Source: Hydrolagus colliei (taxonomy: Eukaryota). Taken from it: a stretch of 64,000 nucleotides of DNA. The stretch spans positions 5,704,001 through 5,768,000 of the forward strand of contig CM068750.1 in NCBI GenBank assembly GCA_035084275.1, in the 5' to 3' direction. This document shows, piece after piece, positions 1 through 64,000 of the stretch (positions within the stretch are counted from its first letter, which is position 1; each line of letters begins with the position of its first letter). The notes below the pieces were generated by a model. That model was not told the origin of the DNA and ran no database searches. It was given only the letters and a program-made list of their open reading frames with translations. Position numbers and translations under genes: made by a program.

Positions 1-2029
1 AGGCTGACAGAGGAACGGATTTGACAAATCCAAGATATTACTGAGCTGTTAGCTCAGTCAATGGGTCAAGATTGTCTGCCAATCACACTCAGCGCTTTGG
101 GACGTCCTCGAAACGTGAAAGGCACTAAACAGATGTAATTTGGGATTGTATTGTACTTACTAAGGCTGGATTTCTGAATTTGCTTTCCACTGCACTGAGA
201 GGAACAAAGCACAAGAACTTCATAGGGAGATGACCTGACAGTGGCTGACGTGCCTCCTCCTTGTTGTGATATTGATAGATGACAAGCAGAGGTTCAGGGC
301 TCCGACCATCCTACTGCCCATCTACAGCAACAATAACAACTTGCACTTATATAGCGCCCTCCACGTGGGGTAGTATCTCAGACCTTCCGAAGGCATTAGT
401 GAAGGATCGAGCATCATTAGGTGCGCTTCTTGTCCATCGTGCGTATGTGCACAGATGGTAACGTCAGTGGTGACATGATGACCCGGACTTTAGACACATT
501 TTTATGTTTGGCTTATAACCTGACCTGGGAGCGAGTGGATGCTGAACTCCGTGTTACAATAGTCTTTCCCTGCAATCATTTTAGGAGCAATGCTTAGCTT
601 GTCCTATTTTACAGCAAGTACTGAACCTACTTGTAGTTGGCAAATCCCGGTGATGTCTATCAAGACGGAGAAGCCTTCCTAGTCAGTTCAGTGATCCTGG
701 AGCAACAACCGACCTGCAGTTGCTATCAGGTCAGAAATCTGTATTTGTGGCAGGATCTGAGAGAAGATGCGGTGGGTGTGGAGGTGTGTGGAGCTGTGCA
801 ACGAACCCATGGCGATGAGGCTGCACCTGCGGATCACTCTCACCATCAGCACTTAGAAGAAGACCAGTGCGGTCGATATTAACACACAAGATACACAGTC
901 AGTTCCTTTTACCATACATTCTGTGAAGCGCCTCGAGACGTCCCGTGATTAAGCACAATATTAAATGCAAGGATTTATTATTATTATTAAAGTGGGAATT
1001 TATTTCCGTGAGTAAAAGCTTCTTGTGAACGGCGCAAGCACGACTGAATGTAAAAGAAAGCGAAAGAGACACAATTACTGAAGCACTGCATAGATGTCGA
1101 TGGTCATATCTGGGGCTTCGGATCAATACTTTTTTTAATCAAAGTTCTACTGATAAAAATCTGAAAATAAAACACTCGGCCCCGGATCTGAAAGCCTCCA
1201 AAGCTACTTCCCAGCTGCTGAAAGGCGGGTATCGAAATGTTGTTTTTGCAACAAGCAGTTTGTGACTGTGCTAAACATGGTCTGCCGTAATGTCTGCCAT
1301 AATGTGGCCGCACTCGGCCCCATAATGGCTTTGTACACCAGACATATGGCATAAATCTGCCCCATCAGCTTTGCTTCACGCTTTTTGCGCTACTTCAATA
1401 CCTGTAACTGAGAGGATTCTTGCGCATATAATAACTGTGCATATAATAGATAAGTATCCTTTATAAATCACAGAGTAAAAGTGACAGGTCATATATTTAC
1501 TTACATTTTTGTGTTCTGTTGACATGCAGTTTAAAAAAAAGCATAGCCTCCGAAGGATATGACCTATACTTTAAAGCCTGTGATGTTTTTAGAACCGCAA
1601 CACCAGTGGAAAAGGATGCGATCATCAAATGCACAGTTTATAGGTAATTATTTTTCCTGTATACTTTATAGTCTCTGGAGATACAGGCAATGTAATATTT
1701 CACACATCAAGGACATGACCTGGATTATTTACTATCCATGATGAGACTGTCCAGGTTTTGATGTCGCCGTGAATGATTGCCTATAACTACTGAATTTCAC
1801 ACCTCCCATCTTCGCTGCCTGATAAGCTTGGTTATGGTTTTTTTATATATATAAAAAAAGTCACTGCAATCAGACAGTGACAGGATATTCTCCTGTATTC
1901 TCCTGTAGTTAATGGTAGACAGATACAGTCAGATAATAAACTTACAGAGTCTATATTTTTTAAACAAAAAACTGTACGCAAAACAAACGCACCCTTTTTT
2001 CACAAAACGTTTGAAATAACTAGCCACAT

Positions 2030-2295
2030 CTCAGCAGGGTTAACATAAAAAGGAATTGTGTTTGGTGATCTAGAAAAGAGGATGGATGGAGTTTCTCTTT
2101 CTCTCCCAGGGTCCTGATTAACAATCCCCCCAAATAAAATTGGTCTATCACTCCATGGCTGTTTGTGAGGCCCTGCTGTGCACAAATGGGCTGCCATGTT
2201 CGCCTACATTTTGTAATACTGTATATACCTTGAAGCACTTTAAAATGTCCTCCTGATGTAAATAGCATAACACCAAATGTAAGAATTAATATTAT
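2030..2295 (+). mobile_element. Old DeuSINE-like (AmnSINE1/SacSINE1-type) remnant
   Basis: Degenerate Deu-domain-like segment followed by GCTGTTTGTG..GCTGTGCACAAATGGGCTGCC; similar remnants near 41480-41710 (-) and 62100-62370 (+). Recognised from memory. Confidence 0.55.
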
Positions 2296-3739
2296 TACAA
2301 GGCTGTATACCAAGTACCAAGTATTGTAGTAGCGATTATTTCCAGTTGAATAATATCTTCAACGCTAAGAATAAACACAGTTCCAAACCAAGTCAGTTTA
2401 TTTGGATTGGTGCTACTTTATTGCATTGAATACTTCTTACTAAGATCTCTTAGTACCTCTTGTAAGGATTTCTCCTTGAGTTGTGACAATTTAGCATTTT
2501 GTCACTCAAAAGCCTACTTCACTTGCAATAAGCCTAAACCACAAGAAGATATCATGTTGAATTAAATTTATCTATTGCATGCATATATTTTCAAAAGGAT
2601 CTCTTCTTGCAATGTGACCAATTTGCATTTTGTGATCAACGAGCCTAGAGTTATGAGTTTTTTTTTATGACAAACATTACAGTCGAAGAGATATGATCAG
2701 CCAATCTGGACAGCTACAGAAATACCAGGTAGAGCGGCTGAGATCTGCACGAGCCTCTGCATACTTGAATAACCACATTCAAGTTTCCAAATTGAACAAA
2801 CAGAACACCGCAGCACATATATTGTTTTATGTGTTGTTTGTGTAAGAAATAGCACAATGAAAGGCTGCCAGTGTATGTGTATGGGGGGGTGGGTGGGTTG
2901 GTGGGAGAGAGGAAGTGAAATTCAAAGATGAAAGGTTGAGATTAGAAACAGGTAGGATATGATCTGAGTGCACCTCTACTTTCTTTAAACATCACAGCAA
3001 CATACAACCTACTTTTTTGTTACCTAGGATCTCTTTTCTTCATACAAAGTAAAATATGATAATATGATCATAGTGCATCTGTTAGTGAAACCTTGTGTTT
3101 CTTCAGCCCAATTGTGCTCAGAACAGTCAATTATCGTTTATGGCACTTTGTTAGCTCAGAAAAGTTACATGTAGAATGGGAAGGAGACACAAGGATTAAT
3201 AATGTTTTATGTTGCGTGGAAGTATTATCATACGTCTGGTTAGTCCCATTATGTTCAGCAATTTAACTTCTCTTGTTCTGTAAAAATAATAGATTTGGTG
3301 GTGGGGCGTTTGGTCAGCCAGGCCTGGTCTGACACATGCGAAAATCCACCACAAAAGCTTAAGGGTTTCGAAACTAGACTAAGAGTTCCATGTATGCCAC
3401 CTGTGCATGAGAAAGATATGGTGTTAAGTCTACGCAAAGTAATATCTTTGGCAGGGAATGGATGACCCAAATTTAACAAGCCAAATATTCCCCCCAAAAA
3501 AAAACATATTTCAATTTTGGAATTACAGAAAACTAAAGGCAGAATTCAAACACACATTTTTCATAATCCTGCGGCTAAGTAAATAACACATAATTTACCT
3601 TAAACGGGCCTCTGATATTGTTCCTGTGTGGGTAGAAGACAGGTAATATACTATAAATAATATATATGTACATTTCAGTTTTTCCGTAATTCATACTGTT
3701 GAGTCTAACCAAGGATTATACTGCACATCACCGGACTAA

Positions 3740-3890
3740 ACAAAAGAAAAAACAGAAATCGCTGGGAACACTCAGCAAGTCAGGCAGCACCCATGGAGAA
3801 AGGAAAGATAGTTAACATATCGGGTCGATAACCTTTCATCGCTTCTGTTTCTATTTCAGATTTCCAGCAGTATCTGCAGTACTTTGTCTA
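3740..3890 (-). mobile_element. Penelope-like terminal repeat fragment
   Basis: 3752-3841 aligns by eye with the reverse complement of 21482-21570. Confidence 0.7.
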
Positions 3891-6800
3891 AAAGTAAATC
3901 TGGAACAGTTATAATATGTAACAGTGTTTTAAGACCATTGGGCCTGTGTCCTTGGATATGGAGAAAGTGGAAGCTATCGTTGTTTCCTGTGTGCACTCAA
4001 CCACTATGAGATAGCAAGACTGTTTACGGACACAACTATTAATAAAATGGGATTTGATGGATCATGGTTCTTAGGACCTTATAACTAGATTTGGAGGTTG
4101 TCTGTTGGGTACTTGCACTTTATCTTCCAGCACAATATAAACTCCAGGAGGTTGCAGCTGTACTGTCAAGAATATAAAGCTGTTGCAAGGATGGAATATT
4201 GCACGAACAAGCCAGACAGGTGCAACAACTTTTCTTCATTATGGGAATGCTGCTTAGGATGTCGTACATGCATCACTGACACTTCATCCATCATAGGGCG
4301 GCACTGTTTCTGATTACTGCTATCATCTCTGGCCAGTCCAGGCCTGGCTGTACAAGCACAGTTGAACATATTGTGATGGCAACATACCAACAGCTAGAGG
4401 TTATGGTTTGGCAATGAGCCAATTCGCTTGCATCATACAATAGAATAATTAGTGTGCCCACATTTAGTTAACAAGGAGACTGGAGACCAGCTGTTAGGTA
4501 GGCTCGGACTACTCCAGTTGATTAAATTAATGGCAGAATGCAAAACAGCACCTTACTTAACAAGACATTTGTGGTTTGAGTTGCACAAAACTCTGATCTG
4601 CTATTGAGAAATTGTACTGAAAGGTCTTATTTGTATCTTCAGAATGAAAGACTCAGCAAAAAATACAACAGCCACACTTCTGTAAGACATTTGAATGGGA
4701 TTACTTTTATTATGAGGAAAGGTTAGTCAAGCCATTTACAATCAACCTACTACAGTCTCACTGTGCGAACAAATGATAGGTGACATATAAATTGTACGCT
4801 TTCAATTTGAAATGAAATAAAACGAAAAAAGGACCCATTTCATCAGCAGCCACTGAAATTCAATACTGCTTTTGCTGAGATCATCAAGATGTGGTGTTGG
4901 TGGATGCAATAATTATCAGGAAGAAACAAAGGAATTTGATTATCGGTATATTATAGAGATAAATCACAATGCCTGTTTTGAAATTATGTGTTGGAAGTTG
5001 TAAAAGAAAAGGTAGTTGATTCGTTAATGTGTAAGTAACAGCGATTTGAAATTACATTCATTTGTCGTTTCATTGTTATTAAAGGACCTTGGAGGATATA
5101 AATGGAAAATTTGTGTTGTAAAGGCATTCCATTTTAGAGCAGAAATGCAACTGTAGCTCTCGCAAGATTTATGCTACAAAAACATTTCATGAAACATGTG
5201 TGCGGATCCTATGTGAGCGTAAGTCTGTGTCAGATTGTTTGTGAGCGTGTGTGTGTGGTGGGGGGGAAAGGTGAGAGTGTGGGTGAGTGAGTATGTGGGA
5301 AAGTGAGTGTGTTATGCGCATGCTTGTAGCTGTAGTTAAATTACTGCTTCAGCCACAGGTTCCCACCTTTGTCATAGCTGACACATGACATCTATGTTCC
5401 GCGGCCAGTCAGCGGCACATCTCAGTTCATAACCCACACAAGTCAAGGATTGCAGAATGGAACTGTACAGCCTGATGACAGTTGCCACCACTTGCATTTC
5501 AAGGAAAACTAATGTCTTCTATTAGTTATGAATGAAATGCATTAAAAAAAAAGCTTCATTCATCACCAACGAAAAGGACACCAAATAAAGATGTCATTCA
5601 GCACGGGATACTCATTTTTTTTCCCTTTGGATTAATATCTGTCTATTCCACCTTCGGCGCCATACACTAGAGATTAATCTTCAGCTGTGCAGCGCTGCAT
5701 AACATGAATGTAATTATTGAATAATGTAGAATTGTCAATTTTGCATCCAGGTAAGAGAACATCTCAACACTGTGAGGAGAAAACAAACAGAACTCTACAG
5801 TATATTCTGTGAATCCCTTTGAGACGCATCAAAAACGCGATAAGCGGTATACCATAACAAAAGGATTATTTATTGTTTTTAATTCTTTTTTGGCTGGGCA
5901 CAGATTGACACCGACATTTGAGGTCATGAAGGTGTGCCGATTTCTCCCTGCTGAAGGGAGAAAAGAGGTTGCATTGGATAAACGCCTATGACCAAAAGAC
6001 CAAAAATATAACAGCAATAGTAATCCTTGCATTTGATGTAGCGCCTTATTACATTGTTGCCACATCTCAAAGTGCTTCAAAGAATATATACTGTGGAGTG
6101 AATTGACTGTATATCACATTCGTGTTACAGAAACGCACCCAGTGTCAACATTCAAAATGGGAATTCGCACACGCATCGTTAGCGTATGATTTAAAATCAT
6201 TGAGAAAAAGATGAATATGTACCACAATGGTTGCCAAGAAAATGCCATTTCACAATTAAGTTGTTCACAGCGACAACAGCCACCATTTAGGCCACCTGAG
6301 GTTTTTAATGATCAGCTGATTTATTCAAAGAATTAGGATGTCCGTGACATAATGATTTAAGTTCCAGTCTACAGTGGACCTTGTCATGTAATCTTGAAAA
6401 ATGAAAACGCACATGTTAATTCTGTACAAACTAATTGGTACAAATTTATCATTGTCGTATGGATATTCATGAATACTGTTTGAATAAATAAAGCGACAGC
6501 AGCCTTGTGACTAAACCTGATGCTTTCCAGATTGTTTAATATTGTACCTGGGGAAAGAATTGCCGATTCCTTGAAGGGAAACGTGGGACGCGTGGAGGTT
6601 ACCTTCAGAAGCATGTATAAAAAGGGCCTCCCTGAATGTAATTCTCAGAAAATATAAGGGAAAACACACCCTTGAAACTCTTAAAAAACAACAAAGATGC
6701 ACAGTTATTAACTGATAGATCTCAGGAGATAATTAGAACTTCGGGTCCACTATCAATCATTGTCAGGTACAGCTGAGCTCATATTCGAAATGGATCTGTC

Positions 6801-9800
6801 GGCACACAAAACAAACCCCAAATTGTACTCTGAAACATTAAGGCTCACAACATTTCTTAAGATATATATATATATATAGATAAAGCTGTCAAAATTATCA
6901 TCGACATTTCTGATCTGACTTTCAATTTCTGATTTTCCTTTGATTTTTTTTCCCTTTAATTGTTTTGTTTTTTCTTCGAACTGAATTGCTGACGACACAG
7001 TTGAGTCCGACCTGCAAAAGGGAACTGAATTAACATCCACAGATACAGTCATTAACTCAGGGTGCTTCAGTGACTATGTCACTTCGGCTGTGTGTGTGTT
7101 AATTAATCTCCCTCACACTGCACAATCAGCCTAAGCAACTCCAACAAGCTAGTTTCCCGGATGATATCCAATATGTTTCTTTTAAAAAGAAAAACAAATG
7201 AACAGAAATACAGTACTACTCTAGTGCCTACAAGCGGAGCAGGGTAGGGAAACTCGTAGATTTTTACATCAGCTTCAGAAATAATTAGCTCAAACTATAT
7301 GAGTGAAGGTGATAGTTATCAGTAGGGTTGAGGATTAGCAGTTGAGGGTGTGGAAAATGCTTGGGTTGGGCTTTTTAATGATCAGGGCTTCACAACATTT
7401 AGTAACAGATTAAGGCTGAAGGGAAATCGCACTCCTATCACCCAGCTAACACCTAGTGATCCCACAAAACAAAAATGCAAAACAATTGCAACATGGAAGT
7501 ATAAATTCCAGTCTCTACAACACTCTGATACTCTGTTACTCTTCCCCTTTTCCTTAATGCAAAGAGAAAAACACAGAGGTTCAAGCTCTCCTTATTTGGT
7601 GCAAGATTTTCCATTAGTGCTTATCACAACACGGCTGCTGGAGTAACCAAACTCTCTGCCTCTGTACAGTCCACGTCTGTCTTACAATCAACAGCGAGCT
7701 TTTAGCTTGATGCCATAAAGCTGGAACGTTTTTCATTGTTACATTTTGAGAACTAGAAGGGTAATGGTATTCAATCAGGCTACTGGTATAATAAATGGCT
7801 ACTGTCTATAAGCAGGCACTTGTGCAACTGCTCATTTTTGCTGATTGACACCAGAGGGTCCGGTAATTGAATTTTGTGGTTCTATATTTTCATATTACCT
7901 GGAATATACCAAGTAGATCTACTAGAGTGACCAGCACTCATGCTAAACGTTTACACCTTCTTGTCGTAATGGTTCTTCAACACTCTCTATTGATTAGAAC
8001 CTGTCTCTCAAGACCTGTCTACACACCCCACTTTTTTCTGCAATGAACACAACGGATACACAGGGAGGACTTCAGTCAGTTTAATCTGTTCGGAAATATG
8101 TTCCTCCGTGGAGTGTTAGTTATTTTAGTTAACACTGGCTGGAGACCGCAAAAGGTACGTTTCACTGCTTCAACAGATGTGCATTGAAAAAATATCAACA
8201 CATTCATTGTAAACCTCGGATAATGGTAGATAATTCAGTAATACTTTGCTGAAGCTCTAGCAATGATATACAGTGCACAGTAGGGAATAGGAACATAGAA
8301 ATGATATAACATCAGTATGCCCTATACTTTTAACCAAAGGAAAATGCCAGGTGGCTTACGGAAACATTATATTGGAGAATCCATCAATGTAGACTTGTTT
8401 TGATAAATTCTGGAACATGTGTAAGGGAACATTTCCATTGGCATCGCTTGTAACTAGTCTTGTAACTGGATAATTTAATTTTCCAATTTAACTGGATGAA
8501 TGGTTAAAACGGGCAGAAATCTATATTAGATGCACGCAAGGTAGCCTTTTTTTTTCCACAGGAGACAACGCTCTGCTCTATTAAACCTAGAAGGATTTCC
8601 TAAAGTCACTGATTCCTAAACATATGCACTGTGTTAATTTGATGTTCATCCAAATTCAGCGCATATACCCAAATTTAGGCATTTTGTGAAGCCAAAGCCA
8701 AGAGCCATTCCCAACACTAAAATGTTGCATTCAGCTCTGCCCAGCAAATTGTCGACAAACAGACGCAGTTCATCCAGAGCAATTCCACACGGGAAAGTGG
8801 ATGCAAACGCACTTGTACGTTGCCAGGGTCGTGAATGCAAACTCAGCCCCTCTTACGATCCCCCACAGAATGATCAACTCAACAAGCCTGCCAGGAACAC
8901 AGATGCATACTTCACTACAGCACTGCCAGGGATTTGATGCTGCCAGGGCAAATGATGCATGTTGTGTTGCAAACAGCACAAAGGATTCAATATTCTGGCC
9001 AACAAACTGCCACAGAAATGGATACATACTGTATCAGAAGCAGCACAAGGATGGCATTTCACACCCCCACCCCCCCACCCACTCCACCCTCCTTCCCCAC
9101 TCTACCCCCCTCCCACTTGTCTAGTGCCAAAAAATTGCACACATTTGGAAAAATATTTATACAGTCATCTTTAATCACATATCATAGAGTGCTCATTGCC
9201 ATAGTGGTGGATCATTATTATAGAATAGAGATTAGTTGGAAAATGATGTGGTTCATTTGTGAAAACATCTGATTTTGTGCTAGGTTTGCGATTTGGTTCA
9301 TCTTTCTTTCTCTCTGTCTCTCGCAATCCCTTCTGCGGTCAAATTATTTCTGCAAGAACCTGCATTGGAGAACTATGCAGATAATTGCTGAAATAGCCAC
9401 AAGTTCAACCTCTCCATTCCTATTAATGTAGCTGTGTAAAGTGAGATGATTTCAAGAGTATAGACTTTCAGCCACATATTCCTAGCTATAAAATTTAATG
9501 ATACCTGTTCCCCAGCCTGATGAAATATAGCCACACTCTCACGTAAAAGTTATGGCAGATATCAAAGCTTTTATGACAAACTTATTTTATACAGATCTAC
9601 ATTTCCATTCCAATATTACTGACCTTCTCTCTGACATGCTTCATCACGATGTAGAAAATACGTTTTCACATCGTCGTCGAAACTTCGCTTCTTCTCTGTC
9701 TTCTGCCTTTGTTTCCTCTCGTCTCTGTAATGTTTTCCAGTATGCTCTAATATAATTAATAGACTATGTCAAAGTGAATCTACATTTCATTAACCAACAT

Positions 9801-10134
9801 CTGTGTTGTGACAGATAAGTCGTAAAGCATGGCAGTCTCTTTGGCGCTTTTGTTTTTTTGATTGGCGTATGGTTCAGAGAGAGAGGTTACATTTACTATC
9901 GATTGCATACAAGGTTTACCAATTCACAAAAATGTACGACTGACTCATGACGATGGTCACCGTTTGGCTACGTGGGCAGTTCCGCTTTGCAGCATCAGAA
10001 TCTTTAGTCACATTCACATAACCTTGAAATATCCCATTCGTCTCTCCATAAAACCCCAGAAAAGAATGACCTAGGTAACCATGCAATTATTCCATATTCT
10101 TACAAGAAGATGCAGTCTTTACAACCACCACTGC

Positions 10135-10165
<31 letters not shown>

Positions 10166-10799
10166 CTTTGCATTTTGATATTGTGCCTGATCAACAACAA
10201 AATTGCATTTATAGAGCGCCTTTCACATCGGGATGACCTCCCAAGGTGCTGATCATATTGTTAAAACATTTTGAAACTCTTTACAGGATTTACTGTGAAT
10301 TGTAATAAGTGTATTTTGTGGGCGATACAGCAGCCAATTTGCACAGACCACAAATGGCTAGAAATATATTCGGCTGAAACGCATCAGGATACAGGCTGAC
10401 ATTTTATTTATTTCATGTAGATACTATAGAGAGCATCAGCAGAAAGCCTAGCTATTGTGGTACTGTATTAAAGAATAACTTAAATAAAAAGACTATTAAC
10501 TGTAGAACAACTTCATTGCAAGTGAGTACACCATTGTAAATGAGCTCCATATTAATTGACAACATTGCCATCTAGTGGTATGGCATTGGTTGCTGCAAAG
10601 CCCAGATAGACATACCCTCAGCTGAATTCCTTTTCATATTAATAGAAATCACTTTGTTTTCTGAAAATGAAAACCATAAATTATTCAGAGAAAGCCTGAT
10701 AGATTTAGTAATCCAGTACTGCAAAGTCTCACCTGGCACAAGATTGTGCAAATGCAACCAAGACTTAATTTGTTTTCCCAATTGTGTTTGTTGATATCA

Positions 10800-11150
10800 A
10801 AGTGTTCAGTGATCTGGTTAGGCCTCACATAGCACGCTGGGTACAGTTCTGATTACTGTGCTGCTAGGGGCTACCCGGGCCTGGGGGCGATGCAGAGGAC
10901 AGCATCAAGGATGATCCCCAGTGTTCGAGGAATAAATCTATGAGTAATGATTAGACAAGTTCTGTTCTTCATTCTTGAAAGGGAATGAGACTGAGGGGGA
11001 TCCTTACTGAGGTACGCACAATTTTAAATGGGATTAAGAAAGTAAGGTGAGAACAATACTTTTGGATGCACTACCCCAGCAGAACCTAGGCCCCAGCAGG
11101 CTTAGGGTTGCAAAGAGCAATTCCAGCACAGATACCAGGAAGTATACGAG
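10800..11150 (+). mobile_element. Decayed CR1 LINE ORF2 C-terminal fragment
   Basis: Remnant of LVRPHLEY.VQFW and RLRGDL.EVY.I..G motifs; similar fragments near 22600-22800, 41900-42140 and 60690-60960. Confidence 0.7.
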
Positions 11151-14100
11151 TTGTTGCAAATCATATTAATTTAACCACTCGAGGACATTAAACCACGTGA
11201 TGAAGACCGAGGGAGAGAGTTCACATTACACTCCAGATACAGGAAAATTCCCATCTGTAAGTGGAAAACATGGAACTCTCAAGTCTGGTTTGGATATTGT
11301 TGAGCATTGTGATAGGTTTCTACTGGTTGCAGATGCTAGGCTGACTCCACCCCACCAAAAAAGCAACTCAATCACAATTAACACCTGTTGTTTCAGTGTT
11401 ACCAATTCAGAAACAAAGCTTGGATTATACAGTACTGCATTTTAGTGGCTGGATTGCTGCCTGATTTAGATGCATTCCAGTTCCCCAAAGTGCTGTATAA
11501 CAGGGACATGCATCAATGTATTCTTTTCTAGACTCAGTGTTGTGGCCCTAGATTAATAATGCTTGTAACTAAAGGAACCTATTTTTAATTGGAAAGTTAC
11601 AAATTTACGCTATGGATTTCCAACTTGTTGCAAACTCATACAACCTAATGCTAATTTGATCTCTTATATATAAAGGTTGCATATTTGTCACCTTAAATCT
11701 GCATGCAAACTAGACATTTTCACCTGTAGTAATAAAAATTACATTGTGCACAGAATATGGAAATAAACAATTTGTCAATGCCACCAACACTATCTGGCAT
11801 TCTGACATAAAGCACATCCCATTATAGAGCAGCGTAATCCTGAGTATTTATTTGACACAGATATTCAAATAGCACAGCTGTGAGACTAATATGAAAGTGA
11901 ATATCAAAGTCATTCTGATGCATAAACACATTTAAACTTTAATGGCCTGATGATATTGTCTCTAATAGTATCCCAGCCTGGAAAGTCCTATAAATGTAGG
12001 TTCACAATACTACATGGCAGAAGAATATCACTGGGGGTCCAAAGCTTATAGCAAGACAGAAATATTCCTAAGTGTTAGCTATAGCTGTTTGGCATTGTGT
12101 GCAAACAGTTTTGTTACTGATGAAGTCTGAAATTCCTATTGTACTGCACATACCAATATCAGATTGAAATTGCTGAGTGAAAAAGCATAAAATGAAGAAT
12201 AATGGAAATAGCTGTATCGAATGAATATTTTTTTTAAATTATTGTCAAATTGCAAGCAGCCATAAAATGGGAAATTTCTCTGCAACCAGAGGCTTTGTTC
12301 TCAACACATTGAATACATAACATTGGTTCATCACAATTCTAATACAGGGCAACATTCAATGAAACAACGTGTGCAAGCTGCTGTTTAAAAATAGTGCTAA
12401 AATGGACTTGTTAAATTTGTAAAGTTGGCTAAATTCGAGCTGAAATCCATATGCAATAGTAACATTTATTTAGAAGATTGAACGTGTGTCCTAGTGTGTA
12501 TTTAAAATGACAGAAAAAGCTAATTCTTGACAGTATTGTGCATACATTGCAATTATCTTTGCTGTGCCTTTTTCGTCAAATAGATCTGTCCAGCTGCTCT
12601 CTGAAGCTAACCATGGGAGTTGGTATTCAAATCCCAGAGTCTGCCATAGGCTTCTGATACTCAAAGACTTCAATTCATCTTCCTGTCATATTTTCCCGTC
12701 AGCTACAAGGCTATTATACAATGAGGTTTATCTTGAAAATATAACATAATCATCATCTACCCTTGTCAACTGAAAAAATATATAAATGCTTCATGGTTCA
12801 GTGATATATCCAGCCAAATGTTTGTGCTTACTTCTTGATCCACAGTCCCGTTTCATAGAATATTTATGAATCAACTATTGTGATGATAATGATCTTCCTA
12901 ATTGTGCGTTTCATATTGGTTTGCACAGTATGCGGGGTGAAATGATGCTTAAATGTCCCGATGTGCTATCTAAATATTTGACGCCCTGCTCATCTTTAAT
13001 GTGCATCCTACTTTTGTGGCTCGTAAGCTCAAATTGCTAAAATACTTTTGCATTGTGGTAAGATAAAAAGGACACATGCCCCGAGAGTTATCAAACGCAA
13101 ACTCCCTGCACCAAATCATATATATATATATAGTATATAGATAACGAAGGTGACTTTATTTCAGAGCTCACTATGTTTCTACTTCCAACATTTGAGGATT
13201 CATTCTAATAATCATTCTTCAAAAGCCACAAAATATCGAATTTGTAGTTGCTTTTATGATAGATGATAAATAATGTGCATTTTGAAAGCTACAGAAAGCA
13301 TTCATTTGTTCAAACACCTGACTAGACAGTGGAAATAGCTGTGTGAAGCACAACCGGAACCTGTTGGAAGAAGCTAAATGATTTGGAGATGCTCACAAGC
13401 AAGACTTTGATATTTGCACTGACTTTAAGCAGACTGATGCATATTCAACTGAGCTCGGAATAGGCTGTGTGTAAAGGAATAGTCAAATTAGACCTCATTC
13501 TTTCTGCCTGCGGTTATTGCTTAAAAGCACATAAACTCTGTTAAAAATGCCTCAGTTCAAATTAATGCTCATTCATCCGTGCCAACATTCATTTCGGCTC
13601 AACATAAAACTGTTTTGAATTATGAGTTTTGATCTCAGTTTAAGAAACCTTCAGCAATAATATCAGATTCTCGTGTGCCATTACCTTTGCCGCTCGTCAT
13701 TAGATCCGACATTACCATTCAAGAGACCCACTTTTACAGAGAAAAGTTTTACGAGGATACGGAATCCATTCTTGCAATGACCCTCAAAAATATTAACAGT
13801 CAATGGAGAGTTTGACCTTGTAGCAATCTGTTGCTTCATTCTTGCAATATGGTCATTTTTTCTTTGAAAAGGGGCGTAGACGGGAGAGAATCAGTGTAGG
13901 GAAAAATCACGCATGTATTCGCAGGGCAAATGGGTAGTAGTGCTTGAGACAACCAGCACACACTCTGAAATCTGTTCTATTTATACTTTTCCACAGCTGA
14001 AATGCAAGGTATTGCCAACAATCCCACAGCAACACAACACGATAGACCGCAGCCCAAAGTGACAAAGAGCTCCTGAATCGATCATTATTTTTCCACTTCG

Positions 14101-17100
14101 CCTGACTAACTCGAAAATCACCAACCACTCACTTCAAAGAAAACACAGCTGCAAGTGACGCAAATACCATTAGGGAGAAAATGAATAATTTTTTTTAAAA
14201 AGATTATCATATTACAAAATCAGACTGCAGGTGCAAGTTGTTAATTTTGCAACTCATAGTTTAAGCCTGGGAGACAAGGACTTGCTAGCACTTTGCTCTG
14301 AATCACAGCATTGTTAGACCACTATTAAACATGACAGTCTAGGACCCAGTTAAATGGAAATTCAGTGCTGCTGGTTTAGAACAAATATGAGAAAGTAGTC
14401 TGGAGAGAAAGGACTTGACATCAATTATTGAAGCCAATTCAGTATTATGTGGAGGCAATGGAGAAAGCGGCAGTCAATGGGATCATGTTCAAAATTCTTT
14501 TTTGCATGCTGACAGCGAAAACCCAATAATGCACAGAAAAAAACACATAGTTTAGAGGGCGGTATGATCCGATTTGTGTAAGGCAATGGGCTACGTATGG
14601 ACTTCCCAATGCCTAGTGCGCTCTGCCGCCATGTGGAATGATATATTTGGTGAGGTCGTCACTTATCTAGCAATTAAGTTTGTCAATGTAATCCCATCGC
14701 AGCACAATTTAATTTGGCAATTTTTTGTGCTAATTTGGTGCCAGTTTTTAAGAAGACGACAGAACAAAAGGCACAGTGGGCCAAGTCACTGGCCAAATGA
14801 CCTGAATCTATCAGATATTATTGAAATATACGGTTTGTGCTCTTCCCTTGTTCATGCCCAAAGAACCAATGAGAATAACTGCACGACTTCCTTGATGGAT
14901 TTTATGCTGGCTGAATTCTTTTTTTTAAATGCTTAATTAGGTTTTTCCTGAATGATTCTAAAGGAACACCTGTGGTGTGTTTCTGAGGCCAGTTCTCTGA
15001 TTTAACCAGGTCAATGGTGTGTTTATCTGTAATTGTTGCTTAGTGTAAGCAAGCAGGACGCAGAAGTAAAACAAAATTAACTACAATACTAAGCATTGAC
15101 TTCATTGAAAAATACATTATGGACTCCCAATTACCCAGCAATCAGTAGCCTTTCACAGATACATTATGTAATATTGAAACGCTGATTAATTCCACATAAG
15201 GAGGCAAATTGCTGCTCATTTGAATGTACAAAGTGCTCCAATTAATAGAAAACGCATTGGAATCATCGTTTTCCATTCCATCTAGATTTTCCAAATCCAG
15301 GTTTGCTGAAAATAAAATCTTTATCATCACCCAAACATTGATTTTCTGAGGTATTATTATATCCAGAGGCTTAGCGATTTTCCATTTAATTTGCTCGCCT
15401 GTATGTGTATATGTCTATGTGTCACAAATCTGCTTGCAGTAAAAATTAATGCACCTTATAGAATTAAAAGCTTAATGGAATTTTAATTTGATTTTCTGTG
15501 TTCTCGTGCTAAGCCTGGTACAAAACCTTATTTTAAAATTTGCATGAAGACACATGATCCCTAGCAATGAGGATGACAAATTGACTAGTTTATGTTTAAT
15601 TGTACTTTGATACAAACTGGGGTGAAAACTGGGGTGAAAAGAATAACTGTGCGGGGGATAATGAAGAATGTAATTAATTGTAAATATGTATGGATATGCA
15701 AATTATTTGATTGCACAACTCGTGCTTAAGGACACAAATGCAAAGAAGTGTACAGTTAACAGTAATGATTTCTGCCAGTAGATTAAGAACGGGAAAAAAT
15801 CTCGACATCTAACTTGATGAGGGAATTGAGTGCAGTTGTAAGCACTCGTATCTTCAAATAGACGATTGAAGCTTTGGAGGTGATTCAGAAAAGAGCTAGA
15901 AGCATGGTTTTGAGACTTAAATCTCAAAGAAAATTGAAAGGGAAGACTGATCAAAGTCTTTAAATGATGAAGAGACAGCTTTGTTTCTGGTTCCAGAGTG
16001 ACCATAAAGTCCTGGTACTCCTTTTCAAAAATATATACAGTATATATAGTGCACTGACCAACAACTGAAACACGTGGAATAATGATGATAGTTTGTATAT
16101 AGAAGTAACTAATTGTATTCAGTATAAGTGTTTAAGTGTAATTAGACGCCCAGATCGGTGTGTGTGAGTGCCATGATGTTCATGGCAAATAATGATTTGC
16201 CGCTATGTTTGGTGCCACATCTTCCATATCATGGATGTAATTATATCATGAGGCGTAATGCATCTCAGACAGCCTGTGTCAGCTACTCCGTAATCTCATA
16301 TCACAAAACAGTGGATTTTGTGGACACCCTATACACTCTTATATTGGAAGTAGTTCCACCTTATTAACAAACGTCCTAAAAGTTGGTCATCTTTGCAACA
16401 AATAGCTGAGTCCATACGCATTAAATTAGACAAAGAATATTATCTTTACTACTATTTTCTTCCCTAGAATAAACAGTATAGGCTGCGCTTTACTCCACAT
16501 AATAAATATATTAATTGTCTTAAATAAATACTTTTGATACAACTTTTCTATTTCTTCACAACCAGAAACACAGATGGAACCTGCTGCCGAAAAATCTTTT
16601 GCAGTGATATCAGCCGCTTATGTCGACAATTTAGCTATATATATATTTTACTGCTATATATATTTATATATATATATTACTGCTCGTATGTTGCATGTGA
16701 ATACTCATGGATTGGGACTGAGGTCAGAAGTGGTGGGCGAGTGGAATTATTTCTCGTCAGTTACCTTGACACACTGCATAAGATAAAGATTGATTAAAAG
16801 ACCTCAAAACGGAATATGTGTCAGCTGTTCCAGGAAGAAAGCATTTCAAAATCCTAAATCGCATTAAATCGGAATAAAGAAGAACTAATCGTTTTTAAGT
16901 CAGATTTTAAACCAATCCATCTTGACTGCAAAAAACAATAATGTCCCTTTTAGGAAAATGCCACAACATAATGAAACAATCTGACACATCTCATCCATTC
17001 AGCACATTTTGGCAATGATCCAATGGCAACAGAAACAACAAAAGGTTTTTATTAAGGCCATGGCCTTTCTGCCTGGCTCATGGATGTATCAGTCAAATAC

Positions 17101-17377
17101 TGAAAGTAAATGACATGCATCTGCTTGATCCAATCTCTGTGGTGGTGTAGGGCTGGGCAGCTAAGACACCCAACTTGTGGAATATCTGTCCATCGCTTCA
17201 CATTATACTTTCATGTCACATTCAGAGACATACATTACTTATCCAAAAGCATATAGATCTTAGTTTAGAGTATACATTGGGAGTAACTGTAGGGGGGAAG
17301 CTATCTGCTGATGAAACTGTACAATTCTTACCCCACAGTCTCATACATTGCTTTCGTAGTGTCAAGCTTTTATTTTA

Positions 17378-17565
17378 ATAGAATCATCAGAAGGAGGCCA
17401 TTCAGTCAATCGTGTCTGTGCCGGCTCTGAAAAAAGCTGTCCAACTCAATACCACTGGCTCGGTTCCTCTCCATAGCTCTGCAATCTTGTCCTCCCCAAA
17501 TACCCATCTACTTCCCTCTTAAAAGTTGTTATTGAATCGGCTTCCACTACCCTTTCATGTAATGC
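17378..17565 (-). mobile_element. CR1 LINE 3' end
   Basis: Minus strand reads VVEADSITTFKREVDGYL, then a GACTGAATGGCCTCCTTCTG CR1-type 3' UTR. Confidence 0.8.
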
Positions 17566-20500
17566 ATTTGTTCTGCGTTTTATTTGAGAGAGGGAGAAAG
17601 GTGGAAGGGGCAAGAGGGGTGGACTGAGGGGGATGGGGAGAAGAGTAGAGATTAAGAACATAATTCAATCCTGAATTGATAACCCGCAAGTCTATATAAC
17701 AGACCAGAACTCAGCTAATGTTTAAATCCTGGTGGCACAATTTCCCAAGGAGAAACTTACATACATGTCACCCAAGTAGGCCAAAGGCATCACTGTAACG
17801 TGACTTACATCTCATGCCTGACTGACAGGTGGACTGTTGCCCAAAACTGACAGGATGCCACTAAATATCATGTAAACACGAGCTGGAAAAGTGTTATTAA
17901 GCACACATGCTGGCAGATATAGGAATTGCTGAAAGTGGATTCCTCTTCATGAACTTTGCAAGGTGCACAAATTAGCCATGAGAATTTTGTTTTGACATTG
18001 CCCACATCTGGGGAAGGTCACATGCAGCTTAAAAGAGAAACACATTTCATGCTCACTAAATGGATGCTACTCCGCTGACTTTGGGTGTGAAGGCTGTGTT
18101 TTTGGTGATAACCAATTACAGTACTAAGTAATTTCATAAACCTTCTGCGCCGAGAAGACTTATGCTTCGTAGCACTTCATTGCTTCTTGTGACATAATGG
18201 AAAAATAAACCTTGCAATTAGTTTACACTGCAATGAGAATGCTCTTTCTACGAGTGAGAAGGATAATATGCGCAGGAAACTAAAATTCTCCTACAAAGCT
18301 GAAATCATTTTGTCTTGGCACTGTTTCGTTCTGTTACAGTAGACTTTGTCAATTTTGTTACTGGCAGACATGTCTGCAAGAGTTGGAAAAGAAACAGTCA
18401 GTTCAAAATATGGACAACCATCCCCATCTGAAATGTTAAAAGGCAATTTTCAATCTGACGATTTAAAATATATTAAACGGTGGGGGCGCCATTTAGATGT
18501 TTCAAATGGCTGCATGTATGTCTGTTAGGTCTGATATGAATTTCATGTTTTGTTTATTCTGAGGGGATCGCTTCCCAATAATCCTGTCAATGAATGGTAA
18601 CAAAGCCACCTTTGTAAGGTAGCTTTTTAGTTTTCAGCATTTGGGTTTGTAGGGGGTCCAGATAATGGTCAGCAGCTGGCAGTTTGTTAAACAAAGAGAT
18701 TAGAGCTCAAGGAATGGAAGTATAAAGGCCTGGCGTTATCTATATTCCTGTGATGTGCTTGCTGAAAGCATAAATCATTTTCAGCTAAGAAAGCAACCTT
18801 CATGTCTAAAGGTATCCACCCACCAGTATTATTTTTTAAATGGTGCAGTCCTGAAACTAAGCAGATTGTGTGAAACATTCCTAAAGTTACTCGGTGTTCA
18901 CTGACTTTAGGCTTTCTGCCACTCTTAGCACATATTTAGGGTCCAAAATTATGTGTGGGCCTAATAGATGATTCTGTAATCCTTTTCATTGTTTAATTAT
19001 ATAATTTAAGGCACCTGCATGGCTTTCATTATGGCTAGCTCATGGGCTATTATCACAACCCACCTTTTAGATCAAAATAGTTATTTTCTTCCATTTAATT
19101 ACATGAGAAATTACACTCACTTACTAGGACCCAAACCAGATATTGGGCAGGAGGCAAGACCACGACTTTACTGCTGAAGAAAACTCTTTAGAAACCTTAA
19201 TATCTGGCAAAATAAAATGTAGCATTGGTTTTAGAAACACACACATATATTTTGGGTGTACAATAAAATGAAAATTTCCAATTTGCCATTAATTCCTGAC
19301 CAAGTGAAGCAACAACAGCAACAACAAAAAATTACATTTGTATAGCGCCTTTCACGTCGGGAGGCGTTGAAAGCTGAACAGGTGAGGACCGCCCCCACCA
19401 CCCCACCCAAGTGGCAATTACTTTACTGATTGGTTTAAGGAGACTTGAAAATGCAGTGTTTTCATACTGTTTTCATAACCTGAGCATCATGATATCATTG
19501 CCAATGTGCATCTATCATCAGTCATAAGTGAAAAATATTTTCGCACTTGTGACAACTCCTCAGCCAAACACGGTAATTATTTTAATCCAAGGGTATGATT
19601 TACCTCCCTTGTGTTTAGGTGCAAAGGTTTATGTACACGAAGGATTCCCCCATTCTAAATTCCAACCTCACATTTTCAAATGCAGCCACAAAATAGTGGA
19701 TTAAACATCCTTAAGTACTCAAGCTTACCACACCGAACAAGAAGTCTGAAACGACACATAAATAATGCATCTTCTTTTTCCCGTTTTTAAACATTTCCAC
19801 CCCCCTACACACACACACACTATTCCACTTCCATTTCCTCCAAGCCATTCACAATTTCCTTTTAATCTTGTTATCTCTATACTGCAGCCCTGTCACACTT
19901 TGTGAGTTTCCATACCCACAGTAAGCAAGGCCTCATCGCAGATCAAGTATGTTCAGGTTTCCATTGATTCCGAGTACTTTGTATAGCTGATACTTTAGTC
20001 CTGCATCATTTTCAGCTAAAGCCGTATTATAATTATAATTCTGTTGTCACTAACAGTCCAGATTCGTAACTGACACATATGAAGTAAATAATTACTGTGG
20101 GAGATGGCCATATCGGCTATCTGACACATTTGATTCCTGATAAATGCATACAAAGCTAGCTTGCCAAGCCTTTTCATGCTTGATTAGGAAATCTGTAAAT
20201 TGTAGGCAGAAATTGCTAAGAGACATCAAAAAAACACACTGATAAAAAAAACGTGATTGAAGTTCTAAAATGTTTTTGCCGTTTCAAGGTGAAAATTGCC
20301 ATTCAATGAAGCACAATTAGTATGCTGAGGATTAAGCACAGTTTTATGATCTCCCTTAAAATTTATGTTTGCGACATCCTACTTTTCTCTCAAATTGCTC
20401 TATCTGTGCTAGAGTAACTGGTTTATCCTCTGACTTTTATTACACCAGCTCTAGGGTTCCCCAGAGCTCTATTCCCTCTCCTAGTCCTTCTCCAGATCAA

Positions 20501-21133
20501 TGTTTTCCTAAAAATATTCTTTTAAAAATAATTAAGTGGTCACTAATTAAACAATTCTGACATTAACGCACGGATTGTTGTCTTTGGAAGTTCTGTAAAA
20601 GCTCTGTACTTTGGAAAACATTAAGGACGGTCTATCCGTTAATTTACAGTATCATTATCTCTCATCATGTTTAGCTTTATATCTGCACTACCTTTTTTAA
20701 ATACATAAAGAAATATACAAATTAGGCATAATCATAATTAGCCATTTACTGCCAGGCTGCTTGTGGGAGATTGCTCTGGGTGAATTGCCTGCAGTGCTTG
20801 CCGACAAAATACGCCGTCACTGCACTTGAAACCAAATTCTGTGAAATACTGTACTTGGAGAAACAATTCCTGTGATAATAAATACACAGGACACAAAACT
20901 ATAGGAGAGAAGAATCAATCGTACAGTGGTATAAAAATCTCCATTTTATCTCCATACTTTCAGCCATCAGACCCCGAAACTCTTCCTTTATCCCTTCCTT
21001 TTGCCCCCTCCTTCCCCATCTTCAGAACATGATTGAAGAACTTCCTCTTCATTCGCCACTGTCAAGCGGTCAAGGTTGCTACCCTGCATGAGGGGTGTGT
21101 GCTATATAACTGCAAGTTGTTTATTAGTCGTTT

Positions 21134-21575
21134 ACCTCATCTATCTACTGGGGACACTACAGCCGTCTGGCCTCAACATTGATTTCAGCCATTTCAGGCC
21201 ACAGGAGTTCCCCCCCACCCATCACAATCATAACTCCAAACACCCCTTGCCTCTCTGGTGTTTTGTTTGTTCTATCACCACTAAACACCTTCTCCCCAGT
21301 TTTGTTTAAACCCACCTCCTTCTGTTTCTCCCCCTGAAGTCGTTAACACATATTCAACCCATCAGTTAACACACTCTTTTTTCCTTTTCCTTTGTCTTCT
21401 TTGTCTCCTTTGTCTTCCATGTCCTGCCTCTCCCCCTTTAACATCCTGAAGAAATCTCTCTCTCCAAACAAGCCCCAGTTCCGACGAAGGGTTGTAGACC
21501 CGAAAAGTTGACTCTTTTTCCTTTCTCCATGGATGCTGCCTAACCTGCTGAGTTTCCCCAGCAACTTTTGTAGTT
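21134..21575 (+). mobile_element. Penelope-like element 3' end (GIY-YIG C-terminus plus terminal repeat)
   Basis: YLIYLLGTLQPSGLNIDFSHFR fits the PLE endonuclease C-terminal motif; a pyrimidine-rich spacer and a terminal segment also seen inverted at 3750-3841 follow. Confidence 0.75.
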
Positions 21576-24265
21576 GTTTATCTGTTGTTTATCAGGAAAG
21601 TAAAATACAGCTGTCCCCTTATGCACATCAAATATGTTTACGATAGACGCATAAACTGAAACTGGATAAATGTTCTCACATAACATCTAAAAAAAATGAA
21701 GTCATCAACAGAAAGAAATGCAAACCCCTTACAATCTTCAGATATTGAATCTACAGTTTATCGTAACCTGGCAATGAGTCTCAAAAACTGTCGAATGATT
21801 CTAATTACAATATAGTATTATCATTTAAGGCTACCTCGTAACCCCTTTTCATGTAAAAAGTTTGAAGTTTTGAAATCCAAACTGCGTGTTCAATGTGGTT
21901 CTATTATTAGAAACCATAATGGGGGGTTTTGTTTGCATTGGAATCAGGGACAGATGAATGAGGAACTGGGGCTAATGAATAAAAAGCAGTTAAGTCATTT
22001 TGGTGATTGCGAGACTTGAAGAGGGAATAGAAAAAATGGTTCCAATCGGATTCTTTCTGTAGCCACATATATCTCAGCACCTACTAATCACAGCATTACG
22101 AGGATTAGAAAGCTATTAGCTATCTGCCTGGAACAGTTAAGAAGGAAATTTAATGGCAGCAATAAGGCTATATACCCATAGCTGTAATTTTGCTCAATGT
22201 TGCAATTACTTTAGATGATGTGCTAATATTCATTATTACACTAAAACAGATTTAAGTACTGCGCCAACAAATTGTTTTTGATATAAAACCTTCTTTAATC
22301 AAGTGTTTTTTCTTACATTAACATCATTAAGATCTCGTGCTTTTACCTTATGTAGATTATTTTCTTTTTCCTAAAGGATTTTTTTTGGAACAAATGACAT
22401 TGAATGTGTACATGGCACCATTGATACACTGAGAAACAGTGAATAATTTACACTATTCTTTTATGCAGAGTTTTAAATGACTGCTAATATTGTTAGGAGC
22501 TCGATACAATAAGGTTGGTCCTGGTTCTTCTTTTTAACTGAGTTAATAGGAAAATGTTCATGACAGGTGCAGTTGATAATGTGGTAAATACATGCATGAT
22601 AACAGGAACAGCAAGAACGAGTCCAGGACTTTGAGCTTGAAATTATGAGGAAAGCCTTAAAGATCTGAGGCTATTCTCGTTGGTCAAACAGGAAATAGTG
22701 ACTATTCCAGAGCTTTGGAATGAAGCGAAGCTTTTTGACTTGAACAGTGAGAGCAGGATTAAAAACTATCAATAGAGAAATGGATAAAAATCAATTGATG
22801 CTGATTCCACTAACTCTTTCACAAAACGATTGGATAAGCATCACTCAAGAATATTATTGGAGGATGTAGCCTTAGGTGCAGATCAAAATCATTATAATCC
22901 TTGCATTTTGTAATAGCACCTTTCACATTGTCGAGATGGGATTTTACTGTGAACAGTGAAGTGAAGTCTGTGGCAGAGTACGGTTTAAGTGGCAAGTGAA
23001 GGACAGACCTTGACAGTCTGAATGATCTTTTCCACTTCCATACTTTATTAGCAAAATTCCAATGTAAGGAACCTAAGCACTTTGTGACGTCGATAAGATG
23101 TGAAAAGCGCTGTATCAAATGCAAGGGTTATTATTATTATTATTTGATTCAGGAATAGGATAACTGGATCAGCAGTCAAACATTAGGCTGTATTTACAGT
23201 TTTAAAACTGACTTTTTTTTAACACATTGTGTTTCAAAGGATCGAGTTTCCTTTAGCTCTTATCTTCCATATTTTCCCATTCAAGCAACAAACAAAGTAG
23301 GCACTGCAAAAATACTTCACCTGAACAAAAGAGTTGAAGTGGTTTATTACTGTGCACCTGCATAGGTCATCAACATTGGCTGAGCTACTTTGAACATTTT
23401 TTCTATTAGTTCAGTTAAAACATGAAACAGGGCGACAATAATGGTCTTTCTATCCCCTTGTTATGTATAAGGGTCGAACCTTGCCCTTTGTAGAACCACA
23501 GAACACCTGGTAAACATAATGTGTGAACTGGGTGTTTTCTGATTCAATGGATATCACCAGCTCATCTTTAATTCTAATTATTATTATCTTCACAATCACA
23601 TCTGTCTTCAGGTTGTGCAGGTCAGTAGGCCCAGATCCCTTCATCCAAGGCATCAATTGATTACCTTGTGAAGATTGTTGTCTTTTGTATTCAGAATTTT
23701 TTTTTGCTTCTTACACAATTATAATAGTGTTACTCTTCGACTTGCCAAACTGAGGTTACTGCCTTTAATGCATCACTTGTGAACCTTATCTGCCCCCATC
23801 ATAAATGAAGCTCTGCCACACATTATTTAAGTCAGCCATAGAAATGATCCTGTGTTCAACAAACTCCCAACCATTACTTATTACATGTGCGAGACAGGTG
23901 AGACTTCAACAAAGCACAAACAACAAGAACAACAAGTGACATTTGTATAGTGCCTTTCATATCAGGAGGATGAACAAAGGTACTGAAATCAATATCAATA
24001 GCTAAATATTGTAATATTCGAGGATATTAATAGAGATTGTGGAGATCGACTTTCATGTACTAATGGACATAGTGCTTAGCATAATCCTACAAATATAGTG
24101 GTTATCTTTCAATACTTAAGGTGATATAGTGGTAAATTATTTTTAAATAACAGGTCGGAGAATGAAATACCAGTGTTATAGTTTGTTAAAAGAGATTTTT
24201 CTATGATTTCCATGTTTGTGGACTGAGGAGAAACTCACAGCCGCTGGCAGGAGTTAACTAAGATC

Positions 24266-24345
24266 TGCCAGGTTTGTCAGATGTGCCCAGTTTATCAGAT
24301 GTTCCCAGTTTGTCATAGTCTCAAATGTGCCCACTGCGTCAACAT
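24266..24345. repeat. Degenerate ~17-bp tandem repeat (CCAGTTTGTCAGATGTG)
   Basis: Three to four decaying copies visible. Confidence 0.6.
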
Positions 24346-25129
24346 TGCCATCTGTACAAAACATTCCAGCTGTGTACAGTACACCAACTGTGTTTCACAC
24401 AAAGCTGTTTACTCTTTGTGATGTATATTTATCTTCAATCTAACTACATGTGTTGGAAAGTGCCAGACTAAGGCATATGTATTTTAAACTGTGTCCACAA
24501 ATTTCTATTCTATTTGTACAGAGACTCCGGGTGATAACATGAGTTGCCATTGCCTTATTCATTTTGGCATTGAGCCACACGTATAAAATAGCCAAGATTA
24601 TATTACAACACAATATAATTGACACTTATACAGCACCTTTCACGTTGGCTGGATGTCACAAAATGTTTCATAGTACTGCCTGGGCACCCAAGCCGGAGAG
24701 GGGGGGAATATATGATCAACACACTTTTTATTTAAAATCTAAAGTCGCTATTAAACTGGCAATTCTCATCTAGCAAAGATGTGATACTCATCTGCTGCTA
24801 CTCAACTACCAGTCACAAATACGGTTCTGTAAACTTTGTGGCAACGGGCAAACCACAAGTATACTAGAACATCAGTCAGTTGATTAGACAGCAAGCTAGA
24901 ATATGGAAGTGAGAGATTACAGGGGAGAAAACAGGAAACTCAAATGAAATTCTTCTGGTTCCAAACGCAGCGACGTATAAGTTTCTAATAAGAAAACAAG
25001 AGTGAGTTTGAATTTGCTAACTTTCTAAACAAAACAGGGCATGAATTTAATGCACTCGTTATGTTGTGCGTTATTTTCTTCCATTTTCTCCCCTCTCCTG
25101 GAGGCACTTGATTGATTTTCTTTCTACTG

Positions 25130-25320
25130 GGAGTGTGCTTTCCACAGGCACCTTTGCCCAAGTGGCCATTGTTCACGTGCGAGTTCTGACAGCGAGTCTT
25201 GGCAGGTTACTCGAATTAGCCCATGGGCACCGAGGCTAATTGCATCACCCCTGGTGCCTGAACCAGCTGAGATCATTTCTAACTGAGCACAAAGCAAGGA
25301 TCTAACCCGAGCTCAGCTGC
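25130..25320 (-). mobile_element. Old chondrichthyan SINE fragment (different family)
   Basis: Minus strand reads GATCTCAGCTGG...CAATTAGCCTCGGTGCCCATGGGCTA...AATGGCCACTTGGGC, a motif order I recall from shark SINEs. Confidence 0.5.
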
Positions 25321-26439
25321 TCCCAGAATCAACCCTTTCAAGATTAAATGAGTTCTTATTTTAATAAAATGAAATAAAATAATGTTGTTTTTAACCTGCA
25401 AAATTCAGTTTTAGTTTTACAGAATTTGAACACACTTTTTGGGTATATTATGTACACCATTATAGATCGCAAAATCAGCACTTAAAATCTGGTGTGATTT
25501 TTATTATTATTATTAAAGTCAATTCAATTTGCAGTATATTCTGTGAAGTGCTTTGAGATGTCTTGAAGACGTGATAAGGGAGCTATGTCAAATGTAAGGA
25601 TTATTATTTTTTCATTCTTTCCTGAGAACATGTCTGAGACGGTTTGACAAACGCACCCGGTCTCTTGATGCCTGATCCACAAGCTGGACAGTGTTAAAGT
25701 GCCCATTGCTAAACAGATAGAACATGAGCCGAGGTAACGGAATGCCTATTCAAGCATATTCAGTTGCTATGTGCAGCAGGTAATGGTCCATTCAAAATTC
25801 TTGTCAGGAAGCTGTGGGAAACCTGGACATGCGAAGACTTCCATACCTTCACTGCAGGTAACAGAATGAAGAATTGCAAAACAGTATGTGAAAGACCAGA
25901 ATCATGGATCTACTATCAGTCACCTAAATTGAACGCTAAATTCAATATAAGAGAATGTGCTGGGGATGAGGTAGAATAGTTCCAGTTGAACAATAATGAG
26001 CGGTTCTTTGGCTTTAGTAATGATGAGTGTTTGTTTCTTAACAGCAGTAGATCAATGCATACCCTGCATTTTGGATTCTGTTTAGTTTTGTACAGTACTT
26101 CACTGTATTGGCTATTTAACTGGCGTTAAAAGAAGTTAAAGGACCAGATTGTAGTAATAGTTAAAGTTGCCTGAAGGTGACAAAGTCTAGATTGTATCAA
26201 GAAGATCCTAAAATGTGTTAATTTACTGTGTGGTTTTGTGTTTTTGCACTTCGTTCAATCACTGAATTAGTTTTCAACCCAACAGGCTAATTTGCTAAAT
26301 GGACAAGAGACCGGATGAAATTTATGCCATTGAACAATGATGTTCATTTTGACATAAACTGAATCCAACTGTTGTTTATCCTTTACTTCCTAACTTTAAA
26401 TAATCCATGAAATTGATGAAGAATTGATGATGGAAACAC

Positions 26440-26680
26440 ACTCCTCGCGGGTCTCCCCAGCTGCACTATTCAAAAAGTCCAGCTCATTCAGAACTCCGCA
26501 GCCCGCCTACTTACCTGGACCAAATTACCAACCTCCATCTCACCAGTTCTGGCCAGGCCCCACTGGCTCCCCATCACAGAACGGATCGATTTCAACATCC
26601 TCACAATTCAAAACCTCTCCCTCCCTGTCACCTCCCTACCTCTCCGACCTCCTCGCTTCCCAATCCACCAATCCATAAAC
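26440..26680 (+). mobile_element. LINE2 ORF2 C-terminal fragment
   Basis: Reads VQLIQNSAARLLT...HWLPITERIDFNILT...PPYLSDLL with frameshifts. Confidence 0.8.
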
Positions 26681-29075
26681 AAATCATATCATTTTGTAAA
26701 CTTAGTAGGGGGTTCCCTTGCTGTTTACAACATAGCTTGCATCTGCCCATCAGCAGTAAGTGCAAAGAGCAGTTAATTTTGAAGCACTGCTTTCTTATAT
26801 ATAAAAAATATTAATGGTTGTTGTTTTTTTTGTGAGCTACATTATCTCATTACAGTCTTTGCTATAAAAGCACTTCACCCCACTTCAAACACAGATTTTA
26901 TAAAACCTTAAAATGGTTTTGCAATGTGCAATAATGACATGGTTGAGCATTTCAAATTGTGTTAAATTTCGGAATGTATTTTAAGGGTGGAATTTCGCCT
27001 TAGGTGGATGATGAATGGCTCATACTTTATTTATGTTTCATAAAGCAAAAGCTAACAGTAGGAATAGAAATAGTACATCTTTGCAAGGTGTAACCCAGTC
27101 CAACACATTTTCCTTCAAGCACATGCAGTTCCACAAAGTTTAAGATAAGATGAAACTGCACATGTAATTAATTATTGTCGTATGATCAAACAGCACTTTA
27201 TGTATAACACTTGTAAATGTTGTCTTGAAGATTAGAGTTAAAGTTGGAGATGCATGAAACAGTTACTGCTTTAAAACTCACCAGTTGTTCAGTTGAACCT
27301 TTTGGCAGAAGTTCAGTTTAATATGTTTATATGATAAGTGGCAGGAGAGTCAAGGATACTTTACACTGATGTAAACAGATATCGAGCTCGTCAGTGTATT
27401 CGGGCTGAAAAGAATGTGCTATGAAGCAGCTTTAATGGATCTTCCTGCTTTGAAACAAGAATAAGGCAAGTGCTTTTTTATTTTTGGGGTCTGAGTTTAT
27501 GAATTTACAAGTTTTCTATTCTAAGAGAAACACCTTTGGTTTGACTGGATCTAGTCACTAATTGTTTTTAAAGCCACCCAGTGTTATTCAGGGGAAAAGT
27601 TTCCATTGTTTGTTCAACTTCAGTATTTGGTTCTTAATTGGCAGCCACCACATTTTATTTATACATTGGTCCTATCTAGGTTAGCGATAATGGATTGAAG
27701 TGAATATTCAAAACTAAATATTAATTGCGGTTGATCTAAAATGTTGCTCACCATTTATGGTTAATATTTTTGCACGTCTGGTTTTTAGTTGCTGCTCCCA
27801 GACTCCCAGCTCACTCGAGACCACCCGTTTGAAATGAACAGCACTGTGTTTTGTCAGTGCTTCCCTTTTATTGATACCGTATCTAGACTTGCAATAGAGC
27901 TCTAATATCTGCATTTTCAGAGGAATTGGAACAAGGGCGGAGAAGTGAGCAATATCCATAAAAGTGTATGAAATTGCCATGAACCACTATATTAAGTCTG
28001 CAATTACTTCGAGGGGAAACATGAGTGAATTAGTAGTGGAGAGCAGCTAAATCTCTGAGGAGGAAACAGACTTTCGAGGGTAAAGGGCTGAAGCGACAAA
28101 TATTCCCAAAAGTTCCCTACAATGAAATCCAGTTCACAGTTTTCAGCAAAATGTCAGAAATTGTATACACATGTACTAAAAATGTGCATATATAATGCTT
28201 TTTTTTTTACAGAATTCAGTTAATGTATGAAAGCAATTATTCAATATTTGGCATAAAGGGCCAGACACAATTGGTACAATAAAGACTGTGGACATAAATG
28301 AGCCCTTCATGACGGGAAGGAAAAATAATTACTTTTGCAATTGTTGAGGTCGATAAAATTATCAAACCATAGAAAAACTAGCTCATGCAATAACGGCATA
28401 CACAACATGTTTTCTATGGGAAAGCTGAGCGAGAGGGCAGAAAAAAACATAAAGCTTGGGGAGAACTGTATGCTTGGCAAAGTTTTAGATAAACACTGCA
28501 GTAGAATGTATCTTATTTTAATTGTATAAACACCAATCATTTCTGTTGTATAGAGAACACATTTATTTTCTATCCAAACATGTGTACCAAAAATAGGAAG
28601 CTATGTGCAGGTTTCATTGATTGGAGGATGGAATGAGATGAGAAGAGATGATTTGCAAACTTATACCAGAATATGTTTGCATGAGATTTGGTCACAAAAT
28701 AACAATTCAGATTTTTTCAATATATACTTGCAGTAGGGGTTATATGCTTTGTTATATACTTGCAGCAGGGGTTTTCTGACTGATGTCTAGTACTGTATTC
28801 AAAAGATATTCTACAGTTTCCAAATGCACCTTGGACATCCCTCAAGTCCCAGATCTATTCATAAAAACGCATGGAAAATTTTCTGTAGTCAAACACGACT
28901 AAGTGATTTGCAAATTCCTCCATTTGGAAAAGGTAAAGTTGCAGGAATTGTAAGGTTTGTGGACCAATTTCTATAGCGCTCGAACCAGCAAATTGGAATT
29001 GCAGAACTGCGTCAGCAAATAGTTCTTGCAAATTAAACAAACCCTTATACTGCATTTTCTGTGGCAATACAAGTA

Positions 29076-29187
29076 CAGGGTGAGCAAAAAGACATCAAAA
29101 CAATTTAATGTCGAATAGTTTTTAAAGGAATTTTTTTAGATACAGTAATTAGTTTGATGAAAAAATCAAGACTTTTTGGTCACCCTG
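29076..29187. mobile_element. 112-bp MITE with Tc1/mariner-type TIRs
   Basis: CAGGGTGAGCAAAAAGAC ... GACTTTTTGGTCACCCTG (16/18 inverted match); TA on the left, CA on the right. Confidence 0.65.
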
Positions 29188-32100
29188 CATTGGGACATCT
29201 TCCCAACATGAAAGGCGCTATACAAATATAATTTTGTTGTTGTTGTTGTATTAAGCCCAAGCTAATCACAATATTCCCATGCTCTTGAGATCAGTATGAG
29301 GAACCGTTTGATTGTTGTTGTAGGATAACTGTAATAGGTGTAAACCAAGTCCTCAACAGTTCATCAAAGGATCTTGGATGGTTTGACCTAGAATAATTCA
29401 GGGCCTTAAATACTACATTTAAGAGGTGAATAGTCGTTGAAGATTACTCAGAAGTAGAAACATATTGTTTGAGTTCTTATTACTGTGGATTCCACTTTAG
29501 ATCGTTTTCTTGGAAGAGTTTGAAATAGTAACTATGTATTCAAAGTCAAATGATAAGAACAAAGAGTTTGTAATTTGTTCATGAAACAGAGAGAAAGAGC
29601 GACCTTTACAGCTTCTTTTAGCTGAACCTTTAATGCTTATCTCAAGTGGCACAATGTCAATCTTTGGGATTCTGTTTCCTTACCAGCTGAGAGTATAATT
29701 CAATGACATCTTGGTTTTACAGAATCTCTGGCAACTGAACGCAGAGAAGGTTGGAATTCCACCAAAGTGTTTTCGAAACAAGCCTAATTTGCTGGAGATT
29801 ATGAGAAGCTACCCACGCTCATGATGAACAACAGGTAAGGAGAGGGATAGGGGGGTGGGGGGGAGGGAGTATTGGCAGTCAAACTACCATCCTGTTTGTA
29901 TAGAGCGGATATAGTACTTAATAAAGATGGGAATACATTTAAACTCCCTGCCTCTCTCTCTCTCTCTCTGTCTGATCTTTTGTTGAACTTAGGTCAAACT
30001 ATTTTTACTTTTGAATATTATTATTCAACTTGAGTGCTTACCTCAGGGTTTGTTGAATCACTGTGAACTACAGACTATTCCTGCACAATTCAGAGGGAAC
30101 TTATACATATCACAACACACAAAACATTACTTTTAGTTTTGCCAATTAAAAAAAAACATTAAAAAATGTACGGCAACACATTTTGCTCCCTAATCGTGGC
30201 TGATGTGTTGATTTTAGTTGCATTTCCATCTCTGGGGAAAGTAAATTCCCTTTACATAAACGAACAAACAATTTGATAGAAGGATCTTAAAGTTCTGGGG
30301 TCTGTGGTAGGTTAGCAACACTACTTACTGGTTTTACAAATTGAAAACCAGAAGAATACACTGATTTGGTATGTTGAACCTTTGGTTAAACCCACTATTC
30401 AATCATACTTTCAGGTCTAAAAGTTTTTCCAAGAAACACTTTCAAACCATTGTAGCAGCGTCTGTTAATCCACTTTTGCAACCATCTCCCTGATTTTATA
30501 AGGTATAAATAAGCAGAGAAAACTTCTACTCTTTCGCAAAGTTGATGCTCATGTGTTTTCTGGTCCATGTCCAACCAACCCTTTAGTCTAAAATGTGTTG
30601 TACTTCAGTTTTATTTTCCTGGGAAAGGATTTGTGAGAGACAGTGGCCAACCAAAACACTTCACTATTCTAAAGTTTGCCTTTTAAAGAATAAGCAGCAA
30701 CATTGATTCAAATTGTTCATCTTTATTAGGCATTGATGCAGCCTGACTGAAGTTTATAATTGGCACTGACTTTTCACAAATACCTTTCATGTGGTCATGA
30801 ATGTTTAGCGCAGGAAGAGTTCATGTGCAAACTATTTTAACCTTTTCATTGCCAAACACAGCTCTTTTGCACAACATCTTCAAACGTAACTTCTGTAATT
30901 TTTATAAGCAATGGTAAAATACAGTCAGTAGTCAGAAGGAAGGATGGAAATGCTTGGAAAGATAAGAGTCTGACATCAGTAAATGTGATGCTCATCTCAA
31001 ACAATAATACAGTAGATTGCAAATGCTACATATACAACCATTCTGGTAGTTCTTGTTTCAAAGTGATTTAATCTGCAAATAGATTGCTCTGAAACTTTGA
31101 CTGTCCAGTGCCTTGGGATGTCCTCCCAACGTGAAAGATGCGATACAAATCTAATGTTGTTGTTGTTTACCAAATGCTAGTTAATATAGAAAATATGGAA
31201 ATATAAAATATATTTTTTTAAATAGAAAAATATAGAAAATAATTGTACATTCACACAGTTGTGCCCTAAAGAAGTTGTTTATTTAACATTTCAAATTATT
31301 TAACATTCATTGCAAAAAAATGTTTTCCATTAGTGGCAATAAGGTGGATTTGTTTCGTGCATCAAGTATAATGCAGTAAACAAATGACTGATGGTACTTT
31401 CTGTAAGGCTGTTAATGTTGTGAGCGTGCATTGGAATTCAGTGTTGTACTATGCAAGCTATGCAGGCAAAAATAAGAAAATGTTTTGGGGCTGATTAGAT
31501 TCATGCCTCAAAGGAAATTTGCCAGCATGATTTCTGATGTGCCAATCCTATGAGGGCAAATGATTTGAGAAAGCCAAGCATCTGAGAAAGCAAAAAGATA
31601 CAAAGAGAATGAGAATCCAGGCAATTACTGGACTGACTGAATTGGATGATTTCATATCATTATTTGTCATCCTGAATTAAACATTAGCTTCAGAGTAATA
31701 AATGTTGGTAACTGTGACTGTAATTCTGACCATGAGGACAAAATTAGAAATAATAGTTGAATACTTCCCACACTCCTTCACTTTTCTGTTTATATTACTG
31801 TATCTGCTTTTGAATAAAACCCATTTAATCACTCCTGAATTGCTTACAAATATACAGTCACCACACTTGATAGTGAATCCCTGTGGAGCAGATTGAAATG
31901 TTTAATGTTAAAGGCGCTATATCAAAGGCCAGGATTTTTTTCCCTCCCCCTAAATTGTTCAAGATTCAAGCCTTTCATATACTTTACTTTGATTTCCTCC
32001 ATTGCTGCTCGAACCAAGTCAAGTTTAAAACATCGGAAGTCAAGGGATAAGATGTTAAAAGTGGACGGAAAGAGGGAAAAAGAAAATTGTCAGTTGAATG

Positions 32101-33992
32101 AAAAGGTGATTAAAGGTTTAACTCTTAACCTCAAATTGGTTTTCGCTTTTATATACTGTATTTACTTTCCTAATCGGCAAGCAATTCACAACAAAGAGCA
32201 ACGTTTATTTGCACTTATTTGTTCAATTTAGGTGAAAATGTGCAAAGTGTAAATTTGACATTTGTGTTTATTTTGATAGTGGAAAGAATCACCTGGTAAC
32301 TAAATTGTGCTACAAAATTGCCGAGATGATATTCTGCGAGATCATGTTGAAAGTGTATGCAATACACTGTTTAAATAACTGAAGATCTCTCTCTATCAGC
32401 TAGCCAGTCATCACCAGTCAGCAGTCTGGCATATTGGGGACATATGTTCAATATTGCAGTGACTTCACCACCCTGATACTTTAACCCCACTGAGAAGGAT
32501 TCAATCTTTTATACAGTGCAATTGCTGTTGGCGAGACACCAAGTGTCAGGTGTAGGAAAGAATGCTCTGGTACTGTAAATAATTTACACAGTGATATCAC
32601 ATTAAATCCTACCGACTTTCCAGGGTAGAAACTTGAAATGAAATCAGAATGTCCTCGAGATCGAGAAGCCAAAGAGTTAGAATGACGAATTGCTTACATA
32701 GGAACATCAACAAGAAAAACAGCAATAGGATCTTTTTGGATGTTGTATCGAATTCTGATTACACAGATTTCTCTCTCACAAAACCACAGTATTGGCTACT
32801 GGGATACAACAATCAAATAAAGCACAGCTTGCCAAATTAGCTGAAATGAACCAAAATAGTCAGACTATTGGCTGTAAGATCTTCAGTTATCTTACTGACT
32901 AAAAATGCAACAACAATTTTTTCTATATATATATATATATAGAAAATAATTTATCAAGTAGCCTTCACACAGGGTAGCGTCCCGGAGCAAATATAATTGG
33001 CAGGAGAATTAGAGTTCCCTGTCCTGGTCACTATTTAATTATCTCTTGTGTGGATGAGGAGAGGATGGGTTTCATTGTTTTAGAGGCAGCATAAAACTCT
33101 TTGGGTCACACGTGAGGAATTTTCTCTTGGGCTCGTTAATAGAGACTTCCTTGTGGAACCAGCTACCGATACGAGTGATTGCTTTTAAGAATTGTTGTTT
33201 CCAGCTTCTGCTCCCGACATTTGATCAGCGCAAGTGCAAATCAGATTTTAATGATCAGAAAATTAACACAGGGCTGAACAGCTGAGTAAAACAAAACCAA
33301 TAGGCTGCAGAGCTACTTACTTTAAGTCCACCTTGCAGCTACCAAATCATCTTACACAGAACACATACTAAACCATAATGTAAAAAAAATTGGGAGGACA
33401 AAAAAATCATATTTTCTCATTGTTCACCAATTTGTTAGATAACATTTCAAAAGATTACGTAATAATGTCACTAGATTAGATATACCAACTTAACACGTCT
33501 CAAAGCAGTTCACAGAACACACTGTATAGTGTTGTGACTATGTATTTTGTGATTGAAACACAGCAGCCAATTAATTGCGCACAGTGTTAGTTAGATTCCA
33601 CTGCTCTTCATAAGGCGTGTGGGATGGATTGTGTTTAAAAAACGTGAAGAGTGACAATCTGAACTAAACTGGATGGTGTTTTTTTCGGTTCCAGTCAGCT
33701 TTTGTAGCCTCCAGCAGATTTTTATGTGGCAAGTGGTTCTGGGGCAACCAACTGCTTCCTAGTTGAGCTGCTTATCCTCATGGAATATGTGCAGAGTTCA
33801 GTGCAATCTCTCAGCTGCCTCATTCACGGATATTTTGAGAAGAATGATGGTCAAATTTGCAGCAAATTAGGAACCTCTGCGTGATTCTCTCGCTGGTTAC
33901 TAGGATACACCATGGTAAGCAATGTGAGTAAATACTGTAACATGCTTGCAATGCCGATTTAAAAAAAACACACAAGAAAACGTTCATCAATA

Positions 33993-34730
33993 CCATATAT
34001 GGTGTACTTGAACAGCCTTCAAATGTCTTTTGAACCCATAGTTTCCATGTGAATCCCAGTCAGTGCGGATATAAAATGATGGAACTTGCTTACAATGCTG
34101 TCGCAAAAAAATGAACCCATTTTCAAATGCTCGCCAGCTGTCAACCCTGAGAGGTTAAGCTCCCACTATCATGTTCAGGAACTGACAGTTTACATTTTTT
34201 TTAATATCACAACAACTTGCATTTATATAGCGCCCCTCACACAGGGTAATGTTCTAAAGCATTTGACAATGAGTAGCACGACGCCAAGCTGGGGGGAGGT
34301 ATCCGTAGGCGCTGTTGAAGAGAAAGATCTTCGAACTATAAAATAAGTCTTTGTCAAATCTATCTTTTAAAACATATACAGTATATATATATATATGTTA
34401 CATATATTATATATACACACGCGCATATATAATATATATATGACAAGGTCATTATATACCAATTGGTGACCTCGGAACTCACTGGGAACTAAAAATAGAG
34501 CACAGTAATTATTTACATCTGTGTCACAGACTCTGTGTGCATTCCAATGATTTTTTTGAAACTTGGGCATGGGGGAATTACCATATCAGTCACAGCCTTT
34601 CCAGCCTCCCCAGCCTACTGCCCTGAAGGCCTAATCACAAGGTCACAAGCAGTACCGGGACTGTACTGTACAGTGCATGGCTGGCTGCAGTCCCCGCAGC
34701 ACACAGTTGTCAGGGACAGGAGGAATGTGT
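33993..34730. promoter_or_regulatory. Candidate cardiac/muscle cis-regulatory module upstream of NRAC coding exons
   Basis: CArG CCATATATGG 33993-34002, MEF2 CTAAAAATAG 34489-34498, MCAT CATTCCA 34540 and AGGAATG 34721, CAAGGTCA at 34444 and 34638. Confidence 0.45.
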
Positions 34731-35234
34731 GGTATGGGCCGAGTGCAATGAATTATCTTAAATTGACCATCACATATTTTGCTGCTTGTGGTCGTGGCCG
34801 AAATAGTGTCCCCCGGATCCCCTTTAGATGTAGATTCTCTGCATTGTCAGAAGTTAGGTAAACATACTTTGAGCTAGTTTCCCCGCACTCTGCCTCGTCA
34901 GTTGCTGTAATTAGGTCTACTTTGTGGAAGCTAATATTTGGGATGGTTTCATACCAAAGACGATTGCGCTTTCATGGACAGGCACCCATTTTAGTGAGCT
35001 TATTTTCAGTCAAAATGTGTCATTTTGCATTAGATTGGGTTCTAGCAGCCTTGCGTAAATGTTCTGCTGAGATTTCAAATCTATTTATAGTTTTATCAAA
35101 TTATCTCACTTTGCAGGCAATATAACACTCTGGAACACAGCAGAAAGGTACATCCGGAGTTTCATTCACCTCACAGCTCAGGAACAGGTAAGGAGATACT
35201 TGACAGCGCCTTGCCTTAGGATATTAAATGTTTA

Positions 35235-35430
35235 TATAATAATCCTTGCATTTGATATTGCGCTTTTCACATCTTATCGACTTCCCAAAGTGCTTCACAG
35301 AATATACTGTACAGTGAATTGACTGTATATTTGTGGGCGAATCGCGGCAGCCAATTGCGCACAGCAGTGTCCCACAAACAGTCGTGGATTGAAATGACCA
35401 ATTCTATTATTGTGGGGTTTTTTTTTGCTC
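35235..35430 (-). mobile_element. 5'-truncated SINE
   Basis: Reverse complement of family tail and body. Shorter tails of this family also lie near 895-990, 6015-6110, 10136-10360, 23065-23142, 25515-25610 and 53480-53590. Confidence 0.88.
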
Positions 35431-35656
35431 GGATAAATACTGATAGAGATTGTGTATTGTGTGTAGATGGACAACGATCATGGACAGAATTGAAGTTCTC
35501 TGAGGCCTTCATCCTTTGAGAACAATGTTTCAGTGCAAGTTGGTGTTCTTATTGAATGCCGTTTTCTAGATTCTTACTCTCTTATTTTCTTGTTGGATCA
35601 GACACTGTATGGCAGTGAACATTTAGACACTACAAAGACCTTTGAACATTTCACCA

Positions 35657-35692
35657 ATGCATACAGAGAAATCAACAGAGCAAAGTAATAAG
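35657..35692 (+). CDS. C14orf180: Probable first coding segment of the NRAC/C14orf180-like gene
   Basis: ATG 35657, MHTEKSTEQSNK, strong donor AAG|gtaagt in phase 0 matching the next exon. Start choice uncertain; no recognisable homology in this segment. Confidence 0.5.
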
Positions 35693-36458
35693 GTAAGTTT
35701 CTTTGCATATTACTGGCCATAATGACAAGGCCTTAAGATTCATACTAAAATATGACTTGCACTTAAGACCAATATTTTCAGAAATATTTCTGTATCAATG
35801 AACAATGAAAGGGTTTAAGCACTTTTGCTTATCCCTGGTAACAGAAATTGTTACAATATATTTTCTGTATACTTATTGATTTTAAAACCCACATCACAAA
35901 TTGAGACAGTGAAACTGCTGTTCAGTTGACCAGTGGCTCAATTATGTAATGGTGAGCCAGACACATTTTTCTTGGTGAATTTTTGTAACAAATATGTTTA
36001 GGCAACTCCAATTAACAATGTATAATAAAAAGTAACAATAGCGTTTTTGAGCATCTCACAGGATTTACAAGAATCTAGTCATTTGCAGCACATTTTACAT
36101 TAACACACTTTTTTTGGCTACCTCTTTGTTTTTACGAATCCTATTCGGACTTATTCAAGGTTTAAAATTATACTGGGTGGTGCAGAAAGTGATACATCAT
36201 TTCCAGGAGTAGGAGTGCGGATGGATGAATTAAGATGTCCTTTCCAAATGAAGTTCTAATCTATCGAACAATTCCAATGCAAGTACAGGCCAGGCCATTG
36301 ATGTGGTACAAATACTTTTACAAAAGACATTTGTATTGACAGGTTTAAAGAATGAATGAATTTTGAAATAAGCGGGGGCCGTTTTTGCAAAGTTGATCTA
36401 TTGATTTCAAACAACACAAACTCGTATGTGCATTTGAACCAAGATTCTCTAGACTATA

Positions 36459-36770
36459 GGGAGTCCTGCAGCTCAGTGGTTAGAGCACTCATATGCAAGA
36501 GACCTGGGTTCAATGCCAGGCAGGGTGAAACCTTGGGTGAGTTTTCTTACGCCGCACACCAATTAATAATCCATAAAAAAAAACAGAATAATAAATTGGT
36601 TATTGCAATACATGACTGTTTGTGGGACACCACTGTGTGCAATTGTCTGCCGCATTTCACCCACACATATATATACACAGGCAATTCACTTTACAGTATA
36701 TTCTGTGAAGCGCTTAGAGACGCCGAGAAGACGTGAAAAGTGCTATATGAAATGCAAAGATTATTATTAT
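36459..36770 (+). mobile_element. Near full-length tRNA-derived SINE with LINE2-type tail
   Basis: A box GCTCAGTGGTTAGAGC, B box GGTTCAATGCC, body and ...AAATGCAAAGATTATTAT tail shared with many copies in the window. Confidence 0.9.
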
Positions 36771-38089
36771 ACAGCTGTACTCTATCTCAGGATTCTGCAG
36801 CTGATCAGCCACTGGAAGTTTCGAATAAGATTTTACCACAGTGGCTTGGAAATGATCCTGCGGAAACTTGCAACACACAGGAGGTACTTTTCAGCAATTT
36901 AAAACAAATATATAACTCTACATGGATCAGTATCGCATAACTACTACTGTATAAATGATTCTATAGTTATAAGGTTATTTCATATTTGTTGACTACTAAA
37001 TAGGGATAGAATTGGACTAAATATCTCTAGAATGTAAGAACTTTCAAATTAGTCGAGTGAGGAGGTCATCAGAGCTTACGCTTATTCTTAATGGACAAAT
37101 GTTATTTGAGCCTCTGTTCTGTCCAGTAATTTCCTCCTGGTTTTCTCTTCCCTGGTTTCTGTTTTCGTTCTATCTCATTATGTTATTTTTTACCTCTTTC
37201 CTGTTATGTTTCCACTCCAAGCATTAAATTATGCGCAGTGTGAATGCTCTAACAGATCTTTAATTGGGTGGAAAATTAGTTGTGAAAGCAATGTCATTTG
37301 TCTTTGCCTTTGTCAAATCCGAAGAAATAAATATGTATAATACTCCATTTAACATATATATGAAACCACCATAGGATATCAGAAAACGTTTCATAATTCA
37401 ATGCATCGAGAGGTCATAATTGCAAACAAATTGCACTGAGAGGAAGAGGCACCTCAGTGGCCCTCGTCTACAAAGCAATAGATTCCACACTTAACCATTC
37501 GAGTTCACTTGCCCAGGCACCACTGGACCTTAGAGTCAAATTTGCTCATTCATGACCTTTCCCCCCCCGCCCACCTCCCATCCCCCTTTCTCTGCAATAG
37601 ACACAATTACTATCACATCAGAGATTGGCCCGGGCACATCTGCCATTATAGCCTTTGATCTGCCATCTTTTAGCGTTTCATTTGTCCCCATAGCGCCCTC
37701 AGTTTACAGCTAATGGTAATCACTTTCAAACGAAATTCAACTACAACCTTCAAGATGACTGAAGGGATCAGAAAGACAGCAGGAAGGTAAAGGATCAGTT
37801 GAGATAACGAAACTAAAGCCAGACGAGAGTAGGTAGAAAATACAGTAGCATTCAATAAAAGTGAAATTATAAAATTATACAGAAAATAAAGAGAAAAGTG
37901 ATATATAGTTTTTTAAAAAATATATAAGCATCTTGAGGGGGGGAAAATAAAATCAGGATCAAGTTGTTTCAATTGGAACATCAAAATCCCAAATTGTTTG
38001 CTTGAAACCTTATGGATACAGTTTGCTTAAACATAAAACTGTCTAAACTAGACATGGAGATGCTGAGATACATGGCTGTATAAAAGAGA

Positions 38090-38317
38090 GATAGTTGATT
38101 GGCAGATCGCTTTTCCCAGTGGTAATAATTCCTTTTTTAAAAAATTGGTCACGTCAATACACAACTGTTTGTGGGACATTGCTGTGCGCAATTGGCTGCC
38201 GCGTTTCACTCATCATAAAATATACAGTCAATTCACTTGACAGTATTCTGTGAAGCGCTTTGAGATGCCTCGAAGGCGTGATAAGGCGATATATCAAATG
38301 CAAGGATTATTATTATT
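38090..38317 (+). mobile_element. 5'-truncated SINE ending just before the NRAC middle-exon acceptor
   Basis: Family body and AAATGCAAGGATTATTATTATT tail. Confidence 0.9.
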
Positions 38318-38344
38318 TGTTTATCTGGTTTTGAAACCCAGCAG

Positions 38345-38483
38345 GCAATTGGACTAAAATGGCCAATATCTATTCTGAGGACAAGGTCGAGCGGAACATT
38401 GTATGAAGGGAACTGTACATCTCTCAAGAGGAGATCACAAAGGAGGGTTCATTTTCGAGAATCAGATGAGATAATTTTGCCCA
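38345..38483 (+). CDS. C14orf180: NRAC/C14orf180-like middle exon
   Basis: AIGLKWPISILRTRSSGTLYEGNCTSLKRRSQRRVHFRESDEIILP resembles human NRAC KCPPSILKR...RRVWFREP; acceptor ccagcag| (alternative start 38342), donor A|gtaagt, phase 1. Confidence 0.8.
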
Positions 38484-39069
38484 GTAAGTTTTGATACTTT
38501 ATTACATCATTGATACATTTGGTTAGAGGGTTTGGATTAAAATATAACAAAAATCTGAATTTACTCCAGTTGAAGAATGCAGCTGTTACAATAAATTTGT
38601 CGTCATGATGTGCCCAGTGAGTTGATTTCTAAACAAAGTATTATTCTAAGCTCATACAAACCAGTAGTCAAGTGTAACAAGTGTCACTATCTTTCAACAT
38701 GTTTTTTTTTAAGCTGCATGCATTTGCATCGGTAGAATCTTCCCATTACAGTATTTTTAAATCCCTATTGAAAACCTGATCACATTAGCTGTTCACCTTT
38801 TAGACAACACCTACTTGACTGTTAAACTGGTCTGTTTCAAGCGCTTCGAGATGCAGTCTGGCATGAAGGGTGCTTTATAAATGCAAGTTGTTGTTGTTGT
38901 TCTCCTTGCTGTTGTATTCTCAATGCTAAAGAGATAGCACCACGAATCTTGAAAACGTCAAGATCTCATTGCCAGGATTAAGGGGCATGTTTGTCCTGTG
39001 TGTTGGTTGGTGGAACAATGGGATCCAGTAAGCAAAAATAATAGCAAGAAAATATTGCTTACACAAGTC

Positions 39070-39303
39070 AATCAGCGGATTGCTTTTCTGGGGGTAATAA
39101 TTCCTATTGCAAAAAAAAGTCACTCAATCCACGATTGTTTGGGCGACACTGCTATGCACAATTGGCTGCCATGTTTTGCCCACAAAATATGCAGTCAGTT
39201 CATTTTACAGTATATTCTGTGAAGAGCTTTGAGAAGTTTTGAAGATGCCATAAGGCTCCATATTAAATGCAAGGATTATTATTATTATTATCATCATCAT
39301 CAT
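39070..39303 (+). mobile_element. 5'-truncated SINE
   Basis: Family body and tail with (TTA)n(TCA)n. Confidence 0.88.
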
Positions 39304-42300
39304 TCACAGCCCCTGTAGAGGGGGTGTGGGCAATATCTTAACACAAAGGATAACATTCTGTAACCCGATCAAACTAAATGCTGTAGTGTCTGTGGATGTA
39401 AAGAAAAATCTCAGGAAATATAGCTCTTTATGCTTATTCACAAGAAGGAATCGCTTCATAGCGCTAATCTTAGTTTGATTATACTACACGAAAAATTCTA
39501 AATGGTGCAGAATTACAGTCCATTAAATAAATTAAATTCTTTCAAATGAAATGGAGAGGAAAGAAGTTCCATCGTAATTACAGTCTTCAGAAACATCCTA
39601 CAGTGAGTGGCTTCACTGGTTTAGAAGTTGATTTTCATTTGAAACAGCATCCTAGTATGGTAATCCCAAACCAATTTGCTCCAAAATTGTTATAAGGTGG
39701 CGAGGAGGAATTTCACCACATTTAGATAGATTGTGAAATATGGGGTCAGAATATACAATCACTAAACAATGGTAAAAAACAACAACTCATTCATAAGAAA
39801 TCACCTACAAATGTTGTACAGAAATAGCTAAGTAAATAACTAAAGGGCGGTTCAAAGGAGGAGAGAAATCATTTGGGATGTTTCAGTCAACTGTTCATTG
39901 CAATCATTTGTGCTATGAGAATGTTAAGACTCATTTCAAGTCCCCAGCTGTGTTAGTGCCCATCTCAGGCCTCTTTTCAATCTAATTTTTCACACTCCCC
40001 TGGTGTGAGCGCAAGCCAGGGTAAGTGGAAACCTATCCAAACACTCATTTCGCAACCTTGCTTCCAAGGTATTGAATCGGCCGAATTCTAACTTCTTGTT
40101 GCACATGAAAGTAATGAGAATATAGATTTGTTTTGAATTCTAATAAAAATTCTAATGGCACAACAGACAAAGGGTGAGCATTTCTGAAGTGAAGCAAGGG
40201 TGGGAGGGGAAAGATGGGTGATGTGTAGCCTGGGAAAATGATACTCAAATGTTAGAATAAAGAAACATTTCTGTTGTGAGATAACATTCAGAGGGATATA
40301 GTATTTGGATTATTGATTTTAATTTAGTATTTACTGTTCCACGGGGGAAATTTCTACAAATTAATCTATTTCTTGATCCCAAGGGGAGCATAATTCTTAC
40401 CTCGTCATTTTATTTTCCCATTATTTCTCTCTCTCTCTCTCTCTTTCTTGAAAGGCTTTCTGATGCAGGCCCCTGATACATTAATCTATCTGCCTGGTCA
40501 ACTCAATACCATTCAGCAGTTATTTTTGTGTCTGTAACTGTGTCCGTGACTCCACAATACTTAAAAAAAAACCCTCACTATTATTATGGGAGCCAGTCCA
40601 GATGGCCCGCAGCTAACATCAGAGACAATAATCACAGCAAACTCAACAGTGTCTGCACAGTGTCATTATACATGCAAAACAAACTGCTGAGCAGCACACT
40701 TAATTTTCTCTCTGCTCCCCAGAATTGCTCTGATAGCTGCATTTTGCTGGACTACAGTTCCTTTTTTGGTTCCAGCTGAATTATATTTATGTACTGGTGC
40801 ATTTTAAACCAGCTCGATGCTTCTTACAAAGATTTTTTGGTTCATCTTCGCACTCAATTCCTCATTGCTGCAGATAGGCGAAATGTAGCACTACATCAGT
40901 TTAAAAATGATTTGGAAACACCAGCCTGTCATTCAGTAGGGCCAGCTCAAGCCAAAATTGTAATTAAACCAGTTTACAAAATGCAGTATCTTTTTCAGCA
41001 CATTGATTAATCTACATTTGTTTTGCATTTTTCTCCGGTAGCTGCTAAAAACACGGCCATTAAACATTTTATGCAGGATTTACAGTCAAATGACAACAAG
41101 GTAGTGCTTACAATTTGTCCATTTAAAATATCAATTTGGAGATTCACTCTCGAATTCAGCAAGAATTAGTGCAGTGCAATCCAATATAACACCTTTCACA
41201 CAAGAAGGGTATTTCAAATTGCCTGACAAGTCCTGAATTTGGGGTGTGAGCCAGTGGCGGTTGTGGTGGGGAGGTTGGATGGTGGTGGGGGGTTTAAAAG
41301 CACAGTCAAACAGGTATGTTTTGAGACCATTCAAGACATGCCTTGAATGGTGGGTGGGGGGAGAGAGGCCATTTAAGATCATCAAACCTATTCATCAGAG
41401 TGATAAAGAGCTCCCAAAAATGAATAATTCTCGCATTTGACCCCTAAAAGCATGTTAAAAAAAATTGTGCAAATGTAGTGATTGTGTATCTATAGGCAAA
41501 TAAGGCAGCCAATTTGAACACAGCAATGCCCCACTTACGTGACAAAGTGAGTGATCAATTTAATCTGGGGTTGGTTGGTCAGGTTAGCAGGAAGAATACT
41601 TTATTTCAATAATTCTATGGGACCATTAATGTCCACAGGCCAACAGGCCAACAGAACTTCATTTTGTCTCACCCCCAGCACAACACTGGAGAATTAGCCT
41701 GGGCTATGTAAAGGGAACATTTACAAGCCCTTCATTTATTACAGCATTTCATTTGGAGTTCTTTAGCTTATTCACCTCAGATCATTATCCCTAGAAGGTT
41801 GGTTAGACAGTGACGAGAGTTATTGGATTGCGGTACAATGGTCTTTAGTTTCTATGGGTTAATATGAAACACCCTCTGAAATGGCCCAACAAGCTACTCT
41901 CGAGAGAAGATGACTAGGATGAAAATCTCATAGATGGGTACAAGATTTTAAATGAGATTGAAAAAGTAAAACCAGATCAATACTTTAGGATGTATCAAGA
42001 CAGTAGAATAAAGGGACATGGGTTTCCAATTGTAAAGGGTAATCTCAACACAGCCAGAATTTGTCTTTACACACAGGGTAATCAACATCTACATGGTTGT
42101 CAAGAATGATGGTAGAGGCCAGGACACTGGACTCATTGATACTTTCTTATATTCTATTTTATACTTTTTTTAAAAAAAAGGGCAGGAAGATTATTTCTAA
42201 AACAAAACGAAAACACAGCTTCCTTCACTGAATGGCTGGAGAGATTTCGAACAAGCATGGACAGAGTAGAACTAGACTCTAGTGGTAATGTAAGGTAAAG

Positions 42301-43006
42301 GTAGTTCTGTTTAGGACATCCTTTGACATTAAACAACAAATATATTGCATCCCATAAGTGTTGCTTAAAAGGAGCTGTACTAAATATTTAATTCAGACTG
42401 CTGCATTGAACAGATGCTGTGAAAATGATTGTAATATATCTTTCAAATTCCAATCCTGGATGAATCACTCTGAAAAGCAGGATAATTCATTACATTGCTG
42501 CTCTATTCCAGACAGCTCAGCATTTTTGTATTGAGACTACACGTAGCAGGGATATATATGTGCATAGAAAGTGCAATTTTTAAGTTTTTGAATCCAATTT
42601 AACTTTTAATTAGTTGCTGAGTACTTTGCAATAGTTTGGTCACAATGCATTCGAGGGAGAGGGAGAAGGGCAACTGAGAGAAGAGTCTCCAGTGGCCAGT
42701 TTAGCCTGAAACAAGGAAGGAAAAGCTCATTCACAAAAGATGGCCATTCAATTGAAGTCTTGACCAAACAATCAATCTGCTTGTGCAGTCAAGAAAGAAG
42801 GCTAGCATGGTTCCACAAACAGTTTAGAATATGTTTTATCAGTTGTGCATTTTAATTTAATTTTGAAGACCGCGGTATTCTATAGACTTCTTTCATATGG
42901 CAAGAGCGCTGATTAGCAAAGCTCAAATAACCAAGTCCAGATTAGTGAGTAATATTAATATTTAGAATGTAATTAAATTTTTTGTCACAATGTTGTATTT
43001 TTTCAG

Positions 43007-43206
43007 CTCATGAACACTATTCCCCAGCACCAGCACCATTGCAGCTCTTTGCGTTCATTGTTTTGCTGAGCCTGCTGATTGTGTTACTCTATTGCAATAA
43101 GTGTCCCTCTAAGGTCTGTGAACAACTTGGGTCGAAACTTCTTAGCTTCTATCTGGACATCAAGCACATTGCAATCGGATGCTGGCACCGATGGATGAAA
43201 AAGTAA
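43007..43206 (+). CDS. C14orf180: NRAC/C14orf180-like last exon with transmembrane helix
   Basis: tttttcag| phase 1; HEHYSPAPAPLQLFAFIVLLSLLIVLLYCNKCPSKVCEQLGSKLLSFYLDIKHIAIGCWHRWMKK* resembles the NRAC TM-LYC...L.H.A..CW end; convergent with TMEM179 as in human. Confidence 0.82.
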
Positions 43207-43399
43207 GACATCCGCAAACACTGGGAGCATCAGAACACAGCTTGGTTTGGACACTCCCTTTCAGTGGAGCAATCTTGGCTGAATGATGTTACAAAGGCAA
43301 GCTGTTCAACATCACTTAGCCACAGTCGGTGGTGGTTAGAAACAATTGGTTGAACACAAGACAAAATGACAATGAACCTTCTGAATTTGCTGTCATGAC

Positions 43400-43850
43400 C
43401 CCATCTCCCACATTCCCACCCAACTCCATTGGCTCCCATCACCCAGAGCATTCAATTCAAGATCCTGGTCCTCAATTTCGAAGTCCTCCTCGGCCTCGCC
43501 CCACCCTTCCTTTGCGACCTCCTAGCCTGCCTGCCCCCTCCGCTCAACAGGCTCTGGCCTGCTGCACGTCCCCCAAACCACCCACCCCACCACTGGCAGG
43601 CGAGCCTTCAGCCACTCTGCCCCCAACCTTTGGAACTCCATCCTGCGGTCCTGATGCCTCGCCCCTTCCCTGGCCGCCTCAAGCCCCTCCTCTTCGAAGG
43701 TCCTATCGGTCACACCAAATCCCCCCCCTTTCCTTCCACCCTCCTCGTCCCCGACCCCAACCCGGGTTTGAAACAGTGACTGTCCAGCGCCTTGGGACGT
43801 CCTCCTGATGTAAAAGGTGCTGTACAAGTGTCATTTTGTTGTTGTTGTTG
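43400..43850 (+). mobile_element. LINE2 3' end in the NRAC 3' region
   Basis: Frameshifted ORF2 end LHWLP/ITQSIQFKILVL..L.GLAPP.L.DLL, then GCGCCTTGGGACGTCCTCC...(GTT)n tail. Confidence 0.88.
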
Positions 43851-45199
43851 GTTCAATTTTCCTCTGCAATGTTTTTGAAACCTTGGACTTCATTCTGTTT
43901 TTATTTTAAGATGGCATTGTCAACAAAATGTTTATTTCAAATATTGTGGAAATTTAGCTACTGGCTCAACTGAAGATCCACTATCAGTGAAGGTTGCAAT
44001 CCAACTCCCATCTCTTGGGAGTCACCAAGATCAGAACCTAATCAATCCAATTGTTGGAAATGTTTACCTGAATGAAGATGTATTATTGCCCTACACAAAG
44101 CATGCTTTGTGTAGGGAATGTACCATGGTACCTTCCATTCCCAGATCCTATTTAATTCGACCCCTCCCACGCTTTACACAATATCTTTGTCCTAATGCCT
44201 TGGATAATCAGTTAGTTACTGGTCCATTGCCTAAGGAGTATGGAAACACTGCAAATACTACAATGTGAATCAGACATGCATGGCTAGCCTGATTAGAATC
44301 AATTGGTTTTAGAAATAGTTTTTGATTCCTATTTTACTCTGGTCAACAGGGCATCAGACACAAGCATAAGGGACATCATCACCATTATTAAGGTATCCAA
44401 ATCAGACAAGAGTTCCACAAATGTATCCCACTTACACACGGAAATTTCCCTGTGTCTGGAATGGGCACTCTTTCCCTTCAGGGATGCCCTGCTTACCTAA
44501 TTCCAGAGAGTATTAGGTGTCGGGTGGCAAGAATCAAGGCCTGTGGTGCGGCTGGAGATAACTAGCTACAACTGTGCTGCTTGCCATTGAAAACATTGTC
44601 GGCACGTTTCCTGCTGCATGTCCATCCATTAGAGCTTTAGCTTGCAGGGTAAACATACACTAAACGAAGAAAGTTTGCCTCCAGAAATTCCCATGTTACG
44701 GCACAAATCGTCTCTCAGTGTGACATCGATTTATAATCTACACATGTTAGGATTCACAGCTGACTTGAGACATCTTCTTGGAGACCATTGTGAATTGTGT
44801 GATCTGTGATGAGTAGCTGCACTGCAGTAAGATATTCTTGAAGCAAACCAACTCTGAAAAAAGTGTACATGAATCTGACAGCAGTATTTCCACCAGCCTG
44901 TTTGACTGTAGCATTTCTGGAAGCCACATGCTGTCTGCCTAGGAGTATTATAATGCTATGTTAATGCTATTTGATCTATGCCCCTTATGTCCTGGTTTAA
45001 GGTAGATGTTAGTATAATCAGTAAAAAAAACAGAATTCGTTGGAAATATAGGATTCAGTTTTGTACTATCGACCTCAGTAGATTAGTTTTCTCACCGGAT
45101 AATTGTTTTGTGGAAGACTTTCTTGCTGAAGTTGATGGGTTCAAAGAGAATATAGATTACAGGCAGTAATTGTTGAATGGCAGGTATGGGATTGAATGC

Positions 45200-45205
45200 A
45201 ATAAA
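45200..45205 (+). terminator. Candidate poly(A) signal of the NRAC-like gene
   Basis: First AATAAA I found downstream of the stop at 43206. Confidence 0.3.
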
Positions 45206-45397
45206 AAGGCCAAATTAATTGTAAATCCAACATTCCTGCAATTTCCCCACACTAGTGGTCTTTCACAGTATTAACTTTATATTAATGGCAGAATTCTTGA
45301 TGACGCTTAACACCTAAATTGATAAAATTCTGCAGTTAAGAAGCAATCTCGTGTAACCTTTCCATTAATCTACTGTCGCATTTCAGCTACTTGTGTA

Positions 45398-45689
45398 GTT
45401 CTGTAACTCAGTGGTTAGAGCACTTACCTTGCAAGTGGGAGACCTGAATTTGATTCCCAGCAAGTTTCCTTATTTCACATGCCTCTGTTTACCTAGCAGT
45501 AAGTAGGAACCCAGTGGTAATAATTCTTTCAAAAAATAATAAATTGATCACTGTTTGTGCGACACTGCTATGTGCAATTGCCTGCTGAATTTTTCCCCCA
45601 AAAGTCAATTTACTTTACAGTATATTATGTGAAACGCTTTGAAACGTCTTGAAGATGCGATAACTCACTAAATAGGATTATTATTATTC
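45398..45689 (+). mobile_element. Near full-length tRNA-derived SINE (same family)
   Basis: CTCAGTGGTTAGAGCACTT head, shared body, GGATTATTATT tail. Confidence 0.88.
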
Positions 45690-46747
45690 CTTGGCAACCA
45701 TGTACATTTTAAAATATTGTTGCTGGTTATATTTTTTCTGATACTTTTTAGAACAATGCATAATTTATCTAGTTAGTTTATTTTTCATATTTTATCAGAA
45801 TGTGTTTCAATTTAGTATTAGTTGCAAGAGTTCCCCCAAAGTATCATGGAATAGAAATAATTTTGTTACCATTTCAGAATTTGCTTACAATGTGGAGACA
45901 AGGAAAAATAATTGTAAATGGCATAAATCTGAAATAAAAACAGAAACATTTTGGAAATCCATAACATCTGTTGAGAGTGATGGGTTTAAAGTTCCATTAA
46001 TTCAGAATGATTGTGCAATAAGGATTAGGATCTTTCAAATGCACTGCCTTTTGAATTATATCTAGATGAATGCATCCTTTGCAGCACAGTTTTGCTGTGT
46101 GTAAATTGCCTTACTGCACTACTGACTCTATAAGGAATCCTGTAAACTGCTTTGATGTCGTAATAATTGCAATACCAAATTGCAGGGATTATTATTTTCT
46201 ATTGATGAAAAATGACAGCGCAGGTAGGACAAAAGTGGTAATGGCTCTCAAAATTCAACACTTGAAGATCAGAAAGTTAAAATTTCCCTTTGCAGGATGA
46301 AGAGTGAAGAGGAGGGAATCTTTTCAATGTTTTACTTTCTAGGAAGTTTTATAGCTGGTGTTAAGCCTCCGTCGGGCAAATTTGTGATCTTTCCCCACAC
46401 TTTGTAGGCATCAAGATGACAAAAAGGTTAAGGGACAGCAAAAGTAATTTTCTATACTTCCATTCTTTTCCTAGTTTCTAAACCATGTTGCTGCAGTTAT
46501 TGAAGCATTGAGTAACGTAAATCTGAAAGTGCTTATTTGATCCGACTGACAAAAAAAGTGCCCAAGCAAATGTAAACAAGCGTTTGAGTGAATTTAATTG
46601 AACACGTTTTCAGGAAATACACAGGACACAGTACAATCAAGGTTAAAGAATTGACATTAATAATAAAGATACTTTTTTTATGAGCAGCATATGGCACAGT
46701 AAAAGGCTGTCGCTGTCTACTACTAAGCTTCAATTGCCGCCATTCAC

Positions 46748-46753
46748 TTTATT
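46748..46753 (-). terminator. Candidate poly(A) signal of TMEM179
   Basis: First minus-strand AATAAA I found after the stop, about 780 nt downstream. Confidence 0.4.
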
Positions 46754-47528
46754 AGCCTGAAGTGAGCCGGTGATTTAAGGTGGAACATTCAGTAGTGCAA
46801 GCTGCTTCTAAGGCCATCATAACCACAATTTTCTAAGCAGTGCAGATGAGATTTCCAAGACTGAAAGCAATGTATTCAGCAGTCTTTGAAACATGTTCAG
46901 CTCTATCCAAAATCATAGCTCCGAGCATCTTGGCCCTAATGTGCTGAGCACGAACAGAAGTATTCAGCAGCACCAGCCACAAGCTACAATAACTGGCACA
47001 ATTTGTTCATTTGATTTCAGCACAATTCATGGTAGCAGTGATAATGAATGACATGCTGAATAATGCAGTATGACAAATTCGGAAAGTGCCTTAAATATTT
47101 CAAGACATTTCTAAGATCGGGGTGCATGGAATTAATTATTTAGTTTGATACTGTAAAACAGGATAAATTGTTCCGACTTATGGCGCTAAGCCTTTGACGT
47201 CTAAAGCAGAGTCGCACAAAGAAAGTTGACATTGAGCCAAGGCGTTACAGCAACCTTCAGTTTGGGAGGTTTTGTGGCATGACACTTTAGAAAATGACTA
47301 CATTCGCAGGTTAACAAAACTTAGGCACTGAAAGAATAGCATTCATAGTTGTAGAGATTCTTATGACACCCAATATATATTGAGTGGGAGGCAAATCCTG
47401 AAGAGCAACTCTCCTGTTTTACAGTACCTTTGCATTGATTCCTCTTGACAAGCAATGCAGAATCACCCTCTCCTGTTGTGGCTGTTTGAAACATCCTTTC
47501 TTCATCATTTTCCGTGTGATAACCCGAT

Positions 47529-47744
<216 letters not shown>

Positions 47745-48519
47745 TTAAAAGCACACTTTGACAACAACAACTTGCATTTCTATAGGGCAAAGGGCGGGAG
47801 GGGTAATCTGACCGAATGTGCAGCTAAAAACAAGATACACCTTGTTTTGTTTATAGAAGTAAATAATTTGAATACAGCCTGGATATTGATTGTTAATGTC
47901 AAATTCTGAAAACTCAACAGGGGCAAAAGCATAGAATGAAACTACTCAATTCCTTTATTTTAGACAATCCACTCATTTGTTTTTCACAGTCAAAACAACA
48001 AAAAACAGGAAATCTACCATTGTCACAGTTAATATATTTGGTTTATCAAAAACATTGTCTGCATAAGAAACTTTTATACAATGCTATTTTTTAAAAGAAA
48101 AACTGTCCAAGAATATAATATTTGTGAATTTTCTATCACTATACATGGTCGTCTAAACTGAGTGCTCATTGAATGAAGCAATATTTGATTTACAAACAGC
48201 ATATTTCTGACAGTGAATCCATTTACAATTATCCTTTTTTGGGAAGAGTTTCGAGAGACATTGTGCTAATGGCATTTCAATAATTTATCATTGGATTCAA
48301 TGATAATTGGATTGAACATTTGAATTCCATGGCAAAAAAACTCCGGTAAATGTGCAATGGGCAGGAAGTTATGTCAGTGACAACCTACTGACCTGGAAGT
48401 CAAGCACAGGAAATCAACCAGTTTTCAAAGGAGATGCACAAGCAGCTGTCAATAGGGCCCTATTATAATGCAGATTACAATTTCTTGGACCTCAAATGGT
48501 TCTGCTGTAGTTAGAAAAC

Positions 48520-48865
48520 ATAATAATAATATTTCTTTCATTTGATATAGTGTCTTATCATGTTTTCGAGATGTCTCAAAGTGCTTCATTAAGATATAGT
48601 ATAAAGTGAATTGACTGTCTATTTTGTGGGCAAAACGCGACAGCTAATTGTCTACAAGCAGTCGTGAATTGAATAACCAATTTTTTTGGAAGAAATTATT
48701 ACCCCCGAAAAAGCGAACCACCAATCGACTGACAACCAGGTTCCTACTTACGACTAGGTAAACAGAAGCATCTGGAGTAAGAAAACTTGACCTACATTTC
48801 GCCCTGCCGGGAATCGAACCCAGGTCTCTCGTTTATCTCCCGCAAGACAAGTGCTCCAGCCACTC
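48520..48865 (-). mobile_element. Near full-length tRNA-derived SINE in TMEM179 intron 3
   Basis: GGGAATCGAACCCAGG (B box, reverse) and the family tail. Confidence 0.88.
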
Positions 48866-49150
48866 CAAAAACTTTGATTTATATAGCGCCCTCCATGCTG
48901 GACGGCGTCTCAGAGCGCTTCACTAAGCTACAGGACTTCACAATATAGGGTGATAACCAACACAACAACAAACAAAATTATAGAGGGCCTTTCATGTCGG
49001 GAGGATGTCCCAAGGTGCTGAAACACCATGTGCAATCTAAATTATTCTGACTAACCAATTCAGTCAGCTGATGCGCTTTGAGACATTCTTCCAATGTGAA
49101 ACAGCACTTTTATATACTTCACTATATCTTTACTATATATCCTGTTGTCA

Positions 49151-49578
<428 letters not shown>

Positions 49579-49939
49579 GCACCTTTAAACTACAACTGTG
49601 TGATGAGCTTGTTTAGGTCATAGCTCATCAACGATAGGAGATATTCCCCCATCGGCCCCCACCCACCCAAAAAAAAACATGCCCATGACACTCCCCCATG
49701 CAAAACCATTCCGATGAGTAAAAATTGACGCTTCTATGTCCCATCAATCATCCCAAATACCCCCTTTCCCTCCACACTCCCCTTCCCCAACCCGGGTCTG
49801 AAACAATGACTGTCCAACACCTTGGGACATCCTCCCGACGTGTAATTTTGTCGTTGTTCTTGTTCTTCTCACTTTTATTTACTCCTGTAGCACTTTTCAT
49901 GTGTTAGGTGCTTGGATTTGCCATCGATAAGTTTTTCTA

Positions 49940-50221
<282 letters not shown>

Positions 50222-50439
50222 TCACTTCAGAGATACAGCTCAGTCTGCATAGGGCTGGAGCCAGTGAGCATTCTCCACCCACACACAGCAGAGGGAGAGA
50301 GAGACGCAATAAAGCCCTGAGGAACATTACACTGTCCGTCCATGGCTTTATTTACAACAGCAACGCCAACACTGACTGACTGTGATCACAAAACTCAGAC
50401 CTTTCCTATGGGTGGGATTTGATTTTAACCCTCCATCTC

Positions 50440-50660
50440 TTGTGCAATCGGCTGCCGCGTTTCGCCCGCAAAATAAGACAGCCAATCAATTCCCTTTGCG
50501 GCGTGTTCCGCGAAGCGCTTTGAGACGTCTGGACGACGCGAAGAGCGCTGTAATACTACCCCTGTTAATAATAATAATCCTCACCTTTGACGCGGCGCTC
50601 TTTCACGTCTCCCAGACGTCTCAAAGCGCTTCGCGGATGGCGCCGCGCACAGCGTAAATC
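50440..50660. mobile_element. Two tail-to-tail SINE 3' fragments, unusually GC/CpG-rich
   Basis: Plus copy about 50440-50555 and minus copy about 50566-50660, both alignable to the family tail. Confidence 0.85.
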
Positions 50661-50909
50661 CCCGGGCTGAGACGCGGCAGCCCATCCGTCGCGCGCGGCC
50701 GCGGACTGAAACCAACGCACGTATTATTCCCCCAACAAACAAACAAACAAACAAACAACAACAACAACAACAACCCTCGCCTTTGACACGGGCGCTGTGA
50801 CAATCCAAAATGCAGGGAATCCTTCTGATGATTTTGCCCAGCACCAATCACAACAGGAAACAACAACAAGATGGACATCAGCTTGCATTGACAAAGCAAA
50901 GCAGCGACC

Positions 50910-51160
50910 TCCCCCCCCCCCCACCCCTCCCATCTCCTCACCCCCCCACCCACCCCTCCCATCTCCTCACCCCCCCACCCACCCCTCCCATCTCCTCACC
51001 CCCCCACCCACCCCTCCCATCTCCTCACCCCCCCACCCACCCCTCCCATCTCCTCACCCCCCCACCCACCCCTCCCATCTCCTCACCCCCCCACCCACCC
51101 CTCCCATCTCCTCACCCCCCCACCCACCCCTCCCATCTCCTCACCCCCCCACCCACCCCT
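50910..51160. repeat. 29-bp minisatellite (ACCCCCCCACCCACCCCTCCCATCTCCTC), about 8.5 copies, followed by (CT)n
   Basis: Exact 29-nt periodicity visible directly. Confidence 0.97.
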
Positions 51161-51209
51161 CTCTCTCTCTCTCTCTCTCTCCTCTCCATGGCTGGGCTTG
51201 ACTACCTAC

Positions 51210-51511
51210 TCGTCGTGACCTTTGCAGAGGTAGAAGAGGAGCCTCCAGGCCTGGATGGCCGACAGGACCAGGGCCAGGCAGAGGACGAAACTGGTGAAGC
51301 CGCAGGAGGAGGTGGGACCCCACTCCCCCACCACGAAGCGTTGCCTCTCCACCGTGGCGTTCACGTCCTGCCACATGCCGCGGGTGAAGAGCGGGCATCT
51401 CCCCTGGAACTGCCGACCGTTCTCCCACAGCGGCACCACCGCCACCAAACCGGACAGGAGAGCCAGGGAATACAGCAGGCACTGAACCCACACCACACTG
51501 TTCAGCCCCAT
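51210..51511 (-). CDS. TMEM179: TMEM179 coding exon 1 (302 nt)
   Basis: ATG at 51511; MGLNSVVWVQCLLYSLALLSGLVAVVPLWENGRQFQGRCPLF...EWGP..C..LCKGHD matches the TMEM179 N-terminus; donor GA|gtaggt, phase 2. Confidence 0.95.
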
Positions 51512-51521
51512 GGTGGGTTAT

Positions 51522-51585
51522 TCTCTCTCTGTCTCTCTCTCTGTCTCTCTGTCTGTCTCTCTCTCTGTCTCTGTCTGTCTGTCTG
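51522..51585. repeat. (CT)n/(CTGT)n microsatellite in the TMEM179 5' leader
   Basis: Direct reading; (GA)n on the sense strand ends about 10 nt before the ATG. Confidence 0.9.
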
Positions 51586-51679
51586 ACCATCGGTCAGGAC
51601 CAGACCCCTGGATTAACCCTCACCCCCCCCCCCCCCCCTCCCAGCCTTCAACCTCACCATCACAGACACACTGAAGCCC

Positions 51680-51830
51680 NNNNNNNNNNNNNNNNNNNNN
51701 NNNNNNNNNNNNNNNNNNNNNNNNNNNNNNNNNNNNNNNNNNNNNNNNNNNNNNNNNNNNNNNNNNNNNNNNNNNNNNNNNNNNNNNNNNNNNNNNNNNN
51801 NNNNNNNNNNNNNNNNNNNNNNNNNNNNNN
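51680..51830. other. Assembly gap (151 N) upstream of the TMEM179 ATG
   Basis: Run of N with C-rich low-complexity tracts nearby on both sides. Confidence 0.99.
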
Positions 51831-52380
51831 TGCTGAGTGCCTGTCTATGTTAAGCAGCCACCCATCCCTGACTGTGGGCAGCCTAGTTTTTCTCTGTTGA
51901 CTAACTGTTCCCCTTTTGTTTCCCCCTCCTCTCCCCCCCCCCCCCCCCTCCTCTCCCCCACCCCTCCTCTCCCCCCACCCCTCCTCTCCCCCCACCCCCC
52001 CTCCTCTCCCCCCACCCCCCCCACCCCAAATATTAATAATCATTTTTTTTGCATCATTTTTTGTAATGTTGTCGTTATTGGTGGGCGCAATGGTCTGTTT
52101 CAGTGCTATGTGTTGTGTGTGCACATGTATATTTTCCCTGAAGGTAGGTCTGCAGGAAGGGTTCAGTGTAATGTTACTTTTCAACATCAACAACAGCGTG
52201 CGTTTATATGGTGTCTTCATGTGGGGGTAGGCGTCTCGGGGCACGTGAAATGCAATCCATGATCTGTACTGCAGCCTGTTATTGGAACATCATCATGATG
52301 ATGATGATGATGATGGTTTCATTTCAGAATATCCACCCTCAGAGCCCAGCTCGGTGATACCAACGGCTCCAGGTCAATGT

Positions 52381-52685
52381 AATAATAATCCTTGCATTTG
52401 AAATAGCGCTTTTCACATCTTCTGGGAGTTTCAAAGCACTTTGCAGAATATTCTGTAAAGTGAGTTGAATGTATATATGTGTGGGCGAAACGCTGCAGCC
52501 AATTGTGCACAGCAGTGTCCCAGAAACAGTTATGGAATTGAAATTTTCCATTTTTATTTTTTTGAGAGATTATTATTAGGCATGTGGAGCAAGGAAACTT
52601 GCCCAAGGATTTGCCCTGCCTGGAATTGAACCCAGGTTCTCTCGTTTGTAAGGCAAGTGCTCGAACTGCTGAGTTAAAGCACTCT
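52381..52685 (-). mobile_element. Near full-length tRNA-derived SINE (same family)
   Basis: Reverse complement of the tail (AATAATAATCCTTGCATTTG) and head (GGAATTGAACCCAGG...CTGAG). Confidence 0.9.
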
Positions 52686-54802
52686 ATGGGATTATTGCTT
52701 AGCATCCGGGAAATAATAAGCCATAGGCTGTTTGTCTAATGTATACAATACTTTTTCTGTCCTCTACGATTTCACAATTTTAAAGTAAAGTTTTAATTAT
52801 CCCTGCATTTGATATTTAGCACCTCATCACATTTTAAATTATGAAGTTTAAACCTTTTACCTTAGGAAACACAACACACCATCCCTCAGCACAACCCAAA
52901 TATTCCTTGGACCAAACCTTATGAAAAATGGGAGGAACCAGTGATAAAAGTGCAATTTCCAATACGATTTCACTTATCTAGGACCTTTCATGTCATTTTC
53001 AAGTGAAATCATTTTAGTTTGTCTAGTTATTGCTGTGGAAAAAAACATGTCAACTATTATTTACACCAGAATAGATCTGTTTCCTCTCAGTTTGGACCTC
53101 TTTTCAGACCGGAAACTTGTCAGCTCTATAATTACCAAACCCAAGGAACTGTCCTGGTGCTCTATTAAGCTACTGATCCAGCTAACCTGAAATAATCCAA
53201 GTGTTCACTGCATTCACTCATTCAATCTACTGTCGGTACAGACAATATTAAAATCAGTGGTTGTCAGAATTCTGACAACATTTTTGCAATGTAGCAAATA
53301 TGTATGTGTTCAGATTGAAGGCATATTGTTATATGCTAACCGACAGTTTAAAGTTAAGATGATAATGATACTATTAAAGAATTGACTGCATTACTTTGGA
53401 ACTTGGCCAAAGTAATCAGTTCACACAACTCTTGCATTTCGAATAGCATTTACAATCTTACCAACGTTGAAACAATTCGGCCACGCAATATACAGTCACT
53501 TCACTTTATACTTTACCGCAAAGCGCTTTGGGATGTCTCGAAGACGTGATAAGGCACTATATCAAATGCAAGGATTATTATTATAATAATAATTACACAA
53601 GCTTCTTCTTTGCTATGCTATAAGGACAGTGTATAATCCATCACCACTATTGTGGCAAACAGTCCTTGAATATGTGTGTTAAAGATAACTGTTACAGCAA
53701 GCAAATTAAATCGGCTACATTGTCAATGGATTAGCAAATAAAATTGATAACAAGTTCGCAGCAGATGCAGAATTATGCTATAGGCACTATCTGGTTTATG
53801 AAAGAGTAAATTTCTGTGCTGCCAAGTGCATAAGGATTAACTGTTGCAACTTCTTATCTGAAAGTAAGGCACTGTAAAATAAACACAGCTTCAATTTATA
53901 CGATTCTAATGACTAAATGTAGCAGCTAAATGATTACATTTCACTGTAATAAAATAAGTAAAGCTAAAACAAAATGAATTTGATTAGTCTTATTCCCATT
54001 TCCATTTTACCACATAAAACTGCCCAGAATTCTGCACTAATGGTGGCTGATTCAGGAAGTGGAAATATTCTGCTAGACACGTTCTCCTGAGAATAGACTG
54101 TTAGATATTGCTTTGTAAAGAATGCTTAAGAAGCTAACAATGTTTCCCGTCCCATGCAGCAATGATATTAACCACTTTGATGAATATAAACATACCACTT
54201 TGTTAAAAAAAACACAAATAATAACTGAAGTGAATGAACTAAATAATTTACACATAACCGGTTGCAAGTGTAGACCGAAATCTTGGTGAAAGTGTTGAAC
54301 AATAAAATTGATTTAAAAAAATATATTATCAAAGTGTACAAGATGTGTAACACGACAAACAATTTGTTCAAAGTTTCCAAGCAGGTCACCGGCCAGTGCA
54401 AGGGCTTTGAGTGACCATTGGGGAGTGAAACCAGTGTGATTTGCGTCCACCCACTTTGTGTTGCATGTGTGCAAGTCGCATTGCTTATGGAACCTTCAAA
54501 TAGTGGGATTTGGACTGCCCCTACATTTGCCAACAAATGTAGCTTGAGTGCTACATTTGTTGGCAAATCCACATAAAAATTGCTGCCATAAGTAGCCAAG
54601 CGTGAAATAGAAACACACCAGTAAAAGGTAAAATTCTCAATCACTAAATGTGCTTTTATGAAAATTTAGCAGACTTTTCTAAAGGAAACAACCAATGAGA
54701 AATATACATAGTGAGTGAGTAAAATTGTTGGACTTCTGATTGCTTGACAGTTCACATGATGTAGCAACAACTCGATGTTGGTGTCATTAGCAGTTTAGTT
54801 CT

Positions 54803-54958
54803 TCACTGTTGAGTCTGAAGTTCTTTCTTTTTTCTGATAATTTTGGCAACATCATTCTTCAGTTTACCCAAACAAGTTTCCAGCTCTCCTCCCAACTCTT
54901 TGATCAGCTCGGTTCTTTCATTTGCAAAGAACCTCAAGGAATGAATATGACCCTCGTC
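54803..54958 (-). CDS. KIF28: KIF28-like last coding exon (156 nt incl. TGA)
   Basis: attttag|DEGHIHSLRFFANERTELIKELGGELETCLGKLKNDVAKIIRKKKELQTQQ*; 'KLKND.A.I..K' resembles the KIF28 C-terminus. Confidence 0.88.
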   Translation of the reverse strand, partial: DEGHIHSLRFFANERTELIKELGGELETCLGKLKNDVAKIIRKKKELQTQQ

Positions 54959-55942
54959 CTAAAATCAAAGCAAACAAGGAACTCTGATTAACCAACCTCA
55001 CCAAAAGGTTTTTACATTGTGTGGTATGTGTGTCTGGAAAAGCCTTCCGGAACACTGACCTATGTTCAAACCCATCAGAATGACAGAAGCAATTGAGTGC
55101 AAATGTAGTTCTGCACTAGAAAAAGATAAAATAGCATGTGTCTGAATTAAATAAAAGATCTGAATAAAATTAACAGCAAATATGCGTACAGAAATAAAAC
55201 AGTTTAAAGGCTTGATGGAAAGAACATTTCCCATTAGTTTGTGGAGCTTCAAAAGGAAACTTCAAAGCTCCAGTCTTGCTTGGTGCTTGTTAATCTTGAT
55301 GCATCGCCTTTAATTTCCCTACTCTGGAAAGTGGGGTAGCAAACCTCCACAGGTTGTGACTTCATGAGTTGCCCATGTAAGACTAAAATAATAATTTGAC
55401 TGTGGGGCTGTGAAGAATTCTAAACAATGAAGAGTCATCCATTGGCAGAATTTCCTGGAATTCTGTCCCATTTACACACACCAAATACACTATCTAGAGG
55501 AAAGCCCCATTTTCAAACACTCTCAAGATGGAACCTCGTGTTTAATTAGATTGCTGAAATAACTTTTTTTCCCTTTGTTTTTGGACCTCTTCATCATATG
55601 TATACCTTTACTATTTTCTGTTCCAATATGCAATACAGTACAGTACTTTACACTTGTTTTAATTGTATCTTAGGCTTCTATCAGGAATATTATTCCATAT
55701 ACAGGAGTATTAGTCAATAGTATTTTTAGTGCAATGAATGTTTCATATTATTATCTTTAGATTGTATTTATTTGAATAACTATTTTTGCCAAAAGCATTT
55801 TTGCCAACCTGAAATTATTCTTTTCAATGTCTTTTTTTCCATGAAGAGAAGAAAACGGGACACAGGGACTTCAAGCAGTTCAGGTTTGCAATCAAGCCTA
55901 TGGCACAAGGGCAGTAATAAGATGCAATGAATTCTCTCTTAC

Positions 55943-56103
55943 CAGTGGCCTGATCTCATTCAGATGGATCAGTCTCCCTCTCACTCCATTCATGCTGAAG
56001 TAGAACGCCTTGAGTGCTTTTGCAAACTCAGCATCCCAGTTGGGAAAGGGTGACCTCAGGTTGGATCTATCGTCAGTTAATTTTGCTGCATTCCCGCATG
56101 CAA
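55943..56103 (-). CDS. KIF28: KIF28-like penultimate exon (161 nt)
   Basis: ACGNAAKLTDDRSNLRSPFPNWDAEFAKALKAFYFSMNGVRGRLIHLNEIRPL; the 'AKALK.FY.SMN..RG.L' motif as recalled from the KIF28 tail; CTG|gtaaga; phases 1/0. Confidence 0.88.
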
Positions 56104-56501
56104 CTGAGGACACAGATTTAAGGTAATCACAAAAGGAATTAAAATGGGAGCTTGTAAACATAAAATCTTTTCTCAGAGAGCAGTTGGGACTGCAATTCTC
56201 TACCACAAACTATTGTCGGGCAGAGATCATAAATTATTCAAAAAGCAAATTACAGCAGATTGATACTCAGAAAAAAGAGGATTGTGAAAGAGTACGGTGA
56301 CCAAGCAATAGAGTGGGATTAGATTAGATTACTCAAGAAGAGAAACACTCTAGTACATTCATGATGGTCAAATAGCCCTGTTTCTGTCCTGTAATATTCT
56401 GAGATTCTGTAATGAAAAATTAAGATTTGGTTGAGTGCAAAGGAATGAGTAAAAGATCCAGCAGCGGGCAAAGCACAGCATAGCAGGCAACTGACACTAA
56501 C

Positions 56502-56664
56502 TGCTGCTATCGTGGTCTGAGGTCAGTCTTCTCAGCTCCCCTGCTTTCTCTCTCATATCAAAATTATCGCTTTTCAAGATTCGATTTGCTTCTCTCAAGT
56601 CCACAGTTTCCTGCTCCAGCATTTCGAGTTGCTTGGATAGTTTGAGTCTGTGCTCTTCATAATC
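56502..56664 (-). CDS. KIF28: KIF28-like coiled-coil exon (163 nt)
   Basis: DYEEHRLKLSKQLEMLEQETVDLREANRILKSDNFDMREKAGELRRLTSDHDSS; aatgcag| and A|gttagt; phases 0/1. Confidence 0.82.
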
Positions 56665-56825
56665 CTGCATTGGTACAGACAGCAAAATATTTCAACGCAT
56701 TGGATTGTCTGGGATTATTACCCTCGCCGGCCTTTCATTCGCAGGAAAAGAAGCAAATAATTGATGGTATGGATGCAACAGTGGGCAACACACCTACTTT
56801 GTATTAAACAATGAATTCAACATAC

Positions 56826-56932
56826 CAGTGGCACAGATGACTGTTGGTTCCTGTAGCACAAATCTAGTAGAACACTTCCATCACTTGAGAGTGGGATGTC
56901 ATCAAATATTGTATCCATTTCTTGGCAGCCTT
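56826..56932 (-). CDS. KIF28: KIF28-like exon (107 nt)
   Basis: EGCQEMDTIFDDIPLSSDGSVLLDLCYRNQQSSVPL; atgtcag| and CTG|gtatgt; phases 1/0 bridge the neighbouring exons. Confidence 0.8.
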
Positions 56933-57274
56933 CTGACATATAACATAATGATTGTTTGTCGTCTATTAGTTTTGTGCAAATACACTCTCACCCACAAATA
57001 TTTCATTTTAAAGAGGCAATAAAACTTCATGAAAAGAAACTTGATAAAAGAATGGGATAAAACTTGCAGTGTTCATTAATCCATTGCTGTAATTAATTGA
57101 GGATCACTGTAAAATGTACCCAAATATACATGAAAATCTCAGAAGTATGTTAACTGAAAATTCTTCATCAAAAGTGTTTTTGTCTCGACAAAAAGATCCA
57201 ACGACTCTTTTGATAAAGTAATTGGAGTGAGCATTCCCAGTAGCAAATCTCACTGCGACAGCCAATGCACATAC

Positions 57275-57441
57275 CTTGGAGGCCCCATAGTTGCAGCACC
57301 AGGGCGTGGGTTTTCAGATAGCTGAGGAAATCGGTGGTAACATGTTGAACAGTGAAGCGTATTGAATAATCCAGATCAGGATTTGCATTACTCCAGGCAG
57401 CGGGTGTGTAGAATACTGTAGGAAGGCCATATAGCACAAAT
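57275..57441 (-). CDS. KIF28: KIF28-like exon (167 nt)
   Basis: FVLYGLPTVFYTPAAWSNANPDLDYSIRFTVQHVTTDFLSYLKTHALVLQLWGLQ; gttgtag| and G|gtatgt; phases 2/1. Confidence 0.9.
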
Positions 57442-58600
57442 CTACAACACATAAATCATTACACGACCATTTGGGGAGATGCCAGTGAGGAACTTGATAT
57501 TCAATCAATGATGTTATGAATGAATATCAATGCTTATATGCACAGTTAAATCTGATGCTTTGTAAATTTTGTGATGGTTTGTAAGAGAGATAGACATTTG
57601 GATATTAGAGGTATTCGGAAGTATGGTAAGATGCGGGCATTCAAATGAAAATATCTGCTAAAATTCAATAAATTGATAGAACAGTCTTGATGGACTGAAT
57701 GGCCTTATCCTGTTCTATGCTGAAATAGGTTTCTACTTGCGAGTGATTTATATTTGCAGATGTAAAATATATAGATTTATATTTACTATTATTGCAGAAA
57801 GTATATCTACATCAAAATTGTTACAATGGCAGTTTCTTCCAACTATCTATTTATGCAATTGAAACATTAACCTTTCTTCACACACAGTTCAGTGTGATAA
57901 GCAGCAAATCAACATGACAGAAGAGAAAAAAGCTACAGTGATTTTCAAAGCAGCAAGACTGGAGTTTTTTTTGGAATCTGCTCCTAAACCCAGTGTGAAT
58001 GTTGAAAATAATTTCAACTGAAAGCAGAGACTCAAATAGAAGTTGGATTTACAAAGAATAACAGAGGTGAATTCCTGGATTTAAAGCACTATCATGGTCT
58101 TAAGAAGAGTGATCTTAAAGAGTTATCGTTAGTCTTTTGCTCATTCCATGATCCCTAACATCCTTAAACAATTCTTAAAATAGTTTAAAAGTAGATACAT
58201 AGATACTAGCTACAATAATAAACAAGCTAACAGTAATTAAATTATGAGCGATGTGCATTATTGTTACACCTCAACAGTTCAGCGCTTACAGATGGAAGCC
58301 ACATCGTTTGCAGTTCAGATTGAATTTGGGTTGGGCCTTTAGTGAACAGACCAGAAGAGGAACGTGCACGTGAAAATGATCAATGGGGGAACAATGGTGG
58401 ACTTCCATGAAACAAATAACATCTTCCAGTTTTCTATAGTTATCACTATGCCTTTAGAAGGCCAAGTGAAAGAGCGCATCGCGATGCCAACAGCTTGAGT
58501 CTGCTGTTGAGTCAGCCCGGCTAATTGGATTGAAACCTCAGGTGTTCTGAGCCATTTGTAATGCCCCTGGTGGTTTGAGATAAAAGCTGGGATTTCTCAC

Positions 58601-58735
58601 CCAATTTGAACTCCTCTACTGCTGTTCTCGCGGATCCACCTCACTCCCAAACACAGACTAATCTGCATTTGAAAGTCCATGCGTTTCCCCAGAAGATTAT
58701 CAGGATCAACAACGACAGATTCCTCTCCCAGTGGA
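58601..58735 (-). CDS. KIF28: KIF28-like exon (135 nt)
   Basis: PLGEESVVVDPDNLLGKRMDFQMQISLCLGVRWIRENSSRGVQIG; tgtttag| and GG|gtgaga; phases 2/2. Confidence 0.9.
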
Positions 58736-59223
58736 CTAAACAAAGAGTACACACAGCAAATTAGTTGCCGTTCCTCCTGTAATTGCAGCTTTTCTCAAGG
58801 TGTTCACGTTCACGAGACTACAAACTGTGTTCTCTCCACCCATATTGTTGTAAAAATTGTGCTCAATAGAAATATGTTGTTGTATCACAGGCATCTTATT
58901 CACAGAAAACGTAAAGAATTATAGAATTGTACACAGTCCACTACAGAATCACAAATTTACAATTTTATATATATATATGTATAAACCTACAAAAGCACTT
59001 CAAGGTGAATGATCTTAATGTTAAAGCTATAATTTAGAATTTGCCAAATTCTGGATGGACTCTCTAAAATGCTATAAAGACTATATCCACACCCTGTTGG
59101 AATTTCTCCACCGAATGGCCATAAGTACAATGTCAGCTCAACCTCTGTTACTGTGCCTTGAGTTTGGAATTTGGGTAACCATCAATTGATTGACTGCAAT
59201 ATTATTCTCACTAAATATAACCT

Positions 59224-59515
59224 TTAGCTCAGTGGTTAGAGCACTTGCCTTACAAGCGCGAGACCTGGGTTCAATTCCAGGCAGGGCAAAACCTTGAGCA
59301 AGTTTCCTTACCCCACATGCCTGATAATAATCCCTCATGAAAAAAAAATTGGTCATTTCAATCCATGACTGTTTGTGAGACACTGCTGTGCACAATTGGC
59401 TGCTATGGTTTCGCCCACAAATTTACAGTCAATTCATTTTACAGTATATTCTGTGAAGCACTTTGAGACGTCTAGAAGATGTGAAAAGTGCTATCTCAAA
59501 TGCAAGGATTATTGA
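59224..59515 (+). mobile_element. Near full-length tRNA-derived SINE (same family)
   Basis: GCTCAGTGGTTAGAGCACTTGCC...GGTTCAATTCC head; AAATGCAAGGATTATT tail. Confidence 0.9.
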
Positions 59516-61255
59516 TATCATTTATCCACATAACAATATCAAGCAATCATTTATATTGCTTCATATTTGCTGTGCGCAAATGTGCTGCCATATTTTCCTA
59601 CAAAGTACAATCACTACACTTGCAGTAAATCCTGCCTAGTACTTTAACATATCCTCACAATGTGAAAGGCCCTGTGTCAAATGCAAGGATTATTATTGCT
59701 TCATAACTAGTGGCTATGTAATTTTATAAACATAATTTCAATTTAGAATTTGGCTCAGCATCCACAAACATCTTAATTTGTCAGAAGTGAAAATTGGAAC
59801 AACAAAATATAAGGCAACATGAAACATGCAAATGCGAAAATAAAAATAGTCTATTATCATTATGACACGTATGAAGGGCTATGAACACGTCCACAGCTAC
59901 AAATTTCTACCAAGTGAATACTTAGTTTGCCCTGAATACACATTTACTATATTTATAGCACACATTCACATTATCCTCTCGTTCTCACACAGCTGCTCTT
60001 ATGTGGGTTCATAATTTAATCGTATTTTTATGTAAATAGTTGAGAACCTTATAAATCTACAGCATATGTTTTGTACAAATATAGGAATAGTGCTTTTATG
60101 GCCCTCCGACTCACCCCATCCCTCCTCTCAATAAAGGCATGTCTCCAAACGTACAATTCTTCTTTGACCGTGTTTCCTTTCACCTTCCACTGCCCTCACC
60201 CTCCTCACAGCTCCCACACTTGGCTTGGGAGACCAGCCAGCATCGTCAAGCTGTTTGCAACATCTTCCTGATGTGAAAGTTTTAACTAAGTTTAAACTGT
60301 ATTATATTACTGTAGTGGGGTTTGATCATTAGCAATGTCCTGCAGAAGGCAATGGGTGTGATGGCAGGCAGTGTTCTAAGGAAAGACACTGATTTTTTTT
60401 TCCCCTTATAATGAACTGCTGGGTTTTGAAGCGCCAAATAAAAACTATTTGTCATCCTCTCAATCCACCTGGCCTTTTAAATTTCTTAATTTGGATTCAG
60501 GAGATCTAATTTTTTTCCCAGTTGTTTATTCCTGCAGAAACACATGATTAGAGTCATATCTAAGCTTGCTCAGGCACGCTCATGAGAGAGCTCTGGCCAG
60601 TTATGTCCCAATTTCTATTTATAAGAAAGATATTTTCTTTCATCCAAAGCATATTTCTCTAATAATTCATACATCGCGCATGAGGCTGTATTTAAAACAT
60701 AGTGTGCAAATTTGGGCATCCTACTTTCAGAAGGGCATTGCTGCATTTGAGATGGATAAGAGAAGTGTGGGGTCTTGAGCTTAGTGAGAGACCTGCAGAA
60801 CTGAACTTATTGGAGTTCAATAAGAGGGGAATTGTGACAGAGATATTTTAAACAATGAGAGGTTGAAATGATATAGATGTAAGCAATCATCTGACTCAAA
60901 TGAAAATGCAGAGCCAGAGGATATGGGTTCAACCATGAACATGCCTCAAACAAGATGTTACTTTCAGATGTTATTTTAAGTCATGAGCAGTGTATATGTG
61001 AAACAGACTGGCAGAAAAGCAATTGATGCTGTTATGATTAAGTCTAAATATTTGTTTGGAGTAGCACTGAAGGTTATATGGATAGTTCTTGCTGAAATAA
61101 TAATAATGCATCCATTTGATATGGATTATCATGTCTTCGAGATGTGCTTATATTTCCACTTCAATATTCCTACTATTTTTTATAAAAAAGGTTAAATTAT
61201 TCACTTAACTTGAGTTAGCGCTGTTACAAATATGAATTGATGATTGGAAGCTTAC

Positions 61256-61384
61256 TCTCCACTGGGAGTGCAGGGCAGCAGCTTGATCTGAATCACTGCT
61301 TCTTCCTTTCCTCGATAGTTATTTATGTCCACCTGATCTTCAAAGGTCATACAGTAGGCCAAAGGTTCCAGCCACACGTGAGCA
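61256..61384 (-). CDS. KIF28: KIF28-like exon (129 nt)
   Basis: AHVWLEPLAYCMTFEDQVDINNYRGKEEAVIQIKLLPCTPSG; attgcag| and GA|gtaagc; phases 2/2; not in the ORF track. Confidence 0.9.
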
Positions 61385-61653
61385 CTGCAATACATTCACA
61401 TAAGGAACAGAAACACACACTGGGAACAAGAATAATGCAAGCAAAAATGGCTATTAACTATTTCACTGCTGGAAGCGGTTTGTCAGTTTTAACCATGCAA
61501 TGCTGAAGATCTAAACAGTCTATAAATATTGGGATTTCTACAATTGATGGGGTTAAAGAAGAAATAAACAAAAATGTTAACTAGTAAACATAACAGTAAA
61601 CAGGTTGAAGCAGATGGTAAAAAGGGACTCAATTCGGATTCTCACTGATGTAC

Positions 61654-61799
61654 CTTCCAAGGTGCAATGACTCGACAGGGTCCCAGAACACGTCTTCTTC
61701 CAGATCAGTCTGGGTTTCTCCATTTTCCACAAAGTGTTGGTAAACTTCTTCAATCAAAGGCATTCGATCGGTGAACTTGTCCAGTAACCAGACTTCAAC
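61654..61799 (-). CDS. KIF28: KIF28-like exon (146 nt)
   Basis: VEVWLLDKFTDRMPLIEEVYQHF...EDVFWDPVESLHLG, the kinesin-3 (KIF1B-like) 'W..KF..R...D.FWDP...LG' segment; phases 0/2. Confidence 0.9.
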
Positions 61800-62405
61800 C
61801 TTGAAATAAACCAACTGTTGGTTCCATCACATAAACACACAGAAACACGTACACCACACAAACACACATGCATACATACGCTCACTGAACACAATCTGGT
61901 CTTTTCATATTTCTAACATGTTCTTTGTTTTGTCTGACACTATTCAAATCACACATTCTAGTTGAAGGAAGAGATGTTATCAGTGTGATATTGGGGAGTC
62001 TAACATACCCCTAAGCAATAACACTAGTAAATTGGGAAATCCCATACTAAACATGCATTGAAAGGTTCACTAGTGTTAACTTGTGATATGTGCCAGATCC
62101 CATTGAGACGTTAACCCTACATCCATGATTTAGTTGGACTGCAGTAATGTGAATGGACTTTGTTGCTTCTTGAAAAGACAAGTAAGTTTCTTCCATTATC
62201 CTGGCTCCCAAATAAAATTGATCATTGACTACATGTTTCATTGTGGGACCTAGCTGTGGGCAAACGACCAATTAGTCATTAGATTTACAGTAAATTTTGT
62301 GTAGTCCTTTGAGGTGTCCTCCCAATGTGAAAGCCATTATATAAAATGTAAAGATCATCATCATTATTATTATTGCACGTATTCATTCATACTGAGCTGC
62401 CTTAC

Positions 62406-62513
62406 CTGTTTAGTTAGTTTGTTTGTTACCTTCACAATAATTTCTTTTTCCAACTCCTCTCCCTTAGCATCAGTCAGTGCCAAGTTTTTTACCTCTGGTT
62501 CAAAGATAACACC
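62406..62513 (-). CDS. KIF28: KIF28-like exon (108 nt)
   Basis: GVIFEPEVKNLALTDAKGEELEKEIIVKVTNKLTKQ; ttcaaag| and CAG|gtaagg; phases 0/0. Confidence 0.88.
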
Positions 62514-63346
62514 CTTTGAAAGGATAGAAACAGGGTGGTAATTGTTAATGCATTTAATTGCTACCCCTGTGCCTTTCATCTTTTCTCTCTTCATCAGTAT
62601 GTCACACCAAACCCCATATAAAATGTCAGATAAGTGAGCTTCTTCCAGACATTTGCTAATGCCATTCTGTAACTGGCTGCTAGGAGACGGGACATAATTT
62701 TTCCTGGGAAAAATTGTTCTGTTGAGCTTTTCTCCTCCAAAAGACAATGTTTTTGATAATAGCTTGCCACATCCCCTATGATCACCTAACTAATATAGGG
62801 AGTTAACTGGAAATGTCCCCATGTATGGAATGGAAACGCACACTCTCCCTGGAGACATACCCAGCTTACCTAAATTCTGGAGAGTACGAGGCACTCGGTT
62901 GGCAAGAGCCAAGCCTTGGAGATCCCGGAGGGGTTACTGCTGGAGCTTTACCAGCTAAAATCGAATAGCCTGCCACTGAAAACTGTACGGACAAGCTTTC
63001 AGTGTTTGCCATATATCTTTGTCCAACTAGGATCACTTGAGCCAGCTTGGCCTGGTTAACAGGAGACCAGTAGGAGCAATCCTTGCCCTCAGTGATGTAT
63101 CATTGTAAATTGTCTGAGTTTAGTGTTCCGAATCAGCCCCAGATTCATCTCTGGGGCAGGTTTTGTTCCTAAGCTGAGTTCCTTGATGCTCCCCGTGATA
63201 TTAATAAGGAAAGTGCACTTAATCTACCCACACAGATTTGATTAATAAGCTCTCACTCGTACACCAGGTTTTAGCATAATCATGGCATTAACAAATTAGA
63301 GTCAAAGGCCCTTTCTGAAATGATAACAAGAAATGAACAAATGTAC

Positions 63347-63465
63347 CTTGTTAAGTTCCTCACTTATTTGGTTTGCCCAAGCCACTGACGGCATGATTGA
63401 GATAAAATCCTGGACAATTCTTGTCAAATTAGGATCCAGATTTTCTTTCTGCTTTTCACCTGCCA
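63347..63465 (-). CDS. KIF28: KIF28-like kinesin-3, internal exon (gene continues past window end)
   Basis: Reads AGEKQKENLDPNLTRIVQDFISIMPSVAWANQISEELNK; donor AAG|gtacat; in-frame alternative acceptor at 63459. Confidence 0.85.
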
Positions 63466-64000
63466 CTGAAAAAAATGGGAGGCATTTATTCTGTTGATAG
63501 ATAAAAGCAATTATTCAACCAATAATGAAAAAAACAAGAAAACAGAGAACAGGTGAAAAGATAATTGATATCTACAACCAGTGGAAAATTAAATACAAAA
63601 ACATAGCTTTGCTCCATGCTCATTAGCTGGTTAAAGCCAGGAAGTTCACAAATATTTAAACAACTTTAATGATTTAGATTAAAAATAAAACATTGGGTAT
63701 TCAAAAGGATTTGATTTGGTGCACAGCTCATGACATGAAAGGCATTATACAAATGTAATTTTGTATTTTATTGTTGCAGTAGCTGTAAGATAGTTTGTGC
63801 ACGAGAGTCTATATCCTATGCTGGATATAGACTCTCGTGTATTGGTGAAAGACTGATTCTGTGCTGGGCTAAAGAGGACTATTCCACAGGTTGGAGGCTC
63901 GCATGGAGTATAAACACCAGCAATTACTAGTTGGTCTGAATGGTCTGTTTAAAGATTTACATATACTGTACTTTGTAATACTATATGTCGGCTTTTGGGA

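Follow-up and report, generated by a model that had tools for sequence, protein, structure and literature searches.

An NRAC (C14orf180) ortholog with broken TPR exons in Hydrolagus colliei probably encodes a short membrane protein predicted to dock PP1

Analysis of a 64,000-nucleotide stretch of the Hydrolagus colliei genome (GenBank CM068750.1, positions 5,704,001 to 5,768,000; hereafter the window) points to an ortholog of NRAC (C14orf180), a membrane-protein gene of fat and heart; its ancestral TPR exons are broken, while the exon with the PP1-docking motifs and the membrane exon are open. The locus probably still encodes a short membrane protein, with the predicted role of keeping PP1 at the membrane. 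It is best read as a shortened relative of consortin and a likely membrane anchor for PP1. Consortin is named here as a relative of NRAC, and the best-conserved part of NRAC as a PP1-docking cassette; the locus itself records the shrinkage of a TPR-bearing protein to a motif-plus-anchor form. A sequence-only reading of this DNA had proposed such a PP1-recruiting protein; its exons, motifs and helix were recovered and its interpretation gained support, but its first exon did not hold up as the coding start. The following features of the window are considered.

27379–27465, plus strand: decayed NRAC exon, Consortin_N region, with a one-base frameshift near 27413, a stop at 27462–27464 and a GC donor
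29723–29834, plus strand: decayed ancestral exon with an in-frame stop at 29785–29787 and an intact GTAAGG donor
35602–35692, plus strand: exon with ATG 35657, in which the ancestral TPR frame ends in two stops at 35686–35691
36460–36769, plus strand: SINE, seven bases into an ancestral exon that started at 36453; the 5-base target duplication is near-perfect
36791–36883, plus strand: previously overlooked exon with an open ancestral frame and phase-0 ends; alternative acceptor at 36775
38342–38483, plus strand: docking-motif exon with SILR at 38369–38380, RRVHF at 38441–38455 and an Ile-Ile pair at 38471–38476
43007–43206, plus strand: last coding exon with a predicted transmembrane helix at about 43039–43095, a Cys-containing tail and the stop
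47529–51511, minus strand: TMEM179-like gene, exons 51511–51210, 50138–50001, 49283–49205 and 47708–47529, 232 aa, from a splice search

On sequence grounds, the last two exons represent an NRAC ortholog of the cartilaginous-fish type. This identity, already claimed by the sequence-only reading, follows from collinear weak DUF4658 matches, membrane-exon matches confined to the NRAC family, the position in the tree, and a TMEM179-like neighbour. The profile search that had been proposed as a check gave 15.7 and 16.9 bits with PF15555 for the two exons, taken one at a time, each below the 27-bit cut-off; the matches are collinear, at profile positions 10–45 for the motif exon (E = 0.018) and 77–123 for the last exon (E = 0.008), and their sum is about 33 bits. 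A search of 1.84 billion proteins with the membrane exon, which is free of the motifs, returned three matches with E-values of 2e-6 to 8e-4, all of them NRAC-family proteins carrying both motifs. Word-indexed protein searches with single exons gave no matches, and the ESM Atlas gave no usable match to the membrane exon. The nearest match of the last two exons is shark NRAC. These kept exons score 75.4 bits against a profile built from 110 homologues other than those of sharks, inside the span of 65.7–86.8 bits given by 11 shark proteins. On a phylogenetic tree that took in 22 of the 121 homologues, without a consortin outgroup, the window sequence is sister to nine sharks (support 98/97), and its branch of 0.6 is no longer than the paths that lead from that fork to the sharks (about 0.50–0.68).

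The gene located tail to tail with NRAC, 4.3 kb downstream, serves as a synteny marker. The top ESM Atlas match of its product is PF26158 (score 0.92; the family is found on 48% of cluster members), while the first exon of the gene has no Pfam match; the name TMEM179 is presumptive. Adjacency of human NRAC and TMEM179 is documented (PMC3459823, Table 1; PMC6764480; PMC9259475). The window has in common with NRAC/C14orf180 (PF15555) the motif exon and the membrane exon, the same motifs at similar spacing, and the TMEM179 neighbour, but differs in its visible decayed TPR exons and an apparently non-ancestral start.

The relation to consortin is stronger than the earlier reading had it, since both domains of consortin are found in the long NRACs of fish. 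In fish, and in several sharks, NRAC is a long TPR protein resembling consortin, and these long forms match Consortin_N with E-values of about 1e-20 and Consortin_C with E-values of 5e-9 to 1e-5. The likeness to consortin (CNST; PF22883, PF15281) extends to the window through the relic exon at 27379, which falls in the Consortin_N region; the window's exons, in contrast, match DUF4658 and not Consortin_C (no match at E ≤ 10). We take consortin to be PPP1R64, a PP1 regulatory subunit, a name that was absent among the matches listed in the literature search. Consortin has been described as a trans-Golgi cargo receptor (PMC9157791). According to the Discussion of PMC12436663, the genome holds no gene related to NRAC.

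The three exons proposed earlier (35657–35692, 38345–38483 and 43007–43206) have GT–AG ends and, once joined, leave a frame of 124 aa open throughout; with the tandem acceptor at 38342 in place of 38345 the length is 125 aa. This joining stands, but the first exon fails as the start of the coding sequence, its 12-residue peptide being at chance level against the 121 homologues (304 of 1000 shuffles score equally). The frame of ATG 35657 is non-homologous and open to the donor; since its start-codon context is weak and 17% of shuffles of exon 35602–35692 yield an open in-frame ATG by chance, it could be a chance start. ATG 29821, at the end of exon 29723–29834, lies near the position at which short forms in sharks begin. 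The start codon may be either of these two, and would be non-ancestral if it is ATG 35657. A likeness of the proposed N-terminus to turtle NRAC was rejected, because that part of the turtle protein aligns with the region of the 36.8-kb exon and the peptide does not exceed chance. The earlier model also missed exon 36791–36883 as well as the decayed exons 27379–27465 and 29723–29834. The first of these is homologous to P0001 (tblastn E = 3e-6), none of 1000 shuffles reaches its score, and its inclusion would give in-frame isoforms of 153–156 aa.

An intact form of the Consortin_N and TPR region is absent from the window, where its only remnants are exons interrupted by stops, one frameshift and a SINE. 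Two frames of exon 27379–27465 align in order to residues 208–235 of the shark protein P0005, whose residues 187–234 constitute the Consortin_N match. Exon 29723–29834 has tblastn matches to long shark proteins with E-values of 1e-4 to 5e-3 and a profile score of 15.9 bits. Exon 35602–35692, read in a frame other than that of ATG 35657, aligns with the TPR portion of fish NRAC at a score reached by 0 of 1000 shuffles, and then runs into its two stops. No Pfam family matched three relic or overlooked exon pieces. For comparison, the DNA-like run X1, with flat depth over introns and possibly from the source sample or the other haplotype, was used over 35500–38560, and no letter of the stops at 35686–35691 differs in a contig of it. 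The element at 36460–36769 was labelled a SINE because of its sequence, 13 related pieces within the 64-kb window and very high depth in X1, whose contigs enter it by about 26–30 letters from either side (bridging threshold 31).

These lesions raise the question of whether this could be a unitary pseudogene at an early stage of decay, with the long TPR form lost recently and the last two exons spared only by chance. Four upstream exons carry four stops, one frameshift and one SINE insertion in the ancestral frame; neither the TPR exons further upstream nor a small exon known from sharks, which should lie between 29834 and 35602, was found in the window; and the two kept exons have no in-frame Met before the membrane helix. 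Identity to sharks is similar for relic (about 30–55%) and kept (40–55%) exons; the relics being hardly more diverged, decay may have set in recently and might extend to the entire gene. Such a pseudogene nevertheless appears the less likely reading, since every lesion is located 5′: all 4–6 are confined to the 135 relic codons, with the 113 kept codons untouched, although the test is post hoc and marginal (P = 0.03–0.09). Moreover, the kept exons have canonical splice sites, 6 of the 14 start/exon combinations tried give a product fully in frame, and short forms are common in the family, with 52 of the 121 homologues having no more than 40 residues before SIL[KR]. The profile score and the branch length given above also speak for continued constraint on the kept part. 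Were the gene dead, the case for PP1 would stand for the NRAC family, although not for this copy.

In the favoured reading of a short, membrane-anchored NRAC, the motif exon is the central element. Both motifs named earlier, ISILR and RRVHF, are present, and they form the only ordered SILK-then-RVxF pair among the 127,996 six-frame positions of the window; shuffles of residues 1–70 gave an ordered pair in 13 of 100,000 cases, a post hoc estimate, as the exon had been picked for its motifs. Retention from cartilaginous fish to human was confirmed, with an ordered SIL[KR]–RVxF pair in human NRAC and in 119 of 121 homologues, a count that is partly circular because the homologue set came from a profile containing the motifs. 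The spacer in ordered pairs comprises 15–22 residues. SIL[KR] is found in 120 of the 121 homologues (within ordered pairs as SILR in 88 and as SILK in 31; P0107 is the remaining one), and an RVxF-type motif in all 121 (119 with the strict ordered pattern and both misses). In human NRAC the motifs are S46-I47-L48-K49, an exact SILK, and R67-R68-V69-W70-F71. The core motifs show 98–99% column conservation versus 7–62% for the spacer, and the motif columns are the best-conserved of NRAC, above the transmembrane helix itself. The window sequence differs from the family in 4 of the 16 columns with ≥90% conservation, among them the Lys after SILR and the x of RVxF, which is His instead of Arg. Arg is accepted at the last position of SILK. 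In PMC9813921, SILK is defined with Lys as its last residue. A hydrophobic pair follows the Phe by 5–6 residues in 118 of the 121 homologues, counted by a loose pattern, and the same text warns that a phi-phi motif cannot be identified from sequence alone.

The single transmembrane helix claimed earlier corresponds to one hydrophobic stretch with a 19-residue hydropathy peak of 2.74 at residue 70, and no second stretch above 1.0 was found in the 124-aa product. Two helices have been described in mouse NRAC, versus one clear hydrophobic helix in the window, and the published function of NRAC concerns CD36 only. The cytosolic side of RVxF is taken from mouse NRAC topology, as given in PMC12436663.

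Human NRAC and PP1beta (Q8N912–P62140) are a HuRI two-hybrid pair in the supplements of PMC9935395, where the match sits unused; the AlphaFold model of the pair is among the high-confidence ones of that 2023 study, beside PPP1R2C and PPP1R3C. The earlier proposal that NRAC recruits PP1 is backed by this high-throughput record for binding in human, while a role for PP1 in heart or fat is presumptive. Two-hybrid matches and AlphaFold models of RVxF peptides are no proof of use in tissue. A PP1 job for NRAC is likely, and PP1 goes without mention in the NRAC literature searched, including the accessible text of PMC3459823 and PMC12436663. Searches covering mainly papers outside subscription did not find C14orf180 together with PPP1C, and no joint treatment was found of three or more among NRAC, A530016L24Rik, consortin, PPP1CB and PPP1CA. 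The accession Q8N912 occurs in one main text. No NRAC identifiers occurred in 12 of the 25 supplement files of PMC13230783, and no structure or mutational test of NRAC–PP1 binding was found in the literature searched.

The published work assigns NRAC the control of fatty-acid uptake through CD36, and both CD36 binding and the uptake effect map to the first transmembrane helix of mouse NRAC (PMC12436663). In the same source, as far as its text is available, a mouse pull-down with 13 interactors is described by naming CD36, caveolin-1 and cavin 1, not PP1; the 112-residue cytosolic part is assigned no job; and a mouse construct in which a foreign anchor carries the complete cytosolic part failed to lower the uptake of fatty acids, so that attaching the motifs to a membrane does not suffice. 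One could hypothesise from these data that NRAC is a membrane scaffold for CD36 and caveolin-1 acting via its first helix, with motifs that bind PP1 incidentally or serve another partner. We consider this unlikely, given that conservation peaks in the motifs rather than in the helix, that three motif-like elements stand in the known order, and that human NRAC has the two-hybrid record with PP1beta; moreover, the available text of PMC12436663 describes no construct removing or mutating the motifs.

It is a little less likely still that NRAC, on binding PP1, stores it at the membrane or inhibits it in the manner of NIPP1 or inhibitor-2, instead of steering it to a substrate. The only PDB match of the motif exon at E ≤ 10 is the inhibitor NIPP1 from its PP1 complex (3v4y), a local likeness with a non-significant E-value of 1.2 in which the hydrophobic pair aligns with NIPP1, and inhibitor-2 uses SILK and RVxF (PMC9813921). 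However, no conserved segment that could cover the active site was seen beyond the three short motifs in the 121 homologues, and the helix binds a specific membrane protein, CD36 in mouse.

For NRAC as a targeting subunit, SIL[KR], RVxF and the hydrophobic pair would bind their three known PP1 pockets, and the transmembrane helix, which binds CD36 in mouse, would place PP1 beside a membrane partner. The TPR part common with consortin may be dispensable, having apparently been lost in tetrapods and again at the window locus. A more elaborate scenario, advanced only tentatively, is that NRAC is a consortin paralogue trimmed on two or more occasions to a minimal cassette for PP1 docking with a membrane anchor, the trimming being still under way here; in mammals, PP1 might be brought to CD36–caveolin-1, where dephosphorylation would decide the uptake route of CD36, and fatty-acid-triggered degradation of NRAC would release PP1.

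The PP1 regulators KNL1, NIPP1, RRP1B and RIF1 are soluble nuclear or kinetochore proteins, whereas NRAC is a small integral membrane protein. They carry the same short motifs, with RVxF followed by a hydrophobic pair after 4–5 residues (PMC9813921).

The locus adds one more member to an established family, NRAC (C14orf180 in human), as the sequence-only reading had proposed; weak, in-order DUF4658 (PF15555) matches, matches to NRAC-family proteins, tree position and a TMEM179-like neighbour all agree with this identity. The DUF4658 matches of singly scanned exons covered profile positions 10-45 (E 0.018) and 77-123 (E 0.008). The motif-free membrane exon (43007-43206) used as a query retrieved three matches among 1.84 billion proteins, namely the NRAC proteins of a shark and a turtle and an uncharacterised Mustelus protein, and all three carry both motifs described below. 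A profile built from these three proteins gave 167 matches, the best 120 of which were from sharks, bony fish, one amphibian species, reptiles and birds; none of these 120 could be recognised by name as mammalian. On a tree of 22 listed homologues and the window, with neither chimaeras nor rays among the homologues, the window was sister to nine sharks (support 98/97), which makes a chimaera or ray the likely source.

The neighbouring gene is located 4.3 kb downstream, on the opposite strand:

47529-51511, minus strand, TMEM179-like gene, complete, four exons, 232 aa (229 aa with the alternative donor 49214)

Its assignment comes from an ESM Atlas lead (score 0.92); a Pfam scan of its exon 1 gave no match. 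Human NRAC and TMEM179 are presumably oriented tail to tail. The two genes are reported to adjoin on 14q32.33 (PMC3459823, PMC6764480, PMC9259475). The first exon of the TMEM179-like gene is GC-rich, its first intron contains a purine/pyrimidine-skewed tandem repeat (50800-51200), and a 151-base N gap (51680-51830) lies a short way upstream of its start.

The three exons read earlier (35657-35692, 38345-38483 and 43007-43206, forward strand) do splice in frame with GT-AG ends, giving 124 aa, or 125 aa if the first AG of the tandem acceptor is used. Both SILR and RRVHF lie in the middle exon; Arg is accepted as the last residue of the SILK motif. Across the window, scanned at 127,996 six-frame positions, the ordered SILR/RVxF-type pair is unique; in a post hoc test, 13 of 100,000 shuffles of residues 1-70 yielded one. 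Hydropathy likewise bore out one membrane helix, with a single strong hydrophobic stretch after the motifs and no second above 1.0. The first exon was not confirmed as the coding start: the peptide of this 12-residue exon from ATG 35657 resembles the 121 listed homologues at chance level (304 of 1000 shuffles), and this ATG is in a different frame from the TPR frame of exon 35602-35692. Six of 14 start/exon combinations reach the motifs in frame (124-156 aa), from ATG 35657 or ATG 29821.

Mapping of long fish and shark NRAC forms onto the window located the upstream exons, showing four further ones (the first four entries):

27379-27465, plus strand, relic exon with a frameshift and a stop
29723-29834, plus strand, relic exon with one stop
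35602-35692, plus strand, relic exon with two stops closing its TPR frame
ancestral start 36453, plus strand, exon split by an inserted SINE that has a short target duplication
36791-36883, plus strand, homologous exon piece missed by the sequence-only reading (0 of 1000 shuffles score as well)

The stopped TPR frame of 35602-35692 is clearly homologous to the NRAC family (0 of 1000 shuffles as good). A contig from X1, a DNA sequencing run that may come from the source sample, crosses the double stop with no difference, and therefore the double stop is not a lone assembly slip. The element at 36460-36769, which we take to be a SINE, and a second copy of the same family (38138-38316) end within ~30 bases of NRAC acceptor sites; 13 related SINE pieces are present in the window. 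Two weak Rfam tRNA matches, at 59218-59289 (33.7 bits) and 45397-45468 (30 bits), are probably SINE heads, since the former overlaps a SINE copy and the latter just precedes one.

Judged from sequence, the kept part (38342-38483 and 43007-43206) quite probably belongs to a functional short NRAC gene. Against a profile of 110 non-shark homologues it scored 75.4 bits, where 11 shark proteins gave 65.7-86.8, and the window branch is not long compared with sharks. The 135 relic codons hold all 4-6 lesions, while the 113 kept codons hold none (chance 0.09-0.03, post hoc). These observations argue against a dying gene, a rather unlikely reading which nevertheless agrees with relic and kept exons showing about equal similarity to sharks, with an open ATG arising by chance in 17% of shuffled versions of exon 35602-35692, and with the window departing from the family in 4 of the 16 columns that are highly conserved.

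A little-noticed PP1-docking role for the NRAC family is well supported. The proposed retention of the motifs from cartilaginous fish to human was recovered: the ordered pair is present in human NRAC and in 119 of 121 listed homologues (47 further matches being unlisted), a partly circular count, since the search profile itself contained the motifs. One exception has Pro for Ser; the other has an extra residue before Val and still matches a looser RVxF. Among the listed homologues, column conservation is 98-99% in the core motifs, 7-62% in the spacer and mostly 40-89% in the helix, and a hydrophobic pair follows the Phe of RVxF in 118 of 121. Compared with the PDB at E<=10, the motif exon had a single match, NIPP1 in a PP1 complex, at a non-significant E of 1.2, with RVxF and the hydrophobic pair aligned. 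NIPP1 and KNL1 are described as RVxF/phi-phi binders in PMC9813921, which cautions that phi-phi is not callable from sequence. Human NRAC (Q8N912) has S46-I47-L48-K49, R67-R68-V69-W70-F71 and V77-T78-V79 in a simulation file supplementing PMC12436663.

The NRAC-PP1beta interaction is already known as a data point, because supplements of PMC9935395 include Q8N912-P62140 (PPP1CB) among the HuRI pairs and show this edge with the high-confidence models; HuRI is a yeast two-hybrid set, and high confidence denotes pDockQ above 0.5 (PMC9935395). It appears to be unremarked in the literature: library searches joining NRAC or C14orf180 with PP1 found nothing, term searches gave no PP1 mention in two recent NRAC papers, including PMC12436663, and there is none in the opening third of PMC3459823, from 2012.

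At the membrane, the cytosolic motif cassette would bind PP1, and the helix could position the bound phosphatase beside a membrane partner. Mouse NRAC is described as binding CD36 via its first transmembrane helix, holding it together with caveolin-1, and being ubiquitinated and removed as fatty acids rise (PMC12436663). Two results from that study speak against a simple PP1-tethering version: uptake was not lowered when the cytosolic part was placed on a foreign anchor, and the interactors that its text names, out of a full list of 13, do not include PP1 (PMC12436663). Going by human numbering, the antibody epitope, mouse residues 29-42 (PMC12436663), is probably located a little before the SILK motif.

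Consortin is listed as PPP1R64. The long NRAC forms of fish and sharks, of about 340-500 aa, bear Consortin_N, TPR repeats and Consortin_C, and therefore NRAC is related to consortin, a kinship newly evident from these domain matches; the text of PMC12436663 describes a genome without any NRAC-related gene. Of the proteins P0098 and P0093, one, a fish NRAC-like protein, carries the source name 'Consortin' and the other, a fish-type one, is labelled both tilapia and ferret; each may be a mislabel. Annotated shark NRACs (P0001, P0002, P0005-P0014) range from 128 to 501 aa, and several begin near the Met equivalent to window ATG 29821, pointing either to additional shortening in sharks or to differences in annotation.

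Follow-up and report, generated by a model that had tools for sequence, protein, structure and literature searches.

The window, a 64,000-nucleotide stretch of contig C17 of the Hydrolagus colliei genome, carries the 3' part of a second KIF28 gene, which is intact. We call this kinesin KIF28B and the canonical copy on contig C3 KIF28A. The two genes lie in mirrored gene blocks and are likely products of a whole-genome duplication in vertebrates, probably the first one. We put the probability of this reading, including the later losses and a KLP-6-like way of working, at about 0.85.

The part of KIF28B in the window consists of ten minus-strand exons (63465..54803), with AG acceptors at all ten and GT at the nine internal donors. 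Together they are 1,391 nt long and encode 462 codons and then a stop, and the frame is otherwise open. The splice sites and the reading frame thus bear out the first-pass annotation on this point. These exons are the 3' end of a 24-exon kinesin-3 gene. Exons 1 to 14 (motor, neck, CC1, and FHA) lie past the right edge of the window, on the minus strand as far as G000:C17:5784208. The complete frame is 3,126 nt long and encodes 1,041 amino acids, and 23 of 23 introns are GT-AG. Exon 15 (63347..63465) encodes the CC2 helix and the start of the MBS, domains that were mapped through the KLP-6 alignment and PMC9314371. The MBS continues in exon 16 (62406..62513) and exon 17 (61654..61799), the latter with a Pfam KIF1B match below cut-off (E = 0.0016). 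Exon 18 (61256..61384) follows an intron that is missing in the C3 copy, exon 19 (58601..58735) is 96% identical to the shark protein P0003, and exon 20 (57275..57441) encodes a predicted β-sandwich equivalent to MATH. Then come exon 21 (56826..56932), exon 22 with a long helix predicted to be a coiled coil (56502..56664), exon 23 with a C-terminal helical domain common to canonical KIF28 and Haliotis (55943..56103), and exon 24 with the stop codon (54803..54958).

The tail of the shark orthologue P0003 matches all ten exons in order (61 to 96% identity, 789 bits), and 20 shuffled windows gave no match to this tail at E ≤ 1e-3. A recently dead or dying gene, its frame open by inertia only, could be suspected from the stops in the ELYS-like and NRAC-like neighbours, and from the several shark and ray database models that are truncated or garbled (P0002, P0015, P0016). 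However, all 24 exons are in frame with canonical splice sites, the identity is 92% to Callorhinchus, 80% to Heptranchias, and 64% to sturgeon, and the catalytic motifs are retained across the clade. A dying gene is therefore highly improbable, and the earlier call of an intact KIF28-like kinesin holds.

The N-terminal kinesin motor has an intact P-loop, switch I, and switch II, both in the assembled protein and across the clade. The orthologue motors match PF00225 at E values of 1e-94 to 1e-96, and an FHA domain follows the neck coil and CC1 (PF00498 above cut-off in P0001, P0003, and P0011). No CAP-Gly or PH domain was found by Pfam in the orthologues. Loop 12 is short, as in KIF28A and Haliotis, and has three basic residues, one lysine more than canonical KIF28, and no poly-lysine run. 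By sequence and by fold, the best PDB match is full-length Caenorhabditis elegans KLP-6 (7wrg; Wang 2022, PMC9314371), which is 38% identical to a KIF28B clade protein. Residues 4 to 824 of P0003 match 7wrg at E = 2e-169 (569 bits, versus 294 for the next chain), and Foldseek gave E = 1e-76 over 838 columns, with the next structure at 1e-34. This match takes in the MBS and MATH-type domains and ranks above other kinesin-3s, which confirms the KIF28/KLP-6-type tail proposed earlier. KIF13A/B and KIF1A/B/C have a motor, neck, FHA, and MBS-type stalk as KIF28B does, but they match it at the motor and neck only, with about half the score. Past the solved part of KLP-6, KIF28B continues with a long helix and a C-terminal helical domain. 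When the KLP-6 autoinhibition residues were mapped, five of six were kept (the equivalents of N410, W421, E457, D458, and R662), and R606 was not. The structure model (pTM 0.46, rmsd to 7wrg 15 Å) did not reproduce the compact folded state. A review terms KIF28P the KLP-6 orthologue (PMC12646758).

A second KIF28, for which a search near CNST, SCCPDH, and AHCTF1 had been advised, was found on C3 between AHCTF1 and SCCPDH/CNST (C3:74508714-74539611). It is intact, with 23 exons and 1,053 amino acids. A genome search with a motor exon gave 14 matches, the two KIF28 copies at 150 and 101 bits and the other 12 at ≤47. KIF28B and the C3 copy are identical at 510 of 1,038 residues (49%), with 60% in the motor and 42% in the tail. 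All 22 introns of the C3 copy are at the same place and phase in KIF28B, which has one extra intron: the single 275-nt exon of C3 corresponds to exons 17 and 18 (146 + 129). KIF28B has the domain order of vertebrate KIF28/KIF28P and differs from it by chromosome block, by this intron, and by a narrower distribution. The FHA D-loop glutamate is kept in KIF28B but replaced in 12 of 12 cartilaginous-fish A copies. We found no account of two KIF28 genes, or of a KIF28 pair, in the literature searched.

We built a 24-row tree under LG+G4, without lamprey, hagfish, amphioxus, or KLP-6; the outgroups were molluscs, an annelid, echinoderms, and a choanoflagellate. Support was 100/100 for vertebrate A plus B, 100/100 for B, and 100/99 for A. 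The two clades each follow the species phylogeny within a vertebrate-only clade. KIF28B groups with named KIF28 proteins, as sister to canonical vertebrate KIF28, and then come Haliotis and Owenia. AU tests placed the split after the invertebrate outgroups and before the shark/bony-fish divergence: a duplication in cartilaginous fishes only was rejected (p = 3e-37), as was a split older than molluscs and annelids (p = 1e-39). A quick tree under a mixture model agreed with the LG+G4 tree. The stem branch is 0.38 for KIF28B versus 0.12 for KIF28A. Invertebrates and choanoflagellates have several old KIF28-like lineages. A KIF28-like protein of Ciona belongs to another lineage, with a long branch, and is therefore unsuitable as a near outgroup. 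The C3 copy has both marks of canonical KIF28, the tetrapod clade and the AHCTF1-SCCPDH position, and the window gene is in the sister clade. The C3 copy and the tree tests refute orthology and a recent origin of the window gene, and support the proposal of the first-pass annotation that it is a second KIF28 ohnolog.

Eight gene pairs occur in the same order on C3 (73.74 to 74.58 Mb) and on reversed C17 (6.006 to 5.742 Mb), and orientation is mirrored in seven of them. The paired families are PLD, CEP170, ZBTB, ADSS, ELYS, KIF28, TMEM179, and consortin/NRAC-like. The two KIF28 copies thus lie on different chromosomes, in paralogous blocks that are collinear, as whole-genome duplication ohnologs do. 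The gene-order statistic for the pairs is 5e-5, but it is not a blind test because the families were picked as known human 1q44/14q32 pairs. Besides six family searches, the comparison took in about 0.46 Mb of C17 and about 0.40 Mb of C3, and repeats were masked (the unmasked version was swamped by them).

The ATG (51511) of the gene next to KIF28B is 3,292 bases from the KIF28B stop, in agreement with the 3.3 kb noted before. This minus-strand gene (47529..51511; 4 exons, 232 amino acids, no Pfam match), which we take to be TMEM179, has as its paralogue a four-exon TMEM179-like gene at C3:74560074-74564858, between SCCPDH and CNST (81 of 229 aligned residues identical). SCCPDH was placed on C3 by three motifs; no SCCPDH motifs were found in 164 kb of C17, and a genome search with PF03435 matched none of 7 candidates. 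The earlier idea that NRAC-TMEM179-KIF28 mirrors CNST-SCCPDH-KIF28 is right about the mirrored blocks, but TMEM179 pairs with the TMEM179-like gene and not with SCCPDH. On the plus strand, an NRAC/C14orf180-like exon (38345..38482) is homologous to the penultimate consortin exon. Its PF15555 match is below cut-off (E = 0.033); a genome-wide PF15555 search missed it and gave two weak matches elsewhere, and a genome search with PF15281 found consortin on C3 only and not NRAC. The proposed likeness of NRAC to the consortin C terminus is modest and confined to this exon (7 of 5,000 shuffles score as high). In the candidate NRAC-like last exon (40723..41007, plus strand), which has an in-frame stop, it is not significant (424 of 5,000). 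NRAC beside the kinesin is therefore weaker than was claimed, and the NRAC-like gene looks decayed. The C17 block also has a second, stop-bearing ELYS/AHCTF1. With in-frame stops in these two neighbours, the block is decaying around KIF28B. An atlas search with one ELYS-like exon returned generic WD40 clusters only. In one sturgeon gene model, an ELYS-type N terminus is fused to KIF28B, so the ELYS neighbour is conserved in sturgeon.

A 151-base N stretch (51680-51830) separates TMEM179 from the kinesin. The only sequencing run found, probably the assembly's own data, was mapped only to the right of this stretch, where it behaves as DNA, with no KIF28B splice joints among the joints displayed. 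The window gene might then be an ordinary KIF28 orthologue that was rearranged, a recent lineage copy, or a kinesin joined to TMEM179 by assembly error. All of these are barely credible: the canonical copy is intact in its usual C3 block, monophyly of the two cartilaginous-fish copies is rejected, and a misjoin, raised earlier as a concern, is unlikely because the mirrored C3 gene order holds to either side of the N stretch.

We scored 8,000 candidates in a protein search and listed the best 120 of 325 matches. Fifteen of these 120 proteins are in the B clade, from chimaeras, sharks, rays, paddlefish, and sturgeons. Among the matches listed, all teleost, coelacanth, lungfish, and tetrapod rows are in the A clade, and gar, bowfin, bichir, and salamander are in neither. 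Both copies are present in seven species of this search, and also in Acipenser sinensis and Huso huso. A short-protein search gave 5 matches, all of them from sturgeon/paddlefish or unnamed fragments closest to paddlefish; because it missed the known fragment P0005, it is of little use as evidence of absence. Among the proteins listed, which are a weak basis for absence, KIF28B is missing from mammals, as the first-pass annotation proposed, but also from teleosts, coelacanth, lungfish, amphibians, reptiles, and birds. It was likely lost at least twice, in the lobe-finned line and in the line to teleosts. Nanos1A/1B likewise have patchy retention in a paralogous block: they were retained in cartilaginous and early-branching bony fishes and lost in other groups (PMC5932020).

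We suggest an ancestral block PLD-CEP170-ZBTB-ADSS-ELYS-KIF28-TMEM179-consortin, of which the C3 descendant would have retained all members and the C17 descendant would have retained KIF28B in cartilaginous fishes and sturgeons/paddlefish. KIF28B is most likely a 1R ohnolog. Presumably, these blocks are located on chicken chromosomes 3 and 5. These chromosomes (CLGA) are a 1-2 pair, i.e., from the first duplication, in the Simakov 2020 supplement (PMC7269912), from whose text the Greek letters are missing. The available part of the Peterson preprint holds no assignment of these blocks. The choice of 1R over 2R is thus a provisional one, resting on that supplement and on presumed map positions rather than on the trees, for which no lamprey, hagfish, or amphioxus sequence was retrieved.

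An α/β pair from the second, jawed-vertebrate genome duplication is unlikely. Both clades hold jawed vertebrates only, in the sequences compared, and the far smaller C17 (22.8 versus 111 Mb), the faster-evolving KIF28B, and its decaying neighbours are expected of a β copy. However, C17 has kept many pairs (8 within about 270 kb), and the usual β-copy candidates are AKT2 at 19q13 and CDC42BPG at 11q13. The 1-2 assignment of chicken 3/5 (PMC7269912 supplement) also argues against 2R. If a stem jawed vertebrate had duplicated a large segment, with no whole-genome doubling, the local picture over the regions examined would be the same. This is very unlikely, as genome duplication already accounts for the chromosome-scale chicken 3/5 paralogy (PMC7269912), and the tree puts the split in the right interval for it. 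A likely whole-genome duplication origin of KIF28B brings in no new mechanism, as ohnologs retained by cartilaginous fishes are well known as a class.

KLP-6 is a model for plus-end motility and cargo-relieved autoinhibition (PMC9314371, PMC10945585). As in C. elegans KLP-6, KIF28B would be a plus-end kinesin-3, folded and inactive through CC1, FHA, and MBS contacts, and cargo would release this autoinhibition. By this analogy, we give about even odds to KIF28B being a carrier of membrane cargo in ciliated cells. Because its stem branch is three times that of KIF28A, the sequences suggest that KIF28B, rather than KIF28A, may have taken a changed role. A narrower idea, in which KIF28B is the ciliary motor of ampullary electroreceptor cells and plays in vertebrates the part of KLP-6, which hauls sensors of the polycystin type in sensory cilia, is quite doubtful. 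Cartilaginous fishes and sturgeons/paddlefish have ciliated ampullary electroreceptors, according to the available part of PMC10982350, and KIF28B was seen only in these groups among the matches listed. However, coelacanth, lungfish, and a caecilian, all from electroreceptive groups, gave the A copy only among those matches. A paddlefish list of lateral-line-enriched genes (PMC5429088 supplement) has three kinesin rows, none named KIF28. Teleosts, frogs, and amniotes lost ampullary electroreceptors, and no KIF28B was found there among the matches listed.

To our knowledge, no vertebrate kinesin-3 has been studied less than KIF28, and human KIF28 is a pseudogene. Why mammals manage without a KLP-6-type ciliary motor is an open question in a review (PMC12646758). 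The database names KIF28 and KIF28P are given to both kinesins alike, and studies of orthology and loss will be misled by this. Early vertebrates would have possessed two KIF28 motors, one of which was likely lost repeatedly. The 1q44/14q32 paralogon is also extended by pairs not recognised before: ELYS/AHCTF1 has a second copy, a TMEM179-like gene lies next to CNST, and NRAC would be a paralogue of the consortin tail. KIF28A and KIF28B form a natural pair, with a common catalytic core and a split at testable autoinhibition sites, and this pair is present in species that are open to study, such as catshark and sterlet.

The first-pass annotation had placed ten in-frame minus-strand exons of a kinesin in the window, and these held up: all acceptors are AG, all nine internal donors are GT, and the exons total 1,391 nt (462 codons plus a stop). 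The tail of a shark orthologue matched all ten in order and gave no match in 20 shuffled windows. Fourteen more exons to the right of the window complete this gene, KIF28B, to a 3,126-nt frame encoding 1,041 aa. All 23 introns are GT-AG, and Callorhinchus milii P0001 shares 92% identity with the encoded protein.

We searched the 1.0-Gb genome for KIF28 copies. With one tail exon as the query, a second KIF28 locus was detected on contig C3. An intact copy, KIF28A, lies there near AHCTF1, SCCPDH, and CNST, the neighborhood in which a second KIF28 had been expected. The 23 exons of KIF28A join into a stop-free frame of 1,053 aa. The two proteins are identical at 510 of 1,038 aligned residues (60% in the motor, 42% in the tail). 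All 22 KIF28A introns are shared with KIF28B in position and phase, and KIF28B has one more; the intron at window positions 61385 to 61653 is missing from KIF28A. When a motor exon was searched against the genome, the two KIF28 loci reached 150 and 101 bits, and 12 further kinesin loci matched with no more than 47 bits. No third KIF28 copy appeared among the best candidates scored in that search.

The two genes lie in paired blocks. The ascending order on C3 equals the descending order on C17, where the window spans positions 5,704,001 to 5,768,000, for eight pairs, and seven of the eight are in mirrored orientation. These pairs are the PLD family (C3 73.74 Mb, minus; C17 6.005 Mb, plus), the CEP170 family (C3 73.85 Mb, minus; C17 5.98 Mb, plus), ZBTB (C3:74,290,458, 74.29 Mb, plus; C17:5,944,318, 5.944 Mb, plus), ADSS (C3 74.32 to 74.37 Mb, minus; C17 5.87 Mb, plus), AHCTF1/ELYS (C3 74.45 Mb, plus; C17:5,807,000-5,833,000, minus, loci L008 to L011), KIF28A (C3, plus) and KIF28B (C17, minus), TMEM179-like (C3:74,560,074-74,564,858, plus, loci L022 and L023) and TMEM179 (C17, minus), and consortin (C3 74.577 Mb, minus) and an NRAC-like gene (C17, plus). 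The ZBTB pair has the same orientation, which reflects a local inversion within one of the blocks. Between ADSS and the ELYS-like gene on C17 is a formin that we take to be INF2 (5.85 Mb, plus; Drf_GBD, E = 1e-13). SCCPDH, between KIF28A and the TMEM179-like gene on C3 (minus), was assigned from three motifs; a Pfam search gave no match to it. The labels within pairs (PLD4/5, CEP170/170B, ADSS1/2, ZBTB18/42, INF2, TMEM179, NRAC), together with the gene orders at human 1q44 and 14q32, are taken as background. Because most families were chosen as known human pairs, a permutation statistic on gene order has descriptive value only. Searches aimed at other targets yielded the ELYS, TMEM179, and ZBTB pairs. 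The first-pass annotation had raised the concern that a misjoin at the N stretch produced the adjacency of TMEM179 and the kinesin; this is unlikely, because the mirrored order continues on both sides of the gap.

SCCPDH had been proposed as the counterpart of TMEM179. The actual partner is the C3 TMEM179-like gene, which shares its four-exon structure and is identical to it at 81 of 229 residues. That gene is intact, encodes 240 aa, and lies between SCCPDH and CNST. A genome search found no further TMEM179 copies (two matches among six candidates). The suggested likeness of NRAC to consortin stood for one exon only. Window exon 38345-38482 (plus) resembles the penultimate consortin exon, with a score reached in 7 of 5,000 shuffles; its match to PF15555 (E = 0.033) was below the cut-off. 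Exon 40723-41007 (plus) has an in-frame stop, and its consortin score was not significant (reached in 424 of 5,000 shuffles). The NRAC/C14orf180-like gene looks like a paralogue of the consortin C terminus that has decayed.

Directly upstream of KIF28B is a divergent second ELYS/AHCTF1 gene, missed in the first pass. It matches AHCTF1 on C3 at ten exons in collinear order, one of them above the Pfam cut-off, and carries an in-frame TGA near 5,831,731. In Acipenser sinensis, a gene model fuses an N terminus of ELYS type to KIF28B, and four of its segments correspond, in the same order, to ELYS-like exons on C17. Two of the four match C3 AHCTF1 equally well or better, so orthology of the sturgeon ELYS part rests on position. 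The sturgeon models with such fusions are P0122 and P0013 (as an N-terminal extension). A literature listing contained no paper on an ELYS paralogue.

Other elements were seen nearby. At window 637-879 (plus), an open frame of 81 codons has coding-like codon usage and no Pfam match; its atlas profile is similar to kinase fragments at 0.95, few features being common to both. Window 28830-29120 (plus), a coding-like stretch broken by stops and frameshifts, may be the remnant of a transposon or pseudogene. A near-identical 2-kb element at C17:5,664,700-5,666,900 and C3:74,443,500-74,446,100, with what we take to be a hAT-like C-terminal motif, is a recent transposon copy outside the old paralogy.

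A tail search matched 325 proteins, and the clade counts rest on the 120 matches listed. In a tree of these, 15 grouped with KIF28B (clade B) and 105 with KIF28A (clade A). The 15 B proteins come from 14 species: 12 cartilaginous fishes, paddlefish, and sterlet. The listed A proteins come from teleosts, sturgeons, coelacanth, lungfish, frogs, a caecilian, reptiles, birds, and mammals. Seven cartilaginous species with a B protein also have an A copy among the matches listed. Gar, bowfin, bichir, and salamander were in neither clade among those 120 of 325. Losses of KIF28B outside cartilaginous fishes, sturgeons, and paddlefish are likely; they are not proven, because 205 matches lie outside the listing, these four groups fall in neither clade, and the fragment search is insensitive.

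Outgroups came from a search of representatives (30 proteins named, 28 of them from the 150 representatives; no cyclostome or amphioxus sequence among the named rows). A 24-row LG+G4 tree held six database B proteins, ten database A proteins, both Hydrolagus colliei copies, and six outgroups. Support was 100/100 for A+B, 100/100 for B, and 100/99 for A. Each clade follows the species phylogeny; the stem of B measures 0.38 and that of A 0.12. The same picture came from a quick mixture-model tree of 34 rows and from a FastTree of 143 rows, the latter built without six representatives longer than 1,400 aa. Constrained-tree tests rejected cartilaginous-fish A and B as one group (p = 3e-37) and A or B joined with Haliotis and Owenia (p = 1e-39 and 3e-40). 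Proteins P0123 to P0270 include three or more ancient KIF28-like lineages, and in each of them animal sequences stand beside those of choanoflagellates or other protists. Because all carry the KIF28/KIF28P label, the name spans several pre-animal subfamilies.

The second copy, the paired blocks, and the separate clades support the earlier proposal that the window kinesin is a second KIF28 ohnolog and not the KIF28 orthologue. The KIF28A/KIF28B pair is real and well supported. The two blocks are presumably located on chicken chromosomes 3 and 5. The Simakov 2020 supplement lists chicken chromosomes 3 and 5 (CLGA) among the 1-2 pairs, and the main text of that paper dates the 1-2 duplication to before lampreys split off (PMC7269912). 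We put the probability that the split arose in the first vertebrate genome duplication at roughly 85%; an origin in the second is improbable.

Public annotation predicts both genes under one name. Titles and abstract openings in the KIF28 literature included none on a vertebrate KIF28 duplication, nor did passages of PMC12646758 and PMC13440232. We found no account of the pair in the open literature; ohnolog tables in supplements, for example those of shark, skate, and hagfish genome papers, may list it.

All of clade B retains an intact P-loop, switch I, and switch II, and KIF28B orthologues have motor and FHA domains. The best solved relative is full-length Caenorhabditis elegans KLP-6 (569 bits; next, 294), which the A-type P0025 matches at 608 bits. 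For the shark orthologue P0003, modeled with AlphaFold from an alignment of 62 rows (pLDDT 80.5, pTM 0.46), the best match was the KLP-6 structure 7wrg (E = 1e-76, 838 columns); at an rmsd of 15 Å, the agreement is at the level of the domains and not of their packing. Nine KLP-6 interface residues are described as mutated in passages of Wang 2022 (PMC9314371). Five of the six mapped are kept in KIF28B (N406, W417, E453, D454, and R666), whereas KLP-6 R606 is not. E453, in the FHA D-loop (KLP-6 E457), is conserved in all 17 bony-vertebrate A rows and in 12 of the 13 B rows aligned; in all 12 cartilaginous-fish KIF28A rows the residue is V, A, or M. Because sturgeon A retains E453, this difference is not a clean division of labor between A and B.

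According to passages of PMC10945585, KLP-6 processivity requires more than release of autoinhibition. In KIF28B, dimerization could come from the long C-terminal helices. Passages of PMC12646758 describe KLP-6 as carrying polycystins in sensory cilia. By analogy, KIF28B may be a carrier of ciliary cargo, a role to which we give about even odds.
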